Shown here: piece by piece, positions 1-64,000 of the stretch
How positions within the stretch are numbered: the first letter of the stretch is position 1
Layout of the letters: each line of letters starts with the position of its first letter
Origin: Escherichia phage SP15
Strand: one strand, 5' to 3'
Length of the DNA stretch: 64,000 nucleotides
Sequence record: AP019559
Notes under the pieces: model-generated
What the model saw: the letters and a program-made list of their open reading frames with translations, nothing else
Told to the model about the DNA's origin: nothing
Databases searched by the model: none
Program-made: the position numbers and the translations under genes

Positions 1-64
1 AGGAATCGAACCTACCTCTTTCTAGCTTATGAGACTAGCGATCTCTACCAGAGATCTAACCCGC
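1..64 (-). tRNA. partial tRNA, anticodon CAU (Met or Ile-lysidine type); 3' acceptor strand cut by window edge
   Basis: Reverse complement gives GCGGGUU acceptor 5' strand, anticodon stem CUAGU/GCUAG with loop CUCAUAA, T-loop UUCGAUU; truncated at position 1. Confidence 0.5.
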
Positions 65-71
65 AATTGTT

Positions 72-147
72 TGGTCAGTGCGGCAGGACTCGAACCTGCG
101 ACCCGAAGCATCCAAGGCTCCCACGCTACCAACTGCGCTACGCACTG
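72..147 (-). tRNA. tRNA-Pro (anticodon UGG)
   Basis: 7-bp acceptor CAGUGCG/CGCACUG, D-stem GCGC/GCGU, anticodon stem GGAGC/GCUUC, loop CUUGGAU, T-arm GCAGG-UUCGAGU-CCUGC, encoded CCA. Confidence 0.7.
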
Positions 148-156
148 TTAATTCTT

Positions 157-354
157 TTATTGTGGGGGGATATTAATAATTCGTCCATCTACACAATAAA
201 CGGTACTAGGGATTGTACTGTATATGTAGAAATTCTTTATATTACTCTCTCCGCCACAGAAATTTTTAGCAAATTCATACTCTTTATTAATGGTTGAGTC
301 AAGTTTAAAACAACCAGTAAGTAGGAATACAGATAGCAATAAAACTTTCTTCAT
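157..354 (-). CDS. small putative lipoprotein (signal peptide with lipobox LLTGC)
   Basis: 65-aa ORF, N-terminal MKKVLLLSVFLLTGC, 3 further Cys in mature part; upstream TATAAT and AGAGAAGGAAA RBS on minus strand. Confidence 0.5.
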   Translation of the reverse strand: MKKVLLLSVFLLTGCFKLDSTINKEYEFAKNFCGGESNIKNFYIYSTIPSTVYCVDGRIINIPPQ

Positions 355-564
355 TTTGCTTTCCTTCTCTTCACTTTATAAAATATATTATACAGAGAAT
401 TAAGTAAAATAGCAAATGAATTTTTAATAAATTTACTTATTGTGTAGGCCACCTGGAGGCTATGAACCCCACGGCTGACAAAGAAGTTTGCGAGACTTCT
501 CTTAAAAGCCAGAATAGACCCGCCGATCTATCGGAACCTACATAATAAGTAAACTTTATAGTGT

Positions 565-685
565 CATTCTAGACAGGACTCGAACCTGTTATCACTTGTG
601 CGGACTTACGAGAACCATTCTTTCACTCGAATCGAACGAGCTTCTGCCCTAGCCAAGCTGGTTTCCCCATCAACCACGCTAGAAT
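565..685 (-). ncRNA. atypical tRNA-like RNA, about 121 nt, with two T-arm-like hairpins
   Basis: Perfect 7-bp terminal helix AUUCUAG/CUAGAAU, 3' T-arm ACAGG-UUCGAGU-CCUGU, internal hairpin GCUCG-UUCGAUU-CGAGU; too long for a canonical tRNA, no clean anticodon arm, no encoded CCA. Confidence 0.35.
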
Positions 686-807
686 GTTTGATTGTTTTCA
701 GTGCAAGAGTCCGAGTCTTGGACACGACCGCTTCGCAAGTACATAGGCAGCTTATCATGAGTCAGCACTTCCGAATTGCTAGCCCCGTGTTCTGCACTGA
801 AATTTTA

Positions 808-1155
808 TTAGTTTAACCGTAAAGTATTATCTACTTCACCATTAATTGTTCGGCATTCCTCTGGGATTGCTGGTGTAGCCTTGTATTCCCACCACTCAGC
901 ACCATCATATTCCCCACGTTCTAGCCAAGTTCCATCGGCAAACCATACATTACCATAAAGTAATTGTCCACCGTATCCAGAATCATATTCAAAGTCTAGG
1001 TTATTAAGAAACCCCTCAATGTCTTCTTCTGTATAACCTAAAGGTAATACCCAGACTTTTTTGTCCCCATAATACCCAAATTCTATTTTAATACACTTAA
1101 CTTTAGAATTGGTATTTTTTAAGGCGAGTAACAGCTCTTCTTTAGCATTACGCAT
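808..1155 (-). CDS. hypothetical protein
   Basis: 115-aa ORF between tRNA genes. Confidence 0.5.
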   Translation of the reverse strand: MRNAKEELLLALKNTNSKVKCIKIEFGYYGDKKVWVLPLGYTEEDIEGFLNNLDFEYDSGYGGQLLYGNVWFADGTWLERGEYDGAEWWEYKATPAIPEECRTINGEVDNTLRLN

Positions 1156-1180
1156 AGTATATTCTCATACTGAATTAAGT

Positions 1181-1257
1181 TGGCGCGACCGATGGGATTT
1201 GAACCCACATTCTCTCCCGTGACAGGGGAGTACCATTACCAAGCCAGCCCCGGTCGC
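1181..1257 (-). tRNA. tRNA-Asp (anticodon GUC)
   Basis: Acceptor GCGACCG/CGGUCGC, anticodon stem CUCCC/GGGAG, loop CUGUCAC, T-loop UUCAAAU, encoded CCA. Confidence 0.7.
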
Positions 1258-1266
1258 ATAATTCAT

Positions 1267-1452
1267 TTACTCAGCTTTGAGTTTTTCAATAGCTGCATTA
1301 AGTTCTTTAAGAAACTCTTTTCGTACATTAAGACGATTGAGACTTACTAGTATATCGTGTTTAAGTTCTTCGATGTATTTCTTTTCAACTTCAATATTGT
1401 TGATAGTGCTATCACGATGAACTTCTAGCTGCGCAATTACATTCTTGGACAT
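1267..1452 (-). CDS. hypothetical protein (coiled-coil-like)
   Basis: 61-aa ORF with GAGGAAAC RBS. Confidence 0.4.
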   Translation of the reverse strand: MSKNVIAQLEVHRDSTINNIEVEKKYIEELKHDILVSLNRLNVRKEFLKELNAAIEKLKAE

Positions 1453-1554
1453 GCTTGTTTCCTCAGTTATTAATGAAAATGGTATCTGTGGCTGAATTCG
1501 ATGTCAGCAATGATAGCTGGTTGGCTACCGGTTTACTTAACTCTACACAGAATT

Positions 1555-1637
1555 TGGCGGGCCGTGTAGGATTCGAACCTACGTTGTCTTTCGACATGGA
1601 TTAACAGTCCACCGCCAAACCGCTTGGCTAACGACCC
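1555..1637 (-). tRNA. tRNA-Asn (anticodon GUU) with unusually long 13-nt variable region
   Basis: Acceptor GGGUCGU/ACGGCCC (one G-U), D-stem GCCA/UGGC, anticodon stem GUGGA/UCCAU, loop CUGUUAA, variable GUCGAAAGACAAC, T-arm GUAGG-UUCGAAU-CCUAC, CCA. Confidence 0.6.
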
Positions 1638-1789
1638 TAAATTTATATTGCTGACTAGGATTTTCACCTAGACGGAGTTAGCACCGTAGCGTGTAGCGGC
1701 ATACCTCTCCAAACCGTGCCTCATCTTTCAATTACGGAGACAGTGTTCCTACGCGTGCCTGAATTGATTCAACAATTCTTCCAGCAAAT

Positions 1790-1865
1790 TGGACGACCGC
1801 ATGAGATTTGAACTCACATAAAAAGGATTTGCAATCCTTCGCCTAAGCCCTTCAGCCAACGGTCG
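1790..1865 (-). tRNA. tRNA-Cys (anticodon GCA)
   Basis: Acceptor CGACCGU/GCGGUCG, anticodon stem AAGGA/UCCUU, loop UUGCAAA, T-arm GUGAG-UUCAAAU-CUCAU, CCA. Confidence 0.65.
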
Positions 1866-1934
1866 GTTTATCTTGTTCTGTCATGTTGCTTCTCCAGTTC
1901 AATTTATGTAATTATTATACAGAACTTTTGGAAA

Positions 1935-2207
1935 CTAAGCAACTACATTTTTTAAGAATTTGATGCCTTTCTTTTTCTTCTTATATTTCCACGTTAATGG
2001 ATTCTGTCGATTATGAACGCTTGAGATCTTTGTCTCGTCAAAGTTCTTCAATATCATGTAATCACAGGATAATTGTTCTAGTAGAATGTGATCACCGTCA
2101 AAAGCGTATACATAAGGCTGTTGACTAACACGATAATGATAGACTTTGTTAATTCTACGTTTCAGCGACTTATCAGCGCAGTAAATAAAGAAGTTTTCAG
2201 GATGCAT
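1935..2207 (-). CDS. hypothetical protein
   Basis: ORF track 1935..2222 begins at TTG; internal ATG at 2207 follows AAGGAG with 6-nt spacing. Confidence 0.45.
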   Translation of the reverse strand: MHPENFFIYCADKSLKRRINKVYHYRVSQQPYVYAFDGDHILLEQLSCDYMILKNFDETKISSVHNRQNPLTWKYKKKKKGIKFLKNVVA

Positions 2208-2224
2208 CAGCAGCTCCTTCAATT

Positions 2225-2299
2225 TGGTGCACCCTGTTCGTATCGAACGAACCTCTCAAGCTCTTCAGGCAAGCGCTAATCCATCTCAGCTAAAGGTGC
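2225..2299 (-). tRNA. tRNA-like element, possible pseudo-tRNA (anticodon arm does not fold)
   Basis: Good 7-bp acceptor GCACCUU/AGGGUGC, T-arm GUUCG-UUCGAUA-CGAAC and CCA, D-stem GCUG/UAGC, but no 5-bp anticodon stem found. Confidence 0.35.
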
Positions 2300-2305
2300 A
2301 AATTT

Positions 2306-2382
2306 TGGCAAACCTACTAGGACTCGAACCTAGACCGTACGGTTTTGGAGACCGACATGCTGTCCAGTAACACTCTAGGAAT
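2306..2382 (-). tRNA. tRNA-Trp candidate (anticodon CCA), acceptor stem with two U-U mismatches
   Basis: Anticodon stem UCGGU/ACCGU, loop CUCCAAA, T-arm CUAGG-UUCGAGU-CCUAG, CCA; acceptor AUUCCUA/UAGGUUU imperfect. Confidence 0.5.
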
Positions 2383-2390
2383 GCAGAAAT

Positions 2391-2467
2391 TGGCGTCCTG
2401 TGCGGGGATCGAACCCGCAAATCCTACCTTGAAAGGGTAGTGACTTTACCAGTTTGTCTAACAGGAC
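2391..2467 (-). tRNA. tRNA-Glu (anticodon UUC)
   Basis: Acceptor GUCCUGU/ACAGGAC, anticodon stem CUACC/GGUAG, loop CUUUCAA, T-arm GCGGG-UUCGAUC-CCCGC, CCA. Confidence 0.7.
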
Positions 2468-2474
2468 TTAAATT

Positions 2475-2565
2475 TGGTGTTGGATGATGGAGTCGAACCA
2501 CCCGAGACCCTTCCGAGTCGGCAGATTTACAGTCTGCTTCGCTACCTCTACGATACTAATCCAAC
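2475..2565 (-). tRNA. tRNA-Tyr (anticodon GUA), type II with long variable arm
   Basis: Acceptor GUUGGAU/AUCCAAC, anticodon stem GCAGA/UCUGC, loop CUGUAAA, long variable arm, T-arm GGUGG-UUCGACU-CCAUC, CCA. Confidence 0.7.
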
Positions 2566-2695
2566 ATATTTAGAAGTATTCAAAAATTCTCATTTAAACA
2601 CTTTTAAATATGTTTTCAAATTAGGTAACTATTATACCAAGTTTTAAGGCACTGAGCAAGTCAAATTTTAAAGAACTTGCTCAGTGCTATATTAG

Positions 2696-2971
2696 TTAGT
2701 CGAACTTAGGAGTGACAGTTAAGGAGAACGGAAGTTCGAAAACTTCTTCACCCTCATTACTAACGGTAACTACACGACCTTTAAGTTCAGACATTAAAAT
2801 ATCAATATCAGCTTTTGCATCTGGAGCCATACCAGCTTCAACACATTTAGCTTTAACTTCCGGCAGAAGTTCGACATCGTAGAAATAAAGCCATTCAATC
2901 TCACCTTCCCAGCCTTCCCAGGATTTACAGATTGCACTTTCAATACCAGTTGCTACAACACGATTTTGCAT
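2696..2971 (-). CDS. hypothetical protein
   Basis: 91-aa ORF, GGAG RBS. Confidence 0.5.
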   Translation of the reverse strand: MQNRVVATGIESAICKSWEGWEGEIEWLYFYDVELLPEVKAKCVEAGMAPDAKADIDILMSELKGRVVTVSNEGEEVFELPFSLTVTPKFD

Positions 2972-3061
2972 TCGTTAACTCCTTCATCAATTTATACAAC
3001 TATTATATCAGAAATTTAAAGCAAAAGGCAAGTACATTTTTAAAAATTCTGTTTGGAGGAG

Positions 3062-3268
3062 CTAAACTCCAGATTCTTCAGCTAAGTCTAGGCTAATAAG
3101 AGTTATAGCCATAATTGCTGCACCGTGTTCTTTTTCTCCGGTGTTTTTAGCAGAGTCTATAATAGTCTTAATCTGTTCGTAATAGCCTTTTACTTCTTGT
3201 TCAATACCTGCCTCGGCTATCATGCCTTTAGTCATGATTCGTTGCATAGTAATTTCACGGTTAGCCAT
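3062..3268 (-). CDS. hypothetical protein
   Basis: 68-aa ORF, GGAGA RBS, start overlaps stop of upstream small ORF (TAATG-type coupling). Confidence 0.45.
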   Translation of the reverse strand: MANREITMQRIMTKGMIAEAGIEQEVKGYYEQIKTIIDSAKNTGEKEHGAAIMAITLISLDLAEESGV

Positions 3269-3428
3269 GATGTTTCTCCAGCTTCATTTTTAATAGTTTA
3301 CAAATGAAATCAACGTCTTCATCTGTACCTAGATCTCTATCTTCAAGAGTTGCCTTGAAGTTTTTAGTCAATTCCATGAGGATAACTTCTCTAGAACGAC
3401 GTGTTGGCGGAGGTGGATGTCTATACAT
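3261..3428 (-). CDS. small hypothetical protein (55 aa, Pro-rich N-terminus)
   Basis: Not in ORF track (below 60 aa); AAGGAA RBS 5 nt before ATG; translationally coupled to 3062..3268. Confidence 0.3.
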   Translation of the reverse strand: MYRHPPPPTRRSREVILMELTKNFKATLEDRDLGTDEDVDFICKLLKMKLEKHHG

Positions 3429-3443
3429 CTTATTTCCTTAGTT

Positions 3444-3520
3444 TGGTAGGGGTGGTGGGATTCGAACCCACAAAACCTGAATTTTAAGTCCAGTACCTAT
3501 GCCAATTCGATTACACCCCC
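3444..3520 (-). tRNA. tRNA with anticodon UAA (Leu-type anticodon but short variable loop)
   Basis: Acceptor GGGGGUG/CACCCCU, anticodon stem CUGGA/UUCAG, loop CUUAAAA, T-arm GUGGG-UUCGAAU-CCCAC, CCA; D-stem weak. Confidence 0.55.
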
Positions 3521-3527
3521 GTGTAGT

Positions 3528-3716
3528 TTAGTCAATTACTTTTGAGGCTTCAAGGTAGTCGATATAGTGTATGTTTTCTACCGTAATCATATAATCTGTC
3601 ACTTTATCCATAGCTTGGGCTTCAGAGGTAGCTCTGGCTAACCTATATCCTTTTTTATATTCATCCGGGTATTCTCTATCTTGGATAAACACAACATAAA
3701 CTATATATAGATCCAT
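3528..3716 (-). CDS. hypothetical protein
   Basis: 62-aa ORF. Confidence 0.4.
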   Translation of the reverse strand: MDLYIVYVVFIQDREYPDEYKKGYRLARATSEAQAMDKVTDYMITVENIHYIDYLEASKVID

Positions 3717-3725
3717 TTGTGACCT

Positions 3726-3803
3726 CTATTTAATTTGGTGGCTCCCCGAGGATTCGAACCTACGTACCTTCCGGTTATGAGCCGGGTGCTCATACCATAT
3801 GAG
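3726..3803 (-). tRNA. tRNA with anticodon CAU (Met/Ile type), weak T-stem
   Basis: Acceptor GGUUCUC/GGGAGCC, D-arm GCUC-AUAUGGUAU-GAGC, anticodon loop CUCAUAA, T-loop UUCGAAU but T-stem only 3 clean bp, CCA. Confidence 0.5.
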
Positions 3804-3809
3804 CTTGAG

Positions 3810-3898
3810 AACCAGAATTTGGCGGAAGAAGCGGGAATCGAACCCACAAGGCTATATTTCAAACCGACAGATTAGCAATCTGCTGCAATACCGTTATG
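3810..3898 (-). tRNA. tRNA-Ser (anticodon GCU), type II
   Basis: Acceptor GGAAGAA/UUCUUCC, anticodon stem GCAGA/UCUGU, loop UUGCUAA, long variable arm, T-loop UUCGAUU, CCA. Confidence 0.7.
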
Positions 3899-3929
3899 CT
3901 ATTCTTCCGAATTTATAAGATATATTATA

Positions 3930-4448
3930 TTAGAAATTTAGCTTCATAGCAAGAAAATTTTTCAAGTTTTCGGTAGACATCTCATCCACATCTACGGGAG
4001 AAACAAAGCCGTTTAATTTTCTAGCAAATTTTTCACCCGCAGGATCATTATCTCCGACAGCTACCAATTTAAAAGGTAGTAATTTCAGTTGCTTTAATAA
4101 CGCTTTTCCTGGAGAAGAACCCAACATTGCTAGGGCTGGATAACCAGCATTATGTAACGCAACTGCCTTAAATACAGATTCAGCAATCAATACTACTTTT
4201 TCATCTCCATTGAGAGTTTCTAGTCCCCATACACACTGGGTAGTAGAATAAGTAAAGTATTTAGCTTCAAAGGGGCACTTACCATGACCTTTTGGAGCAG
4301 AAGGATTATAAGTTTGATAGCCCCTCAACATCCCAGAGAAGTCATACAACGGGACTGTTAGCCATCCTTCCGGACTTAACCAGCAATGATATTTATCTGT
4401 ATCAAATCCTCTAGATAAGAGGTGCTGTGTTAGCTCATCAACATTCAT
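3930..4448 (-). CDS. stand-alone Toprim-domain protein (DnaG-like catalytic core)
   Basis: Motifs VVLIAESVFKAVALHNAGYPALAMLG and VAVGDNDPAGEKFARKL resemble the DnaG Toprim E...DxD core; start moved to ATG at 4448 (AGAGGA RBS), track extension reads through the promoter. Confidence 0.5.
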   Translation of the reverse strand: MNVDELTQHLLSRGFDTDKYHCWLSPEGWLTVPLYDFSGMLRGYQTYNPSAPKGHGKCPFEAKYFTYSTTQCVWGLETLNGDEKVVLIAESVFKAVALHNAGYPALAMLGSSPGKALLKQLKLLPFKLVAVGDNDPAGEKFARKLNGFVSPVDVDEMSTENLKNFLAMKLNF

Positions 4449-4623
4449 ATTTGGTTCCTCTTTCAAATTTATAGATATATTATACAGAGAATTTAGCATT
4501 CAAGCAATCAAATTTTTTAACTTTTTAGAGGAAAATCATAGGGCACTTAAGGATAGCAGATAAGTGGTGAGGACCAAAATTTGTGACCCCACTAAAAATT
4601 CAGGGGCAATTTTTAAAGACCCC

Positions 4624-4653
4624 TTGACATTTTCGCTGGGGTAGTGTAAAGTA
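4624..4653 (+). promoter_or_regulatory. sigma70-type promoter for the low-complexity cassette
   Basis: TTGACA (4624-4629), 17-nt spacer, TAAAGT; about 60 nt upstream of ATG 4714. Confidence 0.5.
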
Positions 4654-4713
4654 TATGTTATGGATGAGTGATCAAAGAGACACACATTTTCTATATACTA
4701 GGAGGTGTCAAAA

Positions 4714-5697
4714 ATGACAGAAGAAGTAGCTAAGAGTCCTGAGACCGTCGCTAGCGTTGCAGCAGAACTGCACCGTCACGAGGAATCAGATAAGAAAAAG
4801 TGGGAGAAGGTCAGAGCCTACGAAGAAAAACATCGTGAACACGATGATGAAGAAGATGACGATGAACATTGTCATAAATATGGAAAACATAAAATGCAAG
4901 AACCAGTAAACGTATTTACTAGTGGCTTCCCTGGCCTACTGGGTGGTTACCCAGCAAACGCAGGTGCTTTCGGTGGTGAAGGTATGGGACTATTCGGAGC
5001 TATCCTAATCGGTGCTCTATTAACAGGCGGATTCGGTGGTTTCGGTGGATTCGGTGGACGTGGTGTAGTTGGTGATGGTACCGCAGTTGATGCAGTACTT
5101 CAGAACCAAGATACCGCTAGTATTCTAGCAGCTATTAACACTACTCGTACAGAAGCTAACCAGGGTACTGGAGCTGTTTTAAGCGCAGTTAACAATGGGT
5201 TTAGCCAGACATCCCAAAACCAGAGCCGTGATACTCAGTCTGTACTAACTACGATCTATGGTACAGGTGCTAATCTGTCTAATCAGATCTGTCAGGAAAC
5301 TCGCAACGTTATTCAGGGTCAGTTCGATCTTTCTCGCCAGATTGATCAATCTTTCGCAGCTAATCAGATAGCTCGTGCACAAGATAAGTTTGATTCTGCA
5401 CAGATCGCTTTCCAGCAGACTTTACAAACTAATAACCAGTTTGCCGCTGTTCAGGCTCAGATGTGTGCTAACCAGAACTCTCTGGAACGTCAGATCGCTG
5501 AATGTTGCTGTGAACTTCAGACTGCTATCGCTGGTGTAACTACTGCTCGTATTCAGGATGAGTTAGATGCATGTCGCCTACGTGAAGCAATCGCTGCGGG
5601 TAACGGTGCTAACGGTCAGGTAATTAATCAAATCGCTGTAAGTCTTGGTGCTATCACTCAGACTCTGGCTGGTCTGCAGGCTAAACTGCCGGCTTAA
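4714..5697 (+). CDS. low-complexity membrane protein: His/acidic N-terminus, Gly-zipper TM segment, Q/N/S/T-rich C-terminal domain with CCC motif
   Basis: AGGAGG RBS 9 nt before ATG 4714; TM GLFGAILIGALLTGGFGGFGGFGG; codon usage rich in CGT/GGT/GCT/CTG. Confidence 0.6.
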   Translation: MTEEVAKSPETVASVAAELHRHEESDKKKWEKVRAYEEKHREHDDEEDDDEHCHKYGKHKMQEPVNVFTSGFPGLLGGYPANAGAFGGEGMGLFGAILIGALLTGGFGGFGGFGGRGVVGDGTAVDAVLQNQDTASILAAINTTRTEANQGTGAVLSAVNNGFSQTSQNQSRDTQSVLTTIYGTGANLSNQICQETRNVIQGQFDLSRQIDQSFAANQIARAQDKFDSAQIAFQQTLQTNNQFAAVQAQMCANQNSLERQIAECCCELQTAIAGVTTARIQDELDACRLREAIAAGNGANGQVINQIAVSLGAITQTLAGLQAKLPA

Positions 5698-5718
5698 TAT
5701 TAAGGGGAGGAGCCCATT

Positions 5719-6135
5719 ATGAGTAAATATGGTTTTGTAAATAACGGACTTAATCAAAGTATGGGCTCCCAGCAGCCCATTCCGGGTCTGGATAACCCCT
5801 ACTTACAACAATTGCAACAGCGTTTAGCAGAAGCGCAACAGATGCAACAACAACTCCAGCAAAACCCTGGAAGTGTGAGTCCTATGCAAATGATGCAGCA
5901 AATGAGCGGGCAGTCGCAAATGCCTCAACAAATGCAGCAACAGATGCCGCAGCAGCAAGTTCAGCAGCAAACCCAACAACCGCAGGTTTCTGCGGAAGGA
6001 CAGGCAGTACTAGCCCTTTTCGAAGACTTCACAAAGACAGAGGATGGGAAGCAGCTTGTATCACTTATGGGTAAGTTTAATAGCTTCTGCCAAAGCCAAG
6101 TTGCAAAAGCTCAAAATGGTGGTAATAACTCCTAA
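5719..6135 (+). CDS. Q-rich protein
   Basis: 138-aa ORF, RBS AGGGGAGGAG, about 30 percent Gln in central region. Confidence 0.55.
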   Translation: MSKYGFVNNGLNQSMGSQQPIPGLDNPYLQQLQQRLAEAQQMQQQLQQNPGSVSPMQMMQQMSGQSQMPQQMQQQMPQQQVQQQTQQPQVSAEGQAVLALFEDFTKTEDGKQLVSLMGKFNSFCQSQVAKAQNGGNNS

Positions 6136-6144
6136 GGAGAAATT

Positions 6145-6339
6145 ATGTGTTGCAGAAAACCTGTTTCGTGCTGCCCAATGCCTGTAGCACGTTGTTGCTC
6201 TCCAGCAATGTTTACACAAATACCGGCGTTCAATCCCTTTGCCTTTAAGCCTACTCTTATCCTGCCCCCTAGAGTAGATTTTCAGTCAAGATTGGCCTCC
6301 CGTATGGGTGGTTGCTGTACACCGAGAGTGTGGTTCTGA
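6145..6339 (+). CDS. Cys-rich small protein (paired CC motifs)
   Basis: 64-aa ORF, RBS TAAGGAGA, four CC pairs; followed by hairpin terminator. Confidence 0.5.
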   Translation: MCCRKPVSCCPMPVARCCSPAMFTQIPAFNPFAFKPTLILPPRVDFQSRLASRMGGCCTPRVWF

Positions 6340-6354
6340 AGAACCAAACAATAA

Positions 6355-6386
6355 AGCCCCTAGTCGAAAGACTTAGGGGCTTTTCT
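6355..6386 (+). terminator. rho-independent terminator after the low-complexity cassette
   Basis: Hairpin AGCCCCTAG...CTAGGGGCT followed by TTTTCTG. Confidence 0.65.
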
Positions 6387-6399
6387 GTATTTAAGATAA

Positions 6400-6436
6400 A
6401 AGAAAAGCCCTGCGCTCTCCAGGGAACGCAGGGCTT
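6400..6436 (-). terminator. rho-independent terminator after SPFH gene
   Basis: Hairpin GCCCTGCG...CGCAGGGC with U-run on minus strand. Confidence 0.6.
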
Positions 6437-6459
6437 ACTTCAGATGTTACATGCGGATA

Positions 6460-7407
6460 TTATTTATTACGCATATCCATGATCATTTGACCATCGTAGC
6501 CAGTACCTACCACAGTCTGTGGTACACCACCTTGATATTTCTGAGCACGAATCATTTCGACTTCCAGTTGTTTCCAACGAATCATCTCAGGAGTAATGGT
6601 ACGTTGCAGTGCGGCGTTAGCTTCAGCTTCTTTCTTAGCTGCGTACAGTTTAGCATCTGCGTCACGTTCATTAGCGATAGCTTGGTTGTTGCGAGCTTCA
6701 CGATCTGCTTCTGCTTGTTTAACTTTTTGCTGTGCTTCCTGTTCAACACGAGCTAATTCAGCTTTAGCAGCATTAACCTGTTCTTCACGAACTTTGGTAT
6801 TCTGTACCTGTTCCATGATTACCGGTGGCAAAGTAATATCCTGAAGGAATACCTGCTTAACTGTGTAACCATATGGGCGTGCATACTCTTCAACTTCCTG
6901 TTGAATTGCAGTTTGCAATTGAGCCTGAATTTTAGCATCAAACAAATCTTGTGCTTTAGGTACAGACTTACCAAACTCACGAATAGTAGACAGTAATTTT
7001 TCAGTTACATATTTGTCTAACGCTTGATCCTGAGTACCTGCGTTAATACGGTTAATTGGTGCCTTAGAACCATCAAACTGCAACATAACAGTCAGGTCAA
7101 CAGTGGATTTAAACTTATCCTGGCTAGGAACCTGAAGTTTATCTAATTTTACAGCAATATCTTTTGTACTAAAAGTGTCGAAAGATGCAAATGGGTTTAC
7201 AAGATGGAAACCTGGTAATACTGGGTTAGGATCTACTTTACCCAGAAATGTTTGGGTTTTAACCGTACCATCAGAAACAATAGTATATGAATTAAAGGCT
7301 AGAATCAAGCCTGCTAAACCAACTACAGCACCAATACCCCAACGTTTAATAGTACGAATTACTTTCTGCTCAGAAGTCAGTTCTTTCATATTTTTAGTAT
7401 TAAACAT
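6460..7407 (-). CDS. SPFH/band-7 (prohibitin/HflC-like) membrane protein
   Basis: N-terminal TM helix IGAVVGLAGLILAF, then band-7-like domain and Ala/Glu/Gln-rich coiled-coil typical of the SPFH family. Confidence 0.6.
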   Translation of the reverse strand: MFNTKNMKELTSEQKVIRTIKRWGIGAVVGLAGLILAFNSYTIVSDGTVKTQTFLGKVDPNPVLPGFHLVNPFASFDTFSTKDIAVKLDKLQVPSQDKFKSTVDLTVMLQFDGSKAPINRINAGTQDQALDKYVTEKLLSTIREFGKSVPKAQDLFDAKIQAQLQTAIQQEVEEYARPYGYTVKQVFLQDITLPPVIMEQVQNTKVREEQVNAAKAELARVEQEAQQKVKQAEADREARNNQAIANERDADAKLYAAKKEAEANAALQRTITPEMIRWKQLEVEMIRAQKYQGGVPQTVVGTGYDGQMIMDMRNK

Positions 7408-7440
7408 ATATTTCCTTTGTTTTAGTTACAGTTAATAAAA

Positions 7441-7515
7441 TTGGCCGAGGTGACAGGATTCGAACCTGCATAAAGGAATTTAGAAGACTCCTGCCTCTCC
7501 CTTAGACTACACCCC
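7441..7515 (-). tRNA. tRNA-Arg (anticodon UCU)
   Basis: Acceptor CGGGGUG/CACCUCG, anticodon stem GGAGU/AUUCC, loop CUUCUAA, T-arm GCAGG-UUCGAAU-CCUGU, CCA. Confidence 0.7.
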
Positions 7516-8029
7516 GTTTAAATATTTTTAAGAACTCTCGTAAAAACTCTTAAAAATACAGACGATACCGGGAGAGTCATAAGTCTCACTCATTAAGTAT
7601 TTCAAGACAAAATACAGTAACGTCTATTATTTTCCAGTTTAAGTCAGGGTGACTTAGTGGTTAGGTCCTGCGGTATATTGAGGACTCGGTTAGGCTTGGG
7701 GTCATGACTTCCCGCCTTTTGCTGCTACTCAACAGGAGTTATCGCGAATTACCTGTGCTATTGTGCACCATTAGTGACATCTCTCATGTCAGCATTTCCC
7801 ACTTTGTGGATAGCTTGAAAAACTACTCCGATATGGAGAAAAAACTTCACTATCCTAGAATACCTTCTAAAGTTCTTCTTTAGCCTGGACATAGTTAAAT
7901 CGTAATAAAACTATTCAGCAGACTGGTTGGTTAGCCTGGAACCAACTACCGCGTGGTTTAGGCAGTGCGCAACTAACCTCGGAAGCTTTTACGTTAAAAG
8001 CATCAGTTATCCAGTTCTTACCGACCGTA

Positions 8030-8100
8030 GGATTCGAACCTATATCTTCCACCAGTTACGGCTTGATAATACCAATTATACTAGGACGGCAGTGTTACTA
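8030..8100 (-). ncRNA. tRNA-like small RNA (acceptor and T-arm present, D and anticodon arms not canonical)
   Basis: Terminal helix GCCGUCC/GGUCGGU (one mismatch), T-arm AUAGG-UUCGAAU-CCUAC, no encoded CCA, about 71 nt. Confidence 0.35.
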
Positions 8101-8365
8101 CATAAGTGATTTCCACACCCCACTATTTATAAATTAGAGAAGAGTTTAGGGGAGAGGTTTCAGACGCCTCATTTTACACGTTCTAGCCACTAACCGGGAT
8201 TGCCGCCCCCTGTGTACTAGTTTTACAACTAACCTACCGACTCTATTCAACGAATCTTAGTGCTCGACGCATCTTACATTAAGACAAGTTCAGCGTAATC
8301 GGCTCGCTGTTCTCTAATTTATGAATATATTATACAGAATTTATAAGCATTTAGCAAATAAATTT

Positions 8366-8809
8366 TTAATTAAATTCACCAGCAATCTGAGCAGCAGTAC
8401 CACCATCATAACGCCCAGGAAATTCTTCCTTAATCGCTTTCATCAGCATACCTTTTGTAATTCCAGGGTTTAGCTTAACTAATTCTGCAAAGTATTTACG
8501 AATCTCAGTATCAGATAACTGAGGGGGCAGATACTCCTGCAACCACTTATTTAGAATGTACTCATACTGAGCGGACTGCAAGCTATAACTATCAAGATCT
8601 TGACCATGAAGTTTAGCTTTCATCTGGTTAATGCTTTTTAGTTGAGCTTTGAGATAAGACACAAATTGTTCAGAAGTGATGAAATCTTTATTAATACGCT
8701 GAAGATCCCCGATTATGGTCTGATAGCTTTTAGCGACTTCTTTATCAGAACCATTAAACTTAGAATCCTGCAAAGCTCTACGCAAAACATCTAAAATATT
8801 CTCTTCCAT
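8366..8809 (-). CDS. GatB/YqeY-domain protein
   Basis: C-terminal ITKGMLMKAIKEEFPGRYDGGTAAQIAGEF matches the YqeY family signature. Confidence 0.6.
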   Translation of the reverse strand: MEENILDVLRRALQDSKFNGSDKEVAKSYQTIIGDLQRINKDFITSEQFVSYLKAQLKSINQMKAKLHGQDLDSYSLQSAQYEYILNKWLQEYLPPQLSDTEIRKYFAELVKLNPGITKGMLMKAIKEEFPGRYDGGTAAQIAGEFN

Positions 8810-8979
8810 TATTTCATTCCTAACGCTTGGTTAAAAGATTGTTCTGTCATAACTGCTGAGACTTTGGCGAAATCAAACTTTTTAGGGTTCGTAGTGATCT
8901 CAGCAACGTTAGAAGTTTTAACAATTTTCGTAGTACGAATACCGCGAGTGTTAACACCAATAATTACAACTGATTTCAT
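8809..8979 (-). CDS. small hypothetical protein (56 aa)
   Basis: Not in ORF track; stop overlaps start of YqeY gene (TAATG). Confidence 0.3.
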   Translation of the reverse strand: MKSVVIIGVNTRGIRTTKIVKTSNVAEITTNPKKFDFAKVSAVMTEQSFNQALGMK

Positions 8980-9047
8980 ATTTCGCTTCCTCTCATTAAT
9001 TTATGGAAGTATTATACGGAAATTTAAGTATTTAAGCAAGTAAATTT

Positions 9048-9497
9048 TTAAGTTTTAGTGACAACAGGTTTATAAAACGTATGTCCCTTAATCTTAGTTG
9101 TTTTCTTAAACTTCTTTGTCCAGTAAGGTTTATCTTTACCACTATGGAAGTATAGTGCTCCATGTGTAGGATCTTGTGGTAAATCAACGTAGTATATCAC
9201 TCTAGCTAAATTCTTAGCGGTTTGCCAAGCCTCATCAGTTTTATCAACTTTTGGTCTCTTAGATACCCAAGAGAACTGGTTAGACTGATATACTACTTTA
9301 CAGTAGGAATCTGGGAATTTACCGGAGTTTACACGGTTTTTAGTAACGTGTGCAATCGCCGTCATTCCCTTTATGCCCTCACCACGACTTTCGAAATAGA
9401 TATTTTTAGCAATGCAATCTATTTCTTTTGCATCGTGCGATGCCTGACTACTAAAGCTGAAGGTAAGGGCAGCTACTAAAAGCAAAGCTGCCTTCAT
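9048..9497 (-). CDS. SleB-like cell-wall hydrolase (Hydrolase_2 family) with signal peptide
   Basis: Signal peptide MKAALLLVAALTFSFSSQA; motifs AIAHVTKNRV, FPDSYCKVVYQSNQFS, DPTHGALYFH; start at ATG 9497 after GCAGGAG RBS. Confidence 0.6.
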   Translation of the reverse strand: MKAALLLVAALTFSFSSQASHDAKEIDCIAKNIYFESRGEGIKGMTAIAHVTKNRVNSGKFPDSYCKVVYQSNQFSWVSKRPKVDKTDEAWQTAKNLARVIYYVDLPQDPTHGALYFHSGKDKPYWTKKFKKTTKIKGHTFYKPVVTKT

Positions 9498-9502
9498 TCT
9501 TT

Positions 9503-9820
9503 TTACTCCTGCCAATCATATTCAACACGATTGGGGTTTTCTTTGTACCCTAAGTCAAGCAAATCATTACGCATATGTTGCTTAGCTACTGGGTTCGAGG
9601 TTACTAGTACCACTTTCTTTGGTCTCTGCCCAAATTCTAAGAGTAAACGAAGAATTTGATAACCTTCCATACCATCTACAGCCAAGTCATTATCCATATA
9701 AACGAAGTGGCCTGTGGTATCAGTTTTATTCAGAAACTCGACAGCGGCTTCTGGGGTTCGAATGATAATGTCCATTCCGTGAAGATTACGCACATCATCA
9801 ATCAAAATATGAAAAGTCAT
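9503..9820 (-). CDS. receiver (REC)-like domain protein
   Basis: 105 aa; pattern IIRTPEAAVEFL...VYMDNDLAVDGMEGYQILRLL...KVVLVTS resembles a CheY-like fold. Confidence 0.4.
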   Translation of the reverse strand: MTFHILIDDVRNLHGMDIIIRTPEAAVEFLNKTDTTGHFVYMDNDLAVDGMEGYQILRLLLEFGQRPKKVVLVTSNPVAKQHMRNDLLDLGYKENPNRVEYDWQE

Positions 9821-10262
9821 AATAGCCTCGTTTCATCAATTTAAAAATATATTATACAGATAACTTAGTAAATTAGCAAATACATTTTTAAATTGTGAAA
9901 CTAGTAAACCGATAAACAGCCTAGAGGCGCCACAGGCCATATCTTATGAGCCATGTACCTTTGATCTAGGGTTTGAATCATCAACGAATACTTTGCATCT
10001 TTTAGCTTTAGAAGTTTAGAAGTTTGAGTTCTTTAAACTTTTCAGCTTTCATACTTAAATGTTGATCTTTGAAGTTGTGTCGGTAATATCAACGACGCTT
10101 TGTTCTTACGTGTCAGCTTAAAAGGCTGGTGTAATAAACATAATCTCCAATAGATTATACTTTATAGTATGGTCAGCGGTCTTATTTAACCTCGTATTTC
10201 AACCGCTGCTGCGAGGTAAGATGCTTGGGCTTTCGTCTACCGATTTACTAGCTTTTAAATTA

Positions 10263-10901
10263 TTACTCTACTTCAATGAAGGTAGAGGCGTTAGACTCGG
10301 ACAGAACAAAGTCAACATTTGTTGCAAAGTCCTGGTATTCCTCGTCATGCTGCTTAATCAGCTTTTCCAGTTCCAGCGGATCAATCAAGAATGGAGTATT
10401 CTTGAGTTCCAGCAGGTTGAGCTGCATTTTAACTTCATCTTCGGAAGTTTTCTTATCGCGGGTAGCCATGCTATCCTGCAAACGCTCATATTTAGCATCA
10501 AACTGTGCTTTCTGCGTATTAAACTTAACCGTAGCGGCATGGAACTGCTTACGCATGTTAGCCAGCAGTTGAGCTTTAAGTTCCATAGAACGCTTAGCTT
10601 CAATTGCTTCCGCAACAGTCATCTTACGAGAACCGATCTCAACGATTGTTTCTGCATTGCTCTTAATCAGAGCAGATTTAATACGATCACGCCGAGACAT
10701 CATATCCAGCAGAGATTGGAAATCAGTCTTAATACGAGTAGACAGATCAGCTACTTCGATTGCAGCGCCAACTACAACCTGGTTTTTATCCTTACCTTCA
10801 CCAACAGCAATCAGAAGATGTTGTTCAGTAGCTTTACGGATTTTAGCTTCCAGAGATTTGATAGTTGCCAGAGCGCGAGTTTTAGAAATACGAGTAGTCA
10901 T
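10263..10901 (-). CDS. hypothetical protein (coiled-coil rich)
   Basis: 212-aa ORF, AGGAAG RBS. Confidence 0.55.
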   Translation of the reverse strand: MTTRISKTRALATIKSLEAKIRKATEQHLLIAVGEGKDKNQVVVGAAIEVADLSTRIKTDFQSLLDMMSRRDRIKSALIKSNAETIVEIGSRKMTVAEAIEAKRSMELKAQLLANMRKQFHAATVKFNTQKAQFDAKYERLQDSMATRDKKTSEDEVKMQLNLLELKNTPFLIDPLELEKLIKQHDEEYQDFATNVDFVLSESNASTFIEVE

Positions 10902-10954
10902 TATTTGCTTCCTTATATGAAGTTTGAGATTTGAATTTGTTTAAAGTTGGCCTA

Positions 10955-11137
10955 TTACAGACCAATTGCCAGCAGAGTGCGCAGAACAGTATCATTACTG
11001 TTATCAATTTTAGGATTAGCACGATTTAGCAGATCAAAGATTTTCTGGATACCTGATTGACGTTCAGCCATACGACGGATACCAAGATTACGAGTAGCTT
11101 TCTTACCATTTTTACGAACATTTTTAGATACTGGCAT
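10955..11137 (-). CDS. hypothetical small basic protein
   Basis: 60-aa ORF, AGGAAA RBS. Confidence 0.4.
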   Translation of the reverse strand: MPVSKNVRKNGKKATRNLGIRRMAERQSGIQKIFDLLNRANPKIDNSNDTVLRTLLAIGL

Positions 11138-11207
11138 ATTTGTTTTCCTTTTATTGTTTTCTCAAATTTATGAATATATTATACAGAATTTTGGAGCCGG
11201 AAGCAAA

Positions 11208-11909
11208 TCAAATTTTCATTTTTTCGATCATAGCTGCAACACAATAGCTTTCAACTAAGGCATCAAATGCAGGATCATGCTTAACAGGATAGATCCCATA
11301 ACGAATAGTGTCCATCTTCTCCATTTTAGCTATTGCCCAGCTAATACCTTCGGTCTCTAGAGCCTTATAACTGTATCCAGCTTGCATCCAGAGATTACGG
11401 AGAGATCTAACATTACCCAAGTTCCAGAATTTCCACGGAACTATTTCTTCATTGGTTCCAGCATGGAAAGTGTTTGCAGAGTAGATAGTCATATCAAACT
11501 CTGGGCCATTGCCATAATACAAAGCATTTTCGCCTAGAGCCAACTCCATAATATTTTGAGCCATAGAGAAGGCAGCATGGTTAGAGCCAAGTTTATTAGT
11601 GCAATGATGTTTACCATTTTGGAAGGCAATCAGTTTTGGATTACGCTCATTCATAGCTTCCATAATGTGGATAGCAGACGGGCTATGTTTAGCCTGATCC
11701 ATCCAGAATGCTAGAGTAGGTGCTGTAACTTTGGCACCAGAATTAAGTTGATCTTGTACATCTAAAGTAACAAATACTAGATCAGGGTCTTTATCAATTC
11801 CATGCATAGCCACAAAAGCGAATGAAGGCATTACGATATGAGTAGTACCACAATCTCCTGGAGTTCCTAGAGATTCAATATCTAGCATACCAAATGGTTT
11901 TACTTTCAT
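11208..11909 (-). CDS. DEDD-type 3'-5' exonuclease (T4 DexA-like)
   Basis: N-terminal MLDIESLGT (Exo I D-x-E) and C-terminal H-x4-D (KHDPAFDA). Confidence 0.6.
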   Translation of the reverse strand: MKVKPFGMLDIESLGTPGDCGTTHIVMPSFAFVAMHGIDKDPDLVFVTLDVQDQLNSGAKVTAPTLAFWMDQAKHSPSAIHIMEAMNERNPKLIAFQNGKHHCTNKLGSNHAAFSMAQNIMELALGENALYYGNGPEFDMTIYSANTFHAGTNEEIVPWKFWNLGNVRSLRNLWMQAGYSYKALETEGISWAIAKMEKMDTIRYGIYPVKHDPAFDALVESYCVAAMIEKMKI

Positions 11910-11937
11910 AACTTATCCTTTATTGTGTAGAAAACTA

Positions 11938-12174
11938 TTAAAGAGCTGTCTCTTTAATAGACTCCCACTTCTTGGGGTCTTTAAAACCAGGGAGCATATC
12001 CTCACTGACATCCCAGTTCTCTTCCATAGAGAAGTCGGGCCATTCATTCCAGCTACCTTCCAGCTCTTCATAAGAGGTATCCATTACCTCATGACTAGAA
12101 AGTCGTGTATAATCCCTAGCTGACTTATGTGTGCTAGCACGGTTAAAATCATTCTTTGCTACAAAATTACGCAT
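11938..12174 (-). CDS. hypothetical protein
   Basis: 78-aa ORF, GGAGA RBS. Confidence 0.45.
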   Translation of the reverse strand: MRNFVAKNDFNRASTHKSARDYTRLSSHEVMDTSYEELEGSWNEWPDFSMEENWDVSEDMLPGFKDPKKWESIKETAL

Positions 12175-12215
12175 AGTTTCTCCAAATAAGAGGGGCTTTC
12201 GCCCCCTGATTTAAA

Positions 12216-12431
12216 TTACTTGCCCAGCAGTTTAAGGATATTTTCCATAATAGTTTGGGCAGATTTTTCACTCTTGTTGGTTTCAGCCAACTTTAAAGCG
12301 AGTTCTTCCTGCTGTTTCTGAATATCCGCAGCAATTTTTTGATCAGCCTCAATACGAGCTTGAAGCTCATCAGTGATAGTGGTAAAGGAAGCAACGATTT
12401 CAGTAACGGAACGTGGTTTCTTAGAGAACAT
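12216..12431 (-). CDS. hypothetical protein
   Basis: 71-aa ORF. Confidence 0.45.
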   Translation of the reverse strand: MFSKKPRSVTEIVASFTTITDELQARIEADQKIAADIQKQQEELALKLAETNKSEKSAQTIMENILKLLGK

Positions 12432-12496
12432 AAAAAAATATCCTTGATTAGTTAGAGAATCAGTAGATTGTAGGGGCTCTCGCCCCTATTTATCTG

Positions 12497-13012
12497 TTAC
12501 TTCGCTTTACGCTTGCGCGCTGGTTTAGCAGATTTACGAGCAGAATCACCCGTGAACTTAATGCCTACACCGTAACACAGAGCACGAACATTATCTTTAC
12601 TATACTCTACGCCAAAGATATTTGGCTTAACAGAGCCAAACTGTCCACGAGTATCACGCAATACATCTGCTGTTGGTTTACGCTTCTGGTTAACTGCCTT
12701 CTCATAGTCTTTCATAGACATACCATTACGAGAGAACAATTCAGCCCCAGCGTTGAAGCTCAGGGAAACTGGGACAGATTTGTGGCCGTAATTTTCTACA
12801 TACATAACCATTTTGTAGGATTTACGGGTAGCATTTTTAGCTTTAGGCTTCTGACGAATCGGAGCCGGATTATTCAGTGCTTGCGCAGCCTGAGCATCGG
12901 TAGGATGCTTACGCAGGTGACGTTCCAGGCGAGCTTTGCGATTAGCCTCAGTCTTCTGGAAAGTTTTAACTGCCGGAGCTGCTTGAGTTTTTGCGTTTTT
13001 CTGCTTAGCCAT
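12497..13012 (-). CDS. hypothetical basic protein (Lys/Arg-rich termini)
   Basis: 171-aa ORF, AGGAAA RBS. Confidence 0.55.
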   Translation of the reverse strand: MAKQKNAKTQAAPAVKTFQKTEANRKARLERHLRKHPTDAQAAQALNNPAPIRQKPKAKNATRKSYKMVMYVENYGHKSVPVSLSFNAGAELFSRNGMSMKDYEKAVNQKRKPTADVLRDTRGQFGSVKPNIFGVEYSKDNVRALCYGVGIKFTGDSARKSAKPARKRKAK

Positions 13013-13095
13013 TATTTGTTTTCCTTTTTGTTTATCAATTTATGAAGTATATTATACGAGAATTTGAAGCGTTTAGCAAATGAATTTTTTAAAAA

Positions 13096-13374
13096 TTATC
13101 TACCAACCATCTTAGCTTGTTCGGCATCTGAGACATATTGATACGCTCCTTTATTATATGCTGGAGCAGTACACATTTTCTTACGCTCAATCTCTTCTTG
13201 AGCTTTTCTTTCGCGTTCAGCTAATTCTTCGTCCAGATAAACTAAACGTTGTTCTGGAGGAGGTGGAAGACGTGTTTCTGGCTCACCAATATTAGCCTTT
13301 CTTATTTGACGAGGTGATTGTGCACGTTTTCTCAATGGTTTAAATCCTAATGAATTTGAGTTATAAATTCGCAT
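13096..13374 (-). CDS. hypothetical protein
   Basis: 92-aa ORF, GAGGGGG RBS. Confidence 0.45.
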   Translation of the reverse strand: MRIYNSNSLGFKPLRKRAQSPRQIRKANIGEPETRLPPPPEQRLVYLDEELAERERKAQEEIERKKMCTAPAYNKGAYQYVSDAEQAKMVGR

Positions 13375-13449
13375 AAAGCCCCCTCACTTTCAATACGAAT
13401 ATTATACTAAATTAGGGGGCTTTAAGCAAGTGAATTTTTAATTTATTTA

Positions 13450-13926
13450 TTACATCTCGGCCATTTCAGCTTCAGTAATAACTGTGTTACACAGTGCATC
13501 TACAGCTTCATTACCACTAATACCAGAATGCCCTTTAACCTTAATAAAGGTAGGATTAGTATTATGAAAGTTGATATACTGCTGTGTTAATTTAAATGCT
13601 TCCTGCCAAAGTTCTAGATTAAGAGGAACTTCACCATCTGCTTTCTTCCAGCCTTTCCTTTGCCAAGAAAACATCCAACTTTCCATACCATTTTTGCAAT
13701 AAGCAGAATCAGTATAGATAGCAATTGGTCTATTATCTTTTTTAACAGACCAACGTAGAGCTTCTATAATAGCTGTGAGTTCCATCTCATTATTTGTAGT
13801 TTTAGGATTATAACCAGATTTAGAACCTAAACGATCGTCGTTATCATCATAGACAATAAAACCCCAAGCACCTGGACCTGGATTAGACTTACAAGCACCA
13901 TCTGTGTAAATGTGGAAAACCGACAT
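13450..13926 (-). CDS. rnhA: ribonuclease H
   Basis: IYTDGACKSNPGPGAWGF and TDS...H..G motifs of the RNase HI family. Confidence 0.8.
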   Translation of the reverse strand: MSVFHIYTDGACKSNPGPGAWGFIVYDDNDDRLGSKSGYNPKTTNNEMELTAIIEALRWSVKKDNRPIAIYTDSAYCKNGMESWMFSWQRKGWKKADGEVPLNLELWQEAFKLTQQYINFHNTNPTFIKVKGHSGISGNEAVDALCNTVITEAEMAEM

Positions 13927-14189
13927 TATTTTTCACCTTCTGTTACAACTCTAGTTTTTGGCGGAGTAGGAGGCATTGGTGGAACTCTTGGGTACTCTCT
14001 TTGTGGACCATTTGATGCTAAAGACGGCTCAGGAGGCTTAGGTTTTATAACCTCTAATTCCCTATCCAAGAATTCCTCTATTGCTCTATCTACAAAGTAG
14101 TCATAAGGTAAATGATAGTATTCTGATAGAGTAAGAAGTTTGTGTTCTTGCCTTTCTGTTAAATAAATTTTCTTTCTAAAGAGTCCCAT
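13926..14189 (-). CDS. hypothetical protein (Pro-rich C-terminus)
   Basis: 87-aa ORF, GGAGG RBS. Confidence 0.5.
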   Translation of the reverse strand: MGLFRKKIYLTERQEHKLLTLSEYYHLPYDYFVDRAIEEFLDRELEVIKPKPPEPSLASNGPQREYPRVPPMPPTPPKTRVVTEGEK

Positions 14190-14254
14190 ATGTGTACCTC
14201 CAATTTATAAAATATATTATATTTAAATTTCACTAAATAAGCAAATGAAATTTA

Positions 14255-14283
14255 AATATAATAGCCCCGAAGGGCTATTTAAA
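14255..14283 (-). terminator. hairpin terminator downstream of thyA
   Basis: ATAGCCCCGAAGGGCTAT hairpin with T/A-rich tail. Confidence 0.4.
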
Positions 14284-15123
14284 TTAAGAAGACATTTTAG
14301 CTTTAAGAGCTGGATGCGGATCATATCCTTCAAGCTGGAAGGACCAAGCCGCAGTATTATTCTCTAATAAATCATAAAGGTCTACAAATTCTGGCATTAC
14401 TAGAGTTGGCAGATGACGTGGTTTACGTTTCAGTTGCTCCTCTACTTGCTCTATATGATCACTGTAAATGTGTGTATCTCCACCACTAAAGATGAGATAA
14501 CGAGGTTTTAGCCCAGTCAGTTTTGCCAGGATATGTGTTAATAAAGCATAACTAGCAATATTGAAAGGTAGGCCTAGAAAACAGTCTACAGAACGTTGTG
14601 TCCATTTAAGATCTAAGTATCCATCATTACTTACGTAGCACTGAAAACCATAATGACATGGTGGTAGTGCCATCTTATCCAGTTCAGCAACGTTCCATGC
14701 AGATACTAGGTGTCTACGACCATGTGGATTATTCTTGAGTCCCTCAATGAGTTCTAAAATCTGATCTCGTCCACCAAAGTTGCGCCATTGTTTACCATAT
14801 ACTGGTCCCAGATTACCCCTGTCATAACCCATGCTTATGGCTTGGTCTTCATAATTTGGAGTCCAGATAGTCCACTGTCCTTCGTCACGCCCAAATGTGA
14901 ATACTCGCAGATCATGGAGATTTGTAGATCCAGATAAAAACCATAAGAGTTCTCCAACTACCGATTTCCAAGCTAGACGTTTAGTGGTTACGGCAGGGAA
15001 CCCCTCACGTAGATCGAACTTAGCATAGGAATCAAAAATTGAAACTGTGCCTGTTCCTGTACGATCATTACGTGGTTCGCCTAGTAGAATTACATCTGTT
15101 AGAATTTTTAAATATTGTTGCAT
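14284..15123 (-). CDS. thyA: thymidylate synthase
   Basis: 279 aa with active-site LPPCH and conserved ThyA blocks. Confidence 0.9.
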   Translation of the reverse strand: MQQYLKILTDVILLGEPRNDRTGTGTVSIFDSYAKFDLREGFPAVTTKRLAWKSVVGELLWFLSGSTNLHDLRVFTFGRDEGQWTIWTPNYEDQAISMGYDRGNLGPVYGKQWRNFGGRDQILELIEGLKNNPHGRRHLVSAWNVAELDKMALPPCHYGFQCYVSNDGYLDLKWTQRSVDCFLGLPFNIASYALLTHILAKLTGLKPRYLIFSGGDTHIYSDHIEQVEEQLKRKPRHLPTLVMPEFVDLYDLLENNTAAWSFQLEGYDPHPALKAKMSS

Positions 15124-15656
15124 TAATAAGTAACCAATTCCTGTACAAATCGCAGGCTGTTATCACTGTTTGCGCCAGTTGCGTAAACTAAACGAGTAGA
15201 TTCATAGTTGTAATCTAGAATCGTATTATCCAGATGTACATCTGCCTCTAGTTTTTGATTACTAAAGATTGTGGATACAAAAGCACTTTCGATATGTCCA
15301 TGAATGTACATTTCGTACAGTAATGTTGCGCCACCTAAAACCACTGTCTGTTGATCTTTTAAGAATGTAGGTAATGTATCCCCAATCTTAGAAATTGGAG
15401 TGTAAATATCATGTGTAATATCGTCTGGCAGTGGACGATCAGCACGAATAAATAGGTCAGAAGCTCCAATCATACGTTCTCTAACGGCGTATGGAAGAGC
15501 TAAATAAGTACCCGCACCAATGATGATGTTATCTGGATTCAACACGTCCAGTTGAGAATAGAAAGCATCTAGTTCTTCTTTGAAGGAACCCCATGGAAGT
15601 TTACCACGGAGGCCGAACTCTCCATTCGGCCCAACTGCGTACATTGCTGTAATCAT
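15123..15656 (-). CDS. dihydrofolate reductase
   Basis: 177 aa, N-terminal MITAMYAVGPNGEFGLRGKLPW; translationally coupled to thyA. Confidence 0.75.
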   Translation of the reverse strand: MITAMYAVGPNGEFGLRGKLPWGSFKEELDAFYSQLDVLNPDNIIIGAGTYLALPYAVRERMIGASDLFIRADRPLPDDITHDIYTPISKIGDTLPTFLKDQQTVVLGGATLLYEMYIHGHIESAFVSTIFSNQKLEADVHLDNTILDYNYESTRLVYATGANSDNSLRFVQELVTY

Positions 15657-16798
15657 AAGAAATCTCCAAATTCATTACCCAGATCTTTCAGAGTATCAGT
15701 AGAGGTCTCAGTTACCTGACCTACACGGTAAGCTGCACCAATCTGGATTTCTTGTGGAGCAGGCTGTAAAGAAGTGGTATCCAACCAGTTCATGATCCAC
15801 GGAATAGGGTTTTTGGTGATTACTGGTAAATGACTAGGCCATTCTACACCAATGTGCATAAATGCATTACGCCCCACAAAGTACAGATATTCTTCTAGAA
15901 GTTCTGCATTCAAGCCAATCAGACTACGACCTTTGAAAATGAAATGACCCCATTCAATTTCAGTTTTCAGAGTTTTCAGGAGCTGTGCTGGTGCTTTAGC
16001 CACTGCTTCATCTACCAGATCTTTGTCAAACTGCTGGAACATAATCTGGATGATTGTTTTAGACATCTGAGTATGTAGGGCTTCATCTTTAGCAATCAAT
16101 TGCAGATTTTTAGCAATACCTTGCAGAATATCGTTCTCTGCTAACGCAAAGGTACATGCAAAGGATGCGTAAAACTGCATTGCTTCCAGACCATAGATAG
16201 CAAAGTAAGCGTCTAATAGTTTAGCCTGAGTTTCACGTTTAACTTCAGGGAACTCCGTTTCTGGGTATGTATTGTCGCCACGATGATCGCGTACTGCGAT
16301 GAAATACTGACCTAACTGGTATAGTTCATCGAATAGTTCAACAGAATCAGCGATGCGTGCGAATGCTTCTTGGTTTTTGGTTACAGAATCAATAAATTCT
16401 GCTGGATCAGTCAGAACATTACGAATAATATTGCTATAAGCACGACTATGCAGGTCTTCAAAATAGCTCCACTGTTTGAGCATACCTTCCAATTCTGGAC
16501 GACTTACAAGCGGCATAATAGCTGCTTCAGGGGCACGACTGATAAAGGAATCAGTTTGAGTCTGCCATGCTAAGTTCAGGAGTGTAATTTCCTGAATTTC
16601 ACGCGGGAGATTAGGCCATTGTTTCTTATCTGCTTCCAGACTGATTTCAGTTTCAGTCCAAAATTGAGAACGTTGCAGAAGTGCCAGACGTTCTAGTTCT
16701 GGATGTGCTACACGTACATAATCTGCGATACCGAGAGAATCTCCCAGGAAAAGGTCAGCGTTAGTATGATCCCAATTCAGGTTTAGTAAAGTAGTCAT
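15653..16798 (-). CDS. nrdB: ribonucleotide reductase class Ia beta subunit
   Basis: 381 aa with ferritin-like diiron motifs. Confidence 0.85.
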   Translation of the reverse strand: MTTLLNLNWDHTNADLFLGDSLGIADYVRVAHPELERLALLQRSQFWTETEISLEADKKQWPNLPREIQEITLLNLAWQTQTDSFISRAPEAAIMPLVSRPELEGMLKQWSYFEDLHSRAYSNIIRNVLTDPAEFIDSVTKNQEAFARIADSVELFDELYQLGQYFIAVRDHRGDNTYPETEFPEVKRETQAKLLDAYFAIYGLEAMQFYASFACTFALAENDILQGIAKNLQLIAKDEALHTQMSKTIIQIMFQQFDKDLVDEAVAKAPAQLLKTLKTEIEWGHFIFKGRSLIGLNAELLEEYLYFVGRNAFMHIGVEWPSHLPVITKNPIPWIMNWLDTTSLQPAPQEIQIGAAYRVGQVTETSTDTLKDLGNEFGDFL

Positions 16799-16904
16799 TG
16801 ATTTTCCTCTTTCTCACTATTTCAGGAATATTATAGCAAATCTGATAGCGATTAGCAAGTAAAATTTCAAAGAAAAAGGAGACCCGAAGATCTCCTTGTT
16901 TTTA

Positions 16905-19235
16905 TTAAATAGTACAACCACCTGATGCACAACCGGCTGCTTCTTCTCCAGCACCACCACCATTTGCGGTGTTGAAGTTAGCATAATACCAAGTTTTCCA
17001 CCCGTATTTAACAGCAGTCATGAAATCACGAACTACTACTGGGCCAGGAATAATTTCATTCTCAAACTTGGTGTAGTCGTAGTACATATTCGTACTGATA
17101 GACTGACTGAAGAATTTCTGCATAGTTGCTACCCATTTGATCCACTCGATACGATCTACATCATAAGCCAGTTTATAGCTCATTAAAGTTTCCCAATCGG
17201 TTGCACCTGGAGCAATTGCAATTACTTTATTCACTGCACTACCCTTGATAGACACAATCTTACGAGGTGGTTCAATAGAGTTAGTAACCCCTAACAGAAC
17301 GGAAGAACTTTCTCCCGGCATCTGCGCAGTCAGAACAGAGTTACGCATACCATATTTCAGAATATCTGCACGTAGAGACTCCCAATCCATTTCTAGACCT
17401 ACGGATACCAGTTCATCAACAGTTTTCTTGTATGTGTCGATTACCAGAATTCCTTTAGATGGTTTAGTACGATCAAACCACTCACATGCACCCTGTTCTT
17501 TAGCTAGGCGTACAGAGGCTTTATGCAGGAAGTAAGACAGTTTTTCAGCCTCACGGTGAATCCAGTTACGGGCTTCAATACCTTCATAAGCCAGACCTTC
17601 TGCTGCCATTGCACCTGCTGCGTTCATCAGGCCAATACCAACATTACGACGTTTCTTAGCCGTATATTCCATAGTTGGGAACGGATAATCCTGAATTTCA
17701 ATAATTGTATCAACGAATTTCAGGAGGATGTAGCAAGTTTTTTCCCACTCAGCCAGAGATTCCATGCGTCCAAGTACAACACCACCTAAGTTACATAGAG
17801 ATACTTCACCAATATCCTCCGGCTTCATTTGATCAAGTTGTTCTTTTGTTTTATACAGTTCCGTGATATGGTGGAACGGGCGTGTAGGCTGAGTAATCTC
17901 AACACAAAGGTTTGTCATACGGATCGGATCAAGGAAATTACCGTGACGATTAGATTCCCCGATGTGATGCGCATACATACGTCCTGTTTCCATTCGGATA
18001 CGTAGCCAAGTATCTAGGATTTCTTTTGCAGAGACTTTAGGAGCTGCTGGAACTGTTTTTCCTTCGTGGTCGATCTTTGTAAGAGATGCCACACGTTTCT
18101 CCGCTGCCACGTAGATTTCTTCAAATTTAGCCTCGTCATCACTATAAAACGCTTCATGAACTTCTGGAGCATAGAAGTATGACATTAGCGTAATATCTTC
18201 GTTTTTAAGATAACGTTTTAACAAAAGATTGTTGAAGCTCAGAGAATAATCCATCTTATCGATTTTATTCTCATCTGTAGCACGTTGTTGCTTAACCTGC
18301 ATCAATTGAATGATTTCAGGGTCGAAGTATGGATAAGATACTGTAGCAGAACCACCACGAGTTTGCTGAGTATTGGCCTTTACTGAGCGGTCAATGTGTC
18401 GATAATATGGCAGTTTTCCGGAATGCGGGAATGCCCCATTTCGCACCGGATCAGCAATTGATCGGCTTTCAAGATGATACCCGATTCCCGCTCTGGCTGC
18501 GACCATTTTGAAGACGATGTGCTCGGCGGTGTCGATTGAATCCAACGTGTCAGTGGAATCCACGAGACAGCAACTAGCAAATCCACGGTCACTAGAGCGC
18601 AGACCAACCAGTGGCGGCGTAGGAACGTTGATTTTGTGGAGTGACATTGCGTTGTAGAGGTCGATTGCATCTAGAATTGTCCAGTTAGGTTGAGAAAGCA
18701 TCGCCATTGCCATACCCATGTAGGCAAACTGCGGGGTTTCATAAATTTCACCAGTGGCTATATTACGACGGGAATACTTATCAAAGAACTGCTTCAGCCC
18801 ACCACTAGTAAAAAGACGGTCACGATCATGGTCGATAACCTGATTCAGAGCCTCAAATTGCTCATCGGTAATCCATGCACTCATGTCTTCCCATGCACCT
18901 ACGCTAACCATGTGGTCATGGAAGAAGCGTAGAGAAGGCGGTTCGAAAGAGTCATAAAGGCGTTTACGCATTTGCGCAAGACGTAATTCCTTTGCTGGCA
19001 CATCGTATGCTGGGTTATCTTTGATAAGACTTTCAGCAGCTTTAATTAATGCGTCCATCAGAGTGTCGGAATCTACAACCCCTTTAGGTAGAGTTTTTTG
19101 AGCAGCCATAGTAATGGCGGACCAACTTACATCAACTGTTTTGCAACCATACTCTGCCCAACCATTGAGTTTTTCAGGAGCAAAGTCTTCTACAGTACCG
19201 TCACGTTTAATTACTTTTTCAATGCGATGGCTCAT
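16905..19235 (-). CDS. nrdA: ribonucleotide reductase class Ia alpha subunit
   Basis: ATP-cone then RNR catalytic domain; start set at ATG 19235 (MSHRIEK, AGGAAAG RBS); track N-terminal extension reads through the promoter. Confidence 0.85.
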   Translation of the reverse strand: MSHRIEKVIKRDGTVEDFAPEKLNGWAEYGCKTVDVSWSAITMAAQKTLPKGVVDSDTLMDALIKAAESLIKDNPAYDVPAKELRLAQMRKRLYDSFEPPSLRFFHDHMVSVGAWEDMSAWITDEQFEALNQVIDHDRDRLFTSGGLKQFFDKYSRRNIATGEIYETPQFAYMGMAMAMLSQPNWTILDAIDLYNAMSLHKINVPTPPLVGLRSSDRGFASCCLVDSTDTLDSIDTAEHIVFKMVAARAGIGYHLESRSIADPVRNGAFPHSGKLPYYRHIDRSVKANTQQTRGGSATVSYPYFDPEIIQLMQVKQQRATDENKIDKMDYSLSFNNLLLKRYLKNEDITLMSYFYAPEVHEAFYSDDEAKFEEIYVAAEKRVASLTKIDHEGKTVPAAPKVSAKEILDTWLRIRMETGRMYAHHIGESNRHGNFLDPIRMTNLCVEITQPTRPFHHITELYKTKEQLDQMKPEDIGEVSLCNLGGVVLGRMESLAEWEKTCYILLKFVDTIIEIQDYPFPTMEYTAKKRRNVGIGLMNAAGAMAAEGLAYEGIEARNWIHREAEKLSYFLHKASVRLAKEQGACEWFDRTKPSKGILVIDTYKKTVDELVSVGLEMDWESLRADILKYGMRNSVLTAQMPGESSSVLLGVTNSIEPPRKIVSIKGSAVNKVIAIAPGATDWETLMSYKLAYDVDRIEWIKWVATMQKFFSQSISTNMYYDYTKFENEIIPGPVVVRDFMTAVKYGWKTWYYANFNTANGGGAGEEAAGCASGGCTI

Positions 19236-19377
19236 TTGGCTTTCCTTTTTATAGTTATCAGGATTTAAGGAATATTTTACTTTATTATCGGTCATTAGGC
19301 AAATAAAATTTTCTGATAGAAAAGGCCCGAGTATTTTCATACCCAGGCCCTGTATATTACCAGTCTAGCTTTTTAGC

Positions 19378-19599
19378 TTATTCAATTACTTTAGCTCTAG
19401 CTACTTCTTTTAATAGAATATCTATGGAGGTGCTCAGCTCGTTATAATTGAATGGTTTATTTGGATTTGAGGTTACAATTTTCCACGCTAGGGTTGTCTT
19501 AGGACTTTCTTCCCCTTCCTTACGTGTAATCATATTAGCAGCACTCAGTGAAGTACGATGTATTTTAGTTTTACGGCTCAGATGAACGACGTTTCCCAT
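19378..19599 (-). CDS. hypothetical protein
   Basis: Start moved to ATG 19599 (GGGGAAGGTG RBS) immediately after phoH stop. Confidence 0.4.
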   Translation of the reverse strand: MGNVVHLSRKTKIHRTSLSAANMITRKEGEESPKTTLAWKIVTSNPNKPFNYNELSTSIDILLKEVARAKVIE

Positions 19600-19600
19600 A

Positions 19601-20362
19601 TTACACCTTCCCCATGTCTTTAAAGATGTCATAGAATGCTTTAGACTCAACAGAACGAACGTTATCCATCAATTCGATCATTGAGAATGGGGCATTTTCG
19701 TATTTCTCATAGACTTCCATAAGGAGTGCTAGACCTGAGTCACCTTTAATGTCTTTCTGAGCTATATCTCCGCAGATAATTAAACGGCAGTCTTGTCCTA
19801 CACGAGTTAGGAGACAAATCATTGCCTCAACGGAAATATTCTGAGCTTCATCGACAATTACATAGGAGTTGTTGAAAGTTCTGCCACGAGCATGTTCGAT
19901 AGCCAAAAATTTAATTTTCTGACGTTCGACATATCCCTTATAGGCATGTTCGCCGATGGCCCATTTCATACCATCAGCTATTGGCTCCAACCAAGGCTCT
20001 AGCTTTTCTGCTAGATCACCAGGAAGCATACCAAGAGACTTACCTAGAGGTTCATTAGGACGTACGAGGATCACTTGCTCAATATCTGAGTGAATGTCTA
20101 CGAGTTCCTGAGCTGCAAGAACGGACGGAATAAAGGTTTTACCAGTACCTGGCTCACCGATACCCACAGTCACTGTGTTGTTCTTGATCATATTGATATA
20201 TGATTTTTGCTCGCGGTTTTTACCTACTAGGGATTTAGCAACTGGGTTAGCGTAATCATTAGAAAAATCAGCCTGAATTACGTTATTCTCATACTTGTTG
20301 CCACGCTTTCTTGAACCATTGCGGTTCTCTCTTTTTTGACGTGCTTTTCCCATAAATAACAC
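19601..20362 (-). CDS. phoH: PhoH-like ATPase
   Basis: Walker A GEPGTGKTF and PhoH family blocks. Confidence 0.85.
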   Translation of the reverse strand: MLFMGKARQKRENRNGSRKRGNKYENNVIQADFSNDYANPVAKSLVGKNREQKSYINMIKNNTVTVGIGEPGTGKTFIPSVLAAQELVDIHSDIEQVILVRPNEPLGKSLGMLPGDLAEKLEPWLEPIADGMKWAIGEHAYKGYVERQKIKFLAIEHARGRTFNNSYVIVDEAQNISVEAMICLLTRVGQDCRLIICGDIAQKDIKGDSGLALLMEVYEKYENAPFSMIELMDNVRSVESKAFYDIFKDMGKV

Positions 20363-20426
20363 TCCTATAGTGTACTTCGCTAACAGAGGATCAACAAAAA
20401 GATCTTGTTTATCAACTTACAAATAT

Positions 20427-20455
20427 ATTATACCAATATATACAGTAAAAAGCAA
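20427..20455 (-). promoter_or_regulatory. early promoter for phoH/nrd transcription unit
   Basis: On minus strand TTGCTT-17 nt-TATAAT. Confidence 0.55.
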
Positions 20456-20647
20456 CTACAATTTTAAATAAGCCTATGATATTGCATTTAAATAAAAAAT
20501 TTGCTTGCTTTTAACGTGAGATGTGTGATACTAGATAATCATTTTATATCGCGTGCACGAGTGCGTGATTATACAATTTTTAATAGAGATTGGCAAATAA
20601 AATTTTTTGACTCAGATCATGTTACAGAACTTTATAGTAAAATATTG

Positions 20648-20676
20648 TTGACATCCGCCCTCGAATGAGTTATAAT
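20648..20676 (+). promoter_or_regulatory. consensus sigma70 promoter for nrdD
   Basis: TTGACA-17 nt-TATAAT, then GAGAAGGAGA RBS. Confidence 0.65.
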
Positions 20677-20705
20677 AGTAGTCTTAGTTAGAGAAGGAGA
20701 GTATA

Positions 20706-22580
20706 ATGAATCGCAATGAAGAACTGAAGTATAAAGAAATGCAGGCGTTAATTAGAAACTGCAAAGAGATTATCGAAGGGTCAGCAGATGAAGAGCTGCT
20801 GTTTAATAATGCCAATAAACCCTCAGAACGTTTCCCTACACAAAGGGATATGCTTGCAGGTGAGTTGAGTAAGTATCTAATTCTAGAAGAAATGCCAATT
20901 CAGATTCGAAATGCTCATATGATTGGGGATATTCATTTCCATGATGCTGATTATGCTGCATTAGGCATGACTAACTGTTGCCTGGTAGCTCTGGAAGATA
21001 TGTTGAAGAATGGTATGAAGGTTGGTAATGCTGAAATTAGCACTCCAAACTCTATCACTACTGCGGCGGCTATCACTGCTCAGATTATCACTCAAGTTAG
21101 CTCCCATCAGTATGGCGGTACTTCTGTAGATCGCCTTGATGAAGTATTAGCCCCTTATGTTCGTAAATCCTATGACAAAAATCATGCGTTTGCAAAACGT
21201 TGGACTAAGGATGAAGCCAAAGCATCCGTAATGGCTACGGAGATGACTGAAAAAGAAGTCTATGATGCTTGTCAGGGTCTAGAGTATGAAATCAATACGA
21301 TGTTCAACTCTAATGGTCAGAGTCCGTTTATTACCTTTGGCTTTGGTCTGGGAACTTCTTGGGAGGCACGTCTAGTACAGAAAGCAATACTGAAAGTACG
21401 TATGGATGGTTTAGGTATCAATAAACGTACAGCTATCTTCCCGAAACTGGTATTTGTGCTTCGTGATGGCGTAAATATGAAACCAGGAGATGTTAATTAT
21501 GACATCAAGAAGTTAGCTATGAAATGTACTGCTGAACGTATGTATCCAGATTATATCAGCTATGACAAAGTTGTAGAAGTTACTGGAGACTACAAAGTTT
21601 CTATGGGCTGCCGTTCATTCCTAGCTGCTACAGAAGATGGTGAAACTGCCGGTCGTAATAACTTAGGTGTTGTTTCTGTAAACTTGCCTAGAATTGCTAT
21701 CGAAGCTGAAGGAAATATTGACCTATTCTTTGATTTGCTTGAGCTACGTGTGGATACAGCGTTAAAAGCATTGGAGTGGAGAGTTGATCGCTTAAAATAC
21801 ATTCAAGCTAAAGCTGCGCCCATCCTCTATATGTCAGGAGCCTTTGGACTGCGCTTGGAGCCTGATGAATATGTATTCGATCATTTCTATAACCGTGCTT
21901 CTGTATCTCTAGGGTATATTGGTTGCCATGAAATGCTACAGTTCATGTTTGGCAAAGATGTAGACACAATGTCCGAGACCTGCATCAAGTTTGTTCAGCG
22001 TGTATTGCAGTACATGCGGGATAGAGTAGATCAGAAGAAGGAAGAAACTAAGTTAGGTTATAGCCTGTATGCTACACCATCAGAGTCCCTGTGTGACCGT
22101 TTTTGTCGTCTAGACCGTGAATATTTCCCGGAGCATGAAGATATTCTGTCCAAAGGATACTACACTAACTCTCACCACCTTGATGTGGAACGTAAAGTTG
22201 CTCCTAACGTCAAATTTGATTATGAGTCTAACTTTACTCCTATTGCTTCTGGTGGGTGCATCTCCTATGTAGAATTACCGGATATGAAACGATTCCCAGA
22301 TGCACTGGAATGGGTTATTAATTATGCTGCTAGTAAGGTTCATTACTTCGGTATTAATACTCCAGTGGATTCTTGTGGTAAATGTGGATTCTTAGGTGAA
22401 ACAATAGCATCCGAAGATGGATTTAAGTGCCCTATCTGTGGTAATCATGACCCCGAAACTCTTGAAGTAACTCGCCGAGTTTGTGGGTATCTTGGAAATC
22501 CAGGTGCTCGTCCATTTAACCCCGGCAAACAGCACGAGGTGATGGGTAGAGTTAAGCATCAGGATATTCGAGCTAAGTAA
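20706..22580 (+). CDS. nrdD: anaerobic ribonucleoside-triphosphate reductase
   Basis: 624 aa; C-terminal Zn-ribbon CGKCGF...CPICG and glycyl-radical motif RVCGYLG. Confidence 0.85.
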   Translation: MNRNEELKYKEMQALIRNCKEIIEGSADEELLFNNANKPSERFPTQRDMLAGELSKYLILEEMPIQIRNAHMIGDIHFHDADYAALGMTNCCLVALEDMLKNGMKVGNAEISTPNSITTAAAITAQIITQVSSHQYGGTSVDRLDEVLAPYVRKSYDKNHAFAKRWTKDEAKASVMATEMTEKEVYDACQGLEYEINTMFNSNGQSPFITFGFGLGTSWEARLVQKAILKVRMDGLGINKRTAIFPKLVFVLRDGVNMKPGDVNYDIKKLAMKCTAERMYPDYISYDKVVEVTGDYKVSMGCRSFLAATEDGETAGRNNLGVVSVNLPRIAIEAEGNIDLFFDLLELRVDTALKALEWRVDRLKYIQAKAAPILYMSGAFGLRLEPDEYVFDHFYNRASVSLGYIGCHEMLQFMFGKDVDTMSETCIKFVQRVLQYMRDRVDQKKEETKLGYSLYATPSESLCDRFCRLDREYFPEHEDILSKGYYTNSHHLDVERKVAPNVKFDYESNFTPIASGGCISYVELPDMKRFPDALEWVINYAASKVHYFGINTPVDSCGKCGFLGETIASEDGFKCPICGNHDPETLEVTRRVCGYLGNPGARPFNPGKQHEVMGRVKHQDIRAK

Positions 22581-22587
22581 GATAATC

Positions 22588-22620
22588 AGCCGGGTTGCTA
22601 GTCGACCTGGCTTTTATTTT
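22588..22620 (+). terminator. rho-independent terminator after nrdD
   Basis: 7-bp stem AGCCGGG/CCTGGCT then TTTATTTT. Confidence 0.6.
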
Positions 22621-22622
22621 AT

Positions 22623-22651
22623 TTGCTTTCAGCCAAAAATTTATATATAAT
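22623..22651 (+). promoter_or_regulatory. T5-type early promoter
   Basis: TTGCTT-17 nt-TATAAT followed by conserved leader ATAAATTTGAGAGGAG. Confidence 0.6.
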
Positions 22652-22679
22652 AGATTTATAAATTTGAGAGGAGAAAGAT

Positions 22680-23060
22680 ATGGAATTAAAGCCCTATATA
22701 GTTGAGTCTACGTGTGGTAGTTTCCATCTGGGCGTGGATGATATTGCTGAAGCTGTCTTTGCTGCCACAGGTGATTACTCGCATATAGAGGGTGTTGCAT
22801 ACCCTACCATTATTGGCGATTGGGTGGGAACAAATCTAGATGTATCGCCTTATAACCCATATTGCTTGTTTGATGAAGACAGAGATGAAGTAAAATGTAA
22901 TCTTGAATTTGTGTATAATAGAGTGTTAAAAGTATACCAACGTAGCCCCAATGGATACGAAGATATTACTTGGAGTATTAAACAGTATCTTAAAGATGTA
23001 TACTCTAGTTTTTCTGACGAAGACCTAGAAACAGTTGCAGTGGAGTTTAATAATGACTAA
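22680..23060 (+). CDS. hypothetical protein
   Basis: 126-aa ORF with GAGAGGAG RBS. Confidence 0.55.
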   Translation: MELKPYIVESTCGSFHLGVDDIAEAVFAATGDYSHIEGVAYPTIIGDWVGTNLDVSPYNPYCLFDEDRDEVKCNLEFVYNRVLKVYQRSPNGYEDITWSIKQYLKDVYSSFSDEDLETVAVEFNND

Positions 23061-23259
23061 GAATGTAAAACATCTTAAATATCGCTTAATTTATAACGGA
23101 CGTATGGAAACAGAAGATCTGGCCCAGTTAGCTATTAATTCTAATGAGGTTACAGTGCGTGCGCTGGCAATTGAAAAGTTGCGTGCCTCTTATGAAAATC
23201 GTGTTATGGAACTAGAGGAGAAACTTTATGGCATTCTCGAAGCCGATGCTACCAGATAA
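23053..23259 (+). CDS. hypothetical protein
   Basis: ATG 23053 after GGAG; overlaps previous gene. Confidence 0.4.
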   Translation: MTKNVKHLKYRLIYNGRMETEDLAQLAINSNEVTVRALAIEKLRASYENRVMELEEKLYGILEADATR

Positions 23260-23449
23260 GGGTTTAAACGCCGCTTTGGAAAACGCATTAATGCAGCACT
23301 GGGAAACTGGCTATAAGGATGGTGTTGAATCCTGCGCTACTATGCTAGAAGTTATTGCTAATACCTTAATGGAGAAAGGCAATAAAGAATTAGCTGAGCT
23401 ATTAGACAGTATTGGGCAAAACTTCAGAGAACAGGTGAAAAATGCGTAG
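23228..23449 (+). CDS. hypothetical protein
   Basis: 73-aa ORF, GAGGAG RBS. Confidence 0.45.
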   Translation: MAFSKPMLPDKGLNAALENALMQHWETGYKDGVESCATMLEVIANTLMEKGNKELAELLDSIGQNFREQVKNA

Positions 23450-24260
23450 ATTAATTATTATTAGCGGTGCAGGTTTGAGTGTTGAAAGTGGTGTACGAGC
23501 TTTTCGTACTGATACTGCTAGTGGTAAAGCATTGTGGGATGATTATGATCTAGAAGAAGTATGTAATATTCATGCCTTTCGTGGTAATTTTTATCATAAA
23601 ACCCATATGTTTTACAACAAGCGTCGTGAAGAGCTAAAAACTGTTGAACCTAATCTTGCTCATTTGCGTATTGGTGAGTGGTATAAACAATATCCAGGTC
23701 AAGTAGTAAACTTGACTACCAACGTTGATGACCTTATTGAGCGTGCTGGCGTTCCACATAGTGACATTCTGCACATTCATGGGTACTTAAAAGAGGTTGT
23801 TGTGGCTGATAGTCACAATAGTAGTAATAAACGAGTTATTGATGTAGGATACAATTCTATTGATCCAGATGACTATAAATGGGTTAAACCTAATGTAATC
23901 TTCTTTGGGGAGCATGCTCCAGCATATGCAGAAATGTACAATATTTTTGATGGTATTACCAATCAAGATATGATCATTGTGGTTGGTTGCTCTAACCAAG
24001 TAATTAACTTCTACTGGGAATTATTTCCTATTCTTAACCGTACTGCTGCCAAGCTAATGGTAGTTAACTACTATGATAGTGCCCTAGCGGCAGAACCAGG
24101 CTATCAAGGTATGACTCGTAGTGAGATGTACCAGCTGGAAGAACGCGGTATCCCTTACTGGAGTAAAGGGGCTGTAGATGCCTTCAGTGATCCTGATTTT
24201 ATTGCTCGTGTAGAAGCTCATCTAGAGGGTAGACCTTATGTGTCAGGAAGTAAGAAATAA
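23442..24260 (+). CDS. Sir2-family NAD-binding protein lacking the zinc-ribbon module
   Basis: Motifs GAGLSVESGVRAFR, TTNVDDL, HIHGYL, VVGCSNQV; no CxxC...CxxC pair. Confidence 0.65.
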   Translation: MRRLIIISGAGLSVESGVRAFRTDTASGKALWDDYDLEEVCNIHAFRGNFYHKTHMFYNKRREELKTVEPNLAHLRIGEWYKQYPGQVVNLTTNVDDLIERAGVPHSDILHIHGYLKEVVVADSHNSSNKRVIDVGYNSIDPDDYKWVKPNVIFFGEHAPAYAEMYNIFDGITNQDMIIVVGCSNQVINFYWELFPILNRTAAKLMVVNYYDSALAAEPGYQGMTRSEMYQLEERGIPYWSKGAVDAFSDPDFIARVEAHLEGRPYVSGSKK

Positions 24261-24423
24261 TGAATGGGATATTTTCATAACTGAGTCTGGTACTTGGTGC
24301 TATAGATTTGCCTATAGGTTTCCTAGTGTAAGAAAACGGCTGGGGTACACATATAAAATTATCTACACTACAGATAATATATGGTTGTCCTCTGGAGATG
24401 AGGGGAAACAGATATGTCCATAG
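24238..24423 (+). CDS. small hypothetical protein (WCYR motif), paralog 1
   Basis: 61 aa; shares DIF..x..G.WCYR motif with the next ORF. Confidence 0.4.
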   Translation: MCQEVRNNEWDIFITESGTWCYRFAYRFPSVRKRLGYTYKIIYTTDNIWLSSGDEGKQICP

Positions 24424-24596
24424 TTAAATCTGTGTATACACATCCCGATGATATATTTGTATGGGCGGATGGTAGTTGGTGCTATCGATGTGAGCTATGG
24501 GAAATGGACTATAAATCTGATGACTATGGTGTCATATATGTTGATACGGTTGAGTATGATACGTTCTTAGAAAGGGACAAAAATGGAAATAAGTAA
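24414..24596 (+). CDS. small hypothetical protein (WCYR motif), paralog 2
   Basis: 60 aa, GAGGGGAAAC RBS. Confidence 0.45.
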   Translation: MSIVKSVYTHPDDIFVWADGSWCYRCELWEMDYKSDDYGVIYVDTVEYDTFLERDKNGNK

Positions 24597-25089
24597 TACT
24601 CCAATTATTTTTCTAGACATTGATGGGGTGCTTAATTCGAGCATCTCCCACCATCATGCACCTGATGATGAAAAGATTTTCTTTGGAAGTGACTGGGTTT
24701 TTAAGCCACTTCTCAAGGCTTTTCAGGACTTTATTCGTCCTTCTCCAATAATGATTGTTGGGGTATCTTCATGGTTCTCTGTCAGGAATGAGATGGAGAA
24801 CGTTCAGATTATGACCGGATTAGATCTTATCGATCGTTTTCTTGGTACAACGGATTTTACTGGTGGTGGGCTATCTAGGGGTAATTCTGTTCTTCGCTTC
24901 GTTGAAAAGCATAAGCTCAAACATTGGTGTGTGCTGGATGACGCTGGTGCTATGATGTATCAGTATCCAACTGTTATAGTCAATGGTAGAATTGGAATAA
25001 ATCTTCAAGATTTAAGAGCTGTTAGCTATATGTTAGAATTTAGTCCAGATCTTGAAATGTGTAAAGCCCTACAACAATTTAAGGTGTAA
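24583..25089 (+). CDS. HAD-superfamily phosphatase (possible deoxynucleotide 5'-monophosphatase)
   Basis: N-terminal IIFLDIDGVLN (HAD motif I) and downstream Asp-rich motif. Confidence 0.55.
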   Translation: MEISNTPIIFLDIDGVLNSSISHHHAPDDEKIFFGSDWVFKPLLKAFQDFIRPSPIMIVGVSSWFSVRNEMENVQIMTGLDLIDRFLGTTDFTGGGLSRGNSVLRFVEKHKLKHWCVLDDAGAMMYQYPTVIVNGRIGINLQDLRAVSYMLEFSPDLEMCKALQQFKV

Positions 25090-25091
25090 AT

Positions 25092-25520
25092 ATGTTCAAT
25101 AATGTGTTCTCTAAAGAAGCTAACCCAATATTAGTTAATTTTTGGCGTACTCTTCCAGCCAACCTGTACAATGAGGCTATTAATGCTCTGAAAATATGGT
25201 GTGAGAATAATGAAATCTCCTTTGCTTTTAAAGGCGAGGTTGAAGAGGCTCCCTGTATTGGTTTAATTGTGCAGGTGGAGGATGGTCTTGAAGAGATTGT
25301 CGGCTGGAAAGAGTTGGATGAAATGGGCTTGGTTTTTGCGTTAAACTATAAGCTGTTTATGCCCAATAAACACCGTATTGTTGTTAACTATAAAACCAAT
25401 GAATCTCCTGGTTTTCAAGTTAATGAACGGTATGGTTGGTCTTACTCACCGGAAGAGGTAAATGATGGTATCCAGAAACTTCGTCGTTTTGGTTATCAAA
25501 TTCCGGGTTTAACTGCCTAA
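25092..25520 (+). CDS. hypothetical protein, paralog A
   Basis: 142 aa; shares PCIG...W.EL...GL..ALN..LF.P...IPGL pattern with 25530..25922. Confidence 0.5.
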   Translation: MFNNVFSKEANPILVNFWRTLPANLYNEAINALKIWCENNEISFAFKGEVEEAPCIGLIVQVEDGLEEIVGWKELDEMGLVFALNYKLFMPNKHRIVVNYKTNESPGFQVNERYGWSYSPEEVNDGIQKLRRFGYQIPGLTA

Positions 25521-25529
25521 GGAGGCACA

Positions 25530-25922
25530 ATGGAACAAGTATATTGGCGTCAGATCGACCCTAGTTTGGTGAAGCGTGCAGAGAAGCTGCTACAACGTTG
25601 GTTGGGGGTAAGACAAGCCTCCTTCACTTTTCCGGAGCAGCAAATAGACGATCCCTGTATTGGTGTTTTCCTATCAGGCTACGCTAGGGAATGGGAATTG
25701 GATTGGAATGAATTGTCTGCTATGGGTTTAATTGTTGCACTAAATTTCTCTTTGTTCCATCCACGTGGTTTGGCCATATGTCGTGTGCCTGAGGACGGTT
25801 GTTCGCCCCATCTTTTACAGGTGGAAGATGATATTTGGGAGTACACTCCAGATATTCTCAAAGAAGCCAAAGAACAATTAAACCGTGTTGGAATTTATAT
25901 TCCAGGCCTGAATGATGAATGA
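25530..25922 (+). CDS. hypothetical protein, paralog B
   Basis: 130 aa, AGGAGG RBS. Confidence 0.5.
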   Translation: MEQVYWRQIDPSLVKRAEKLLQRWLGVRQASFTFPEQQIDDPCIGVFLSGYAREWELDWNELSAMGLIVALNFSLFHPRGLAICRVPEDGCSPHLLQVEDDIWEYTPDILKEAKEQLNRVGIYIPGLNDE

Positions 25923-26061
25923 TTTTTATTGGTTGACCTCTATAATCCGGGCTATTAGTGCTCGGATTATTGCCTAATCTTTCCAGCTAATTGACAGCAT
26001 GAATAAATTGTCATTGACAAATTGAATAGATTATGTAATAATATGTGTATTGGAGGTAAAG

Positions 26062-26514
26062 ATGTCGCTCACACAACAAGAACTTTTAGATAATTTCCGA
26101 TATGAAGATGGAAAATTATTTAGAACCACAGGAAGAAATGCAGGCAAGGAATGTTGTGTTTCAACGGGAAATGGGTATTATCGTATTTCTCTAGGTAGTA
26201 AAACTATGCTCCGACACAGAGCCATCTTCTTAATGCATCATGGTTATCTCCCTGATTTAGTAGATCATGAGAATACTATAAAAGGTGATGATCGTATTGA
26301 AAATCTTAGAGAGCAGACAGTATCCGGTAATCTAAGAAATATCAAATATAAGAAAGGAATGCATGTTTACCCTTCTGGTAGTAAGAACTGGCAAGTAGTA
26401 TTTACTATTAACCGTAAACGTATAGTTAAAGGAACATATGACAACTATGAGGTTGCATGTTCTATGGCCAAGATGTTTAGAGGTCAATTATACGGTAGGG
26501 AATCAATCCAGTAA
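26062..26514 (+). CDS. HNH homing endonuclease (HNH_3 plus AP2-like domain)
   Basis: HRAIFLMHHGYLPDLVDHENTIKGDDRIENLRE; GGAGG RBS before ATG 26062. Confidence 0.65.
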   Translation: MSLTQQELLDNFRYEDGKLFRTTGRNAGKECCVSTGNGYYRISLGSKTMLRHRAIFLMHHGYLPDLVDHENTIKGDDRIENLREQTVSGNLRNIKYKKGMHVYPSGSKNWQVVFTINRKRIVKGTYDNYEVACSMAKMFRGQLYGRESIQ

Positions 26515-27049
26515 AATTTCATTTGCAAGGGAGTATTATTTTATAGTATAATATTCCCATAAATGAGAGATATTAGTAAAAATTGATTTTGCTAATTTTT
26601 CTTGTTTACAATCCGCGATACGGAACAGTTAGGCTGCCCCATTAAGGGTTGTTTTAACTGTTACGTGTTAGTTTTTAAGCAAATAATTAATAGAATACTT
26701 AGCGATCTGCGTCCCGTAGGAACCCTGGTAAGGCCTCGAAGCAACCTAGATAGAGGTGGTTGTGAAGTGAGACGGGAGGAGTGAAAAACTCCGAGACGTG
26801 ATTCTGTAAGTTATATTGCATCTAGTATGAGCTAGTATATGAAGCATTAGGTGAGCAAATCTGGCTTAGCGGCCATCCTCAAGGATTTGTGCGGTATAGC
26901 AAAGCAGCAGCGCAGCGTGAAAGTGGAAGTTGCCACCCCACTTCAGTATTTGCGATTAATTTGTTGAGAAATTGACAGTAACAGTTGTTCTATTCTTTCT
27001 GAATAGTCCTAAAGAAAACTTATTTCATTTCCAACACAGGAGTATTGTT

Positions 27050-29839
27050 GTGTTTTCAATCCTACAAGGTCATGCAGGATTTCATCGCGATTTAGCCACA
27101 GGCAATTGGCGAGAAGTTAAGGCAGAAGATTATCTTTTTGCTAAAAGATTTTCCTCAAAGCATCCCGAAGGTAAACCAGCTTCAATGCCCTTCAAGTTTG
27201 ATGTAATTGATGAAGTTGATCCTCAAACCCTAGTAGAAATGCTTCCTCTTATGAGACGTTTAACGTCTGACCCTCATATCGTTGCGGTACGAGGTCGATG
27301 TCTTGCACCTAAAAATAATGTGCGACGTAAGAAGGGCAACTTTAATGTATCTAATCCAAGTCATATAATCGCAATGGATGTGGATGGTATTGTAGATACA
27401 GGAGGTTGTAACAAGTTTGATCTTGTTGGCATGGCGCGTCATATTATTAGGATGTTGAATAGTATTAGTGAGGATATGTTTCCTCTTGATGCAGGGTTTA
27501 TTGCTCATGCATCATCTTCGGCTGGCCTAAAACCAGGTATCCGAATGCACTTAATACTAGAATCTAATGTTAAAGTTACACAGGGTCAGATCAAGTTCTT
27601 ATTTACATCTATCAACGAAAGTAGTAGACAAAAGTATGGCTTTGATATTGCCGACTTAGCTTATTACTCTTCCGTACAGCTCCACTATTTTGCAGATCCT
27701 TTATTTACTGATGGTATAGTTGATCCGTTTAAAGCGGAGGGTGCTTCACGTCTGGTATTTGTTAAAGGCTCAAAAGTAAATTTACCTAATAATCTAGTTG
27801 ACTATGAAACAACTAGAGGAGAGTTTAAAGAGGAATTCTACTCTTTACTCGATCAAATTAAAGGTAAAAAAGCCGCCTCCGATAAAGTAGAGGAAACTAT
27901 CAGCGAACTAGAAGAAGCTGAGGATGGAGTGTATCTACGTATTATTCCTAAACTCTATCACAGGGCTTTAGAGGATGGTGTTGATTTTGCATGGCTAGAA
28001 AAAGAAATCCGCCCAGCCTTATCAGAGTATATTGCAACTAAAGATAATAGTCGTAATATTCAAGATTATTTTAACAACGGTAGAAAACAGGCTCTGAAAG
28101 CGTTTGTTAATAATTCTAAACGTGATATACCGGATGTTTTAAAAGGTATTCCACTTAAAAAGCTAGAAACTAACTCTCTAGAGACTGATAACTTCTTGAA
28201 ATTAAATACTGTACCACCAGAAGGTTATATGACTTTTGTAAAAGCAAGTCTAGGTACAGGTAAAACTACGGCGGTTGTGCGTTGGTTAGATTCAGGAGTT
28301 ATTAAGGGTAATTTCTTAGCAATTACCAATACTCGAGCACTGGTATCTTCAAATGCTAAGAAATTTAGTGCAGGACAATATGATAAGTCTGTAGATATGC
28401 TTAATTTTAAGCGTGGCGCTATTGACCGTATGTCCACAACTATACATTCTTTGCATAAGTTCAAGAGTTTTATTGGTCAAATCGATGCAATCTTTATCGA
28501 TGAATGTGACGCTGTAATGAATGACCTATTATTCGCCCCGGTTGTTAAACAACGTCGTGAATGTATTCAGGTTCTTCGGGATATTCTTGCAACTGCAAAA
28601 ATCATTATATTATCTGATGGTGATATTAGTGCTGAAACAATTGAAGCATATGGTTCTTTGATTGAGTTTGATAAACCGGTTGCATTTTATAATCATCACC
28701 GTAAGATGCTGTCAAAAGCTCATGCTTATGAGTTCCCTGATGAATCTAGTATTTGGGTTGCACTTCAGACCTCTCTAGAGATGGGTGAGAAATCTATTCT
28801 GGTATCTGATTGTGGGCCGGATGAGCTGAATGAGAAAGGTATGGCACTGCGTCGTAATACGGGTGCGTTAGTTAAGGAAATCCATTCAAACTCTACCTCA
28901 GATGTGGATATTAGACGTATTCTGGATTACACAACTAATGAACTAATTGATCAACAAATTGATTGTTTATTATGTAGTCCATCCGTAACGAGTGGTGTTG
29001 ACTTTAACTATTTTGATAACGTATTTGTTATTACTAGAACTAGTAATCAAGCGCCAAACATGCGTTTCCAAGCAATCAGGCGCGACCGTGGTGCTCAGAA
29101 TATCTATTATTTTATTGATAAATCCACTAGTGGATTCTCCGCAGGTTCTGAACAATATAATATTGATGAGGGTTGGCTGGAGTTAGCACAGCAATTATAC
29201 GCACGTCGCAGGGAGCTGGAATCTAGGAACTATACTAGTACTTTACGTTATTACTTACTTGATCAGGGTGCAACTATTGATATTTTCAGTGAAAGCTGGG
29301 GAACTATTGAAGGTGCTGGTAAAGAGTATACAGAAGAGCGAATCAAAGCTATTCTGCACTCAACTCCTGATTATTGTGCTCCACGTCATGCGGATGCGTA
29401 TGAAGCTAAACTACTTCTTGTTCGCTATTATCATCTGGAGTCTATTAAAGATGTAACCGTTGAGCATGTTGAACAATATATCAAAGATAAGCCGAATGAT
29501 CGAGCTGCATTCTTCCATAAGATGCATGAGATGTTCTGGGAAGATATTAAGAAGTGTTCAAATGTCACTATCAAACCTTTCATAGAAGCTCTGAAAGGTA
29601 AGAAGAAAGATTTCTTCCTTAAAACAGGTCAGAGTGCTAACCCAAAATATGCTAGAATGTATCTTGGTATGATGGGTATTGGTAAAGATATGAACACGGA
29701 GAATATCGTAGACTGGTACAGAACCTATTGTAAAATCGAGTGTATGCCAATTCCTTTCAAATTCATGACAGAGGAAGAACGTCAGATGCACGAGGAAGCA
29801 ATGTCAGAGCTAGGTGCTAGAAATGACAGTGAAGAATAA
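27050..29839 (+). CDS. large P-loop NTPase, putative replication initiation/origin-binding helicase-like protein
   Basis: Walker A SLGTGKTTAV and Walker B IFIDECDAV; likely GTG start 27050 after AGGAG (track start 26972 is TTG inside a TTGACA box). Confidence 0.6.
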   Translation: MFSILQGHAGFHRDLATGNWREVKAEDYLFAKRFSSKHPEGKPASMPFKFDVIDEVDPQTLVEMLPLMRRLTSDPHIVAVRGRCLAPKNNVRRKKGNFNVSNPSHIIAMDVDGIVDTGGCNKFDLVGMARHIIRMLNSISEDMFPLDAGFIAHASSSAGLKPGIRMHLILESNVKVTQGQIKFLFTSINESSRQKYGFDIADLAYYSSVQLHYFADPLFTDGIVDPFKAEGASRLVFVKGSKVNLPNNLVDYETTRGEFKEEFYSLLDQIKGKKAASDKVEETISELEEAEDGVYLRIIPKLYHRALEDGVDFAWLEKEIRPALSEYIATKDNSRNIQDYFNNGRKQALKAFVNNSKRDIPDVLKGIPLKKLETNSLETDNFLKLNTVPPEGYMTFVKASLGTGKTTAVVRWLDSGVIKGNFLAITNTRALVSSNAKKFSAGQYDKSVDMLNFKRGAIDRMSTTIHSLHKFKSFIGQIDAIFIDECDAVMNDLLFAPVVKQRRECIQVLRDILATAKIIILSDGDISAETIEAYGSLIEFDKPVAFYNHHRKMLSKAHAYEFPDESSIWVALQTSLEMGEKSILVSDCGPDELNEKGMALRRNTGALVKEIHSNSTSDVDIRRILDYTTNELIDQQIDCLLCSPSVTSGVDFNYFDNVFVITRTSNQAPNMRFQAIRRDRGAQNIYYFIDKSTSGFSAGSEQYNIDEGWLELAQQLYARRRELESRNYTSTLRYYLLDQGATIDIFSESWGTIEGAGKEYTEERIKAILHSTPDYCAPRHADAYEAKLLLVRYYHLESIKDVTVEHVEQYIKDKPNDRAAFFHKMHEMFWEDIKKCSNVTIKPFIEALKGKKKDFFLKTGQSANPKYARMYLGMMGIGKDMNTENIVDWYRTYCKIECMPIPFKFMTEEERQMHEEAMSELGARNDSEE

Positions 29840-30056
29840 AAAATGGGAAACAAGGAAGTTTCCAGTAAAAGAACGCAAAGTTCCTGTTTATGATACTTCG
29901 GAGAAGCTATGTAGGGTGGTACCGCATAGATTAGCTGGTATCCCTAACATATCCGAGTGGTTACTTAAACAACGGAGGACTAACGTATCTCTTCGCGTAG
30001 GGTTTGAGTTAGATAAAGTATATGCTGAACTTTCTTCTTTGCTCAAAGAATCATAA
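29823..30056 (+). CDS. hypothetical protein
   Basis: 77 aa from ATG 29823; overlaps end of preceding gene. Confidence 0.4.
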   Translation: MTVKNKKWETRKFPVKERKVPVYDTSEKLCRVVPHRLAGIPNISEWLLKQRRTNVSLRVGFELDKVYAELSSLLKES

Positions 30057-30065
30057 AAAATTTAT

Positions 30066-30094
30066 TTGCTTTCAGGAAAAATTTTCTGTATAAT
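30066..30094 (+). promoter_or_regulatory. T5 P_N25-like early promoter
   Basis: AAATTTATTTGCTTTCAGGAAAATTTTTCTGTATAATAGATTCATAAATTTGAGAGAGGAG matches the P_N25 sequence as I recall it. Confidence 0.75.
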
Positions 30095-30125
30095 AGATTC
30101 ATAAATTTGAGAGAGGAGTTTAAAT

Positions 30126-30830
30126 ATGGCTGGTTCTCGCAGAAAGAAACATATCCATGAAATCCCGGATGAAGTCTTTAAAAAAGTTATAGAGCACCTG
30201 GAGAACGGTGGTACTAAGAAAGCAGCATGTGAAATGCTCGGCGTATCATCCAATCCAACTATGGAAAGGATGATAGAAGAGTGGCAAGACCGGCAGATCC
30301 AAGTTGCCGAGATGAAGAAAAAGAAACGCGGTACACTCATTGAAGGCATTGAGTTGGCCAACGTTATTGAACAGTATCTATCTGGTGATTCCTTTGAGGA
30401 GATTGCCGATCGTAATTATCGTTCTGTAGCAATGGTTAAATCTGTTCTGGAACGCTATGGTGCTCTGCTTCGTTTGAACGATATTGTAGATCCATTGAAC
30501 CCACCAATTATTCCTGATGATGCTGTAGCAGAAGAATTTGAGGTAGGTGAGCTTGTTTGGGTTCCTGGATACCAGTGTATCGGTGAAATCAAAAAAGCAA
30601 TGGATAACCCTGTCGGTTGTTACCGTGTATGGCTTCTATCAGAAGGCAAACAACAGAACGTTCATTATATGAATTACGAGCTGGCTTCTGTTAAACATCT
30701 GGAAAAGTTAGGGGTTGATGTAAAGTCTCTGGGGTACAAATGGTCCCGGGAAGAAGTTATCACACTGATTAACGAAGCTGTTAAGGCTGCCCTGAAACTT
30801 GATAAAGAAAAAGGTAAACGTCGTGAGTAG
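30126..30830 (+). CDS. putative DNA-binding (HTH) early protein downstream of P_N25-like promoter
   Basis: 234 aa; strong promoter and GAGAGGAG RBS upstream. Confidence 0.6.
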   Translation: MAGSRRKKHIHEIPDEVFKKVIEHLENGGTKKAACEMLGVSSNPTMERMIEEWQDRQIQVAEMKKKKRGTLIEGIELANVIEQYLSGDSFEEIADRNYRSVAMVKSVLERYGALLRLNDIVDPLNPPIIPDDAVAEEFEVGELVWVPGYQCIGEIKKAMDNPVGCYRVWLLSEGKQQNVHYMNYELASVKHLEKLGVDVKSLGYKWSREEVITLINEAVKAALKLDKEKGKRRE

Positions 30831-31074
30831 ACTAACTGATTTACTTAAAGATGGGGAAGTAAAAACGCTATATCGTAGAAGCTGGGATAACGATAATAAC
30901 GGCTTAGTGTTACTAACTTTAGATGCTGACTCGGATGTAGCTACTCAGCATACCTGGGTAGCCGGTAACTATCCATATAGCGAGGTTGTTTCATTAACAG
31001 TATGCGAAGCTATTGCGGACGATTGGGAGGTTGCCAGCATTGATGATATGCTCGCTGTTGGCCTGGTGGAGTAA
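30799..31074 (+). CDS. hypothetical protein
   Basis: Start uncertain; GTG at 30823 follows an AAGGTA SD-like sequence. Confidence 0.4.
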   Translation: MIKKKVNVVSRLTDLLKDGEVKTLYRRSWDNDNNGLVLLTLDADSDVATQHTWVAGNYPYSEVVSLTVCEAIADDWEVASIDDMLAVGLVE

Positions 31075-31091
31075 CTACTTAAAAATTTCAG

Positions 31092-31120
31092 TTGCTTAAT
31101 CCTATAATTCTTGATATAAT
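31092..31120 (+). promoter_or_regulatory. T5-type early promoter
   Basis: TTGCTT-17 nt-TATAAT. Confidence 0.55.
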
Positions 31121-31177
31121 ATTCTCATAGTTTGAAAGAACTATTCTGTTTAATTCTTAATTAAGGAAATATAAAAT

Positions 31178-31588
31178 ATGACTACTCCAACTCAGTGGAC
31201 TGATGAACTGTTTGAAAAAATGTCTTCCGAATATGTTGCTCGTATGGAGCAATTCCCAGAGGATGAACGTCCGGGTGTTAGCATGGAAATTGTTAGCGAA
31301 ATTGCCCAGGAAAATGGTGTAACTCCGAACGGTTTTCGTATGAAGCTGACTAAAGCAGGTTTGTATATCAAGAAAGCTGCTGGTTCTACTTCGAAATCTA
31401 GCGCATCTACTGGAGAAAAAGCTTCCGGTGGTTCTCGTACCTCCAAAGCTCAAGCCCATGCCGACCTTCGTTCAGCTTTCTCTGATGCTGGCTTAGCACC
31501 AGATTTTCTGGATGATGCAATTATCGACAAACTGACCGGTAAAGCGGCTGCTCATCTGGCAGAAGCAATCCGAGCTATCACTAAGTAA
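31178..31588 (+). CDS. hypothetical protein
   Basis: 136-aa ORF, AAGGAAA RBS. Confidence 0.55.
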   Translation: MTTPTQWTDELFEKMSSEYVARMEQFPEDERPGVSMEIVSEIAQENGVTPNGFRMKLTKAGLYIKKAAGSTSKSSASTGEKASGGSRTSKAQAHADLRSAFSDAGLAPDFLDDAIIDKLTGKAAAHLAEAIRAITK

Positions 31589-31625
31589 TATTTAGATAAA
31601 TCCACCAACAAAAGGAACTATAGCT

Positions 31626-31922
31626 ATGACTAAAGCTGAAATTATTGCACAGTGCGAAAAATTTGGTGAGTTTTATCTTCATTACGAGAAACTTCGTCAG
31701 AAAGGAACCACGTACCTTCAGGGTACAATGGAATTTGATCCAGCCCAAGATAAATATCTGGCTGAGCGTATTAAACGTGAACGTATTCGTAAAGCGAAAG
31801 ATGATGAAATCCTTGTCTTCTCTCGTACTAATGATAGCTTCCGTTTTATTCCTGTCGAGAAAGTTCGTCGTGTGACTAGCCTCCAATCAGAGTTAGATCG
31901 TGCTTCTCCAGTAGGCCGATAA
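31626..31922 (+). CDS. hypothetical protein
   Basis: 98-aa ORF followed by hairpin terminator. Confidence 0.55.
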   Translation: MTKAEIIAQCEKFGEFYLHYEKLRQKGTTYLQGTMEFDPAQDKYLAERIKRERIRKAKDDEILVFSRTNDSFRFIPVEKVRRVTSLQSELDRASPVGR

Positions 31923-31924
31923 GA

Positions 31925-31952
31925 AAACAATTAGCCCCTATATGGGGCTTTT
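31925..31952 (+). terminator. rho-independent terminator
   Basis: AGCCCCTATATGGGGCT hairpin then TTTTTGTG. Confidence 0.6.
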
Positions 31953-31972
31953 TGTGTATTTGGGATATGTAA

Positions 31973-32281
31973 ATGAGCGAACAGGTAAATCAAAACTATG
32001 AAGGACACGTTGATGACCAGTCCATCATACTTTGGGAGAAGGAGGGGGAACAAGTAAGATTAACAGTATCTGAATTTCGTGGGAATCTATACATGGGTAT
32101 TCGTTACTGGCTTCTTGATATTAATGATGAATGGTTTCCAACGAAATCTGGCTTCTCTTTTCCTTACACCCTAGAAACAACATCACAGCTTTTCTATGCG
32201 TTTACACAGATTCTTAGCGAATCTGAGGTTTTACATGAAGTACAGAAACGAGCTGAAGAACTCAAAGCCAAGAATGCCTAG
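31973..32281 (+). CDS. PC4-like ssDNA-binding protein
   Basis: VRLTVSEFRGNLYMGIRYW...PTKSGFSF resembles the PC4/YdbC fold signature. Confidence 0.45.
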   Translation: MSEQVNQNYEGHVDDQSIILWEKEGEQVRLTVSEFRGNLYMGIRYWLLDINDEWFPTKSGFSFPYTLETTSQLFYAFTQILSESEVLHEVQKRAEELKAKNA

Positions 32282-32308
32282 TTCTTGGCTTTTTCTTTAT
32301 AAATGTAT

Positions 32309-32337
32309 TTGCTTTCAACTCAGTTTTGTTATATAAT
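32309..32337 (+). promoter_or_regulatory. T5-type early promoter
   Basis: TTGCTT-17 nt-TATAAT, conserved leader. Confidence 0.55.
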
Positions 32338-32367
32338 ATTTATATAAATTAATGAGAGGATTGCAAA

Positions 32368-32640
32368 GTGAAAAAGATAAATATAAGTACACTTAAACCT
32401 TTTCCATATATCGGACAGCCTCTCATCCTCATGTGGGAGGAAAAGATTAATGGGGAAAAGTATACTAAAACTAGAATTGGGTATAAACTGATTTCACTTT
32501 ATTACGAAAAAGAAGTATTAATAGCTGAAATATACTCTCCATTATCGGATAGGCTAGTAAAAACTACATATTTGCATCTTTGCAAAAATTATACGTGGCA
32601 CGGATCTACCAGACAACCCACGTACTATGAGGCAGAATAA
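32368..32640 (+). CDS. hypothetical protein
   Basis: 90-aa ORF, GTG start. Confidence 0.45.
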   Translation: MKKINISTLKPFPYIGQPLILMWEEKINGEKYTKTRIGYKLISLYYEKEVLIAEIYSPLSDRLVKTTYLHLCKNYTWHGSTRQPTYYEAE

Positions 32641-33612
32641 ATGACTAATGTAAAAGAATTTATTAAACGCTGTCAAGAAGCATATTATCGGGGTATGTCT
32701 TTAATCTCTGATGAGGAGTATGATTGCCTGGTAAAACGCTTCCCGTTAGAAGAAGAGATCGGGCCTAAGGGTGATATTCCACATCTGTACCGTATGTATT
32801 CTTTACAGAAAGTTTATTATAATCGTGGGGATAAACCACCATTTAATCCTTTAGGTCAGGTAGAAACTGATAAGTTAGATGGTTGTGCAATTTCTCTGCT
32901 ATATATTAACGGCGAATTTGTTCAAGCACTAACTCGTGGTAATGGTATTCTAGGGAATGATGTCACAAGCAACGTAAGACTGCTGAATATCCCTAAAAAG
33001 ATTTCCCAAAAAGTACCAACTCAAATCACTGGTGAAGTTCTAATTACAAAAGAAGTAGAAAATAAACGTAACTTTGCCTCTGGTGCTATTAACCTCAAAG
33101 ATAGTGATGATTTCGTACAACGTATCGGGGAAGGTGGTTTAATCTTCGTTGCATACGGTATCCAGTGTTCTGCCGAATCTGTAGGTATTACAGAAGCATA
33201 CTTAAAAGATATGCTTTGGCTAGAGAATGAGAACTTCTTAACAGTTGTTAATGTGCGTTCCTTCTTTAAATGGATTCCGACGGACGGTAAAGTTGTTCGT
33301 ATTAATGACAACAACAAATTCTTCCGAGAAGGCTGGACTAATAAATTCCCTCGCGGGGCGTTCGCTATTAAAGAGGATGAAGAAGGCGAGATTACAACTC
33401 TTACTAAAGTTGAATGGCAGGTAGGGGCTTCTGGTAAAGTAACTCCAGTTGGTTATTTCGAACCGGTAATTATTGATGATGCTACAATTGTTAAAGCGAC
33501 TCTTAATAACGTTGATTATATTAACTCTCTCGATCTAGAGATCGGTTGCCAGATTCGAGTGATTCGTGCTGGTGGTGTAATCCCGTGCATAGTAGAGCGA
33601 GTATACGATTAA
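32641..33612 (+). CDS. NAD-dependent DNA ligase, adenylation/OB-fold part (split ligase subunit A)
   Basis: Adenylation motif TDKLDG (KxDG), RGDG-like and OB-fold blocks. Confidence 0.75.
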   Translation: MTNVKEFIKRCQEAYYRGMSLISDEEYDCLVKRFPLEEEIGPKGDIPHLYRMYSLQKVYYNRGDKPPFNPLGQVETDKLDGCAISLLYINGEFVQALTRGNGILGNDVTSNVRLLNIPKKISQKVPTQITGEVLITKEVENKRNFASGAINLKDSDDFVQRIGEGGLIFVAYGIQCSAESVGITEAYLKDMLWLENENFLTVVNVRSFFKWIPTDGKVVRINDNNKFFREGWTNKFPRGAFAIKEDEEGEITTLTKVEWQVGASGKVTPVGYFEPVIIDDATIVKATLNNVDYINSLDLEIGCQIRVIRAGGVIPCIVERVYD

Positions 33613-33755
33613 CTAACAACCCTTTGCTACCCATCTACCATATCGGAATTATAAAGTGGTTATTGACATTTTCGCCGCTTAGGTATATACTATTATCATT
33701 CAGTTGAGGGATAGAAAGTTATGGCGAGGGTAAGCAAAGTTAGTTAAAATTGTAG

Positions 33756-33784
33756 TTGCTAAATGCTTAAATACTTGCTATAAT
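33756..33784 (+). promoter_or_regulatory. T5-type early promoter for ligase subunit B
   Basis: TTGCTA-17 nt-TATAAT. Confidence 0.55.
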
Positions 33785-33814
33785 ATTTATATAAATTGAT
33801 AAGGAAGAAATTTG

Positions 33815-34594
33815 ATGAAAATCGAAATTCCAACACAATGTCCCTCTTGTGGTTCTAAGCTCGATCTTGTCAACGGACAATTATTCTGTCGTAATAAGTC
33901 CAACTGTCCAGCACAATCAAGTAAGTTAATTGAGAACTTCTGTACAAAAATGAAGTTAAAGGGTTTTGGCCCAAAAACTATTGAGAAGCTGGAGCTGACG
34001 AAGATTTCAGAACTATTTTACCTAACCGAAGAAGATTTGGTTAGAGCCGTGGGTAGCAAGGTTGCCGCTAAGTTAATTAGCGAATTAAATACTAAAGTTC
34101 GCGGAGACATTGACTTTGGTTCAGTTCTCGGTTCTTTAGGAATCCCTCTAATTGGAGAGGTTGCAGCAAAGAAATTATCCCAAAATTGCACTAGCTTCCA
34201 CGATGTGAAGGCTGACGGCAAGGCTGGAGAAAACTATAAAGCCTGGCTAAATTCCACACAAGGCAAGGATGTTATCGAATTACCGTGGAAATTCACAACT
34301 GGTATTAAAGGTGCTAAAGCCGAGGTCATCATTACTGATGGTCTAGTAGCCCAACCAAATGGAATAACGGTATGTATTACCGGATCTTTGCAAGATTTTG
34401 CAAATAGAACGGATGCAACAAACTATCTAGAAGGTCTAGGGTATACTGTTAAAAAATCAGTTACCAAAGACGTTAAATACCTAATCTGTGAGGATGAATC
34501 TAAGCGTTCTTCCTCATCTTATAAGAAAGCCGAAACGAATGGGATAGAAATCCTGTCGATTAAAGAACTATTGGAGAAAAATAATAATGTCTAA
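33815..34594 (+). CDS. NAD-dependent DNA ligase, Zn-finger/HhH/BRCT part (split ligase subunit B)
   Basis: CPSCGSKL...CRNKSNCPAQ Zn-finger, HhH-like GIPLIGEV, C-terminal BRCT-like region; ATG 33815. Confidence 0.7.
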   Translation: MKIEIPTQCPSCGSKLDLVNGQLFCRNKSNCPAQSSKLIENFCTKMKLKGFGPKTIEKLELTKISELFYLTEEDLVRAVGSKVAAKLISELNTKVRGDIDFGSVLGSLGIPLIGEVAAKKLSQNCTSFHDVKADGKAGENYKAWLNSTQGKDVIELPWKFTTGIKGAKAEVIITDGLVAQPNGITVCITGSLQDFANRTDATNYLEGLGYTVKKSVTKDVKYLICEDESKRSSSSYKKAETNGIEILSIKELLEKNNNV

Positions 34595-35354
34595 ACTGAA
34601 CTGGAACGTAGAGGGTGTAACCGAGTCTCTGAAAGCAAAAGCCACTGCTCTGGGTGTTGATGTAATCTCTCAAGAACAAGTAGCTGCTATCGCTGCTGAA
34701 CTGGCTGCTGAAACTGGCAAAGACGTTACCGCTCGCTCTGTTGGCTCTAAGCTGCGTAAAGAAGGTTTCGAAGTACAGAAAGCTAACGAAGTACAGAAAT
34801 CCCCGTGGACTCCTGAGCAGGAAGCTGAACTGGTTGATTTCCTGAACGCTCATGCTGGTCAGTATACTTATGCTGAAATCGCTGCTGCTGTAGCTGGTGG
34901 TCAGTTCGGTGCTAAACAGGTACAGGGTAAGATCCTGAGTCTGGAAATGACCGCTTCTGTTAAACCAACTGAAAAAGCTGCTGCTGTTCGTTCCTTCACC
35001 CCTGATGAAGAAACTGATTTTGTTAACCAGGTTGTTGCTGGTGCTACTATTGAAGCTATCGCTGCTCACTTCGGTCGCAATATTAAGCAGATCCGTGGTA
35101 AAGCTCTGAGTCTGCTTCGTGAAGGTCGTATCGCCGCTATGCCGGTACAGGAAACTTCAAGTGCTAAAACTCGTGAAGATCTGTTAGAAGGTCTGGATCT
35201 GGCTAACATGACCGTTGCTGAGATTGCTGAGAAAACTGGTAAGTCTGAGCGTGGTGTTAAATCTATGCTGTCTCGTCGTGGTCTGGTTGCTAAGGACTAT
35301 GATGGTGCCGCTAAGCGTGCTAAACTGGATGCAAAAGCTGCGGCTGCTGAATAA
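34587..35354 (+). CDS. putative DNA-binding protein with three tandem HTH-like repeats; highly expressed codon usage
   Basis: Repeats TYAEIAAAVAG, TIEAIAAHFGRNIKQIRGKALSL, TVAEIAEKTGKSERGVKSMLSRRGL; strong CTG/CGT/GCT/GGT bias. Confidence 0.55.
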   Translation: MSKLNWNVEGVTESLKAKATALGVDVISQEQVAAIAAELAAETGKDVTARSVGSKLRKEGFEVQKANEVQKSPWTPEQEAELVDFLNAHAGQYTYAEIAAAVAGGQFGAKQVQGKILSLEMTASVKPTEKAAAVRSFTPDEETDFVNQVVAGATIEAIAAHFGRNIKQIRGKALSLLREGRIAAMPVQETSSAKTREDLLEGLDLANMTVAEIAEKTGKSERGVKSMLSRRGLVAKDYDGAAKRAKLDAKAAAAE

Positions 35355-35372
35355 TCTGGTAAATTAAACCTA

Positions 35373-35403
35373 AGGGGAGGGGGCTATGCTCCTTCCCCTT
35401 TTT
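35373..35403 (+). terminator. rho-independent terminator after the HTH-repeat protein gene
   Basis: 8-bp stem GGGGAGGG/CCTTCCCC then TTTTT. Confidence 0.6.
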
Positions 35404-35436
35404 GCATTTAGAAGGCACGAAAGCGTGCAAAGGAGA

Positions 35437-36909
35437 ATGACCTTGTTTAACGTGCAAGCTGTAGTGTTGAAGATGCTTCTAGCTTCCGAACAGAAGCAAA
35501 TAGCATTGGAAACATTCTCAAAACTGCATAAAGATCATTTTAATGACGCTTTCTCCTCAATTTACCAAGCCGTCCAGAATTATTATAAAAAATATAACAC
35601 AATGCCGTCCATTGACGCACTGATGCTTGAGGCTAATAGGAACGCCCGCCTTTCTCAAGCTCTAGTCGTTTTAGCTAACACTCAAATTCCAGAAGTTAGC
35701 ATGGAACAGGCACTTGAAGTCCTAGAAGCCGAGTATACACAGGATTTATTCCTGAAGCTTCTAGAAACAGACGTGCTTCAAGATTTAACAATGCTGGATC
35801 AGGGAGAAATTCTTAACCGAGTTGCCTCCCTTCACTTAAAATTAGAAGAGAAAGTAACGAATACTGGAAAAGTATTCAACGCAGATAACATGCGTATTTT
35901 CCAGAGAGAAGAAGATACCAAACTGAACTTAATCGCTCTTGGTATCTGTAATGAGTTCGACGCTCAAATTGGTTTAGCTCGCACAGAAACGTTACTGCTT
36001 GGTGGTTGGCGTGGTACTGGTAAATCCATTATCTGTTCAAACATACAGGTTCAGCAATATTTGAATGGGGATATTGCTCCATACTTCTCAATTGAGATGA
36101 AAGAACATGAAGTATTTAGACGTAATCTAGCCATGTTAGCTGGTGTATCCGCACTAGCAATGCGTAATAATACTCTAGAAGGCGCAGCTCTGTTGAGATT
36201 AGCCAGAACTAGAGCTAGGATGTTTAATGGTGGTGAAGAGCTTTTCGATAACTTCGTTAAACAGTACACAATGGCTAAGATGAGTGATTTCTACGATATG
36301 GAAAGTAAGCTAATAGAAGGGTATGAACTACATACTCCTATGATTATTGTTTATGATCCTGAGCTGTCTATTACAACAGTTGACGTAGAATTAAATAAAT
36401 TAGTTGCTAGATATGGGGATAAAGTTACAGTAGCTTTACTGGACTATATTAACCAAACCCGACTTCCAGATTCTAAAACCATTGATATGTATGACTGGAA
36501 AGAACAGATGGTTGTTAGCTCGTCTTTCAAATCTATCTGCCAGAAACATAACGTGGCTGGCGTAGCTCCTTACCAGATCGATCAAGATGGTAGAACACGT
36601 ATGTCAAAAGGGATTCTTGATTCCGCAGACATGGCTGCTAATCTTAATGCTGCAAAAGCTGATAATGGTCAAGGTGCTATTATGTTTGACTTCGTTAAGA
36701 CTCGTTCTTCTGATAGCGTGAAGTTTATGCCTAAAATGAACTGGGAAACCCTGCGGATGGATAATACTACCAACCTAGCAATGGAAGATATATCTCAAAT
36801 GGAAGCTGAGTTCGTTATCCCTATTGAGAAGGATAAGCCGGCTCAATCTAAACGTGCTAAGAAAGACAAAGCTGAAAATTCAACAGGTGAACAGGCCAGC
36901 GATATATGA
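35437..36909 (+). CDS. DnaB-like replicative helicase
   Basis: RecA-fold Walker A GGWRGTGKS and Walker B-like block; start uncertain (ATG 35437 or TTG 35443) because the track start lies in the upstream terminator hairpin. Confidence 0.65.
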   Translation: MTLFNVQAVVLKMLLASEQKQIALETFSKLHKDHFNDAFSSIYQAVQNYYKKYNTMPSIDALMLEANRNARLSQALVVLANTQIPEVSMEQALEVLEAEYTQDLFLKLLETDVLQDLTMLDQGEILNRVASLHLKLEEKVTNTGKVFNADNMRIFQREEDTKLNLIALGICNEFDAQIGLARTETLLLGGWRGTGKSIICSNIQVQQYLNGDIAPYFSIEMKEHEVFRRNLAMLAGVSALAMRNNTLEGAALLRLARTRARMFNGGEELFDNFVKQYTMAKMSDFYDMESKLIEGYELHTPMIIVYDPELSITTVDVELNKLVARYGDKVTVALLDYINQTRLPDSKTIDMYDWKEQMVVSSSFKSICQKHNVAGVAPYQIDQDGRTRMSKGILDSADMAANLNAAKADNGQGAIMFDFVKTRSSDSVKFMPKMNWETLRMDNTTNLAMEDISQMEAEFVIPIEKDKPAQSKRAKKDKAENSTGEQASDI

Positions 36910-37439
36910 TAACACAGGAAAGGCTAAAAGAGTTATTTGATTACTCCCCAGAAACTGGGGAGTTTACTAGAAAAGTATCTAGAGGTAATCAGAAAGCTGG
37001 TAGTATAATAACCAGAAAAGACTCTAACGGTTATATAATTATTGGTATAGATGGCAAGGGTTACAAAGCCCATCGGATGGCTTTTCTATTTATGGAAAAT
37101 ACATTGCCGGAAAAAGTAGACCATGTAAACAGAATACCTTTTGATAATAGGTGGTGTAATCTAAGAGACGCCACAGCTCAGGAAAATAGTAGAAATAAAA
37201 CCGCATGTAGTAAGTCTGGATATTTGGGAGTTGCTTGGGATATCGAAAAACAAAGATGGAGAGTTCAAGTAAGAGACTCTAATAGCACTCTTAAAAATGG
37301 TGGCAGATTTAAGTATGAAGAGCTAGAGCTAGCTGTAAATTCAGCAAATATATTAAGGACTAAGTTACATGGAGAACGTGCTGTTATAGAAATTTTTGAT
37401 ACATCCAATTATCCTTCACTGGAGGAGTTAAATTCATGA
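36906..37439 (+). CDS. HNH homing endonuclease (HNH_3 plus AP2-like domain)
   Basis: YKAHRMAFLFMENTLPEKVDHVNRIPFDNRWCNLR; paralogous to 26062..26514. Confidence 0.65.
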   Translation: MITQERLKELFDYSPETGEFTRKVSRGNQKAGSIITRKDSNGYIIIGIDGKGYKAHRMAFLFMENTLPEKVDHVNRIPFDNRWCNLRDATAQENSRNKTACSKSGYLGVAWDIEKQRWRVQVRDSNSTLKNGGRFKYEELELAVNSANILRTKLHGERAVIEIFDTSNYPSLEELNS

Positions 37440-38326
37440 GTCGAATAACAGAATTACTTGATCTTAAGGGAATTGAGTATAAAGATACTGGTGGAGATAT
37501 TTTAATCTGTTGTCTCAATCCAGATCATGACGATAAACACCCAAGTTTGCGTATTGACCCTGAAACAGGTATTATGCACTGCTTGAGTTGTGGCTTCGGT
37601 AAAGGTATACCGAGCATTTACCATTATTTTAATGAGACTCAGTACCGACAGTCCCCAAGGCTATCACAAGTACGTAAAAAGATTTCAGAGATTAGGAATG
37701 GATCAACGAATCTTGCAATTCCTGAATCTGCTTACCTTTTTGAAGGTGATTTCCGAGGTATAAGTTCTAAGACCTTGAAGAAATATTTTGCTTTCCAACA
37801 CCAAGCAGACTGGGAAGGCAGAATCGTATTCCCAATCACAGATGCTGTTGGACGCAATATCCTATTTTTGGGTCGTTCTATAAACAGTTCTGCCCCTCCT
37901 AAATACTTAGTAAAACCAAAACAAGTTTCACCGCCAATTTTTCCTGTACGATATAATACTCCAGTTCTTATTCTAGTTGAAGGCATCTTTGATATGCTGA
38001 ACCTAGAGGATAATGGTATAGACTACGCTTCTTGCTGCTTTGGTACACATCAGTTTACTTCGGATAACATTGCAGATAAGTTCAGTCCTTATATTATTGC
38101 CGGTGTAAAAGTTGTTGTTATCTTACTAGATAATGATGCTTCTGGTAATAAAGCTGCACAAGCATTGGCCAAGCTAATTCGTACAAAAACGCGTTTAACA
38201 CCTGTAGTTGCTAACTTTCTTCTGCCTGAAGGTAAAGACCCGGGTGACTTAAATAAAGAAGAGATTGATATGTTAGCAAAACGTATTGAAATTTTAGTTG
38301 CTGAATCGCTTAAAGATTTGGTATAA
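37436..38326 (+). CDS. DNA primase (Zn-ribbon plus Toprim)
   Basis: CCLNPDHDDKHPSL...CLSCGFGKG Zn-binding; Toprim LILVEGIFDML...LLDNDASGNKAA. Confidence 0.8.
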   Translation: MSRITELLDLKGIEYKDTGGDILICCLNPDHDDKHPSLRIDPETGIMHCLSCGFGKGIPSIYHYFNETQYRQSPRLSQVRKKISEIRNGSTNLAIPESAYLFEGDFRGISSKTLKKYFAFQHQADWEGRIVFPITDAVGRNILFLGRSINSSAPPKYLVKPKQVSPPIFPVRYNTPVLILVEGIFDMLNLEDNGIDYASCCFGTHQFTSDNIADKFSPYIIAGVKVVVILLDNDASGNKAAQALAKLIRTKTRLTPVVANFLLPEGKDPGDLNKEEIDMLAKRIEILVAESLKDLV

Positions 38327-38352
38327 TAGTCCTAAATAACTGAGGAGCTACT

Positions 38353-38682
38353 ATGGAATATGTATATATTTACGAGGATGTTCCAGTATACGATAGTATA
38401 ACACACGAAGAGGTTAAACTAGAGCTGTTTACAGTACTAGAGTCCCTTAATAAACGGAAGGATTTTCATTTATTTGGTGATCCTAAATTACCTGCATCTT
38501 ATATTTTCTTTAAAGTAAAAGATACAGGTCAAGAGGTGTATCTAACTTATGATTGGGCTGTTGTAGAAAATACTGAGCAATCTATGAAAGTGTTAGGTGC
38601 TTTTCTGCGTATAGTTGAAGAATTTCAGGCACTAGAAAAGCAGCGCAATGAAATGCGTAAATTACTACATACCTATAAATAG
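38353..38682 (+). CDS. hypothetical protein
   Basis: 109-aa ORF. Confidence 0.5.
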   Translation: MEYVYIYEDVPVYDSITHEEVKLELFTVLESLNKRKDFHLFGDPKLPASYIFFKVKDTGQEVYLTYDWAVVENTEQSMKVLGAFLRIVEEFQALEKQRNEMRKLLHTYK

Positions 38683-38685
38683 TAT

Positions 38686-38714
38686 TTGCTATTATCCCAA
38701 TATTTTGATATAAT
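38686..38714 (+). promoter_or_regulatory. T5-type early promoter for DNA polymerase gene
   Basis: TTGCTA-17 nt-TATAAT. Confidence 0.55.
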
Positions 38715-38717
38715 ATA

Positions 38718-38762
38718 TTGGTAAGTTAGAGAAGAAACACTGAAGTTATACTTACTTACCAA
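38718..38762 (+). promoter_or_regulatory. 5' UTR stem-loop immediately upstream of the DNA polymerase SD (candidate translational operator)
   Basis: Perfect 9-bp stem TTGGTAAGT/ACTTACCAA, 27-nt loop, ends 1 nt before AGAGGAG and the TTG start. Confidence 0.45.
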
Positions 38763-38775
38763 GAGGAGATTAAAT

Positions 38776-41343
38776 TTGAAAATCGCAGTAGTTGATAAAG
38801 CCCTAAATAACACTCGTTATGATAAACATTTCCAGCTATACGGCGAGGAAGTTGATGTATTCCATATGTGTAACGAGAAGTTGTCCGGTCGTTTGCTCAA
38901 AAAGCATATTACTATCGGGACTCCGGAAAACCCATTTGACCCGAATGATTATGATTTTGTTATACTGGTAGGTGCCGAACCTTTCCTGTACTTTGCAGGT
39001 AAAAAAGGTATTGGTGATTATACCGGTAAACGTGTAGAGTATAATGGGTATGCTAACTGGATTGCGAGTATCAGCCCAGCCCAGTTACACTTTAAACCTG
39101 AAATGAAACCAGTTTTTGATGCAACAGTAGAGAATATCCACGATATTATCAATGGTCGTGAGAAGATTGCAAAAGCTGGTGATTACCGTCCTATTACTGA
39201 CCCTGATGAGGCAGAAGAATATATCAAGATGGTGTATAATATGGTTATCGGACCTGTCGCATTCGACTCCGAAACCTCAGCACTATACTGTCGAGATGGT
39301 TATCTGCTTGGTGTTTCTATTTCTCACCAAGAGTATCAGGGTGTATATATCGATTCTGATTGTCTCACAGAGGTTGCAGTATATTACCTCCAGAAAATTC
39401 TGGATAGTGAAAACCACACTATTGTTTTTCACAACTTGAAGTTTGATATGCACTTTTATAAGTACCATCTGGGACTTACTTTTGATAAAGCACATAAAGA
39501 ACGCAGGCTCCATGATACCATGTTGCAGCACTATGTTCTAGATGAACGTCGGGGTACTCATGGCTTGAAATCTCTAGCAATGAAGTATACCGATATGGGT
39601 GACTATGACTTCGAACTAGATAAGTTCAAAGATGATTACTGCAAAGCACATAAAATCAAGAAAGAAGATTTCACCTATGATTTAATTCCGTTTGATATTA
39701 TGTGGCCTTACGCTGCGAAAGATACAGATGCCACCATACGTTTGCACAACTTCTTCTTACCAAAAATTGAGAAGAATGAAAAACTTTGCAGTCTGTATTA
39801 CGATGTTTTGATGCCTGGTTGCGTATTCTTGCAACGTGTTGAAGATCGTGGTGTACCTATTTCTATTGATCGTTTAAAAGAAGCTCAATATCAGTTAACC
39901 CATAATCTGAATAAGGCCCGTGAGAAACTGTACACTTATCCAGAAGTTAAACAGCTAGAACAAGATCAGAATGAAGCATTTAACCCAAACTCTGTTAAGC
40001 AGCTACGTGTTCTTCTGTTTGATTACGTTGGCTTAACTCCAACAGGTAAACTGACGGATACTGGAGCAGATTCTACGGATGCAGAAGCTCTAAATGAACT
40101 GGCTACGCAGCATCCAATTGCTAAAACTCTGCTAGAGATTCGTAAGCTGACTAAGCTGATCTCTACTTATGTTGAGAAGATTCTACTGAGTATTGATGCA
40201 GATGGTTGCATTCGTACTGGTTTCCATGAACATATGACTACTTCTGGTCGTCTGAGTTCTTCTGGTAAACTGAACCTGCAACAGTTACCTCGTGATGAAT
40301 CTATTATCAAGGGTTGTGTAGTAGCTCCTCCGGGGTATCGTGTAATCGCATGGGACTTAACAACTGCGGAAGTTTATTATGCTGCTGTTCTATCTGGGGA
40401 TAGAAATATGCAACAAGTATTTATCAACATGAGAAATGAACCTGATAAATACCCTGACTTCCACTCTAACATCGCACACATGGTATTTAAGCTCCAATGC
40501 GAACCTCGTGATGTTAAAAAGTTATTCCCAGCTCTGCGTCAAGCAGCTAAAGCAATTACCTTTGGTATTTTGTATGGTTCTGGCCCAGCTAAAGTAGCTC
40601 ATTCTGTTAACGAAGCTCTTCTGGAGCAGGCTGCTAAGACAGGCGAACCGTTTGTAGAGTGTACTGTTGCAGATGCTAAAGAGTACATTGAAACTTACTT
40701 CGGTCAGTTCCCGCAGCTTAAGCGTTGGATTGATAAGTGCCACGATCAGATCAAGAATCATGGATTTATCTACAGTCACTTTGGTCGTAAACGTCGTCTG
40801 CATAATATCCACTCCGAAGACCGTGGTGTTCAGGGTGAAGAAATCCGTTCTGGATTTAACGCAATCATTCAGTCTGCTTCTTCTGATAGTCTCCTTTTAG
40901 GTGCTGTAGATGCAGATAATGAGATCATTTCTCTTGGCCTAGAACAAGAGATGAAGATTGTTATGCTGGTTCATGACTCCGTAGTTGCTATTGTTCGTGA
41001 AGACTTGATTGATCAATACAATGAAATCCTGATTCGTAATATTCAGAAAGACCGTGGTATCAGTATTCCTGGCTGTCCGATTGGTATTGATTCAGATTCT
41101 GAAGCTGGAGGTTCTCGTGACTATTCTTGCGGTAAGATGAAGAAACAGCACCCATCAATCGCTTGTATTGATGATGATGAATATACTCGTTATGTTAAAG
41201 AAATGCTACTTGATGCAGATTTCGAGTATAAGAAATTAGCTGCAATGGATAAAGAGCATCCAGATCATAGCAAGTACAAGGATGATAAGTTTATTGCTGT
41301 ATGTAAAGATCTGGATAACGTGAAAAGGATTCTCGGTGCTTAA
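38776..41343 (+). CDS. DNA polymerase, family A, with 3'-5' exonuclease domain
   Basis: Exo motif VAFDSETSALY, Pol A motifs; TTG start 38776 after AAGAGGAG. Confidence 0.9.
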   Translation: MKIAVVDKALNNTRYDKHFQLYGEEVDVFHMCNEKLSGRLLKKHITIGTPENPFDPNDYDFVILVGAEPFLYFAGKKGIGDYTGKRVEYNGYANWIASISPAQLHFKPEMKPVFDATVENIHDIINGREKIAKAGDYRPITDPDEAEEYIKMVYNMVIGPVAFDSETSALYCRDGYLLGVSISHQEYQGVYIDSDCLTEVAVYYLQKILDSENHTIVFHNLKFDMHFYKYHLGLTFDKAHKERRLHDTMLQHYVLDERRGTHGLKSLAMKYTDMGDYDFELDKFKDDYCKAHKIKKEDFTYDLIPFDIMWPYAAKDTDATIRLHNFFLPKIEKNEKLCSLYYDVLMPGCVFLQRVEDRGVPISIDRLKEAQYQLTHNLNKAREKLYTYPEVKQLEQDQNEAFNPNSVKQLRVLLFDYVGLTPTGKLTDTGADSTDAEALNELATQHPIAKTLLEIRKLTKLISTYVEKILLSIDADGCIRTGFHEHMTTSGRLSSSGKLNLQQLPRDESIIKGCVVAPPGYRVIAWDLTTAEVYYAAVLSGDRNMQQVFINMRNEPDKYPDFHSNIAHMVFKLQCEPRDVKKLFPALRQAAKAITFGILYGSGPAKVAHSVNEALLEQAAKTGEPFVECTVADAKEYIETYFGQFPQLKRWIDKCHDQIKNHGFIYSHFGRKRRLHNIHSEDRGVQGEEIRSGFNAIIQSASSDSLLLGAVDADNEIISLGLEQEMKIVMLVHDSVVAIVREDLIDQYNEILIRNIQKDRGISIPGCPIGIDSDSEAGGSRDYSCGKMKKQHPSIACIDDDEYTRYVKEMLLDADFEYKKLAAMDKEHPDHSKYKDDKFIAVCKDLDNVKRILGA

Positions 41344-41833
41344 TTTCAAATTGCCCGTCTATGCGTTACGGGCGTTTGTATCAATTGAGCAAGAAGGTGA
41401 TTATTCCGTAATTACAACAAGATATAATAAATATGTGCTAGATAACAGGAAGTTGCCTGGCACGTTTTCTCAACGTAGGCTTATTCTATTTGAGAAACGG
41501 AAAGAATTACCATACAAGCTCTATCCTATTAGAGGTAGAATATCAATGTTGTCTCAATTAGTTGGGTCAAAGCGTAACCAATTTATAGATTCTGATGGAA
41601 ATCTTATTAATTGGAAGAAAACTACGTTCTACGATGTTGTCACCTCTAAAGTTTTGCATTCAGCTAGAATTTATAATGGAAAATACCAATGCTATGTGGC
41701 TAAAGTCCCTTATCCATTTGTATTATCCTATGTTCCAGCTTATATAAGCTATATTCTGGTAAATAATAGCCCTGTTATTTATCAAGTCCATCAAGAGGAG
41801 CCTGAAATTCCTAGACTTAGAATAAAATTATGA
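41336..41833 (+). CDS. hypothetical protein (no in-frame ATG until codon 69; GTG start)
   Basis: GTG 41336 after AAAGGA; translationally coupled to downstream helicase (ATGA overlap). Confidence 0.4.
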   Translation: MLNFKLPVYALRAFVSIEQEGDYSVITTRYNKYVLDNRKLPGTFSQRRLILFEKRKELPYKLYPIRGRISMLSQLVGSKRNQFIDSDGNLINWKKTTFYDVVTSKVLHSARIYNGKYQCYVAKVPYPFVLSYVPAYISYILVNNSPVIYQVHQEEPEIPRLRIKL

Positions 41834-43182
41834 AGGTTGTTATATCTAATAAAGCCTATTTCAAGCCCGATGATGAACTTTGGGATTATTGTAGTAAGCA
41901 AACCACTTATCACATAGAGACAATGACTAGTAAATACCCTATTATGTATAAGAATAGTGGTGTTGTTGCCAAAGAGATTAAGTGGATTCCTATTACGCGT
42001 CTGGACTTACTAGATGCTAAAGGAGTAAAATACGAATTAGTCGATAAACGCACATTAGCTCCGGTAGATATACCAAAACCTAAGTTCAAACTGCGTGAAG
42101 AAGATCAGCTTCCAATATATGAAGAATGCGATGATACCTGTATTATTAATGGTAAGCCTGGATTTGGTAAGACTATTCTAGCCCTTGCACTTGCGTATAA
42201 ATTTGGCCAGAAAACTTTGGTAATCTGTACGAATACATCCATTCGTGAAATGTGGGCGGCAGAAGTTCGTAAATGGTTTGGGTTTGAACCAGGCATCATA
42301 GGTTCTGGGAAATACAATATTGATCCACCAATTGTAGTCAGTAATATTCAAACAGTGAATAAACATGCGAATAATCTTTCTAAAGTATTTGGTACTGTTA
42401 TAGTTGATGAAGTTCACCATTGTGTGGCTACAACTTTCACTAACTTCCTAGAAATATCATGTGCTCGCTATAAAATTGGACTATCCGGCACACTAAAACG
42501 AAAAGATGGTTTACAAGTTATGTTCAAAGATTTCTTTGGATATAAGATATTTAGCCCGCCGGTTAATAATACTGTTGCACCTACAATCCATAGGTACTCC
42601 GTGCCTGTTGAGCTATCAGGAAACCAAAACGTGCCGTGGGCATTACGTGCTAACGATGTGTATAATCATCCTGAATATCGAGAGACTATTATAAACCTAG
42701 CACATTTATATGTGAATATGGGACATAAAGTACTCATTGTAAGTGATAGAACAGAGTTAATCCAAACAGTACTAGAAGCACTATCTCAGCGAGGAGTCAC
42801 AACCTATGAGATTATTGGCGCAACCCACTTAGATAACCGATTAAAAATTCAGGAAGATATAGCAAAAGGTGGCCCTTGTGTACTTGCAGCAGCTCAAAGT
42901 ATCTTCTCTGAAGGTATTTCCCTTAATGAGCTATCTTGTTTAATAATGGGAAGCCTCATTAATAATGAATCTCTCATTGAACAGCTTGCAGGCCGTGTTC
43001 AACGTATTGTCGATGGTAAACTCGACCCTATTGTTGTAGATCTAATTATGAAAGGTGGCACTGGACTAAGGCAGGCTTCTGGACGGATGGCAGTATATCG
43101 TAACAATGGGTGGAAAACTATTACTATGACTCCTGAGAAAGCAGTTCAATTAGCTAAAATTGCATTTGGCAACAGCTCATAA
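41830..43182 (+). CDS. SF2 DNA helicase (T5 D10-like)
   Basis: Walker A GKPGFGKT, DEAH-like VDEVHH, helicase C-terminal motifs. Confidence 0.8.
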   Translation: MKVVISNKAYFKPDDELWDYCSKQTTYHIETMTSKYPIMYKNSGVVAKEIKWIPITRLDLLDAKGVKYELVDKRTLAPVDIPKPKFKLREEDQLPIYEECDDTCIINGKPGFGKTILALALAYKFGQKTLVICTNTSIREMWAAEVRKWFGFEPGIIGSGKYNIDPPIVVSNIQTVNKHANNLSKVFGTVIVDEVHHCVATTFTNFLEISCARYKIGLSGTLKRKDGLQVMFKDFFGYKIFSPPVNNTVAPTIHRYSVPVELSGNQNVPWALRANDVYNHPEYRETIINLAHLYVNMGHKVLIVSDRTELIQTVLEALSQRGVTTYEIIGATHLDNRLKIQEDIAKGGPCVLAAAQSIFSEGISLNELSCLIMGSLINNESLIEQLAGRVQRIVDGKLDPIVVDLIMKGGTGLRQASGRMAVYRNNGWKTITMTPEKAVQLAKIAFGNSS

Positions 43183-43194
43183 ATGATGTATAAT
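43166..43194 (+). promoter_or_regulatory. promoter copy 1 (no ORF immediately downstream)
   Basis: TTGGCA-17 nt-TATAAT followed by conserved leader ATATACATAAATTTGAGAGAG. Confidence 0.45.
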
Positions 43195-43265
43195 ATATAC
43201 ATAAATTTGAGAGAGAAAGTTTCGGATTGATAAGAAAGTCCGAAGCAGAAAAATAAAAATTTTAG

Positions 43266-43295
43266 TTGCTAAATTCTCTCGAAATCTAGTATAAT
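43266..43295 (+). promoter_or_regulatory. promoter copy 2 upstream of SSB-like gene region
   Basis: TTGCTA-18 nt-TATAAT followed by ATATACATAAATTCGAGGAG. Confidence 0.5.
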
Positions 43296-43402
43296 ATATA
43301 CATAAATTCGAGGAGAAAACAAAAATTAAATTCTTCGATTATGAAAAGCTATACTTACTAGCTAGAGGAAATTCCGACCTAATTATTAAGTTATTCAAAA
43401 GA

Positions 43403-43687
43403 ATGCTTATAGAGCCTGATGCTCACCAATTATTGGTCGGTTCCTCATTCATTTTGAATGAGTCAACAATAGTTGATAATCCAAATAAATTGTCTAATAG
43501 ACAACTGGCAGAATATCTAGGAATTTTAAGTCTACGAAATTATGCCGAATACAAGTTTACAAACGATCCTAGTTTGAACATACAATATGTTCCAGTATGG
43601 ATACCACGTTTAGTAATCGACACTAACCCACTAATCGCAATTAACAAATCGAAATTAATCTTTAAAGAGGAAATAAAATATGGCTAA
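43403..43687 (+). CDS. hypothetical protein (weak; may be 5' UTR)
   Basis: 94-aa ORF without recognisable RBS. Confidence 0.25.
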   Translation: MLIEPDAHQLLVGSSFILNESTIVDNPNKLSNRQLAEYLGILSLRNYAEYKFTNDPSLNIQYVPVWIPRLVIDTNPLIAINKSKLIFKEEIKYG

Positions 43688-44453
43688 GTCTTGGGGCGAA
43701 ACTACTGGCGGTTCTAACGATAAAATCGAATTCCTGAAGTTCAACAACGGTATCACTCGTGTTCGTATCGTTTCTGGTGTTCTTCCACGTTATGTCTATT
43801 GGCTGACTAATAAAGAGGGTAACGTAGCTCCTTTCGAATGTCTCCGTTTTAACCGTGACAAAGAGAGCTTTGTTCGTGGTAAAGCTGATCCAGTTCATGA
43901 GATGGGCTTCTTCGAGAAAGAGCTGGATAAAGATGGTAATCGTGTTCCGCTGAAACCGAAGAAAAACTATATCGCTTTTGTTATCGACCGTTCTGATAAC
44001 AAACTGAAAGTAATGGAAGTCAAGGCTACTATTCTGAAAGGCATCCAGTCTATCATGAAGCAGTTGAATCTGGCAACTCCGTTTGATATTGATATTTCTA
44101 TCGAGAAAAAAGGTAAAGGTTTCGATACTGAGTATGATGTGCAGCAGATTGCTGCTATGCAGTTCCAGATTAAGCTGCAAGACCCTAACAGTGCGGAATC
44201 TAAGCAATATGCTGCGGATGTAGATCTGATCGGTGAAGCTATGTGTGATGAAGATGGCGACATCATTAAGTTCGAAAAAGTTCCTTCTCTGGAACAAACC
44301 TATCCGGTTCCTACCTATGAAGAGCAGAAAGAAGCAATTCAAGCCTTCATGGAAGGTCGTGAGAATAAAGATGATGATGCCAAATCTGGTAATAGCAATG
44401 CAGGCTCCCAGAAAGGTATTGACACAGAAGCTGCAAGCGATCTGGACGACTAA
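43680..44453 (+). CDS. putative ssDNA-binding protein with acidic C-terminal tail; highly expressed codon usage
   Basis: 257 aa, AAGAGGA RBS, acidic tail ending ASDLDD, strong codon bias. Confidence 0.45.
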   Translation: MAKSWGETTGGSNDKIEFLKFNNGITRVRIVSGVLPRYVYWLTNKEGNVAPFECLRFNRDKESFVRGKADPVHEMGFFEKELDKDGNRVPLKPKKNYIAFVIDRSDNKLKVMEVKATILKGIQSIMKQLNLATPFDIDISIEKKGKGFDTEYDVQQIAAMQFQIKLQDPNSAESKQYAADVDLIGEAMCDEDGDIIKFEKVPSLEQTYPVPTYEEQKEAIQAFMEGRENKDDDAKSGNSNAGSQKGIDTEAASDLDD

Positions 44454-44458
44454 TAAAT

Positions 44459-44486
44459 AGAGGGGCTTCGGCCCCTTTCTTTTTAA
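44459..44486 (+). terminator. rho-independent terminator after SSB-like gene
   Basis: AGGGGCTTCGGCCCCT then TTCTTTTT. Confidence 0.65.
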
Positions 44487-44489
44487 CAA

Positions 44490-45467
44490 ATGAGAATATT
44501 ATTTAGTGCTGATCATCATATCAAACTAGGACAAGATAAAGTTCCAAAGGAATGGCAGAAGCGTCGCTTCCTGATGCTAGGAGAACGGTTAAATGATATA
44601 TTCCATAATCATAACTGTGATCTTCATATTGCTGGTGGTGATATACTTGATGTTGCCGACCCGTCGTCAGAAGAAATAGAACTGCTTGAACAGTTCATGT
44701 CAAGACTTGACCATCCAGGCAAAATCTTTACTGGAAATCATGAAATGTTAACGAAAACCATTTCATGCCTATATCATTATGCAGGAGTTATTAATAAAGT
44801 AACGAGTGGGAAGTGGGAGGTAGTTACCAAACCATATCGTTCCCCTGAATTTGATATTGTTCCGTATGATGAAATCCATAAGTCTAAGTGGAAACCATCT
44901 GAATCAAAACTATGTTTCACGCATGTTCGTGGTGAAATCCCTCCACATGTAAAACCAGAAATTGATCTAACTAAGTACAACTGTTATGATACTGTAATTG
45001 CTGGCGATTTACACTCTTATACTAATAGCCAGACTATCGGATCTACCAGACTCCTCTACCCAGGGTCTCCATTAACTACATCGTTCCATAGAGAACGCAC
45101 AAAAGGTACAAATGGTTGCTTTATCGTTGATACCGACACATTAAAAGTAGAATGGATTGAACTAGGTGATTTACCACAACTGATTCGTAAAACAATCGGA
45201 GCGGGTGAAGAGATGGAACCTAGTGATTATGATCGTGTAGTCTATGAAGTTACTGGTGACGTTGTTCAATTAAAGTCTATCAAAGACTCTGATTTATTAG
45301 ATAAGAAGATTAACCATCGAGTTACTAAAGACGCTAAGTTAAATCTTGTTGATCTTGATATGTTAGGTGAACTTGAACTTTACTTCCGTGAAGTTGAGAA
45401 GCTATCTCAAGGTGACATTGATAGAATCTTGGCTAGAGCTGCGAAATATGTCAAAGATTACAATTAA
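44490..45467 (+). CDS. SbcD/Mre11-like nuclease (T5 D12-like)
   Basis: Calcineurin-like phosphoesterase motifs DHH, GD..D, GNHE. Confidence 0.75.
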   Translation: MRILFSADHHIKLGQDKVPKEWQKRRFLMLGERLNDIFHNHNCDLHIAGGDILDVADPSSEEIELLEQFMSRLDHPGKIFTGNHEMLTKTISCLYHYAGVINKVTSGKWEVVTKPYRSPEFDIVPYDEIHKSKWKPSESKLCFTHVRGEIPPHVKPEIDLTKYNCYDTVIAGDLHSYTNSQTIGSTRLLYPGSPLTTSFHRERTKGTNGCFIVDTDTLKVEWIELGDLPQLIRKTIGAGEEMEPSDYDRVVYEVTGDVVQLKSIKDSDLLDKKINHRVTKDAKLNLVDLDMLGELELYFREVEKLSQGDIDRILARAAKYVKDYN

Positions 45468-47286
45468 GACACTAAAATTTAGTAACGTTATGTCTTACGG
45501 TAAGGACATCGTAATTCATTTCGACAAGAATCCAGTTACTCAACTAATTGGTGGCAATGGGCTAGGGAAATCCACCATCGCTACGGTTATCGAGGAATTG
45601 TTTTATAACAAGAACTCACGGGGTATTAAGAAAGATGCTCTGTTCTCTTGGTCTTCTCCGAAAAAAGAGTATGATATGCACGCTTATTTCTCGAAAGATG
45701 AAGATGAGTATGAATTGCATAAAGTAGTTAAGTCAACTGCTAAAGTAACTCTTATTAAGAATGGGGAAGATATTAGTGGACACACGGCAACCCAAACATA
45801 CAAGATGATTGAGGAGATTATGGGCGGTGACTTCCAAACATTCACCAAACTAATTTATCAATCAGTGGGTTCCAATCTAGACTTTCTAAAAGCAACAGAT
45901 GCAACACGTAAGGCTTTTCTTGTCAACTTGTTCAATCAAGAACAGTATAAAGAAATGTCAGAAACTATTAAGGCTGATCGTAAAGAAATAGCAAATACCT
46001 TAAATAATTTGCAGGGCCAAATGGCTGTAATTACGAAAATCCTTAATGGAAAGAATAATCTGGGAACTTTGCAGGAACCTGTAGAAGTACCAGAGTTTGA
46101 TGAAGAGCCATTAGCACAAGAACTTACTGAATCGAAAATTAAGGCGGCATTAGCCAAGTCTCAAGAGGCTAATATTACTAAATTGCGTAATTTGGACAAA
46201 GCTGTACAAGTTGCCGAACAATCTTTCGAGCCTTTCAAAAATTTACCCGCGCCCACTGACCAAAATGAAGAGATCTCGAGTGTTACGCGTGACCTAACGA
46301 TTGTGACCTCACGTGCGAGCGAAGTTAAGAAACGTTATCAGAAGTTCAAGCAAGAGGCTTCAAATACTGAATGTCCTACCTGTGGTACTCATCTGGATAC
46401 AACTGCTGCGCAAAAAGCAATGGATATGGCTAGAACAGAATATGATCCTCTGTTCAAAGAGAAGCAATCTCTTGAAGCTAAGCTAGAACAGTTGAAGAAA
46501 GAACAACTTGAGTACGTTGCATATACTAGAGCAAGGGATGCTTTGGATAAGGCAGTAGCATCTAGAGACGAATTCAAAAATTCAATGAGTGATACTTCTT
46601 TTGAAGAACTCAATGTGCAAAACCTACAGGTGCAAATCCGACAACTAGAACAGGAAATCGCTGATGGCCGTTCTAAGGTTGCAATTGCCAAAGAGCATAA
46701 TGCAAATGTTGAATTAGCCAATGCAAAATATAAAGCGAAACTAGAACAGATTGAGAAAGCTGAGGCAGAAATGTCTGAGATTACTTCCAAACTGGATGGA
46801 GTATCAGAAGCTGTTGCTGATCTCGATATTCTGATTGCTGCATTGAAGAATCTAGTAGGATATAAACTAGAGCATAGTGTGAAAGTATTTGAAGAGCTTA
46901 TCAATAAATACCTTTCTATTATGACTGGCGGTAAATTCGCACTTGGATTTGAACTTGATGAAACAAAATTACAAGTAGTAATCTTCAATGATGGAAATCG
47001 TACCAGTATGGAGAACTGCTCTACTGGTCAACAGAGTCGAATTAACCTAGCAACCCTGTTAGCTATTCGGATGCTGTTAACATCTATTAGTAAAGTTAAT
47101 ATTAATCTTCTATTCCTTGATGAAGTAATTAGCTTTATTGATACAAAAGGACTTGATACTCTTGTTGAATTATTAAATGAGGAAGAAAGTCTAAATTCTA
47201 TCATTGTTTCTCATGGGCATACGCATCCATTAGCCCATAAGATTACTGTCAAAAAAGATGCAGAAGGATTTTCCTACTTAGAATAA
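45448..47286 (+). CDS. SbcC/Rad50-like ATPase (T5 D13-like)
   Basis: Walker A GGNGLGKST, coiled-coil, Walker B LLFLDEV; start at ATG 45448 overlapping the SbcD-like stop by 20 nt. Confidence 0.75.
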   Translation: MSKITIKTLKFSNVMSYGKDIVIHFDKNPVTQLIGGNGLGKSTIATVIEELFYNKNSRGIKKDALFSWSSPKKEYDMHAYFSKDEDEYELHKVVKSTAKVTLIKNGEDISGHTATQTYKMIEEIMGGDFQTFTKLIYQSVGSNLDFLKATDATRKAFLVNLFNQEQYKEMSETIKADRKEIANTLNNLQGQMAVITKILNGKNNLGTLQEPVEVPEFDEEPLAQELTESKIKAALAKSQEANITKLRNLDKAVQVAEQSFEPFKNLPAPTDQNEEISSVTRDLTIVTSRASEVKKRYQKFKQEASNTECPTCGTHLDTTAAQKAMDMARTEYDPLFKEKQSLEAKLEQLKKEQLEYVAYTRARDALDKAVASRDEFKNSMSDTSFEELNVQNLQVQIRQLEQEIADGRSKVAIAKEHNANVELANAKYKAKLEQIEKAEAEMSEITSKLDGVSEAVADLDILIAALKNLVGYKLEHSVKVFEELINKYLSIMTGGKFALGFELDETKLQVVIFNDGNRTSMENCSTGQQSRINLATLLAIRMLLTSISKVNINLLFLDEVISFIDTKGLDTLVELLNEEESLNSIIVSHGHTHPLAHKITVKKDAEGFSYLE

Positions 47287-47289
47287 AAC

Positions 47290-47772
47290 ATGGCTGTAGA
47301 TAGTAGAGAGAAAGGTAAACGTGGTGAATATCAGGTAAGAGATATTCTACGTGAGCGTACAGGTCTTGAGTGGGAACGTGTTCCTGGCTCTGGTGCTTTT
47401 GGCCAGAGCCACGGATTGAAGGGTGACATCTACCTTCCACCACAAAGCGGACACATTAGTAAATACTGCTTCGAAGTTAAGTGGTATAAAGATGATAATA
47501 TATCAAGTAATTTATTTAATGTTGGTGAATCCACTCTAGAGAAGTGGTGGCAGCAGTGCTCACGTGAAGGCGAGCAGATGAACTCCAAACCTGCATTAAT
47601 ATTCAAAAAAGACAGAGGACAGTGGTTAATAGCTTTGGATAGCTCAGACCCGATGGTTGACAACTTAATGAGTCGTACCCATATGGTGTTAAATAAGAAA
47701 GACATGGAAATCGTAATTGGTTTATTTGAACCGTGGCTACATCATGCATCTGTTGAGGACTTAATTAAATAA
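47290..47772 (+). CDS. putative PD-(D/E)xK nuclease / Holliday-junction resolvase-like protein
   Basis: 160 aa with GKRGE...D...E.K-like pattern. Confidence 0.4.
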   Translation: MAVDSREKGKRGEYQVRDILRERTGLEWERVPGSGAFGQSHGLKGDIYLPPQSGHISKYCFEVKWYKDDNISSNLFNVGESTLEKWWQQCSREGEQMNSKPALIFKKDRGQWLIALDSSDPMVDNLMSRTHMVLNKKDMEIVIGLFEPWLHHASVEDLIK

Positions 47773-48647
47773 TGAGTAAATCCTGGGGAAAATTTATTGA
47801 AGAAGAGGAAGCTGAAATGGCTTCCCGTCGTAACCTAATGATTGTTGATGGAACTAACTTAGGCTTTCGCTTCAAGCATAACAATAGTAAAAAACCCTTT
47901 GCCTCAAGTTATGTTTCTACAATTCAATCTCTAGCAAAATCTTATTCTGCTAGAACTACAATAGTTTTAGGGGATAAAGGAAAGTCTGCATTCCGCTTAG
48001 AGCATCTTCCCGAGTATAAAGGGAATCGAGATGAGAAATACTCTCAGCGCACGGAAGAGGAGAAGGCGTTAGATGAGCAGTTCTTCGAGTATTTGAAAGA
48101 TGCTTTCGAACTATGTGAAACTACATTCCCAACCTTCACTATTCGTGGCGTAGAAGCAGATGATATGGCAGCTTATATTGTTAAGCTGATTGGGCATCTA
48201 TATGATCATGTTTGGCTAATTTCTACCGATGGTGACTGGGATACTTTATTAACTGATAAAGTTTCTCGCTTCTCTTTCACAACACGTCGTGAATATCATC
48301 TTCGTGATATGTACGAGCATCATAATGTTGACGATGTAGAGCAGTTTATCTCTCTGAAAGCAATTATGGGTGATTTAGGAGATAATATCCGTGGTGTTGA
48401 GGGCATTGGGGCAAAACGCGGGTATAACATTATTCGTGAATTTGGTAACGTTCTGGATATTATTGATCAGCTTCCACTGCCTGGAAAACAGAAATATATA
48501 CAGAATTTAAATGCTTCGGAAGAGTTGCTTTACCGAAACCTAATTCTGGTTGATTTACCTACCTACTGTGTGGATGCTATTGCTGCTGTAGGTCAAGATG
48601 TATTAGATAAGTTTACAAAAGATATTTTGGAGATTGCAAAACAATGA
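47772..48647 (+). CDS. 5'-3' exonuclease / flap endonuclease (T5 D15 exonuclease)
   Basis: 291 aa; sequence matches T5 exonuclease as I recall it (MSKSWGKFIEEEEAEMASRRNL...), FEN motifs. Confidence 0.9.
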   Translation: MSKSWGKFIEEEEAEMASRRNLMIVDGTNLGFRFKHNNSKKPFASSYVSTIQSLAKSYSARTTIVLGDKGKSAFRLEHLPEYKGNRDEKYSQRTEEEKALDEQFFEYLKDAFELCETTFPTFTIRGVEADDMAAYIVKLIGHLYDHVWLISTDGDWDTLLTDKVSRFSFTTRREYHLRDMYEHHNVDDVEQFISLKAIMGDLGDNIRGVEGIGAKRGYNIIREFGNVLDIIDQLPLPGKQKYIQNLNASEELLYRNLILVDLPTYCVDAIAAVGQDVLDKFTKDILEIAKQ

Positions 48648-49090
48648 TTAAAATTAAACTAACTCATCCAGATTGTATGCCTAAGATTGGTTCCGAAGAT
48701 GCCGCAGGTATGGATCTGCGAGCATTCTTTGGTACTAACCCTGCCGCAGATTTACGCGCTATTGCACCAGGCAAATCCTTAATGATTGACACCGGTGTCG
48801 CGGTAGAAATTCCGCGAGGTTGGTTCGGTTTGGTAGTTCCTCGCAGTTCTTTAGGTAAACGCCATTTGATGATTGCAAATACCGCAGGAGTGATTGACTC
48901 AGACTATCGTGGAACTATTAAGATGAACTTGTTCAATTACGGTTCTGAAATTCAAACTCTGGAGAATTTTGAAAGACTTTGTCAGTTAGTAGTAGTACCG
49001 CACTATTCAACTCATAATTTTGAAATCGTTGACGAACTAGGGGAGACTGATCGTGGGGAAGGCGGATTTGGAAGCTCAGGAAGTAAATAA
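48644..49090 (+). CDS. dut: dUTPase
   Basis: Motifs AGMDLRA, PRSSL, GVIDSDYRG, RGEGGFGSSG. Confidence 0.9.
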   Translation: MIKIKLTHPDCMPKIGSEDAAGMDLRAFFGTNPAADLRAIAPGKSLMIDTGVAVEIPRGWFGLVVPRSSLGKRHLMIANTAGVIDSDYRGTIKMNLFNYGSEIQTLENFERLCQLVVVPHYSTHNFEIVDELGETDRGEGGFGSSGSK

Positions 49091-49109
49091 TCTACGTATC
49101 AAATAAATA

Positions 49110-49146
49110 ATAAACCCCAGTGGATTTTGTCCACTGGGGTTTTCTT
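49110..49146. terminator. bidirectional terminator between convergent early (dut) and late (tail fibre) units
   Basis: 10-bp stem CCCCAGTGGA/TCCACTGGGG flanked by A-run and T-run. Confidence 0.7.
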
Positions 49147-49149
49147 ACA

Positions 49150-50898
49150 TTACTGCACTAGGTTTGCTCTTAATTGCTTGAGTTCTTCCTCTAAGTCTTC
49201 AACCCTTTTAATAAGATCCTGCACAACATGCATAGTATCAAGAAGCATTGGAGTTGTATCTAATTCCTTTTGCTCCTGTTCTACTCCGTCATCATTATAG
49301 AATCTTCTAGTCTTTACATAGAGTGGCTCTATAGTCTCTACTTGCTGTGCAATAACCCCACGTCGGATACGAGATTTTTCATCGTTATTATATATAAAGG
49401 ACTGGAATTCTAATCCTTTTAATACCTCGATGGACTTAGTTGCATCTATAGCTTTAATATCATGCTTTAAACGAGAATCAGATATAGCATTTAACTGCAG
49501 AGTATACGTTGCTGCGCCATTGGGCCACCAAGAATAGAAATAAATACTATTATTGTTCGGTTGAATTTTTAAACGTACACCATATCTGTTATCCGCGTCT
49601 CCCGATACGTGCCAGCAAGAATCAGCAAAGGAACCTAAGTCATTATGAATTAATCCAAAATGTGCAGATGTTTTATACCCCGCATTAGAATACTGGGAAC
49701 CACTCAAAATACTGTTAAAAGCGTAATTTGTTCCAATAGCCTGTTCTTCTGTACTAAATGTACCTTTAACAAGACCTGTTTCACTCCAAGCCATCATAGT
49801 CCCATAGCGGGCGCTATATCTATCAGAGTTTAATGTACCTGTGTCATCAAAGGCAAGGTCTTTTGTCACCCCTTTTGTCTTGTTGTATACAGACAGAATC
49901 GCATAATAAAGGCCATCCATGTACGCATCGCAACGAAGGCCAGCATCAGCTTCAACAACGGTGCCGATTTTGTATTGCGCCTTTACCTGCCCAGAGTATG
50001 CTCTTACTCCAGAACCTGGGCGAACAGCATCACCATTGATCACACTCCAAGAGGTATTCGCAGCAACAAATCCACCAGATGCACGAATCACCCAGACGCC
50101 GACAAAGTTTCGTGTAAGGATTTCGTCATTTGATGCCCCGTAGATCGGGCTTGAGCGTGACGCATCAATCTCAAGGGTGTTGTAGCGCCCAGATATTGAA
50201 ATTGCACCCGTCATTGGGATTGCATCACCTGCCGCAGCAGGGTATAGATCATTACTTGTTCTAAATGCACCTTGATTGATATCGCTGAATACCTGAGCAT
50301 ATGACGAGCCAGAATAACTAGCAATACGCCCATAGATATTAGGCGCAGCGGATTCAAAAACACGCCCGTTAGCGTCGGACATACCACCATCTCCACGGCC
50401 ATAAAGAGCACGTATTGATCCCTCCTGCACCCCATTCTTATCTGGAACACGAAAAGTTGTTGCTCCGTCACCATTAGAGTATTTGCCACGCTGGAATTTA
50501 TCAGCTAACCATACCGAATCCTCTATAACACCAACCATTTGAGCGTACGCCCAAAGCTCCGGCCAGTCGGCTCTATTAAGAAGTTGTCCATCAGAAACCA
50601 CTTCGTACGGTTGGATATACGCACGACTATCTCGAAGGTGGAAATCACCAACCCCGTAATTCATAACGCCGTTCATAGTAGGACCGACTGTGCCAGTATT
50701 AATCTTATTCTCCACCCAACGTTTAGTTGCAGCGTCATAGTCTCTCACAGGATCCCCCGCAAGAGGGGTAGACCCAATAGGACGTACATTTAGCCATGCT
50801 GCTGCACGGTCCGCAAGATCGGATAAGTTATTACTTTTATCCATCTTTTCATCTTTAAGTTTTGTAATGTCCCGAGGGATATTAGTATAAGTAGTCAT
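49150..50898 (-). CDS. tail fibre protein with C-terminal intramolecular chaperone domain (LtfB-like receptor-binding fibre)
   Basis: C-terminal S74-type chaperone signature (SDSRLKHDI...GLEF...GVIAQQVE) and coiled-coil end; GAGGTG RBS. Confidence 0.65.
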   Translation of the reverse strand: MTTYTNIPRDITKLKDEKMDKSNNLSDLADRAAAWLNVRPIGSTPLAGDPVRDYDAATKRWVENKINTGTVGPTMNGVMNYGVGDFHLRDSRAYIQPYEVVSDGQLLNRADWPELWAYAQMVGVIEDSVWLADKFQRGKYSNGDGATTFRVPDKNGVQEGSIRALYGRGDGGMSDANGRVFESAAPNIYGRIASYSGSSYAQVFSDINQGAFRTSNDLYPAAAGDAIPMTGAISISGRYNTLEIDASRSSPIYGASNDEILTRNFVGVWVIRASGGFVAANTSWSVINGDAVRPGSGVRAYSGQVKAQYKIGTVVEADAGLRCDAYMDGLYYAILSVYNKTKGVTKDLAFDDTGTLNSDRYSARYGTMMAWSETGLVKGTFSTEEQAIGTNYAFNSILSGSQYSNAGYKTSAHFGLIHNDLGSFADSCWHVSGDADNRYGVRLKIQPNNNSIYFYSWWPNGAATYTLQLNAISDSRLKHDIKAIDATKSIEVLKGLEFQSFIYNNDEKSRIRRGVIAQQVETIEPLYVKTRRFYNDDGVEQEQKELDTTPMLLDTMHVVQDLIKRVEDLEEELKQLRANLVQ

Positions 50899-50908
50899 TA
50901 ATCACCTC

Positions 50909-51175
50909 TTATGCCCAGTTACGTACACGGGGATTCTTAATAATAAATTGTTCAAGATTTGATAAGTCCACATCGTCCCCTATTATTCTTATGTTTATAT
51001 AATACCCCTCTTTGCCAATGACAACTGGAGTCTTACTTTTAGGGTCATCTACTAGGAGGACAAAACCAATTTCATCTACAAACACTTTACCATAGTTTGT
51101 CTTAAGCCACTCACTATCAATGACAACATCCCGATAATGTTTTTCGTCTTTAAATTGCAAATTAATATCTTTCAT
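50909..51175 (-). CDS. hypothetical protein inside tail-fibre locus
   Basis: 88 aa, GAGGGAGAAAG RBS, start overlaps ltfA stop (TAAAATG). Confidence 0.5.
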   Translation of the reverse strand: MKDINLQFKDEKHYRDVVIDSEWLKTNYGKVFVDEIGFVLLVDDPKSKTPVVIGKEGYYINIRIIGDDVDLSNLEQFIIKNPRVRNWA

Positions 51176-52639
51176 TTTAAACTTTCTCCCTCATTTGATT
51201 ATCCGTTAATACTCGATTCCATATTCTAAGGTTACGAATATGACCGTACAATTTTGACGGATCAGTTGGTCTTCCACCTATTTCCACTAGCGAGTCCGAG
51301 TCCGTTCCTTTCCATGTAAAACCGTGTGAGGTCCCACCTTTATTCCCATTAACAAACGATGTGACATCCCCATTACCACTAAAAATAAAACCAAATATAT
51401 GTGGAGAAAATTTATTTTCAAACGAATAACCTCTAGACAACGTAGCTGATTCATCCTCATTTAGTACATACGTGTAAGGTGTCACGGAGATTATGTCAAA
51501 TTCCGCAATAAATGCTTTTCCTCCTACATTGTATTGATTATTATCAATTATCATTGGGTATATATTATTTAATTGAAAGCTATCCCAGTTAACGCTCACT
51601 TCAGCAAGGAATGAAATATTCGTCCCCGAGAAATTATTTCTTGCAGGTATAGTAACATAATCCAGAGTCCTTGTTGCAGGCGTGCTTCCCGTAATAATGA
51701 AGGAGGATGCACAAAAGCCCTTTTCAAATTGCGGAGTACAAAATGATATTGTATCCCCAACTTGCACAGGTTGATCATTATTTCGACAATAATTTACAGA
51801 TCCAATAGAACTACCTCCACGTTCTACAAATTTACACATAGCTTCAACTTTCAACCATCCGTTGTCTTCTCTATATATTCTATGTGTTATAGTCCCTCTC
51901 CCTTCTACTACAGAAGAAACTTCGCCGGTTTCGCAATTTATGAAAGATCTAGCGCCGAGAATAAGACCTCCATCCTCACCTACTAAATAAAATTGTGGGG
52001 TGATATAGATATCCAAGTTTGCCTTTACTCGTATAGATAAAGAAACGTATTCATTTTGCTGACAGTTGATTGCATTTACTGTTTCACAATAAAATAATGA
52101 AGGATACTCACCTTGTGAATTTTCGTTTGCTGTTGCGGTTGCATATGCAAAACCATACTTATCAATATTATAAGTAACATCACTACGGTATTTATCTGTA
52201 TTTAATGAAGCGGGGTCATTACTGAAAGTAATGTGATTTGTCCGCTGGCCTTCAATTAAGAGTCCTTGCTTTTCAAATCTAGGTTCATCGATATTAGCAA
52301 TACAAAATTCACCATGCTTATTTATATATGTTGCGTTTGATGCACGCGAGAAACTAACAACCTTATCAGAAGGCATTGTAATAACATCTTCACCAACTGT
52401 TATTTTCTTATAGCCTGGTGAATAACCTGCAAGCATATCAAGCGAGTCATTAAATGGAATCCATACGTCAGGGAATGGTTGAAGATCCGGAGCCCTGTTA
52501 GCTGCAACTTCCGCACGGTCTGCTTCTGTTTTTGCACGGTCTGCTTCTGCTTTAGAGCTGTTTGCACTACCAGCAGCATTGCTAGCTTGTTGCCCGGCCT
52601 CAATAGCACTATTACCAGCTTGTGTAGCAGAAGCAGCAG

Positions 52640-52870
52640 CTTGGTTTTTTAAAGCTGTTGTATCAGATACCGCGCTATCCTTAATACCTTGTGTATCCGT
52701 TTTTAATTGCTCAACATCTGCTTTTAAAGTTGTTATCTCGGATACCGAGCTATTTTTAATGGCCTGGGTATCAGATTTTAACTGTTCTACATCTGCTTTT
52801 AAAGCTGTTGTCTCTGTTACAGCACTATTTTTAATGGACTGGGTATCAGATTTTAACTGTTCGACATCTG
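52640..52870. repeat. three in-frame 66-bp tandem repeats encoding 22-aa fibre shaft repeats
   Basis: Protein repeats KADVEQLKSDTQ.IKNS.VS..T.L x3 in ltfA. Confidence 0.7.
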
Positions 52871-53023
52871 ATTTAAGTCCTTGAATAGCAGCTACAGATT
52901 GGCTGGCAGAAGTTGCAGATCCCGCAGCATTAGTTTCACTAGCCTTAGCTTTTGTTTCCGAGGTTTTTGCATTGGTTTCAGAGATTTTTGCCGCAGATGC
53001 CGATGCAGCAGCTTGCCCAGAAA

Positions 53024-53211
53024 ATATTTCCGCCTCATTCCTAAAACCGCTAGAATCAGCCGCTGATTGAGCTGCATTAGTCTCACTTGCCTTTGCGTTA
53101 CCCTCGCTAAGTTTTGCATATTTCCGCCTCATTCCTAAAACCGCTAGAATCAGCCGCTGATTGAGCTGCATTAGTCTCACTTGCCTTTGCGTTACCCTCG
53201 CTAAGTTTTGC
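53024..53211. repeat. perfect 94-bp direct tandem duplication (2 copies) inside ltfA
   Basis: Units 53024-53117 and 53118-53211 are identical; unit length is not a multiple of 3. Confidence 0.9.
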
Positions 53212-53717
53212 ATCAGCCGCTGATTGAGCTGCATTAGTCTCACTTGCCTTTGCGTTACCCTCGCTAAGTTTTGCAGCAGTAGCTGATGCGTCAGCGTTAG
53301 TTTCACTAGTCTTTGCATTAGTTTCACTAGCCTTTGCGTTAGTTTCACTAGTTTTTGCGTTAGTCTCAGATATTTTTGCAGCCGCCGCTGATTCTGCAGA
53401 TCTATCCGCGGATGCAGCAGATTGAGTAGCAGATGTAGCGGATTGAGTAGCAGAAGTTTCAGAAGCTCCAGCAGAAATAGCAGCTTCCTGTTCAGAGTTC
53501 TTAGCGTTAAGTTCCGAAGTCTTAGCAGCTATCTCAGAATCTTTTGCAGCTGCAGCAGACTTAGCTGCTGCCTCAATAGAAGATACTAACTCACTTGCAG
53601 TAATAGAACTAATAGAGTTACCAAGAGTTACTGTATATCTAGGAAATTTACTCGCAGTAGCCTTAGTATCATCAATATTTAATATCTGTTGTACAATAAT
53701 TTTAGTAGTTACTGCCA

Positions 53718-54140
53718 TTATTTAGTTACCCCATCACTGATAAATACTTTACCCTCCATTATACGAAAGGAGCTAATTGCAGATCCTATAACATCTCTAG
53801 TCATAATTATATCATAGTATCCTGCGAATCGCTGACGAGGATTATACTTATCTCTATCTTTAGATGCTTTAGCTCCTATATTTTCCACGGATTCTACGGG
53901 TAAACTTATAGCTACAGCTCCTTGAGCAGCATCAATAATATTAGTAGTAAAGGATGCTAATATCTCCGCATTCTCATCTAGGCTACTTTTTATAGTGCCC
54001 CTTAAAGAATACCCAGTTAAGTTAACGGGGGTATTTGTAGGTGGATAAGCACTATCATCAACGTCTAAGAACTGCATCATTAGACCATATGGTACATTTT
54101 CGTCTATTACTAAATCTATAACTCTATTTTCAGTACTCAT
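53718..54140 (-). CDS. tail collar protein (T5 p132-like)
   Basis: 140 aa at the position of p132 between pb4 and ltf. Confidence 0.6.
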
Positions 54141-54143
54141 TAT

Positions 54144-56201
54144 TTACCTTATATGAATGTACCCGTTTTGCAGGTCTATCTTCATTCTATAATAGGCTTC
54201 CGGATTATCAGATAATGCAGCGTTTCTATCATAAATAACGTTAACACCGATCTGAGATAAGAAGGCATTATTTGCTACAATCTTACTGGCGGTTACCGTA
54301 CCGTTAACTATCATATCGCCATGCAGTACCATTGCAGGGTTAATCCAACCGGAACCATTCCATTGACGAGTAAATGCAGATTGCGGAGCATTACTATTAA
54401 ACTCAGTCAATACATCATATCTAACTGGTGGACTACCAAAGTTATTCTGGAAGAAGGCATTAGCTTGTCCATCATCCCAGCCTCCAAGACCTGGAATACC
54501 TAAGGAGTACATGCCAGGCCCCCTTTGACCATCTGCACCAATAGTACCTTCAGTACCGCTCCACTGAACTACATCAGACCAGCTAGTACCTTCAAGAAGT
54601 TTGTTAGTAACTGGATCAAGTGTACCCGTAGTCGCATAAATATTTTGAGTCATATCTGTGCGGTTAGGTGGGGTTTTAGACCAACCAGGAGGTGGGTAAT
54701 CTTGTTCTAGTGGTTTAGCAGGTAGAGATGTTGCTAACTTATAAACAAATACTGTTTGCTTACCTTGCATACCAGTACCTAGATCTACATCGCCATTAGG
54801 AGTTCCAATAACTACTCCACTAGAAATACGTAGCACATCACCATCATAACGAATCCACTGTGTGGCATTACCAATGTCTAATTTAGCTTTGGCAGAGGTA
54901 TTATCCATACCCATCCAAATACCAGAGTTATTATCTCCCCAAGATTTACCTTGAGTGTAAATTGCTGGGTTATCCTTACCAGATAAGTTAGTCATGATAA
55001 AGTTCGCAGCATTAATATCTCTAGTAATTACTTTACCATCAACGTTAACAACACGGTTTATAGGGTCGAAAGAAATAGGTGCTTTTCCTTCTTCATCTAG
55101 CAGACCAATGTTAATAGCACCAGTAGCTGCGTCGATTAAGAATGTCTGTCTCCAGATTTCTCCATCTTTCATGCTGCCCTTAATAAAGGCATAATTAACA
55201 TCAATACCCGTCTCATTGACAAAGCTGTTGTCTAGAGGAGTATCTTCATTCAATATAAATGTTACAGGAGCTGATTCTGTTATATCTTGCTTATTTGGTC
55301 CCCAGGCAATTGATGATACCTTAAAAGTATGCTCAACTTTCCATGGGAATGATATAATTGTTGCAGCTCTAGCAGCCCCAACGTTTATCTTTTGAGCTTT
55401 AGCCCAACCAGTCTTAGCGTATTCTTCAGAGTTTATATAAGTAACCAGAAATTCACGGACATTAGCACCAGCACCACGTTCCCAGTCCCATTCTATTCTA
55501 ACATCATATCGTTCCTTACCGTCTGCGATTCGTGCAGCTTTAAAGGCAATGTTAGTAGGTGCAGTAGGTGGTACGAAATTATAAGCTACAGTGAAAACGC
55601 TAGGATATTCATAATAACCAGATGAGTCAACTGTAACACCATCTGGCATCGTAACTTGACCAGATATTCTGATCTTATAGTCACCAACAGGAACACCACC
55701 AAATTTGATAGTAGGTCCCAGTGCGCCTATATAATATTTAACCCATTCACTATCTTCTGATGCAGTACTTTTTAATTCAATAGTGCAGTAATTAGCTTCA
55801 CCAGCAGTCTCTACAACAACTATTGGAGCACCAACACCAACGTCAACGGGTTCTGATTCAGATCTTGCTGCAGTAATTATTGGCTTTTCCTTTGTTCTAA
55901 AGTTAGTTTCATTAGAGAGGTTGATACCAATCTTAGCTTCCAGTAACTCTGAGTCAATAATTGAGTCATAGAAAGCCCCCTGAATCTCATAGGAGGTAGA
56001 GGGGGTTAGATTATTAATCATTACGAAGAAAGTATCTATACCGGTGTAATCACGTCTATCTATACTTTCTCCTATTTTTAACCAAAAAGATCTACCAATA
56101 ACATCATAATCAGTATAAATGGAGTGCTGGACATAAGCCAAAGTATATCCAGTCATTATACTATTTAAGACCATTTTGGCTGGTGCATTATTTGAAATCA
56201 T
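54144..56201 (-). CDS. pb4: central straight-fibre/baseplate protein (T5 pb4-like)
   Basis: Size and position match pb4; start at ATG 56201 (MISNNAPAK) overlapping pb3 stop (TAATG). Confidence 0.7.
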   Translation of the reverse strand: MISNNAPAKMVLNSIMTGYTLAYVQHSIYTDYDVIGRSFWLKIGESIDRRDYTGIDTFFVMINNLTPSTSYEIQGAFYDSIIDSELLEAKIGINLSNETNFRTKEKPIITAARSESEPVDVGVGAPIVVVETAGEANYCTIELKSTASEDSEWVKYYIGALGPTIKFGGVPVGDYKIRISGQVTMPDGVTVDSSGYYEYPSVFTVAYNFVPPTAPTNIAFKAARIADGKERYDVRIEWDWERGAGANVREFLVTYINSEEYAKTGWAKAQKINVGAARAATIISFPWKVEHTFKVSSIAWGPNKQDITESAPVTFILNEDTPLDNSFVNETGIDVNYAFIKGSMKDGEIWRQTFLIDAATGAINIGLLDEEGKAPISFDPINRVVNVDGKVITRDINAANFIMTNLSGKDNPAIYTQGKSWGDNNSGIWMGMDNTSAKAKLDIGNATQWIRYDGDVLRISSGVVIGTPNGDVDLGTGMQGKQTVFVYKLATSLPAKPLEQDYPPPGWSKTPPNRTDMTQNIYATTGTLDPVTNKLLEGTSWSDVVQWSGTEGTIGADGQRGPGMYSLGIPGLGGWDDGQANAFFQNNFGSPPVRYDVLTEFNSNAPQSAFTRQWNGSGWINPAMVLHGDMIVNGTVTASKIVANNAFLSQIGVNVIYDRNAALSDNPEAYYRMKIDLQNGYIHIR

Positions 56202-59050
56202 TAAATGGATGCCCACTCCACAGACTGTTCTCCATCATCCCCTTCTGCCCTAATACGAAAATACAATTTTCTATTTATACCTAGAGCACCGCTGTTCTGG
56301 AGAGCAAAGTCTGCCTTATTATATGTTAATAAATAGTCATAAGTATACTGATTTTCAATACGTACACTTCTTAACATCCTATTTTGCGAATCGTGTATTT
56401 CAAGGGTATAAAATATACTCTCTATTATATCTTCTTCAGGTATTCTATCCCAGGCTAGTTTCACATCTGGGCCAACAAACTCAGTTACATCTCCAGAAGC
56501 AGTATTAGTTACCCTAAAATTAGATACTACACTAAGGTTTTTAGCAGAGTTAAGTTCTATAGACAGAGTCACCGGGGAACTTCTTCTACCATTAATATCT
56601 ACTGCCCTTATCTCAAATATAGCCAGACCTGCTGGTTCCCCAATTATTTCTTGGATCATACGTTCGTTAGGATTGGTCTCTAACTGTTGTATTATGTAAG
56701 GTTCAGCATGACCGGAATGCACGATAGAGTAATAAACTACATTATTGGTTAGACTCGGAAGCCAGGATAACTCACCATTTTTACCTATAGAACCAACTAA
56801 GCCACCGGGTGTAGGAGTATACTTAAAATCTCTAGGAGGAAGAACATTGTTACTAATATCTGGTATATCATTACCGCTATTATCAACCTGCTCAGAGTTG
56901 ATGAATACATCTTCTCCATACTCCTGTAGAGTAACATTTATCTTACCCTCTCTAGAGTTTTCAACCTCATCAACTAGGAAATACTTTTTGTCCCATCCAT
57001 AACGATCATATGTGAATGCAATAGCATCATTAGGCTCAATACCAATGAATTGATATGGCAATGAAAAAGAAAGTGTTCTTGAGTATCTGGATTTCTTAAG
57101 TTCTCTATCCGCAAAACTTCTTGCAGTATAGTAATTAGTAATATTAGCAAAAGATAGTTGTAATTTTTTATCCAGGTTCTTGTCCTGTTCCTTATACTTG
57201 GAGTTATAGAATGTAATGGAATTAGTTTTCCAGCTAAGGGCTGGGTCTACGATAGATGCTTGAACTGAGTTGAATTTATTTCTACCAGTAGTATCTGATA
57301 GCTCCAAATCACCATAAGTATCTAGAAAATTAATCTCTAATGGAGTATTAGAGTATTTTTCTACAGTAACCCTGTACTGGCCAGATAAGTTGTTAATAGC
57401 CCCACCGTAGGACTCTAATAAACCTTGCACATTTTTAAATACTGATTCAGATGTATCCAGAATAGTATTCATTTGTACTATTTGTCTATTTTCTGCTAGT
57501 GGATCAGTCCACCCAACGTATCTCCAATATGGCTGCCAAGATACCTGATAGGATTCATCTATAATATCTAAAATAGCTGCTTCCTGTATTAATTGCTGAA
57601 GAGGGAACTGATCAATGGTAATATTAGCACCGTATCTATCAGAGGTTAAGTAATCAAGTGTTTGCCAAATACCATTTAAACTAGTACTATTAGCAGTTAC
57701 TCTACCATCAGAATGATAGACTTTTACTTTTTTACCTTGAATTTCAGCACTAACTTCAGGAATCTCAGTCCTATTTTCATTAATAGTGAAGCGCACCACT
57801 GCGTATGCAGTATCTAGTAGTTTATATCTAGCATCCCAGTACTCCGGTCCATTGCCATTCATATTCTGAAGGTAGAACCCACGTTCTTTAGCTATATCTA
57901 CTAGTACTTCAGAAGCCGTTTGATCAGATTTTCCATGATACGTCCAGATTCTTATATCACCATTACCATCATTATACTTATACTCCTGCCCATGCATAGA
58001 AGGACTACTAGAAGGTGTTCCTGACGCTATTCTTTGCATGGTATCTCCGGCTACTTTTTTAACACCGAAACAGGTTCTAGCAGAGCTATCATTAGAGTCC
58101 ATACAAATCATGGGGTTATCCCCAAATGAAAAGTCAAGAAAACCGTCTATCTCTCCTTCAGCAAAAGCATATACTACGTAAACTATATTAGGATTGTGTA
58201 ATTCCGTATCCGCAAAAATAGGTATTCCCGGTATTTTTTGAACTCCATAAACCACCGGTATATATTTAGCAGCAAGGTTAAAATCTATATCTACTTCTTT
58301 AGTAACAGTCTCATAGTACTTTTTAAGACTATAGCTTCTAGATAGACCAAATAGTTTTTTCTTAGACTTTAGCTTGTATCTTTCTTCCTGTACCTGATAT
58401 TTTGCTAGGATAGAGATACTTTTATTAGAGTGGAAGAATCCATAGTCTTCTTGGTACTCAGGTCTTTTAGCCCCATTAGATGGTACTAACTGTCCAGCTA
58501 CAACTTCAAGCCCCCTATGGGAAGCGTCATCAGTATATCTGCCATTAACTCTATCAAAGTCATAGAATTGGTTAGAACAATTCCAGGTAATTATAGAGGT
58601 TCCTACTCCAGAGGTACTAATGTTATCTTTAATGCCCCCTCCAGTAATCCTCCCCCTAAAATATAGTAAAGGACCATTTGTATCTGGGTCTACTGGTAGA
58701 ATAGAACCATCTTCAGTAATAATTGCTTGATGAATTGATACGGTTCTATCTAAGAAGGATACACCATTTTGTACTAGTTTTAGTACTTCATCCTGTGCTG
58801 TACCAGTAATAGTAAAAGATAGACTACCAATAGATAAATCTCTATTTTGTTTGTGTGAGCTAATAGACTTAACTTTACCCGCCTGGTATAAGATGCCATT
58901 ATATAGTACATCCCTAAAATAATCAGTTAAATAAATAAAAGCAGTACTAGTACCAGTAGAGCCAGGTAACTCTAGAGAAATTAGACTAGCAGTTTTTATT
59001 CTGCTATTATTTTTTAAGTAGTTTCTAGCACTATCTAGTATTTTTTTCAT
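56201..59050 (-). CDS. pb3: baseplate hub protein (T5 pb3-like)
   Basis: 949 aa, position between pb9 and pb4. Confidence 0.7.
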   Translation of the reverse strand: MKKILDSARNYLKNNSRIKTASLISLELPGSTGTSTAFIYLTDYFRDVLYNGILYQAGKVKSISSHKQNRDLSIGSLSFTITGTAQDEVLKLVQNGVSFLDRTVSIHQAIITEDGSILPVDPDTNGPLLYFRGRITGGGIKDNISTSGVGTSIITWNCSNQFYDFDRVNGRYTDDASHRGLEVVAGQLVPSNGAKRPEYQEDYGFFHSNKSISILAKYQVQEERYKLKSKKKLFGLSRSYSLKKYYETVTKEVDIDFNLAAKYIPVVYGVQKIPGIPIFADTELHNPNIVYVVYAFAEGEIDGFLDFSFGDNPMICMDSNDSSARTCFGVKKVAGDTMQRIASGTPSSSPSMHGQEYKYNDGNGDIRIWTYHGKSDQTASEVLVDIAKERGFYLQNMNGNGPEYWDARYKLLDTAYAVVRFTINENRTEIPEVSAEIQGKKVKVYHSDGRVTANSTSLNGIWQTLDYLTSDRYGANITIDQFPLQQLIQEAAILDIIDESYQVSWQPYWRYVGWTDPLAENRQIVQMNTILDTSESVFKNVQGLLESYGGAINNLSGQYRVTVEKYSNTPLEINFLDTYGDLELSDTTGRNKFNSVQASIVDPALSWKTNSITFYNSKYKEQDKNLDKKLQLSFANITNYYTARSFADRELKKSRYSRTLSFSLPYQFIGIEPNDAIAFTYDRYGWDKKYFLVDEVENSREGKINVTLQEYGEDVFINSEQVDNSGNDIPDISNNVLPPRDFKYTPTPGGLVGSIGKNGELSWLPSLTNNVVYYSIVHSGHAEPYIIQQLETNPNERMIQEIIGEPAGLAIFEIRAVDINGRRSSPVTLSIELNSAKNLSVVSNFRVTNTASGDVTEFVGPDVKLAWDRIPEEDIIESIFYTLEIHDSQNRMLRSVRIENQYTYDYLLTYNKADFALQNSGALGINRKLYFRIRAEGDDGEQSVEWASI

Positions 59051-59661
59051 AAACTTTCCCGTAAATTTAATGAGATGCCGGAGTATGTTCCGTTATTATT
59101 TAATGTAGATCCGAAAGCATCACCATTCATGAGTTTTGTTCTAAATAATATCCCATTAAATACTGGTTTTTCAGCTCCAGTAGTAGTTACAAATAAATCA
59201 GGATATACGTTAATAGACCATGAATTACCAGATCTATTAAATGATGTTATTTTATAAACTTTTGGGTGATTGGATAACTTAAATAAATCACCTGGTTTAG
59301 GAATACCGGTAAGAACACCTTTTGTATCCATAGTAATATTGGAACCTTTCTGTCCAGCAGGTATACTTACTAAGTTAGTATTGCCACTAACCCTAAAAGC
59401 CTCATACTGAGGTAATATAACATCAATGTAGCCTCCTGTCCTCTTATACTCTAGAATAAAGGAATCTAGAACACTGAATTCATCAGGAAACAATTCTGGG
59501 TAAGAAATGTTTATACCCCAGTACTGAGCGGATACCTTAACTTCGTTAACTTTACCATTAGGTAACTCATCACGAATTACTGGGTCATTATCAATCAGGT
59601 TAACACTTTCGAATCCTAAGCCTGAAAGTTCTGGATTCGTGTATGGGTCTGGTAATCTCAT
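59047..59661 (-). CDS. pb9: distal tail protein (T5 pb9-like, Dit)
   Basis: 204 aa directly downstream of the tape measure gene; GGAGA RBS. Confidence 0.7.
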   Translation of the reverse strand: MRLPDPYTNPELSGLGFESVNLIDNDPVIRDELPNGKVNEVKVSAQYWGINISYPELFPDEFSVLDSFILEYKRTGGYIDVILPQYEAFRVSGNTNLVSIPAGQKGSNITMDTKGVLTGIPKPGDLFKLSNHPKVYKITSFNRSGNSWSINVYPDLFVTTTGAEKPVFNGILFRTKLMNGDAFGSTLNNNGTYSGISLNLRESL

Positions 59662-59734
59662 AGTTAATTTCTCCTCTTTAATAACAATATTATAATAGTA
59701 TTAGAAAATTTTATCAAGAAATTTTTATTTTTCC

Positions 59735-59765
59735 ATAAAGAAAAGGAGGACTCAAAGTCCTCCTC
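59735..59765 (-). terminator. terminator-like hairpin between tape measure and distal tail protein genes
   Basis: GGAGGACTCAAAGTCCTCC hairpin with U-run on minus strand. Confidence 0.45.
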
Positions 59766-59770
59766 CAGTT

Positions 59771-62700
59771 TTAAGAATTTCCTAATGTTTTCAGACTAGC
59801 ACCGTTCTCATTCAGAGCTAGTTCTACTGCGTCTCTTAGAGCACTACTATTACTAGAGGCAAACTCTCTAAAACTTGCAGCATCCATAGCACTAATATTC
59901 AGGATGATAGGTCTTCCTGAAGTTGAGTTAGACGAGGTTTTTAGCTCATCATTAGGTGTAGCTTTCATAGGAATCATAGGTGTAATTACTTCTGTACCAT
60001 GTTCTCCCATCTGGTAGCTAACCCCGGGGTACATATTACCACCTTCGGCACGCGGCACAAATGAATTAGCGTTACCAATACCTTGATCGCCACGAATATA
60101 AGATAGTTCACCTGCATTAGCAGACATGGACACATCAATGTTCTTCTGTCGCTCCCCTAAGGTTAAGTAACTAGTTGTATCTGCCCCAGAATCCGCAATA
60201 CTTGACATACTAGATGCAGAGGATGCCTGAGCAAGAGCTAATGCACCTGCCAAACCTGCCGCTACCATTAGAGGAATAGAGAACGGGTAAGGTACAGCTG
60301 TTGCTGCCTGCATAACTGCTACTGCAGTTTGGATGATAATCTGCTTCTTAGCTGCATCTTGTTGAATCTTCAGCTTTTCAGCTTCTAGCTTCTTCAATTT
60401 AGCTTTAGATGCTTCTGATTTACCATCACGTTTCTGCTCCGCTGCGATAGCTGCATCAATAGCACTAACCTGTTGACTAGTACTATACTGAATCATAGAA
60501 GATACAGTTTGCATGCCAGAAGCAATCAAGGAGGTAGTATCTAGTGATCCCTGAGAGAACTGGATCATAGCGTTAGTTAAGTTACCCATACTTTGAGCCA
60601 CAGCGGTTGCTTCAGAATTTAATTCAGATAGCTTAGAGATTGCCTGATCATAAGAAGCCATTCTATTTTGCATATCTGCAAAATCTTTGTCTTCCCCAGA
60701 TAGTCCAGTTGTAGGAGTGTACACAGCACCCACAGAAGATCCTACCTGTTGCTGCATTTGGCCTTCTCTTTGCTTTCTAAGTTGCTCTAGAGCAGCAGCA
60801 GTTTTATAGATCTCATTACGATACTTGATCTCTTCTTCGGTATTGCCCTTAGATAGTTCTAGCTGTTCTTGCAAAACAGATAATCTTTCCGTAAGAATCT
60901 GAGCTTGGCCAGTAACATTTCTTTGTGTTTGGCTGACTTCTAGTGCATCCATGAGAGCTGATACATGTGAGGCAGTTGCCTGCTTCTCCGTTTCCCATAG
61001 TTCCCTGCTTATTTGTGCTTGAGCACGTCTAGACTGTTCCGCCTCTTTCTGTTTGTCCGCTTGTTTTGTATACCATTCGTACTTCTCTTTCTCTACAGTT
61101 AGTTCTAGTTTTAGCTGAGCTAATCTATATTGAGTAGTAGTCATAGTACGGTCATTCAGAAGAGCTATCTCACGATCTACACCAAGAATTTTATCTGTGT
61201 AATCCTTGACCTTCTTCTGAGCTTCCATACCCTGATTGGTAAGTTTAAGTTTCTCCAGCTGAATTTTTTCAATTTCTTTCTCAACAGCTTTATTCCCCTG
61301 GTTTGTTTGAAGAACACGGCGTAAAGCAGCTTCTTGCTCTTCTAACTGTTGCAACTCTAAACGTCTACCAGCTTCCTGAGCCTTTTCCTTATCCTTAGTT
61401 TGATTGTATACATCAGCTATCTTCTGTTGAACTGCTAACTGATTTTTAGTTTCATTACCAGTTAGTTTAACATACTCAGATAGAGCCTGAGATGCAGTTT
61501 TCATTTCAGACAGGGTGTTATAACCCAGATTAAGGTTTTTAACATATTCATCAGCACTCTTACCAGTACCTAGAGATAGAGATTCTATGTTTTTTATAGC
61601 ATCTGCTAAAGTAGCACTAGTTTTAGCAGCAGTATCTGTATTCTGAGCAACGTTCTGTATGTCATTAGCTAAGTCACTAGCCGTTTTCTTAGTCTGATTG
61701 TACGCTTTCTGCTGCTCAGTTAGTCCTTTTAATACAGTAGAGTTAAAATCGTATACAGCATCAGGATCAGTAGTATCTCTCTGTAGATTAATTTGCTTCT
61801 GAAACTCTGGACTAGCCTTTGCAGCAGCGGCCCCAGCAGCTTGATACGCTGATTTCCAAGCATTGAGATTCTCTGTAGAATCCTCTACTTCCTTACCAAG
61901 TCTAGTTACTTGTAAACCCATAGCTGCAGTTTCTGCTACAAATTGCTTATTGGCCTCCGAAGCACCTGCTGCTGCAAGACCAACAGGAATACCTTCACCA
62001 ACTTGACGTATAGCTAATTTTGTATAGAAATCTGCTTGTTCCATTCGTTTATCGAACTCAGATTTTAGCTTATTACGCTTATCAAGAGATTCCTTATACA
62101 TATCTAGAGCTTTATTATACCCTTCTTCAGAAGCGGCTAAACTTAAAGCAACAGCACCAACGTTGGTAGGATCTATCTGTCTATTAGTTTTTTCTTGAGC
62201 TCTAGCTGCTTCAGCAGATACAGAAGCCTGAGAAGTATAAAATACTGTGTTGATAGCATCAATTACGGGCCCTAAGTATTTAGCAGCAGCCTGCTGAATC
62301 TTTCTCAGTGCGGCATCAGCATTAGCGGCAAATTGCTCCCACGGAGTAGCACGTAAAACTTCATCTAAGTAGCCAAAACGTTTAGTAGACTCTGCTATAA
62401 CAGCATTAGCATACGCCTGCTGTTTCTGGAAAGTAGTAAGGCTGTTAATATTATATGTTATACCTGTGTTTGCAGCATTTAACTGCTTAACGTAATCAGC
62501 ATAAGCATCATTAAGACGAATAGTAACACCAAGTTCATCCAGAAGTTCGATTTCTTGTTTAGATACACCCTTAATTACACGGTTAAGTGCATCAGTCATA
62601 TCAACGCCAAGAACAGCAGCAGCACGACGAGCTACTAAACCAAATTTATTAAGTTGTTCGGCGTCAAATCCATAAGCGGACGCTGAGGATGCTTGCCTCA

Positions 62701-63451
62701 TAGCTTCTTCAAAAGAGATTGCATAGCCAGCTGCCTCTTGTAGTGATCTAGCAAGGGACTGAACAGGAGTACCTGTCTGAGTACCTACTATAACACCAAA
62801 TTTTTCTAGACGATTTAGCTGATCACCTAGTTTAAGTTGCTCGAATGCAGATTGCAAAACGAAGATGTTGGAAGCAAGAGCTGCGTACATAATAGGTAAA
62901 CTACCACCGATCTTAGCCATTGCTGCAAAATCACGAGTTGCACCGCGTGCCGAACCAGAAGTATTACCGATAGCTCTGGAAGCTCTTCCAGCAGCACCAG
63001 TAGTATCATTAAAGCCCTTAGCTGTACCACCTAAAGCTCTATTAGTATCGTATAACCTATCTTGAACTTTCTCTGTTGCAGCTGCAACATCATTGCCCAT
63101 TGTTTTAACAGATCTAGAAACTCCATCGAATCCAACTTCTAGTTTATCTGCTACTTCAATCATTGTAATAGCTAGGTCATCCAGCTTAGTCCCTATATCA
63201 TTAATAGATTTAGTAATACTAAGCATGCCCCTACTAGCCTGCATTTTAGTAAGACTTTTCGCTGCTCTATCTGCTGCCCTCTCAATGGAGTATAGAGTTT
63301 TGGGCATTTTACCTAACTGTTCATTCGTTAGCTCAGAAGCCGCAGCAGCATTCTCTAATGCATCAGATACGTTTTCAATAGACTTTGCAGTACGAGTTGC
63401 CCCCTTCTGTTTAACGTCTATCAGTAATTCTCGTATTAGCTTATCAGTCAT
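59771..63451 (-). CDS. pb2: tail tape measure protein (T5 pb2-like)
   Basis: 1226 aa, extended coiled-coil, Ala/Gly-rich hydrophobic stretch near C-terminus. Confidence 0.85.
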   Translation of the reverse strand: MTDKLIRELLIDVKQKGATRTAKSIENVSDALENAAAASELTNEQLGKMPKTLYSIERAADRAAKSLTKMQASRGMLSITKSINDIGTKLDDLAITMIEVADKLEVGFDGVSRSVKTMGNDVAAATEKVQDRLYDTNRALGGTAKGFNDTTGAAGRASRAIGNTSGSARGATRDFAAMAKIGGSLPIMYAALASNIFVLQSAFEQLKLGDQLNRLEKFGVIVGTQTGTPVQSLARSLQEAAGYAISFEEAMRQASSASAYGFDAEQLNKFGLVARRAAAVLGVDMTDALNRVIKGVSKQEIELLDELGVTIRLNDAYADYVKQLNAANTGITYNINSLTTFQKQQAYANAVIAESTKRFGYLDEVLRATPWEQFAANADAALRKIQQAAAKYLGPVIDAINTVFYTSQASVSAEAARAQEKTNRQIDPTNVGAVALSLAASEEGYNKALDMYKESLDKRNKLKSEFDKRMEQADFYTKLAIRQVGEGIPVGLAAAGASEANKQFVAETAAMGLQVTRLGKEVEDSTENLNAWKSAYQAAGAAAAKASPEFQKQINLQRDTTDPDAVYDFNSTVLKGLTEQQKAYNQTKKTASDLANDIQNVAQNTDTAAKTSATLADAIKNIESLSLGTGKSADEYVKNLNLGYNTLSEMKTASQALSEYVKLTGNETKNQLAVQQKIADVYNQTKDKEKAQEAGRRLELQQLEEQEAALRRVLQTNQGNKAVEKEIEKIQLEKLKLTNQGMEAQKKVKDYTDKILGVDREIALLNDRTMTTTQYRLAQLKLELTVEKEKYEWYTKQADKQKEAEQSRRAQAQISRELWETEKQATASHVSALMDALEVSQTQRNVTGQAQILTERLSVLQEQLELSKGNTEEEIKYRNEIYKTAAALEQLRKQREGQMQQQVGSSVGAVYTPTTGLSGEDKDFADMQNRMASYDQAISKLSELNSEATAVAQSMGNLTNAMIQFSQGSLDTTSLIASGMQTVSSMIQYSTSQQVSAIDAAIAAEQKRDGKSEASKAKLKKLEAEKLKIQQDAAKKQIIIQTAVAVMQAATAVPYPFSIPLMVAAGLAGALALAQASSASSMSSIADSGADTTSYLTLGERQKNIDVSMSANAGELSYIRGDQGIGNANSFVPRAEGGNMYPGVSYQMGEHGTEVITPMIPMKATPNDELKTSSNSTSGRPIILNISAMDAASFREFASSNSSALRDAVELALNENGASLKTLGNS

Positions 63452-63535
63452 ATTTTATTTTTCCCAATAAAAAAAGGCTCTGGGCAAATCACCCAGAGCC
63501 AAGCCTCATCGTGGAACGCCCATTGGAGGAAACTT

Positions 63536-63904
63536 TTATCGCGCCCGAGATCTAGCATGTGGCTTAACGTTAGGTATTCTACCGTTTTGCGGCTTATGCT
63601 TCTCAGCACGTTTACGTGCAGCGTCTACAGCTTTAGCATCAAATATATTGATAATGTGTAGAACAAATTCTTTCTCTATAGGATCGGTAATCCCATAAAT
63701 ATCAAATAAAACACCTAGAGCAGCTTTATCTTTGCCTATAAAGATAGGAAAGTCACCCGGTATGAAACAGTCAACTAGACTATTATAAATATTCATACTA
63801 ATAGCTACAATAGGTGGAAAATCTTCAAGTTCAACAGGCATAGCCTTAGGATCAGGTTCTATACCCATTGACTCGCAAAGTATTAGATATTGTTGTTTAG
63901 TCAT
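63536..63904 (-). CDS. hypothetical protein upstream of tape measure (possible tail assembly chaperone)
   Basis: 122 aa; position typical of tail assembly chaperones. Confidence 0.45.
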   Translation of the reverse strand: MTKQQYLILCESMGIEPDPKAMPVELEDFPPIVAISMNIYNSLVDCFIPGDFPIFIGKDKAALGVLFDIYGITDPIEKEFVLHIINIFDAKAVDAARKRAEKHKPQNGRIPNVKPHARSRAR

Positions 63905-64000
63905 TTTAGACGCTGAGCTTTTAATACATTTATCAGCAAAGTCGGCAACAGCATCTAGTAGTTCTTTACGCTTTTGAGCTACGAAAAGTGTCTAAGTGGA

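What the first reader, a model, noticed from the sequence alone, without database searches (positions are those of the whole stretch)
53024..53274. Perfect 94-bp tandem duplication frameshifts the L-shaped tail fibre gene ltfA
Two identical 94-bp units (53024-53117 and 53118-53211) sit next to a 63-bp partial copy (53212-53274). Because 94 is not divisible by 3, the fibre reading frame coming from 53718 hits a stop at 53107-53109 (protein ends ...SSGFRNEAEICKT), while the downstream ORF continues the same protein (AKLSEGNAKASETNAAQSAADSSGFRNEAEIFSGQ...) in a frame offset by 1. Deleting one unit restores a single ORF of about 815 aa. The 100 percent identity of the units suggests a recent event: either a genuine loss-of-function mutation of the fibre (L-shaped fibres are dispensable for T5 in the laboratory), a heterogeneous population, or an assembly artifact.
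Basis: seen in the sequence. Interest (0 to 1): 0.75.

Follow-up and report, generated by a model that had tools for sequence, protein, structure and literature searches.

The report
Untrimmed assembly overlap splits tail-fibre gene
The perfect 94-bp duplication that breaks this T5-like phage's side tail-fibre gene is really in the sequence, but it is most likely a leftover overlap from joining the ends of a circular assembly contig, not a mutation in the phage.

Summary
Window 53024-53117 and 53118-53211 are identical 94-bp units next to a natural 63-bp repeat. The minus-strand fibre gene stops at 53107-53109 after 203 aa, and deleting one unit gives an 815-aa ORF colinear with intact homologues.

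The duplication is probably not biological (about 0.8), for these reasons:
- ltfA is the only frame-broken gene among about 75 genes compared with phage Lindwurm.
- Two other deposited T5-like genomes carry the same kind of lesion in the same repeat-rich stretch of ltfA: I14 (103 bp) and WP85 (127 bp). Both are perfect two-copy duplications, and removing one copy restores the gene.
- Four records from four groups are linearised inside this same stretch, and their two ends overlap exactly: PH204 111 bp, AZ23 111 bp, PK8 141 bp, phA11 66 bp. This is the signature of a circular contig whose overlap was never trimmed.
- In three of those terminal overlaps (phA11 not tested) and all three internal duplications, one edge sits exactly on the boundary of an internal exact repeat.

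Rotating such a contig without trimming produces exactly what is seen here. A genuine loss-of-function duplication remains possible (about 0.15), because LTF-less mutants do arise readily on rough hosts. Only reads or PCR can settle it. Interest is low.

The parts
53118..53211 (-). 94-bp unit, first copy in gene direction. It consists of the 63-bp repeat R (AKLSEGNAKASETNAAQSAAD) plus 31 nt T (SSGFRNEAEI..).
53024..53117 (-). 94-bp unit, second copy, 100% identical to the first. It is read out of frame by the upstream ORF and in the correct downstream frame by the 3' part. One of the two copies is the presumed untrimmed contig overlap.
53105..53135 (+). Novel junction between the two units (T|R in gene direction, GAAATAT|GCAAAAC). 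It is unique in the window and absent from the public viral and metagenome contig collections.
53212..53274 (-). Natural in-frame 63-bp (21-aa) repeat copy R1. Relatives carry one copy (AKFV33) or two (APCEc03, PH204). Together with the next copy it forms a 64-nt exact repeat, and its boundary coincides with one edge of the 94-bp unit.
53107..53718 (-). 5' ORF of the split ltfA, 203 aa. It holds the LtfC-binding N-terminus and the start of the Ala/Ser/Thr-rich repeat shaft, and ends at TAG 53107-53109.
51177..53102 (-). 3' part of ltfA in the +1 frame, 641 aa: shaft repeats plus a C-terminal Laminin_G_3 / ConA-like domain.
52647..52897 (-). Array of 75-bp (25-aa) in-frame repeats inside ltfA. 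All strong tandem repeats of the 64-kb window lie in ltfA 52647-53368.
53294..53379 (-). 21-bp (7-aa, AKxSETN) in-frame repeats inside ltfA.
53718..54140 (-). ltfC, the collar protein that attaches the lateral fibres (140 aa, PF23926). It overlaps the ltfA start.
50909..51175 (-). Conserved 88-aa protein between the two fibre genes (phrog_1361, function unknown).
49150..50898 (-). Second lateral fibre gene (LtfB-like, 582 aa) with a C-terminal Peptidase_S74 chaperone domain.

Best explanation
The second 94-bp unit is most likely an assembly artefact.

Proposed origin:
1. T5-like genomes assemble from short reads as a 'circular' contig whose two ends repeat the same k-mer-length stretch.
2. In this phage group the contig tends to open inside the repeat-rich 5' third of ltfA, which is the only strongly tandem-repetitive locus in the region. 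One edge of the overlap sits on the boundary of an internal exact repeat, that is, at a branch point of the assembly graph.
3. If such a contig is then rotated to the conventional T5 orientation by cut-and-paste without trimming, the two copies of the overlap end up head to tail inside the gene.
4. Here the overlap is 94 nt, which is 1 mod 3, so the gene appears frameshifted.

On this reading the real phage has an intact 815-aa LtfA with the coding-strand structure X-R-R-T-Y.

Shown: the anatomy, the parallels in other records, and the restoration of the ORF. Inferred: that this genome was assembled and rotated in that way.
For: - Removing one unit gives an 815-aa ORF colinear residue for residue with the intact 815-aa protein of phiAPCEc03, and with AKFV33 (784 aa) and Lindwurm (809 aa).
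- ltfA is the only frame-broken gene among about 75 Lindwurm CDS compared with the window by tblastn, so the sequence is otherwise clean.
- Two other deposited genomes have a perfect 2.0-copy duplication in the same part of ltfA: vB_EcoS_I14, 103 bp at gene nt 755-960, and WP85, 127 bp at nt 379-632. The window's is 94 bp at nt 506-695. Removing one copy restores 790-aa and 820-aa ORFs.
- Four 'complete genome' records from four countries are linearised inside the same stretch and their ends overlap exactly: PH204 111 bp (ltfA nt 397-507), AZ23 111 bp (nt 471-581), PK8 141 bp (nt 397-537), phA11 66 bp (about nt 788-853).
- By coordinates, three more records (AZ21, phC17, phC11) end in the repeat stretch, and a partial contig (S.Ent 1-35-3) ends in or near ltfA. 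That makes about 7 of about 43 complete records in a stretch that is about 0.7% of the genome.
- Shared anatomy (phA11 was not included in this test). In the three other terminal overlaps one edge of the overlap lies exactly on the boundary of a maximal internal exact repeat (20, 74 and 42 nt). The three internal duplications show the same: the window's unit can start at nt 507, the first base of the second 64-nt repeat copy; I14 has both edges on a 28-nt repeat; WP85 starts on a 47-nt repeat.
- The other edge of the window unit has only chance-level repeats, as expected for a fixed-length overlap.
- The periods 94, 103 and 127 are not the in-frame repeat spacings (63, 75, 21), so homologous misalignment of the natural repeats does not explain them.
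- All strong tandem repeats of the window lie in ltfA.
- All 22 reference T5-like loci that were held in full have an intact ltfA. No other type of ltfA lesion was seen in them.
Against: - No reads are available, so nothing here is direct.
- 94 is even, whereas SPAdes-type overlaps are odd. However, phA11's 66-bp overlap shows that even lengths occur, and k-1 overlaps or overlap-layout assemblers would give them (my own knowledge).
- The junction has 2 nt of extra identity (AT). This has about a 1/16 chance under an artefact and is common in real microhomology-mediated duplications.
- Real perfect duplications of about 100 bp do occur in this gene: OSYSP has an in-frame 108-bp one with 6-nt junction homology that VEc33 lacks.
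- Spontaneous LTF-less mutants reached about 30% of clones of phage DT571/2 on E. coli C600 (PMC4728585), so a real knockout would not be surprising.
- I could not show why the graphs break at repeats shorter than k.
Confidence: 0.8

Rival explanations
1. This is a genuine spontaneous 94-bp tandem duplication, formed by illegitimate or microhomology-mediated slippage and fixed in the sequenced stock. It truncates LtfA after residue 199 (plus 4 foreign residues). The virion would keep the N-terminal stub in the LtfC collar but lose the receptor-binding part, and probably the LtfB branch as well. It would be an LTF-less, laboratory-adapted phage that still grows on rough hosts.
For: - The frameshift is unambiguous in the sequence.
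- The junction has 2-nt microhomology.
- LTFs are dispensable on hosts without O-antigen. LTF-less clones reached about 30% in DT571/2 grown on C600, and ltf rearrangements were selected by passage (PMC4728585).
- LtfB is attached through LtfA (PMC10713586).
- A real perfect in-frame 108-bp duplication exists in OSYSP ltfA.
- The rest of the window has no frame breaks.
Against: - The same 'mutation type' would have to have arisen independently in three records, each time as a perfect two-copy duplication with an edge on an internal repeat boundary. That is exactly the anatomy of the proven terminal overlaps found at the same place.
- No point, small-indel or deletion knockouts of ltfA were seen among the relatives examined, although such lesions should outnumber 100-bp duplications.
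- The period is not what misalignment of the natural repeats would give.
- The junction was found nowhere else.
Confidence: 0.13
2. The phage stock is a mixed population. It contains ltfA variants that differ in repeat copy number, and the assembler or consensus step picked up or chimerised a minority variant, or a library-PCR template-switch product.
For: - The 64-nt exact repeat R-R and the 21-bp and 75-bp arrays are prone to slippage and recombination. Relatives differ in copy number.
- Such variants or chimeras would create graph branches exactly at repeat boundaries, which is where all the overlaps are anchored.
Against: - Copy-number variants of the natural repeats would be in frame (63, 75 or 21 nt) and would not create a T|R junction.
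- This scenario explains why contigs open here rather than explaining the duplication itself.
- It cannot be tested without reads.
Confidence: 0.05
3. This is a programmed or tolerated +1 ribosomal frameshift. Lys-tRNA slips on A-AAA-C in TGC AAA ACT TAG, just before the stop, into GCA AAA CTT AGC. That would yield a full-length fibre with one extra 31-residue insert.
For: The +1 frame is open across the whole repeat region, and an AAAA run lies two codons before the TAG (my own reading of the sequence).
Against: - Every close relative encodes the protein in a single frame, so nothing is conserved.
- There is no recognised stimulatory element.
- Slippage on four A's is inefficient (general knowledge).
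Confidence: 0.02

Closest known systems
Untrimmed k-mer overlap at the ends of circular de Bruijn-graph contigs (for example the '127 bp artificial overlaps' of SPAdes contigs; Philipson et al. 2018, PMC5923482)
   Same: - Exactly two copies at 100% identity, with a length in the range of assembler word sizes.
- Removing one copy restores the gene.
- The location is where PH204, AZ23, PK8 and phA11 carry exactly such overlaps at their record ends.
   Different: Here the two copies are adjacent inside the sequence instead of at its two ends, which implies that the contig was rotated after assembly. The length is even (94), which is unlike SPAdes.
ltfA 'frameshifts' in Escherichia phage vB_EcoS_I14 (PP892525.1) and Salmonella phage WP85 (PV844355.1)
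   Same: - Perfect two-copy duplications (103 and 127 bp, both 1 mod 3) in the same repeat region of the same gene, with an edge on an internal repeat boundary.
- The gene is split in the annotation.
   Different: The positions within the repeat region differ, as do the lengths. 103 and 127 are odd and typical assembler k values (my own knowledge).
Spontaneous LTF-less and ltf-rearranged mutants of T5-like phages DT57C, DT571/2 and DT530 (Golomidova et al. 2016, PMC4728585)
   Same: The same gene system (ltfC-ltfA-ltfB). Loss is tolerated or even favoured on rough K-12 hosts, and repeats in ltf are a mutation hot spot.
   Different: The documented lesions were a 3-bp deletion (A198), ltfA-ltfB fusion deletions and an in-frame 19-aa repeat gain. 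None was an out-of-frame 94-bp duplication. Those mutants were verified experimentally; this one is not.
Frameshift in the side tail fibre gene stf of laboratory lambda PaPa (Hendrix and Duda 1992; my own knowledge, not checked here)
   Same: A laboratory phage lacks its accessory side fibres because a frameshift splits the fibre gene into two ORFs.
   Different: The lambda lesion is a single-base change confirmed genetically. Here the lesion is a large perfect duplication and is probably not in the phage.

Membership tests
Untrimmed circular-contig overlap (assembly artefact) | Exactly two adjacent copies, 100% identical, no third copy | tested here: met
   TRF reports 2.0 copies with 100% matches. 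Exact comparison agrees.
Untrimmed circular-contig overlap (assembly artefact) | Length in the range of assembler word or overlap sizes | tested here: inconclusive
   94 nt lies within the range seen at record ends here (66, 111, 111, 141). It is even, so it is not a SPAdes k. The assembler used is unknown.
Untrimmed circular-contig overlap (assembly artefact) | Removing one copy restores a sequence colinear with relatives | tested here: met
   The restored 815-aa ORF is colinear with the 815-aa phiAPCEc03 protein.
Untrimmed circular-contig overlap (assembly artefact) | The site is one where independent assemblies of related genomes open their circular contig | tested here: met
   PH204, AZ23, PK8 and phA11 have record ends with exact overlaps inside ltfA nt 397-853. 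Further records fall there by coordinates.
Untrimmed circular-contig overlap (assembly artefact) | Same fine anatomy as proven overlaps: one edge on the boundary of a maximal internal exact repeat | tested here: met
   The window unit can start at ltfA nt 507, the first base of the second 64-nt repeat copy. The three terminal overlaps tested (PK8, AZ23, PH204) and I14 and WP85 show the same.
Untrimmed circular-contig overlap (assembly artefact) | No sequencing reads span the copy|copy junction | not testable with these tools
   No reads are available. The junction 31-mer is absent from the viral and metagenome contig collections, which is only weakly informative.
T5-like lateral tail fibre protein LtfA (first LTF gene) | N-terminus homologous to the LtfC-binding N-terminus of T5 Ltf / DT57C LtfA | tested here: met
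   Residues 1-197 match phrog_5481 at 7e-73 and phrog_24369 (a 1396-position profile) at 9e-50. The alignment of the full proteins is nearly identical over the first ~100 residues with AKFV33, APCEc03 and Lindwurm. Structural role from PMC10713586.
T5-like lateral tail fibre protein LtfA (first LTF gene) | Gene order pb4 - ltfC - ltfA - (small ORF) - ltfB with an S74 chaperone | tested here: met
   Pfam finds PB4 domains, LtfC (PF23926) and Peptidase_S74 in the 582-aa protein. The order is the same as in AKFV33, APCEc03 and Lindwurm.
Genuine loss-of-function tandem duplication (LTF-less laboratory mutant) | Premature stop removing the receptor-binding part | tested here: met
   There is a stop at 53107-53109 after 203 aa. 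This holds only at the level of the deposited sequence.
Genuine loss-of-function tandem duplication (LTF-less laboratory mutant) | Junction microhomology typical of slippage or illegitimate recombination | tested here: inconclusive
   Only 2 nt (AT). The in-frame OSYSP duplication, by comparison, has 6 nt.
Genuine loss-of-function tandem duplication (LTF-less laboratory mutant) | Present in the phage DNA, with an LTF-less phenotype | not testable with these tools
   This needs reads, PCR, electron microscopy or adsorption assays.
Programmed ribosomal frameshift | Two-frame organisation conserved in relatives | tested here: not met
   All 22 reference loci held in full, together with AKFV33, APCEc03 and Lindwurm, encode LtfA in one frame.

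The most novel reading that the evidence does not exclude
The duplication is real, and it is one instance of a recurrent and readily reversible switch. Out-of-frame tandem duplications in the repeat shaft of ltfA (window 94 bp, I14 103 bp, WP85 127 bp) would turn the lateral fibres off. Precise recombination between the two perfect copies would turn them back on. That would give T5-like phages a phase-variation-like way to shed O-antigen-binding fibres, and it would explain the unexpectedly high rate of LTF-less clones reported for DT571/2.
Probability: 0.07. Interest if true: 0.6.

Novelty: not a real feature. Interest (0 to 1): 0.12.

Why it matters
If the artefact reading is right, this phage has a normal 815-aa lateral fibre. 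The 'pseudogene' should be corrected, not interpreted as host-range loss or laboratory adaptation.

The practical point is wider:
- In T5-like phages, short-read assemblies tend to open inside the ltfA repeat region. Several public records carry untrimmed overlaps there, either at their ends or, after rotation, inside the gene.
- At least two other records (I14, WP85) therefore show a split ltfA that is probably false.
- Overlaps whose length is a multiple of three would hide as extra in-frame repeats.
- Anyone comparing receptor-binding proteins or predicting the host range of these therapeutic-candidate phages should check this locus against the reads.

If the duplication is real after all, it is an ordinary laboratory loss of a dispensable fibre.

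Tried and rejected
- Looked for the same phage or the same junction elsewhere. The junction 31-mer is absent from viral contigs and metagenome contigs.
- Exact look-ups of the 203-aa product, the LtfB-like protein, the 88-aa protein and pb4 (two alternative starts) found nothing. LtfC is on record only on a 1.4-kb Logan contig that stops at the ltfA start. No independent copy of this allele could therefore be examined.
- The window's phage is not in the phage collection. The best relatives are about 94-96% identical.
- Considered general poor sequence quality (homopolymer indels) as the cause. Rejected, because about 75 other genes align full-length in a single frame.
- Considered misalignment of the natural in-frame repeats as the origin. 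Rejected, because the period (94) is not a repeat spacing and the T|R junction is new.
- Considered mis-traversal of a de Bruijn graph loop. Rejected as such, because a graph cannot invent the junction k-mers. Cut-and-paste rotation can.
- Considered a programmed frameshift. Rejected, because there is no conservation.
- First treated the even length as an objection to the artefact. This was weakened by phA11's 66-bp terminal overlap.

Full report
**1.

- Window 53024-53117 and 53118-53211 are identical 94-bp units. 53212-53274 equals the last 63 nt of the unit, and the period-94 identity runs 2 nt further.
- The junction 31-mer occurs once in the window and never in shuffles.
- The gene lies on the minus strand. 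From the ATG at 53718 the frame runs 203 codons to TAG at 53107-53109 (...SSGFRNEAEICKT*). The same protein continues in the +1 frame to 51177.
- Deleting one unit gives a single 815-aa ORF.

**2. What the gene is**

- The window is a Tequintavirus (T5-like) genome, about 94-96% identical to Lindwurm, SelmaRatti, WP85 and AKFV33. The phage itself is not in the phage collection.
- On the minus strand the order is pb4 (PB4 domains), ltfC (PF23926), the split gene, a conserved 88-aa ORF, and a 582-aa fibre with a Peptidase_S74 chaperone.
- The N-terminal 197 residues match the T5 Ltf / DT57C LtfA N-terminus families. In DT57C that part is threaded into the LtfC collar, and LtfB hangs on LtfA (PMC10713586; PMC4728585).
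- The C-terminus is a Laminin_G_3-like domain. 'ltfA' is therefore a fair name for an AKFV33-type first LTF gene.

**3. The ancestral structure**

- AKFV33 (784 aa), phiAPCEc03 (815 aa) and Lindwurm (809 aa) all have an intact gene.
- The restored window protein is colinear with phiAPCEc03: two 21-aa repeats (R R) followed by SSGFRNEAEIFSGQ.
- On the coding strand the window reads X-R-R-T-R-T-Y, where R is 63 nt and T is 31 nt. The extra piece is R+T, and it creates a new T|R junction.
- The period (94) is not the spacing of any natural in-frame repeat (63, 75 or 21 nt). Misalignment of those repeats therefore does not explain it.

**4. Sequence quality**

tblastn of about 75 Lindwurm CDS against the window gives full-length, single-frame matches for every conserved gene except ltfA. 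A few small or mobile genes are absent or only partly matched. Random indel error is not the cause.

**5. The decisive comparison: internal duplications in other records**

- Two other deposited genomes have a split ltfA. In both, the cause is again a perfect two-copy duplication in the same repeat-rich part of the gene.
- I14 has 103 bp at gene nt 755-960 and WP85 has 127 bp at nt 379-632. The window's 94 bp lies at nt 506-695.
- Removing one copy restores 790-aa and 820-aa ORFs.

**6. The decisive comparison: records opened inside the gene**

- Several 'complete' records are linearised inside this very stretch, and their two ends overlap exactly.

| Record | Overlap | Position in ltfA |
|---|---|---|
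| PH204 | 111 bp | nt 397-507 |
| AZ23 | 111 bp | nt 471-581 |
| PK8 | 141 bp | nt 397-537 |
| phA11 | 66 bp | about nt 788-853 |

- By coordinates, AZ21, phC17 and phC11 also end in the repeat region, and a partial contig (S.Ent 1-35-3) ends in or near ltfA.
- That makes about 7 of about 43 complete records opening in about 0.7% of the genome, from four submitting groups.
- Exact end-to-end overlaps of this size are the known signature of circular contigs whose k-mer overlap was not trimmed (PMC5923482).

**7. Fine anatomy**

- Three of the terminal overlaps were tested (PK8, AZ23, PH204; phA11 was not). In each, one edge of the overlap lies exactly on the boundary of a maximal internal exact repeat (20, 74 and 42 nt).
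- The three internal duplications show the same:
  - the window unit can start at nt 507, the first base of the second copy of the 64-nt exact repeat;
  - I14 has both edges on a 28-nt repeat;
  - WP85 starts on a 47-nt repeat.
- The other edge of the window unit shows only chance-level repeats.
- All strong tandem repeats of the 64-kb window lie in ltfA. This gives a reason why assembly graphs branch, and why circular contigs open, at this locus.
- I infer, but cannot show, that minority copy-number variants or library chimeras create those branches.

**8. Conclusion**

- The simplest account is that a circular contig opening in ltfA was rotated to the T5 orientation without trimming its 94-nt overlap, so that the two copies now sit head to tail.
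- Because 94 is 1 mod 3, the gene looks frameshifted. I put this at about 0.8.

**9. What speaks for a real mutation**

- LTFs are dispensable on rough hosts. About 30% of DT571/2 clones grown on C600 had lost LTF function, and passage selected ltf rearrangements (PMC4728585).
- The junction has 2 nt of identity.
- 94 is even.
- A perfect, in-frame 108-bp duplication with 6-nt junction homology exists in OSYSP but not in VEc33, so duplications of this size do occur in the gene.

Against a real mutation:
- The same unusual lesion, with the same anatomy as proven artefacts, would have had to arise three times.
- No ordinary knockouts (nonsense, small indel, deletion) were seen in the 22 reference loci held in full.

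I give a real duplication about 0.13, a mixed-population or chimera origin about 0.05, and a frameshifting mechanism about 0.02. The last scores lowest because relatives use one frame.

**10. Limits**

There are no reads, and no independent copy of this allele was found. The verdict rests on comparison. Read mapping or a single PCR would settle it.

Noticed in passing
L006 (PP892525.1, vB_EcoS_I14) locus 1577-4052; L007 (PV844355.1, WP85) locus 578-3167: Both deposited genomes have ltfA split by a perfect two-copy duplication (103 bp and 127 bp). Removing one copy restores 790-aa and 820-aa ORFs. These are probably the same rotation artefact, and the annotations (several small CDS, or an N-terminally shortened CDS) are probably wrong.
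   Followed up: yes
OR492254.1 (PH204), LC788707.1 (AZ23), PV615398.1 (PK8), OQ680478.1 (phA11): record ends (L008-L013, L039, L040): These 'complete genome' records are cut open inside ltfA and carry exact terminal overlaps of 111, 111, 141 and 66 bp. ltfA is left unannotated or marked as partial, and the stated genome lengths are too long by the length of the overlap.
   Followed up: yes
L022 (IMGVR_UViG_2974601769, 110901 bp; same length as OSYSP MF402939) locus about 4322-4543, compared with L023 (108640 bp; same length as VEc33): There is a perfect in-frame 108-bp (36-aa) tandem duplication in ltfA with 6-nt junction homology (CGCTGT). It is absent from the close relative, and its edges do not lie on internal repeat boundaries. 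It looks like a genuine recent duplication.
   Followed up: partly
L006 record header (PP892525.1): vB_EcoS_I14 is filed under Ounavirinae; Felixounavirus, although its tail-fibre region is T5-like (Demerecviridae) and about 92% identical to this window. The taxonomy is probably mislabelled.
   Followed up: no
window 53149-53275: The two natural 63-bp repeat copies are 100% identical over 64 nt in this phage. The corresponding copies in phiAPCEc03 and PH204 have diverged (AKISETN... versus AKLSEGN...). This suggests recent gene conversion or a recent in-frame duplication in this lineage.
   Followed up: partly
window 36906-37433 and 26068-26580: HNH-endonuclease-like ORFs, one of them between the helicase and primase genes, have no counterpart at those positions in Lindwurm. 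They match Lindwurm HNH genes located elsewhere at 31-56% identity. They are probably mobile homing-endonuclease insertions.
   Followed up: no
window 49150-50898: The second lateral fibre (LtfB-like, with an S74 chaperone) is only 49% identical to its Lindwurm counterpart, while the flanking genes are 92-100% identical. This is a swapped receptor-binding module.
   Followed up: no
window 8369-8809: The homologue of a 184-aa Lindwurm hypothetical protein aligns only over residues 1-147. This could be C-terminal divergence or truncation. It was not examined.
   Followed up: no
PMC10713586, table footnote: The authors of the DT57C structure paper state that the reference T5 genome sequence probably contains a frameshift error in ltfC (gp135/136). 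This is another sequence-level error in the same fibre locus of this phage group.
   Followed up: no
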